A stretch of DNA of 63,862 nt, filler included, from Pirum gemmata (Eukaryota): assembly GCA_002812295.1 (NCBI GenBank). It is 17 parts of 17 records of this genome, joined end to end, with 100 filler letters (N's around TTAATTAATTAA, not from the genome) between each part and the next. Parts side by side here need not be neighbours in the genome. Positions count along the whole stretch, not along the records: positions 42,149 to 45,524 come from PDIN01002695.1; 16 more parts are not named here. One strand, written 5' to 3'. The translations under genes were made by a program, and so were the position numbers. Below, piece after piece: positions 1-63,862 of the stretch. The notes below the pieces were generated by a model, which made no database searches, had not been told where the DNA came from, and was given only the letters and a program-made list of their open reading frames with translations. Within the stretch, counting starts at the first letter, position 1. Each line of letters begins with the position of its first letter.

Positions 1-40773: not shown

Positions 40774-42013
40774 GAATATCGTATTTCCGAGTTAAGTTCT
40801 GATGTCTTAAATCACTGGAAGGTGGCAGTAAATACCCTATATGAAGCTGGGAATCCATGCTCGATCGTGTCTCTTCCTAATACGATGCATTCCTTACCAG
40901 CTTATTATGTCATAGCACTAGCAGAAGCATCATCTAACCTAGCCAAGTTTGATGGTCTTGAGTATGGTATATCGTGTTTACATCCAGCTATTTCTTTGTA
41001 TTTTTTTGAAACTTTTGCTTTATATTGTAAAAGCAAAGCGTAGTGTGATGTAAGCCTAGGGGCAGAAGGAATTTGTTTGGATTTAACATATTTCTACATT
41101 TCCCACCCTTCATTTCGTAATTCCATTGGGGTATCAATGTCTCCCATCACATTTTTATCAAAAGCATATACTTTACCAATGTTGCAATTTTTCTCATTAG
41201 TATTATCATTTCTATCATCATTATTAATATCATCACTAGTTTTATATATATTTGTTATGGTTATCTGTTTTGTGTATTTATTTTCTATATATATTTATAT
41301 TGAGCTTGTGTAGAGGTTCTGTTTTTTCTCTTCTGCTGAGAGTATTTGTTATTGGTGTTTATTTGAAATTTATTATTATTATTGAGTTGTTACTGTTGCG
41401 TTTCCATAAAGGGTAAAATTGCTGATTTATCCCAGTTTGACGTGGTTACTATTGAGTTTCCATTTTATTTAGATGTCTTAACAGTTATTTTATTTTGCGT
41501 AAATGTATAGGTCATTCCTCTGACGAAGTTTATCCATTCGATAAAACAAGATTTGAAGGTTTTGGAAATGAAGTTCAGTCTAGAATTTTGGCTGGTACAT
41601 TTTGTCTGACGAAGGAGTGAGTTAATTATGTTGATTGAATCTTATTTTCAGTACTCTCGCCAAACATACCTTCTTCAATGTTGATCATGTTCATTATACT
41701 GCTATCATCATCACAATCCTTTTCACCATTATCATTTTTATTATCATCATGAAAATAACAATAATGAAATCATAGAATTTATATGTTTTCTATATTTTGT
41801 CAAAAAAAAAAAGCTCATTTAAGAATTACTACCTGAAAGCTACTGAAATACGAAAAAGCCTGATTAAAGAATTTGATAACATTTTCAATGACGTTGATAT
41901 TCTGGTTACACCTACTACAATTTCTACTTCTCCGTCCGAAGGTCATTGGAGAAAATCAGAAGAAATAAATCATTTTTCAAATGATGTATTCACAGTTCCA
42001 GCTAGTTTGGCAG
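40774..42013 (+). CDS. QRSL1: Glutamyl-tRNA(Gln) amidotransferase subunit A (mitochondrial GatA), internal/3' exons
   Basis: Phase-compatible exons 40774-40966, 41511-41616 and 41814-42013: [11 protein letters not shown]...[35 protein letters not shown]...[19 protein letters not shown]...[10 protein letters not shown]...[10 protein letters not shown]...[11 protein letters not shown]. Confidence 0.9.
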
Positions 42014-42223
42014 GTTACTTTCATAAGTTATTATTATTATTATTATTANNNNNNNNNNNNNNNNNNNNNNNNNNNNNNNNNNNNNNNNNNNNTTAATTAA
42101 TTAANNNNNNNNNNNNNNNNNNNNNNNNNNNNNNNNNNNNNNNNNNNNATTATTTATTATTATTTATTATTATTTATTAATCATTATTATTAATTATTAT
42201 TATTAATTATTATTATTAAACAG

Positions 42224-45097
42224 ACCACCGGGGCACACTTATTCCTCGCTTCAACGAAAGTACAAAAAGACGCTCAATTAATCATAAATTCACTTCAATC
42301 ATGCAACATCACACATGTACAAGCTACACCAGCTACATTTAAAATGATGATGAATATAGGTTGGTTAGGACAAAAGGATTTAACTATTTTATGCGGTGGA
42401 GAGGCTTTCCCTGCAAATTTGTTAGCTTTAATTCCTAATACCAAAGCAGTTTGGAACGTATATGGTCCTACTGAAGCCACAATCTGGTGTACTATGTTTA
42501 AATTTCCTAAAAGCCACACTGATCCTAAATATATACCTATTGGAAAAGCTGCACCTCATGTTGCATTGTATATATTAGATGAAAATATGAATGAAGTAGT
42601 TGACGGAGAAATAGGACGATTATTCATCGCAGGTGATTGTTTAGCGGTTGGTTATTGGGAGAGGCCAGATTTGACTACAGATAAATTTATTAAAGACATT
42701 TTTAGTGGAAATGAAAACGACCGAATGTATGATGCTGGAGATTTGGTTAGACGTTTGCCATGTGGTAATATTGATTATATATCACGGGCTGATGAACAAA
42801 TTAAGTTACGTGGTTATCGTATTGAAATTGGAGAAGTTTCGGCCACAGTAGAAAGTCATCCTGATATTGAAACTGCTATTGTAATGGTTGTAGAAGATGA
42901 TGATGAATTTGGTGGTGAAGCAGCGTTGGTAGCTTATATACAACTAAAACCTAATGTGGGTCCCAAAGTAGTTACCACTTTACGTAAGTATATGTTAGGA
43001 AAATCACCAAGTTACATGTGCCCTGCTGCTTTTAAAGTAATTGAAAAAATGCCTTTAACACCCAATGGAAAAATTGATAAAAAACAATTAGCCAATCATG
43101 TGGAAAACATTGACTTCGATATGCTCCTGATGAACGAAAGTAATAATACTGTTGGTTACAATAATAACACGAGTAATAATGATTGTCAGGACGAAATTAA
43201 CAAAATTATAAATTTAGTAATGGATATGACTGGGGCAAAAGTAGATGTCCATTCGGATTTATCAATTATTGGTCTTGATTCGTTTGGCTCTATGTTGTTT
43301 CTCAAACGGTTTAACAAATTATTTTCTACTGATTTTAAAATTGAGCAATTAGTCAAACAATCCAGTGTTAAAAGTTTAGCTGAAGCAGTAGTGCAGACAC
43401 AAACAACATTAACATACACACGTGACCAACGGACAAACTACACTTCAACACGAAACAGGAAAAATGACAAAGAACAAATTGTAATGAAAATCAGTAATTT
43501 AGTTGAAGAAATGACCGGTGCTACAGTAAGTTCAGATTCAGATTTATCTATAATTGGTCTTGATTCTTTTGGGGCTATGATGTTTGTTAAAAGATTTAAC
43601 AAACATTTTGCTACCGAATTTAAAATCGAGGAAATTGTTAAGCAACCAACCATTAATGCTCTAGCTAGTTTGATATTGAATCGTTCAACTCAAAGGAACA
43701 TGTTTGAAGCACACCGACATGAAAAAGACGAAATTGAAATCGCAAACCCGATTAGAAATTATGATTTATTGAATGGTTTACGTTTTTTCTTGATAGTTTT
43801 AGTTATTTTTGATCTATTTACAGAAGAAAAGTTTTTACATATAAAACGGTTTAGTGGTAGATGGAATACGGAGGGATTCCTTATTCTAACTGCCATGACT
43901 ACCATGTTGTCATTGGATAGTCAAAGGGAAAGTTTGAAAACTGCTGCCACGTTTAGACAAAAAGTTAAATTGCATCTTCAATTTATCATTTCAAAATTGT
44001 GTGGCATCTACCCAGTGTATTTGTTATCTGTTATCTTTTCTCTGCCACTTTATTTTCATCGATTTCATAATTATACCGATGGGAGTGCTGGTACTTTTCT
44101 GTACACTTTTGTTTTATATATATTAGGTGTACCCAATCTGAATCATACTACTGAATCCATGTTACCTTGGTTGTGGTATTGTGGTGTGTTAATTCAAATG
44201 ACGTTTTTAACTCCCGTTTTTTATGAAATAATGAATGCTCTCGCTGGAGCTTACAAAAAAAGGGCCAGGTTCAAATTCGTTTTCCTAATTACAACTTGGT
44301 TTGCTTTATCTGTTTTAAATTTTGCTTTTTCTCATTACTTGAAACTAACCCATGTCTTTCATTATATTCAAGGTTTTTGGTTAGGCTACTGTATGTCAAT
44401 AGCCGAAAAGTACTTTTTACAAAACGAATATACCTATATTTTAAAACAAAGTTATAAAAGTACAGTAGTGGTTTTAGTATGTGTTGCCTTGTTTGCTTTG
44501 AGTACGAGTATCCCTTTACTTATGAACTTATCCGGTGAAATTGAAAATGTCGAAAATAATAAGCATCCTTTTATAGAAGTGGTACTATTTTACTTTGTCA
44601 ACCCATTTCTTTTTAGCGTTATTGTGGTTTCGCTTTTTTGTACGTCTAGTAGTAAAATAATTAGAATACTATTCAAAAACCAAGTTGCCAATACTATTGG
44701 TGGGTTTTCTTACGAAGTTTATGTCTTCAGTACTGTTACTATTTGGTATTGCTCCCCTACTCTATATCAATCACCGTCTTATGCCAATCACCCGACTGAA
44801 GCTGCTCCTATCTTCTTTGTTCAATTATCTTTGCTTTGTACTGTATTTTGTGTGGCTTGGTTGGTAAATAATTACTTCACAAACGGGTTAATGCTATTAA
44901 TTATTCCAGAATTTAAAATCAGAATTTTCAAATTATTGACTAAAATGTTTACTATAGAAACAGAAAAAGGCGAGTACGCGTTAATTGAAAAACAGCTTGA
45001 TATTAGCGATTATTCTGATGATTGTTTTTCCGATTTTGATGATGAAACTTTATTATTTTCAACAAAATCTAAAAGAAACTCAAAATATATAGACTAG
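42224..45097 (+). CDS. NRPS-like protein: adenylation domain - two tandem carrier (T) domains - membrane acyltransferase_3-like domain; terminal exon, 5'-partial
   Basis: Acceptor aaacAG at 42223 is in frame with the 917-aa ORF. A-domain motifs QATP, CGGE, NVYGPTE, GRLFIAGDCLAVGY, YDAGDL, RADEQIKLRGYRIEIGEV, NGKID. Two IGLDSFG motifs (Ser codons at 43280 and 43565). Polytopic C-terminus with LLNGLRFF, GFLILT, GIYPVYLL, WLWY and IGGFSYEVYVF. Confidence 0.9.
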   Translation, partial: TTGAHLFLASTKVQKDAQLIINSLQSCNITHVQATPATFKMMMNIGWLGQKDLTILCGGEAFPANLLALIPNTKAVWNVYGPTEATIWCTMFKFPKSHTDPKYIPIGKAAPHVALYILDENMNEVVDGEIGRLFIAGDCLAVGYWERPDLTTDKFIKDIFSGNENDRMYDAGDLVRRLPCGNIDYISRADEQIKLRGYRIEIGEVSATVESHPDIETAIVMVVEDDDEFGGEAALVAYIQLKPNVGPKVVTTLRKYMLGKSPSYMCPAAFKVIEKMPLTPNGKIDKKQLANHVENIDFDMLLMNESNNTVGYNNNTSNNDCQDEINKIINLVMDMTGAKVDVHSDLSIIGLDSFGSMLFLKRFNKLFSTDFKIEQLVKQSSVKSLAEAVVQTQTTLTYTRDQRTNYTSTRNRKNDKEQIVMKISNLVEEMTGATVSSDSDLSIIGLDSFGAMMFVKRFNKHFATEFKIEEIVKQPTINALASLILNRSTQRNMFEAHRHEKDEIEIANPIRNYDLLNGLRFFLIVLVIFDLFTEEKFLHIKRFSGRWNTEGFLILTAMTTMLSLDSQRESLKTAATFRQKVKLHLQFIISKLCGIYPVYLLSVIFSLPLYFHRFHNYTDGSAGTFLYTFVLYILGVPNLNHTTESMLPWLWYCGVLIQMTFLTPVFYEIMNALAGAYKKRARFKFVFLITTWFALSVLNFAFSHYLKLTHVFHYIQGFWLGYCMSIAEKYFLQNEYTYILKQSYKSTVVVLVCVALFALSTSIPLLMNLSGEIENVENNKHPFIEVVLFYFVNPFLFSVIVVSLFCTSSSKIIRILFKNQVANTIGGFSYEVYVFSTVTIWYCSPTLYQSPSYANHPTEAAPIFFVQLSLLCTVFCVAWLVNNYFTNGLMLLIIPEFKIRIFKLLTKMFTIETEKGEYALIEKQLDISDYSDDCFSDFDDETLLFSTKSKRNSKYID

Positions 45098-45149
45098 TTT
45101 AGAAAAAATTAAACAAAATTAATAAATAATACATGCATCCATATTCGAC

Positions 45150-45290
45150 GTATTATTGCATTGTTGTATTGTTGCATTGTTGTATTATTGCATTGTTGTA
45201 TTGTTGTATTGTTGTATTGTTGTATTGTTGTATTGTTGTATTGTTGTATTGTTGTATTGTTGTATTGTTGTATTGTTGTATTGTTGTTTT
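45150..45290. repeat. 8-bp tandem repeat (ttgtattg)n downstream of the NRPS-like gene
   Basis: Direct inspection. Confidence 0.9.
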
Positions 45291-45635
45291 TGTTTTTGTT
45301 GTTTCTGGTTTTGTTTTTGTTTTTGTTTTTGTTTTTTTTTTCGTTTTCAAAATTTTAACAATTATATTTATACATTTTTTATCAATTATTGAAATCAATA
45401 TCATTATAATAAAAAATGAAATTATAAAACAACTTAATTATACAAACAATAATTAGTAACCATCTTAATTATTATTAATTAATAACATATATCATAAAAA
45501 TCTTCCAATAATCTATTGACACCANNNNNNNNNNNNNNNNNNNNNNNNNNNNNNNNNNNNNNNNNNNNTTAATTAATTAANNNNNNNNNNNNNNNNNNNN
45601 NNNNNNNNNNNNNNNNNNNNNNNNATGATAATGGT

Positions 45636-45677
<42 letters not shown>

Positions 45678-47006
45678 TACCCCATAGCTAACCCTAGCCC
45701 TAACCCTAACCCTAACCCTAATAGTAACAGTAACAGTATTGGTATAGTAACAGTCCTAACCCTAACCCTAGCCCTGGCCCTAACCCTAGCCCCTAACCCT
45801 AACCCTCAGTAATCATATCAGTATCAGCATATATCAGCATTCCAAATTCTGCATTCCACCTATCTCTAACTTTATATATAATTATTATAATATATCTTTT
45901 TATTATAATATTATGTAATAGGATAATATATATTATATTGACCCTAACTATAACGTTAAAACCCTAACCCTAATAACCCTAACCCTATAACCTTAATAAT
46001 TATAATCTAATTATAACCCTAACTCTATAACCTTAATAAGTATAATCCCATCCCTACGGACCCTACCCCTACCCCTACCCCTCACCACCTACTAGCATTA
46101 TCAGTGACAGACTATCAAGTGGTAGAGACTATCAGTGTCTGTCACAGACTCTCAACAAGCAAAACAAACAGTTAGACTTCTTTTAATTAAAAACTTTTAA
46201 TGCTAACTAGCCAAATTATTATTACAATCTTGCTATTGGTTCATAATAGAGTTTTCTTAGTTAAACAATTCCTTTTTTAAAAAAAACATTTGATAGTACT
46301 TTTATAACTACTTTTATTAAAAAATTGGGTCATTTTGAGATTTTTTGGATTTAGAGCTCATATGGATGTCGCCATTTTTATCCGGCTTGGTAATTTAGAC
46401 TAGTTAATTAAAAAAAAATATATATGTATTTGCCAACACTTTGGTAGATTATAACCTTTTAATTGACATTTTTTAAATGAATAAATAGCTAATAAAATAT
46501 ACCAAATTAAATAAAATTGATTTAGATTACTTTTTATTGTACAATGTTATGATGCCAAAACAACTGAAAAGCGCTAGCTAGCTAGCTAGCTAGTAGATTG
46601 TAGTAACCCAACTAACACTGTCTCCTAAGTCCTAACATTAGTCCAATCCGTCAAATTCTTTCGCCCGAGCCCACCCGGACATGGCACTTTCCCGCCCACG
46701 CCCGCCTGCCCATATTTTTTTTAGGCCCATGGCCGCCTGCCCATTTATATGTAAAACTCAGACCCACCATAAACAAGTTGTATATTATGTTGTATAATAC
46801 AACATCATCCAAAATTTTTTATTTATTTATTTAGACACTATGCACAAAAGTGCCAGTTTTCGCACAATTTTACGTTTATTGCGCATAAAGTGTCTATAAA
46901 CACATAGTCCCGAGGGGTCCACTTTATATACACTTGAATATCAATAAATTCATGTTGCCATCGGCTGGTTGCTATCATACTATTAATATTATAAGTCCTG
47001 TTTCTA

Positions 47007-47713
47007 GCCCTTACCATTGTTCATCCAAATTTCTTTGAAATTGTTTTCTTTGCAATATTTATTTAAATCATCAATCTTTTTTTAAACAAAGACATTGCTG
47101 ATCAGCGACTTTGTTAGCACTAAGACCTAGATGCTTATTTAAATTATTAGTTCCAGAATCTCTATAAACTTTTAAACATTTTGCACAACAAACAAGCCCC
47201 ATTATTTTTTTTGCTTTCCTCTCTTTTTGTTTATCATCCTCGTTGTCACCGGGGTTGTCACTGTTCCTGTCATTATCATTATTGTTTTCATTTTTACCAT
47301 CATTAATATTATTATTATTTTCATTATGATTATCGTTCTTGTTTTCATTCTTATCATCATTACTATTTTCATTATTATTTTCGGTGTTTTCCTTACTCTG
47401 GTTAATGATGTCATTAATATTATTATTTTCGATGTTTTCATCACTCTTTTGTCATTATTACTTTTGATGTCTTCGTATATATGTATATATCACAAAATGT
47501 CTTCCAGCATTCAGCTTGATATGCTTTTTTTTGCCAAGGTTTCGGGGGGGCATTTTGTTGTTTTAATTGCCTTTTTAATTTTTCAGTGTTCCATTCATAC
47601 CCAAGTGCTACCACAGAAGAATTCAGTTTTTTATCATTATTCTTATTCTTTGTCCTAGGTTTCAGAACAGCAGAAGTAGCAGCACCAAAGAAACTACTCG
47701 TTTTTTTCCCCAT
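47007..47713 (-). pseudogene. Frameshifted BED zinc-finger fragment (hAT-transposase-like)
   Basis: AECWKTF in one frame, then after a frameshift an Asn/Asp-rich spacer and GLVCCAKCLKVYRDSGTNNLNKHLG, i.e. the WxxF...CxxC...GTxNLxxH pattern. Another frameshift follows in an A-run near 47080. No DDE domain visible. Confidence 0.6.
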
Positions 47714-47825
47714 TATGTACACACAACAATAATAATACTAATAGTATTAATAATCATAATCATATAATCATAATCATAATAAAAAATAATATCAATAGTA
47801 ACAATACTATAATAATAATAATAAT

Positions 47826-47882
<57 letters not shown>

Positions 47883-48265
47883 CCATAATCGCGCTACTAT
47901 TGGTTCCATATCTTCGGATACTTTATGCTCAATAAATTCCTCAAAAAACTCGAAAATCACAGATAAAACAACCAGCTATTGTATTTATACATAGTAAATA
48001 AAATTACAAATTAAAAACTAACCCGTGGTAACAAAACGTTAATACAATCAAGCAACTTAAAATAATAGTAAATCAAATTTAAAATAAAAGGTACCCCACA
48101 ACACAACCACAACCACTAGTACCACCAGCACCACCAGTATTAGCACCAGTACCACCAGCATCACTTCTATTGATAATAGTGATTGTATTAGAGGTGGGTG
48201 GTAGGGATAGTTTGAGTTGTATTAGTAGTAATAGTAGTAGCAGTAGTAATAGTAGTAGTAGCAGC

Positions 48266-48312
<47 letters not shown>

Positions 48313-48971
48313 TGGTAAGAGAGGTAGAAGAGGTAGTGGTAGGTAGTGGTAGTAGTGGTAATCGTAGTAGTTGTGGGCGTAGCAGTTAGAGAAGTAAGTG
48401 GTGGTAGTAGTGGTAGTAACAGCCGCAGTGGTGGTGGTGGTGGTGATGGTGGTGGTGGTGGTGGTGGTAGTAGTAGTAATAATAGTAGTGGTGGTGGTAG
48501 TAATAAGCGTAGTAGTAGTAGTAATGGTGGTGGTAGTGGTAGTGGTAGTAGCAGTAGTAGCGGCAGTTGTGGAAGTGGTGGTGGTGGTAGTGGTACTTGT
48601 TGTTTTTATTGTTGTTGTAATAGTAGTACTAATGTTAGTACTAGTACTAGTAATAGTAGAGCTAATAGTAGCTTGTTGTTGCTGCCATTATTGTTGCTAC
48701 TATTATTGCTGCTGATGCTTTAGTTGCTGATGCTTTAGTTGCTACTGGTGCCGTTAGTATTATTATTATTAGCAACCATAGCAATATCATTATTATGGTA
48801 TGTAAATTCACGTACCACGGTCAAAATAACAAGAATGCAAGATCTCTCAGTTAAGCCTTTTGGGTCAACAGGTTCTTCTTCATCAACAGAAACAGAACTC
48901 ATATTCGAGAACTCAGCCCAAACATTTAGTGCAGCAATCAAAGCTGCAAAAACAGCAGTTTTAATTCTCAT
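47883..48971 (-). CDS. MLO-like membrane protein, first two exons, 3'-partial
   Basis: Exon 48971-48816 (donor GTACGT) plus exon 47975-47883 (acceptor caatAG, donor GTATTA) give MRIKTAVFAALIAALNVWA-EFSN...RSCILVILTVLVVLSVIFEFFEEFIEHKVSEDMEPIVARLW: a signal peptide, TM1 ending in a Glu, and a loop resembling protist MLO proteins just before the ELxxLGF motif. Confidence 0.6.
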
Positions 48972-50744
48972 GTTTTAAATAAGTTGTAATAATAATAATA
49001 ATAANNNNNNNNNNNNNNNNNNNNNNNNNNNNNNNNNNNNNNNNNNNNTTAATTAATTAANNNNNNNNNNNNNNNNNNNNNNNNNNNNNNNNNNNNNNNN
49101 NNNNATAAATATATAATAAATTATACCAAATTAAACGAAATGGATTTATATTGTATTAATTTGGTACTATTTATTGTATATTTTATGACGACAAAGATCC
49201 AACTGATTTTAAAAAAAATAGGTCTAGTCTAATCAGCTGGGCAATGGCCGCGGTGGGCATTACTATTTTTTAAAAAAAAATGTTAATATTATTAATTTAA
49301 TTGGTATCTACTATAATTAAATTTACTATTTTAAGCTATTTAACTGCTATTATTAGTAAGAAACACGGAACTAAGGTTGGCTTGATAAGCATCTGTTCGA
49401 AAAAGTTCCAGTAGATATCTACTGAGGCCCAGCGGCTCAGCCAAACCACAAAAATCTTTCCTGAAATTTACAGGTTGTAATTGGTAGGTTATTTTTAGAT
49501 TTTATAAATAATGGAAATAAAGGAATATTATTGGATAAAATTTAATACTGTATTATATTGACCAATAGTATTGCTACAATTAGTTTATAAACTTTATTTA
49601 TATTTGATCTTTATATTTCAAGATTACTTTTTTTTTTTTTTTTTAACAGCTAAGCCGGATAAAATAGTGATAAAACTGTACAAATCTTTTTTTTTTTAGA
49701 CTTCTTTTCTAAAACCTATAATGATAACTAGCCAAATTATTTTAAAAAACCAGTCATTGGTTCATTATAGAGTTTTTTTAGTCAAACTATTTCTCAAAAT
49801 TTGGTAGTACTTTCATTAAAATTAGACCATTTTGAGATTTTTTGGATTTTTGAGCTCATATGACGGATGTCGCCATTTTTATCCGGCTTGTTAGTTAAAA
49901 TATATATATATATTTTTATCTTTTTTTTTTTTTTTTTTTTTTTTATCATATCATATTAGCAGCCAAGCTGGGTAAAAATTGCGACATCGCCATTATGATT
50001 ATCAGATTATGCACAAAAATCCAAAAAATTTCAAAACACTCCAATTTTTTTTTAAAAAAGAAAGTACTACCCAATTATTAGAAATTATCTAACTAAGAAA
50101 ACTCTATTATTATCCAATGGCCAGTTTTTAATAATAATTTGGCTAGTTAGCATTAAATATTAATAAATCATATCCACAGCTTTTTATATATCCTGCTTCA
50201 GTATCCTGCTTTATCCCTTTTAGAGTCTAGCTAGTCTCTCTAGAGTCTAGTCTACTATCCAGCAGCAAAAAAAAAAAGAAGAGGAATAATGTTGATCAAC
50301 AGATCAACAACAACTTTTTTTTTAAAAAAATTAAAAACTATATATAGTCTATATATAGTGTGTTACATGGGTAGTCAGTGCTAGTCATATAGCTAGAGTC
50401 TGCCTAGCTAGCTAGAGTCATGGCCATGGGTGCTACTAGTGTGCTACTACGGAATGTTGTAGATTTGCACAACTATTGCACAATTTTCTGCACAAAGAGT
50501 GCACAAAGCCAAGTTTGTTTTTTAAATTATGAAATATCATCTGTATTAGTAACATAGGATAGTTATAGGATTGTACTAATATCAATATCAATATCAATTA
50601 ATATCAATATCAATATCAATATCAATATCAATTAATATCAATATCAATATCAATATCAATACCGATACCAATATCAATACCATAACAGTATCAAAATCAA
50701 TATCAATAACAATATTGATATTGATATTGATATTGCGTATTTCC

Positions 50745-51194
50745 CTGGTTGTAAAGTAACAACAGGAAATTCAGCACGTTGATCTGCAACCCAAGTTTCG
50801 TTATTAGCAAAAAATATTTTAAACCAAACTATTGATATGATAAATATGATAAGAATGATAAATATATCAATAATTATCAATATCAATATCAATATCAATA
50901 TCAACATCAATATCAATACCAATATCTATACCAATATCAATATCAATATCAATATCAATATCAATATCAATATCAATATCAATATCAATAATTATCAATG
51001 TCAATTTCAATATCAATATCAATATCAATATTTTCAATATCAATATCAATATCATTATCTATAATGTTATCTATACCAATACCAAGTCAAATGATGACAC
51101 AATTATACAATAGTAGTACAACAGTCTTCAGAATGAATTGCAAAGGAGAGCAGTATAAGGAGCCCTACTAGGTACAGAGCCAACAATAATTTTC
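50745..51194 (-). CDS. Possible two internal exons of a membrane-anchored protein
   Basis: 51194-51120 (KLLLALYLVGLLILLSFAIHSEDC) joins in phase to 50828 onward (FWFKIFFANNETWVADQRAEFPVVTLQP). Both are complex-sequence islands among (ATATCA)n. No clear canonical donor for the second exon. Confidence 0.35.
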
Positions 51195-51391
51195 CTGTGG
51201 TATCATAATATTATACAATATTATTCTATTATTCTATAGTCTAATACTAGTCTAATAATAAATAGTGGTGCAATTAGATCGAATTTCCCAACTCGAATTC
51301 GGCATTCTTCGAACCTTTGAACGAATGGGAATTTGGGGTTCAAGAAAATACCAAAAAAGTAAAAAAAAATTAGAAGAGTATTTAGTCAAAG

Positions 51392-51539
51392 AGTAGGGGT
51401 GAGATATCTACTGGAACTTTTTTCGAACAGATGCTTATCGAGCCAACCTTAGTTTCGTGTTCATTAATAATAACCATAAAATCGGAAAAGTTCCGTCAGC
51501 TGCTCGGTAATAATAAAATGACGTCATCTCACCCCTACT
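51392..51539. mobile_element. MITE family C, internally deleted copy
   Basis: Same TIRs as 22913-23239; TSD agtcaaag at 51384-51391 and 51540-51547. Confidence 0.85.

Positions 51540-63862: not shown

Follow-up and report, generated by a model that had tools for sequence, protein, structure and literature searches.

Results

The window, by which we mean the whole stretch of 63,862 nucleotides that was analysed, is made up of concatenated contigs of Pirum gemmata, mostly of ~3.4 kb, joined by N44-TTAATTAATTAA-N44 linkers. On one of these contigs (42149-45524, ~3.4 kb), an open frame of 957 codons runs on the plus strand from 42224 to 45097 and encodes half of an adenylation (A) domain followed by a pair of carrier (T) domains and then an acyltransferase-3 (AT3) domain (Table 1). 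The 5′ end of the gene is missing because the contig ends there, and ~228 N-terminal residues lie off the contig. Since the contigs are separate and were joined artificially, flanking genes in the window carry no information on the fusion gene; a GMC oxidoreductase gene and an amidase gene were rejected as its genomic context, both being on another contig. An AG at 42222-3 follows an AT-rich repeat, and homology to the paralogues P0003 and P0046 begins exactly at 42224, which points to an intron directly 5′ of this position. The intron-exon joint was seen in no RNA contig examined. The preliminary description had called the frame spliced; this splicing is a prediction.

Table 1. Features of the fusion gene and of the contig edge upstream of it.
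Feature	Position	Strand	Remarks
AT-rich repeat ending ACAG, probable intron 3′ end (phase-0 acceptor)	42149..42223	+	contig 5′ edge
NRPS-type A domain, C-terminal ~290 aa	42224..43099	+	YGPTE, YDAGD, QIKLRGYRIE, NGKID
Carrier T1, attachment Ser353 (codon at 43280)	43205..43390	+	bounds by offset from T2
Carrier T2, attachment Ser448 (codon at 43565)	43490..43675	+	59% identical to T1
Acyltransferase-3 (PF01757) multi-pass membrane domain	43769..44857	+	Pfam and custom profile
Leu531 (CTA), position of the TMH1 R-X10-H histidine	43814..43816	+	same letters in X1 and X2 contigs
TMH3 motif SKLCGIYP, RxxR reduced to KxxG	43991..44014	+	alignment
End of last helix, acidic C-terminal tail, TAG stop	44858..45097	+	translation

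Pfam searches matched the window ORF to AMP-binding at aa 3-145 (positions 231-384 of the 384 of the profile), to AMP-binding_C at 206-283, to PP-binding in two stretches and to Acyl_transf_3 at aa 516-878 (E 6.4e-11; 42.3 bits vs. a cut-off of 31), while C, TE and R domains went unmatched. The NGKID motif of the A domain includes the catalytic Lys. These matches within one open frame bear out the earlier proposal of a single-chain A-T-T-AT3 fusion, in which a membrane domain of AT3 identity takes the place of a C, TE or R domain. The AT3 part scored 26.8 bits on a profile built from 29 non-carrier bacterial AT3s, compared with -0.3 for the reversed sequence and 7.6 for the best shuffle (199 reported of 200 made). 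The PF01757 score of the related protein P0005 was 56.1. P0033 and P0013 gave no Pfam AT3 match at E 0.05; on the custom AT3 profile they scored 40.4 and 9.1, vs. shuffle maxima of 11.1 and 5.5. Hydropathy of the AT3 part showed six segments over 1.5 (the TmAT fold has 10 helices). Structure models of the domain were poor (pLDDT 40 and 46), fold searches gave generic helical matches only, and the AT3 profile had no match among PDB sequences at E 10.

Three sequencing runs cover the gene: X1 (DNA), and X2 and X3, which we take as RNA because both splice three GT..AG introns of genes on a neighbouring contig. An X1 contig spans 43030-45185 with 0 differences from the window. An X2 contig is unbroken over 43419-43949, joining T2 to the first AT3 helices; further X2 pieces cover 42233-42661, 43191-43440 and 44082-45174, and X3 contigs cover parts of 44038-44972. 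None of the RNA contigs examined bridges A and T1, and the single transcript expected for A-T-T and AT3 is therefore seen across T2-AT3 and not from A to T1. Gaps in contig cover (X1, roughly 42750-42960; X2, 42662-43190 and 43950-44081) carry no evidential weight. One X2 contig, at a depth of 16, retains an intron, and depths over the fusion gene are 8-21, so that some unspliced or DNA content is possible; the evidence for transcription across the T2-AT3 junction is good but not absolute. A 42-nt intron placed over TMH1 in gene model P0002 was rejected, as this stretch is unspliced in the X2 contig and coding in the paralogues.

An exhaustive search with the T-T-AT3 part returned 44 matches at E<=0.001. 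P0002-P0005, P0013, P0033 and P0042 are members of the family, and the remaining matches, judged by their aligned ranges, align over the carrier domains only. P0002 is a P. gemmata (ichthyosporean) record 99% identical to the window protein, while P0003, P0046, P0004 and P0042 are models of Pirum paralogues, from which we count at least three Pirum loci. P0005 is the Abeoforma whisleri orthologue, P0033 is an ORF of a EukProt transcript assembly marked complete, and P0013 is an ENA fragment that we infer to be eukaryotic. The A domain of the window copy is 91% identical to that of P0046 over 292 aa, and the AT3 domain is 57% identical. In P0003, P0046 and P0033 the A domain comes first, with no condensation domain ahead of it; the Pirum paralogues with 91% identical A domains have a Met 9-12 residues before that domain, and P0033 is alike. 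No condensation domain and no TE or R release domain was found by Pfam in the window ORF, P0003, P0046 or P0033. Two carriers occur in the Pirum copies only. Across the Pirum paralogues each carrier pairs with its counterpart at the same position (T1 or T2), indicating that the carrier duplication predates these paralogues.

Word-index searches returned none of 3071 candidates with the AT3 region alone and, with the AT3 alignment, 2 of 5112, both family sequences already known. With the full alignment, all but one of the 120 matches listed of 7992 were bacterial NRPSs, the exception being a family member, and PF01757 was found in none of these 119 NRPSs. Because these searches recovered so few members, the range of the family is undersampled. 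A metagenome scan with P0033 gave seven loci, of which the two examined (L001 and L003) are ordinary NRPS modules; viral contigs gave no match to the family, and in plasmids neither 80% coverage of P0005 at any one place nor a match to AT3 was seen. Three candidates with AT3 in a long frame (L086, L087 and L152) were rejected as fusions, being stand-alone AT3s, and L146 was rejected because its A-T part is followed by a tail that is not AT3.

The specificity code DILQLGVIWK is present in all three whole A domains (P0003, P0046 and P0033). The window copy shows QLGVIWK, seven positions matching the glycine code, its first three positions being off the contig. Code positions were placed from motif anchors by the GrsA offsets. 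The Gly-specific Bat2 has the code DILQLGLIWK (PMC4831472), and DILQLGMIWK is likewise given for Gly (PMC12283262). On TIGR01733, P0046 and P0033 scored 372.7 and 364.1, both above the cut-off of 317.4, and the window copy, with its A domain incomplete at the contig edge, scored 201; DltA models scored far below their cut-off. In a quick tree of 60 rows (5 family members, 40 of 129 Gly-code domains and 15 of 108 other domains), all eukaryotic A domains fell into a single clade with SH-aLRT 99, placed among the Gly-code domains of bacteria, on long branches. Glycine is the predicted substrate, and the A domain appears to derive from a bacterial glycine NRPS module.

All five AT3 motifs quoted in the preliminary description occur in the translation of 42224-45097. 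Several are degenerate (DxxR, FxxxxG and RxxR), and loss of the R-X10-H histidine had been overlooked. In the residue counts that follow, the near-duplicate P0047 is left out. The TMH1 Arg of R-X10-H (Arg520) is kept in five of five family members, and the family AT3 also keeps the TMH3 Pro and the TMH9 SxxxY motif (SYEVY in the window copy). The TMH1 His, found in 66 of 66 aligned bacterial AT3s and in four of the five members, is Leu531 in the window copy only; its codon differs by two bases from either His codon, and DNA and RNA contigs agree with the window at this site (0 differences). In TMH2 FxxxxG, the window copy keeps the Phe and has Ala for Gly; the G46A mutant of OafA is fully active (PMC7448272). 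The DxxR Asp, replaced by Asn in the window copy, is absent from all five members and is reported to be dispensable in OacB (PMC12423673). The RxxR motif reads KLCG in the window copy. Its second Arg is found in none of the five members vs. 14 of the 14 best-matching non-carrier AT3s and 23 of 29 other non-carrier AT3s, and the Glu of WSxxxExxFY is likewise found in none of the five vs. 14 of 14. These 14 proteins, from 15 loci that matched the family profile in 406 genomes, all have the TMH1 Arg and His, the two arginines of RxxR and the Glu on the outer side.

The A-T-AT3 architecture is not unique to eukaryotes. An Atlas search found bacterial clusters that share all three Pfam families (0.93, 0.90 and 0.87), and one with the membrane part of P0033 found AT3 clusters. 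P0174, of Micromonospora sp. KC213, is an uncharacterised actinobacterial A-T-AT3 fusion; in two orders of Actinobacteria, relatives of it were recovered from 12 of 121 and 10 of 121 genomes. Domain order within one chain is the same as in the eukaryotic family. However, the actinobacterial A domain is acyl-CoA-ligase-like (143.5 bits on TIGR01733, below the cut-off), whereas the eukaryotic A domains are NRPS-type and are 21-28% identical to the actinobacterial ones vs. 33-45% to Gly NRPS domains. RxxR is intact in 0 of 23 actinobacterial AT3s and the DxxR Asp is present in 0 of 23, the eukaryotic family being likewise without both, and the RxxR contrast amounts to two clades rather than 28 independent cases. 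The Arg lost from RxxR is mostly the first in the actinobacterial fusions and the second in the eukaryotic family. IdeR/DtxR-like boxes lie upstream of the actinobacterial fusions. In the AT3 tree, an OafA-like group with a support of 98 holds the eukaryotic family and excludes the actinobacterial fusions. Free trees of both A and AT3 separate the two kinds of fusion; in AU tests with a joint clade forced (A, p 0.65; AT3, p 0.22), the joint clade was unrejected. The eukaryotic fusion is probably separate from the actinobacterial one, given the acyl-CoA-ligase type of the actinobacterial A domain, and its AT3 domain appears to come from the OafA-like group.

Discussion

In the current study, we characterized a real, undescribed eukaryotic protein family built of known parts. 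Our best reading, for which we see an even chance, is that its members are self-loading membrane glycyltransferases and that the window copy is a divergent paralogue. The A domain is predicted to convert ATP and glycine to glycyl-AMP, and glycine would then be loaded as a thioester on T1 or T2, which would require a host PPTase and may work in parallel. The phosphopantetheine arm would enter the channel used by acyl-CoA in other AT3 proteins, and the AT3 domain would hand glycine to an acceptor on the far side of the membrane (lumenal or outer face). In TmAT proteins, residues bind the CoA moiety, with the TMH1 His sitting further out (PMC12423673), and Arg14 and Arg74 of OafB were modelled on the CoA 3′-phosphate (PMC9833829). 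Loss of the second RxxR Arg fits a protein-tethered donor, since a phosphopantetheine arm has no 3′-phospho-ADP. The same loss could mean that the AT3 domain is dead or non-catalytic, because R72A inactivates OafA: R14A, H25A, R69A and R72A each leave <0.4% activity, with 0.33% for H25A and 0.07% for R72A (PMC7448272). As the Glu of WSxxxExxFY is absent from all five members, acceptor-side chemistry may differ from that of O-acetyltransferases. The earlier idea of AT3 as an aminoacyl transferase is therefore upheld in part: the residue losses agree with a carrier-bound donor, but the TMH1 His is missing in the window copy. This copy is a divergent paralogue in which the transfer step may be altered or lost, and P0046 and the Abeoforma protein are better candidates for the family activity.

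The window copy might instead be a duplicate whose AT3 domain is catalytically dead or decaying. We consider this unlikely, though it would be compatible with the family mechanism; such a copy may load glycine to feed a paralogue in trans, play the part of an anchor or of a partner subunit, or be no more than a 5′-truncated relic. Three distant members agree at 27 positions; of these, three have changed in the window copy alone (H531L, F558M and Q637P) and none in P0046 alone. In the N-terminal half of AT3, window-only and paralogue-only changes stand at 16:6 (p 0.052), 7:9 and 15:8 with three outgroups. The A domain, moreover, has stayed far closer to that of P0046 than the AT3 domain has, and the presence of several Pirum loci implies redundancy. 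Nevertheless, the frame is intact over its 957 codons, contigs of two RNA runs cover the gene, and none of the relative-rate tests between the window copy and the paralogue reached p<0.05. Counts at the C-terminal end are 4:9 and 4:3, and end branches disagree between trees (0.29 vs. 0.34; 0.38 vs. 0.20). Absence of the TMH1 His need not abolish function either, since HGSNAT carries Asn at this position and GWT1 works without the catalytic histidine of HGSNAT.

Carbohydrates are the substrates of most characterised AT3s (PMC9558356) and the P. gemmata wall is thick (PMC11286789); for these reasons, we favor a glycan or glycolipid of the wall or surface as acceptor of the proposed glycyltransferase. 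By analogy, it is likely that the family attaches glycine to a cell-surface molecule. A less probable alternative, in our estimate a distinctly doubtful one, is that it glycylates a lipid or small molecule, yielding an ester of a sterol or glycerolipid, or else an amine conjugate that crosses the membrane on release. The model for the latter would be Ebony-like logic. Fungi do make a glycyl-sterol by a tRNA route (PMC8913301), there are TmAT members that acylate an inositol lipid or amines, and natural products are acylated by AT3s of fungi and Streptomyces; loss from the family of the outer-side Glu/Tyr motif of glycan O-acetylases would also suit such an acceptor. The carbohydrate substrates of most characterised AT3s and the thick wall argue against it, as does the nesting of the family AT3 among OafA-like proteins.

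Two further explanations concern the gene itself. It would be the final module of a multimodular NRPS of the conventional kind if upstream modules lay on another contig, and both the off-contig 5′ part and the position of the nearest bacterial A domains within multimodular NRPSs leave room for this; we hold it to be very improbable, as the paralogues and P0033 begin with a Met just before the A domain. Finally, an artefact of assembly or annotation, or bacterial contamination, is scarcely credible and is largely refuted: the assembly is fragmented, the public gene model P0002 ends early within AT3 and no single contig of the runs examined spans the entire gene, but one DNA contig runs from the end of the A subdomain to the stop, an RNA-run contig crosses T2-AT3, domain order is identical in P0046, P0005, P0033 and P0013, and GC3 (0.26) is like that of other window genes (0.26 and 0.27).

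Known systems share parts of this design. Vibrio AlmE/AlmF/AlmG glycylates lipid A, and DltA/DltC/DltB/DltD aminoacylates the surface of Firmicutes. Like the eukaryotic family, they combine amino acid adenylation, a carrier thioester and a membrane transferase, and Alm uses glycine too. Unlike the family, which is a single chain with AT3, they consist of separate proteins with bacterial acceptors, and their transferases are not AT3, AlmG being of the lipid A acyltransferase type and DltB an MBOAT. Poly-lysine synthetase Pls and PosA are membrane-bound, single-module NRPS-like proteins that also have A-T followed by a membrane part, but they polymerise with C-like domains, none of which was detected in the window protein. 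With AT3/TmAT proteins (OafA, OafB and OatA, with HGSNAT and GWT1 in the superfamily) the family has in common the Pfam match, the TMH1 Arg, the TMH2 Phe, the TMH3 Pro and the TMH9 SxxxY. Fungal ErgS, the ergosteryl-glycine synthase, is likewise a case of eukaryotic glycylation of a membrane component, although it uses Gly-tRNA and a DUF2156 fold and has no A, T or AT3 domain (PMC8913301). Tentatively, and with the balance somewhat against so full a version, the family could be an independently assembled, one-protein eukaryotic counterpart of Alm/Dlt, a carrier-fed enzyme that glycylates the wall or surface and would be the first AT3/TmAT to transfer an amino acid; the copy without the His would then be a specialised partner or variant and not a relic.

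Our literature search, with subscription papers mostly outside it, turned up no description of a eukaryotic A-T-AT3 architecture, in agreement with the earlier statement that no characterised eukaryotic enzyme is known to be built as A-T-T-AT3. A review of AT3 proteins names SGNH and racemase fusions, and the terms "adenylation", "phosphopantetheine" and "acyl carrier" do not occur in it (PMC9558356). A study reporting 21 labyrinthulean transfers into the Abeoforma-Pirum clade does not mention NRPS or acyltransferase in its main text, and the gene ids of the family are absent from those of its supplements that were searched (PMC13345962).

If the proposed glycyltransferase activity is true, AT3/TmAT chemistry would reach beyond acyl-CoA to a protein-tethered amino acid, and a eukaryote among the close unicellular relatives of animals would be seen to use NRPS logic for surface aminoacylation. 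The proposed activity predicts glycine, in ester or amide linkage, as a specific and detectable modification of the walls or lipids of ichthyosporeans. Losses of CoA-binding Arg in two apparently separate carrier-fused families make the proposed CoA site of AT3 testable. Abeoforma is transfectable (PMC11286789), and Pirum offers a natural His-to-Leu variant of the AT3 domain.

Window Composition and Other Coding Features

Across the whole window, N44-TTAATTAATTAA-N44 linkers join mostly ~3.4 kb contigs, showing the window to be a concatenation; inferences about gene neighborhood within it are therefore invalid. The GMC oxidoreductase gene, which is expressed in both RNA runs (X2 and X3), lies on a separate contig from the A-T-T-AT3 gene, and one X2 contig retains the 544-base intron of the amidase-family fragment. 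The 594-codon frame may encode the N-terminal part of a chaperone or transporter for heavy metals. For the 735-codon frame, no Pfam match was obtained at an E-value of 0.01.

Features in the window and at the Pseudoduganella locus
Feature	Position	Strand	Details
NUBPL/ParA-type iron-sulfur scaffold NTPase, exon	2891-3364	+	
735-codon frame	25445-27649	-	Ser/Thr/Pro-rich
GMC oxidoreductase gene, spliced	38816-40521	+	one 273-base GT..AG intron
Amidase-family gene fragment	40774-42014	+	introns of 544 and 197 bases
594-codon frame	62006-63787	+	long Cys-rich N-terminal region (CC, SC repeats), HMA domain
Pseudoduganella (G395) fusion	L146:1468-4197		909 aa; A domain, carrier, one helix, SGNH/GDSL-looking tail

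In the DNA run X1, contigs carried diverged A-domain pieces corresponding to 42565-42661 and 42964-43056, at a depth of 1519-1675 vs. 270-470 for the other long contigs. This raised depth hints weakly that several paralogues were collapsed into these pieces.

Bacterial Fusion Genes

The Pseudoduganella fusion shares with the actinobacterial A-T-AT3 proteins a carrier and an acyl-ligase-type A domain of the same kind, but the single helix and the tail, which looks SGNH/GDSL-like by eye, replace AT3. When the 250 bases upstream of the actinobacterial genes (L124-L145 and L088) were scanned with a 19-base IdeR/DtxR consensus, 18 of 23 stretches contained a site with ≤6 mismatches, vs. 8-10 mismatches in control stretches within the genes (24/24 loci). 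These IdeR/DtxR-like sites suggest that the actinobacterial family is under iron regulation.
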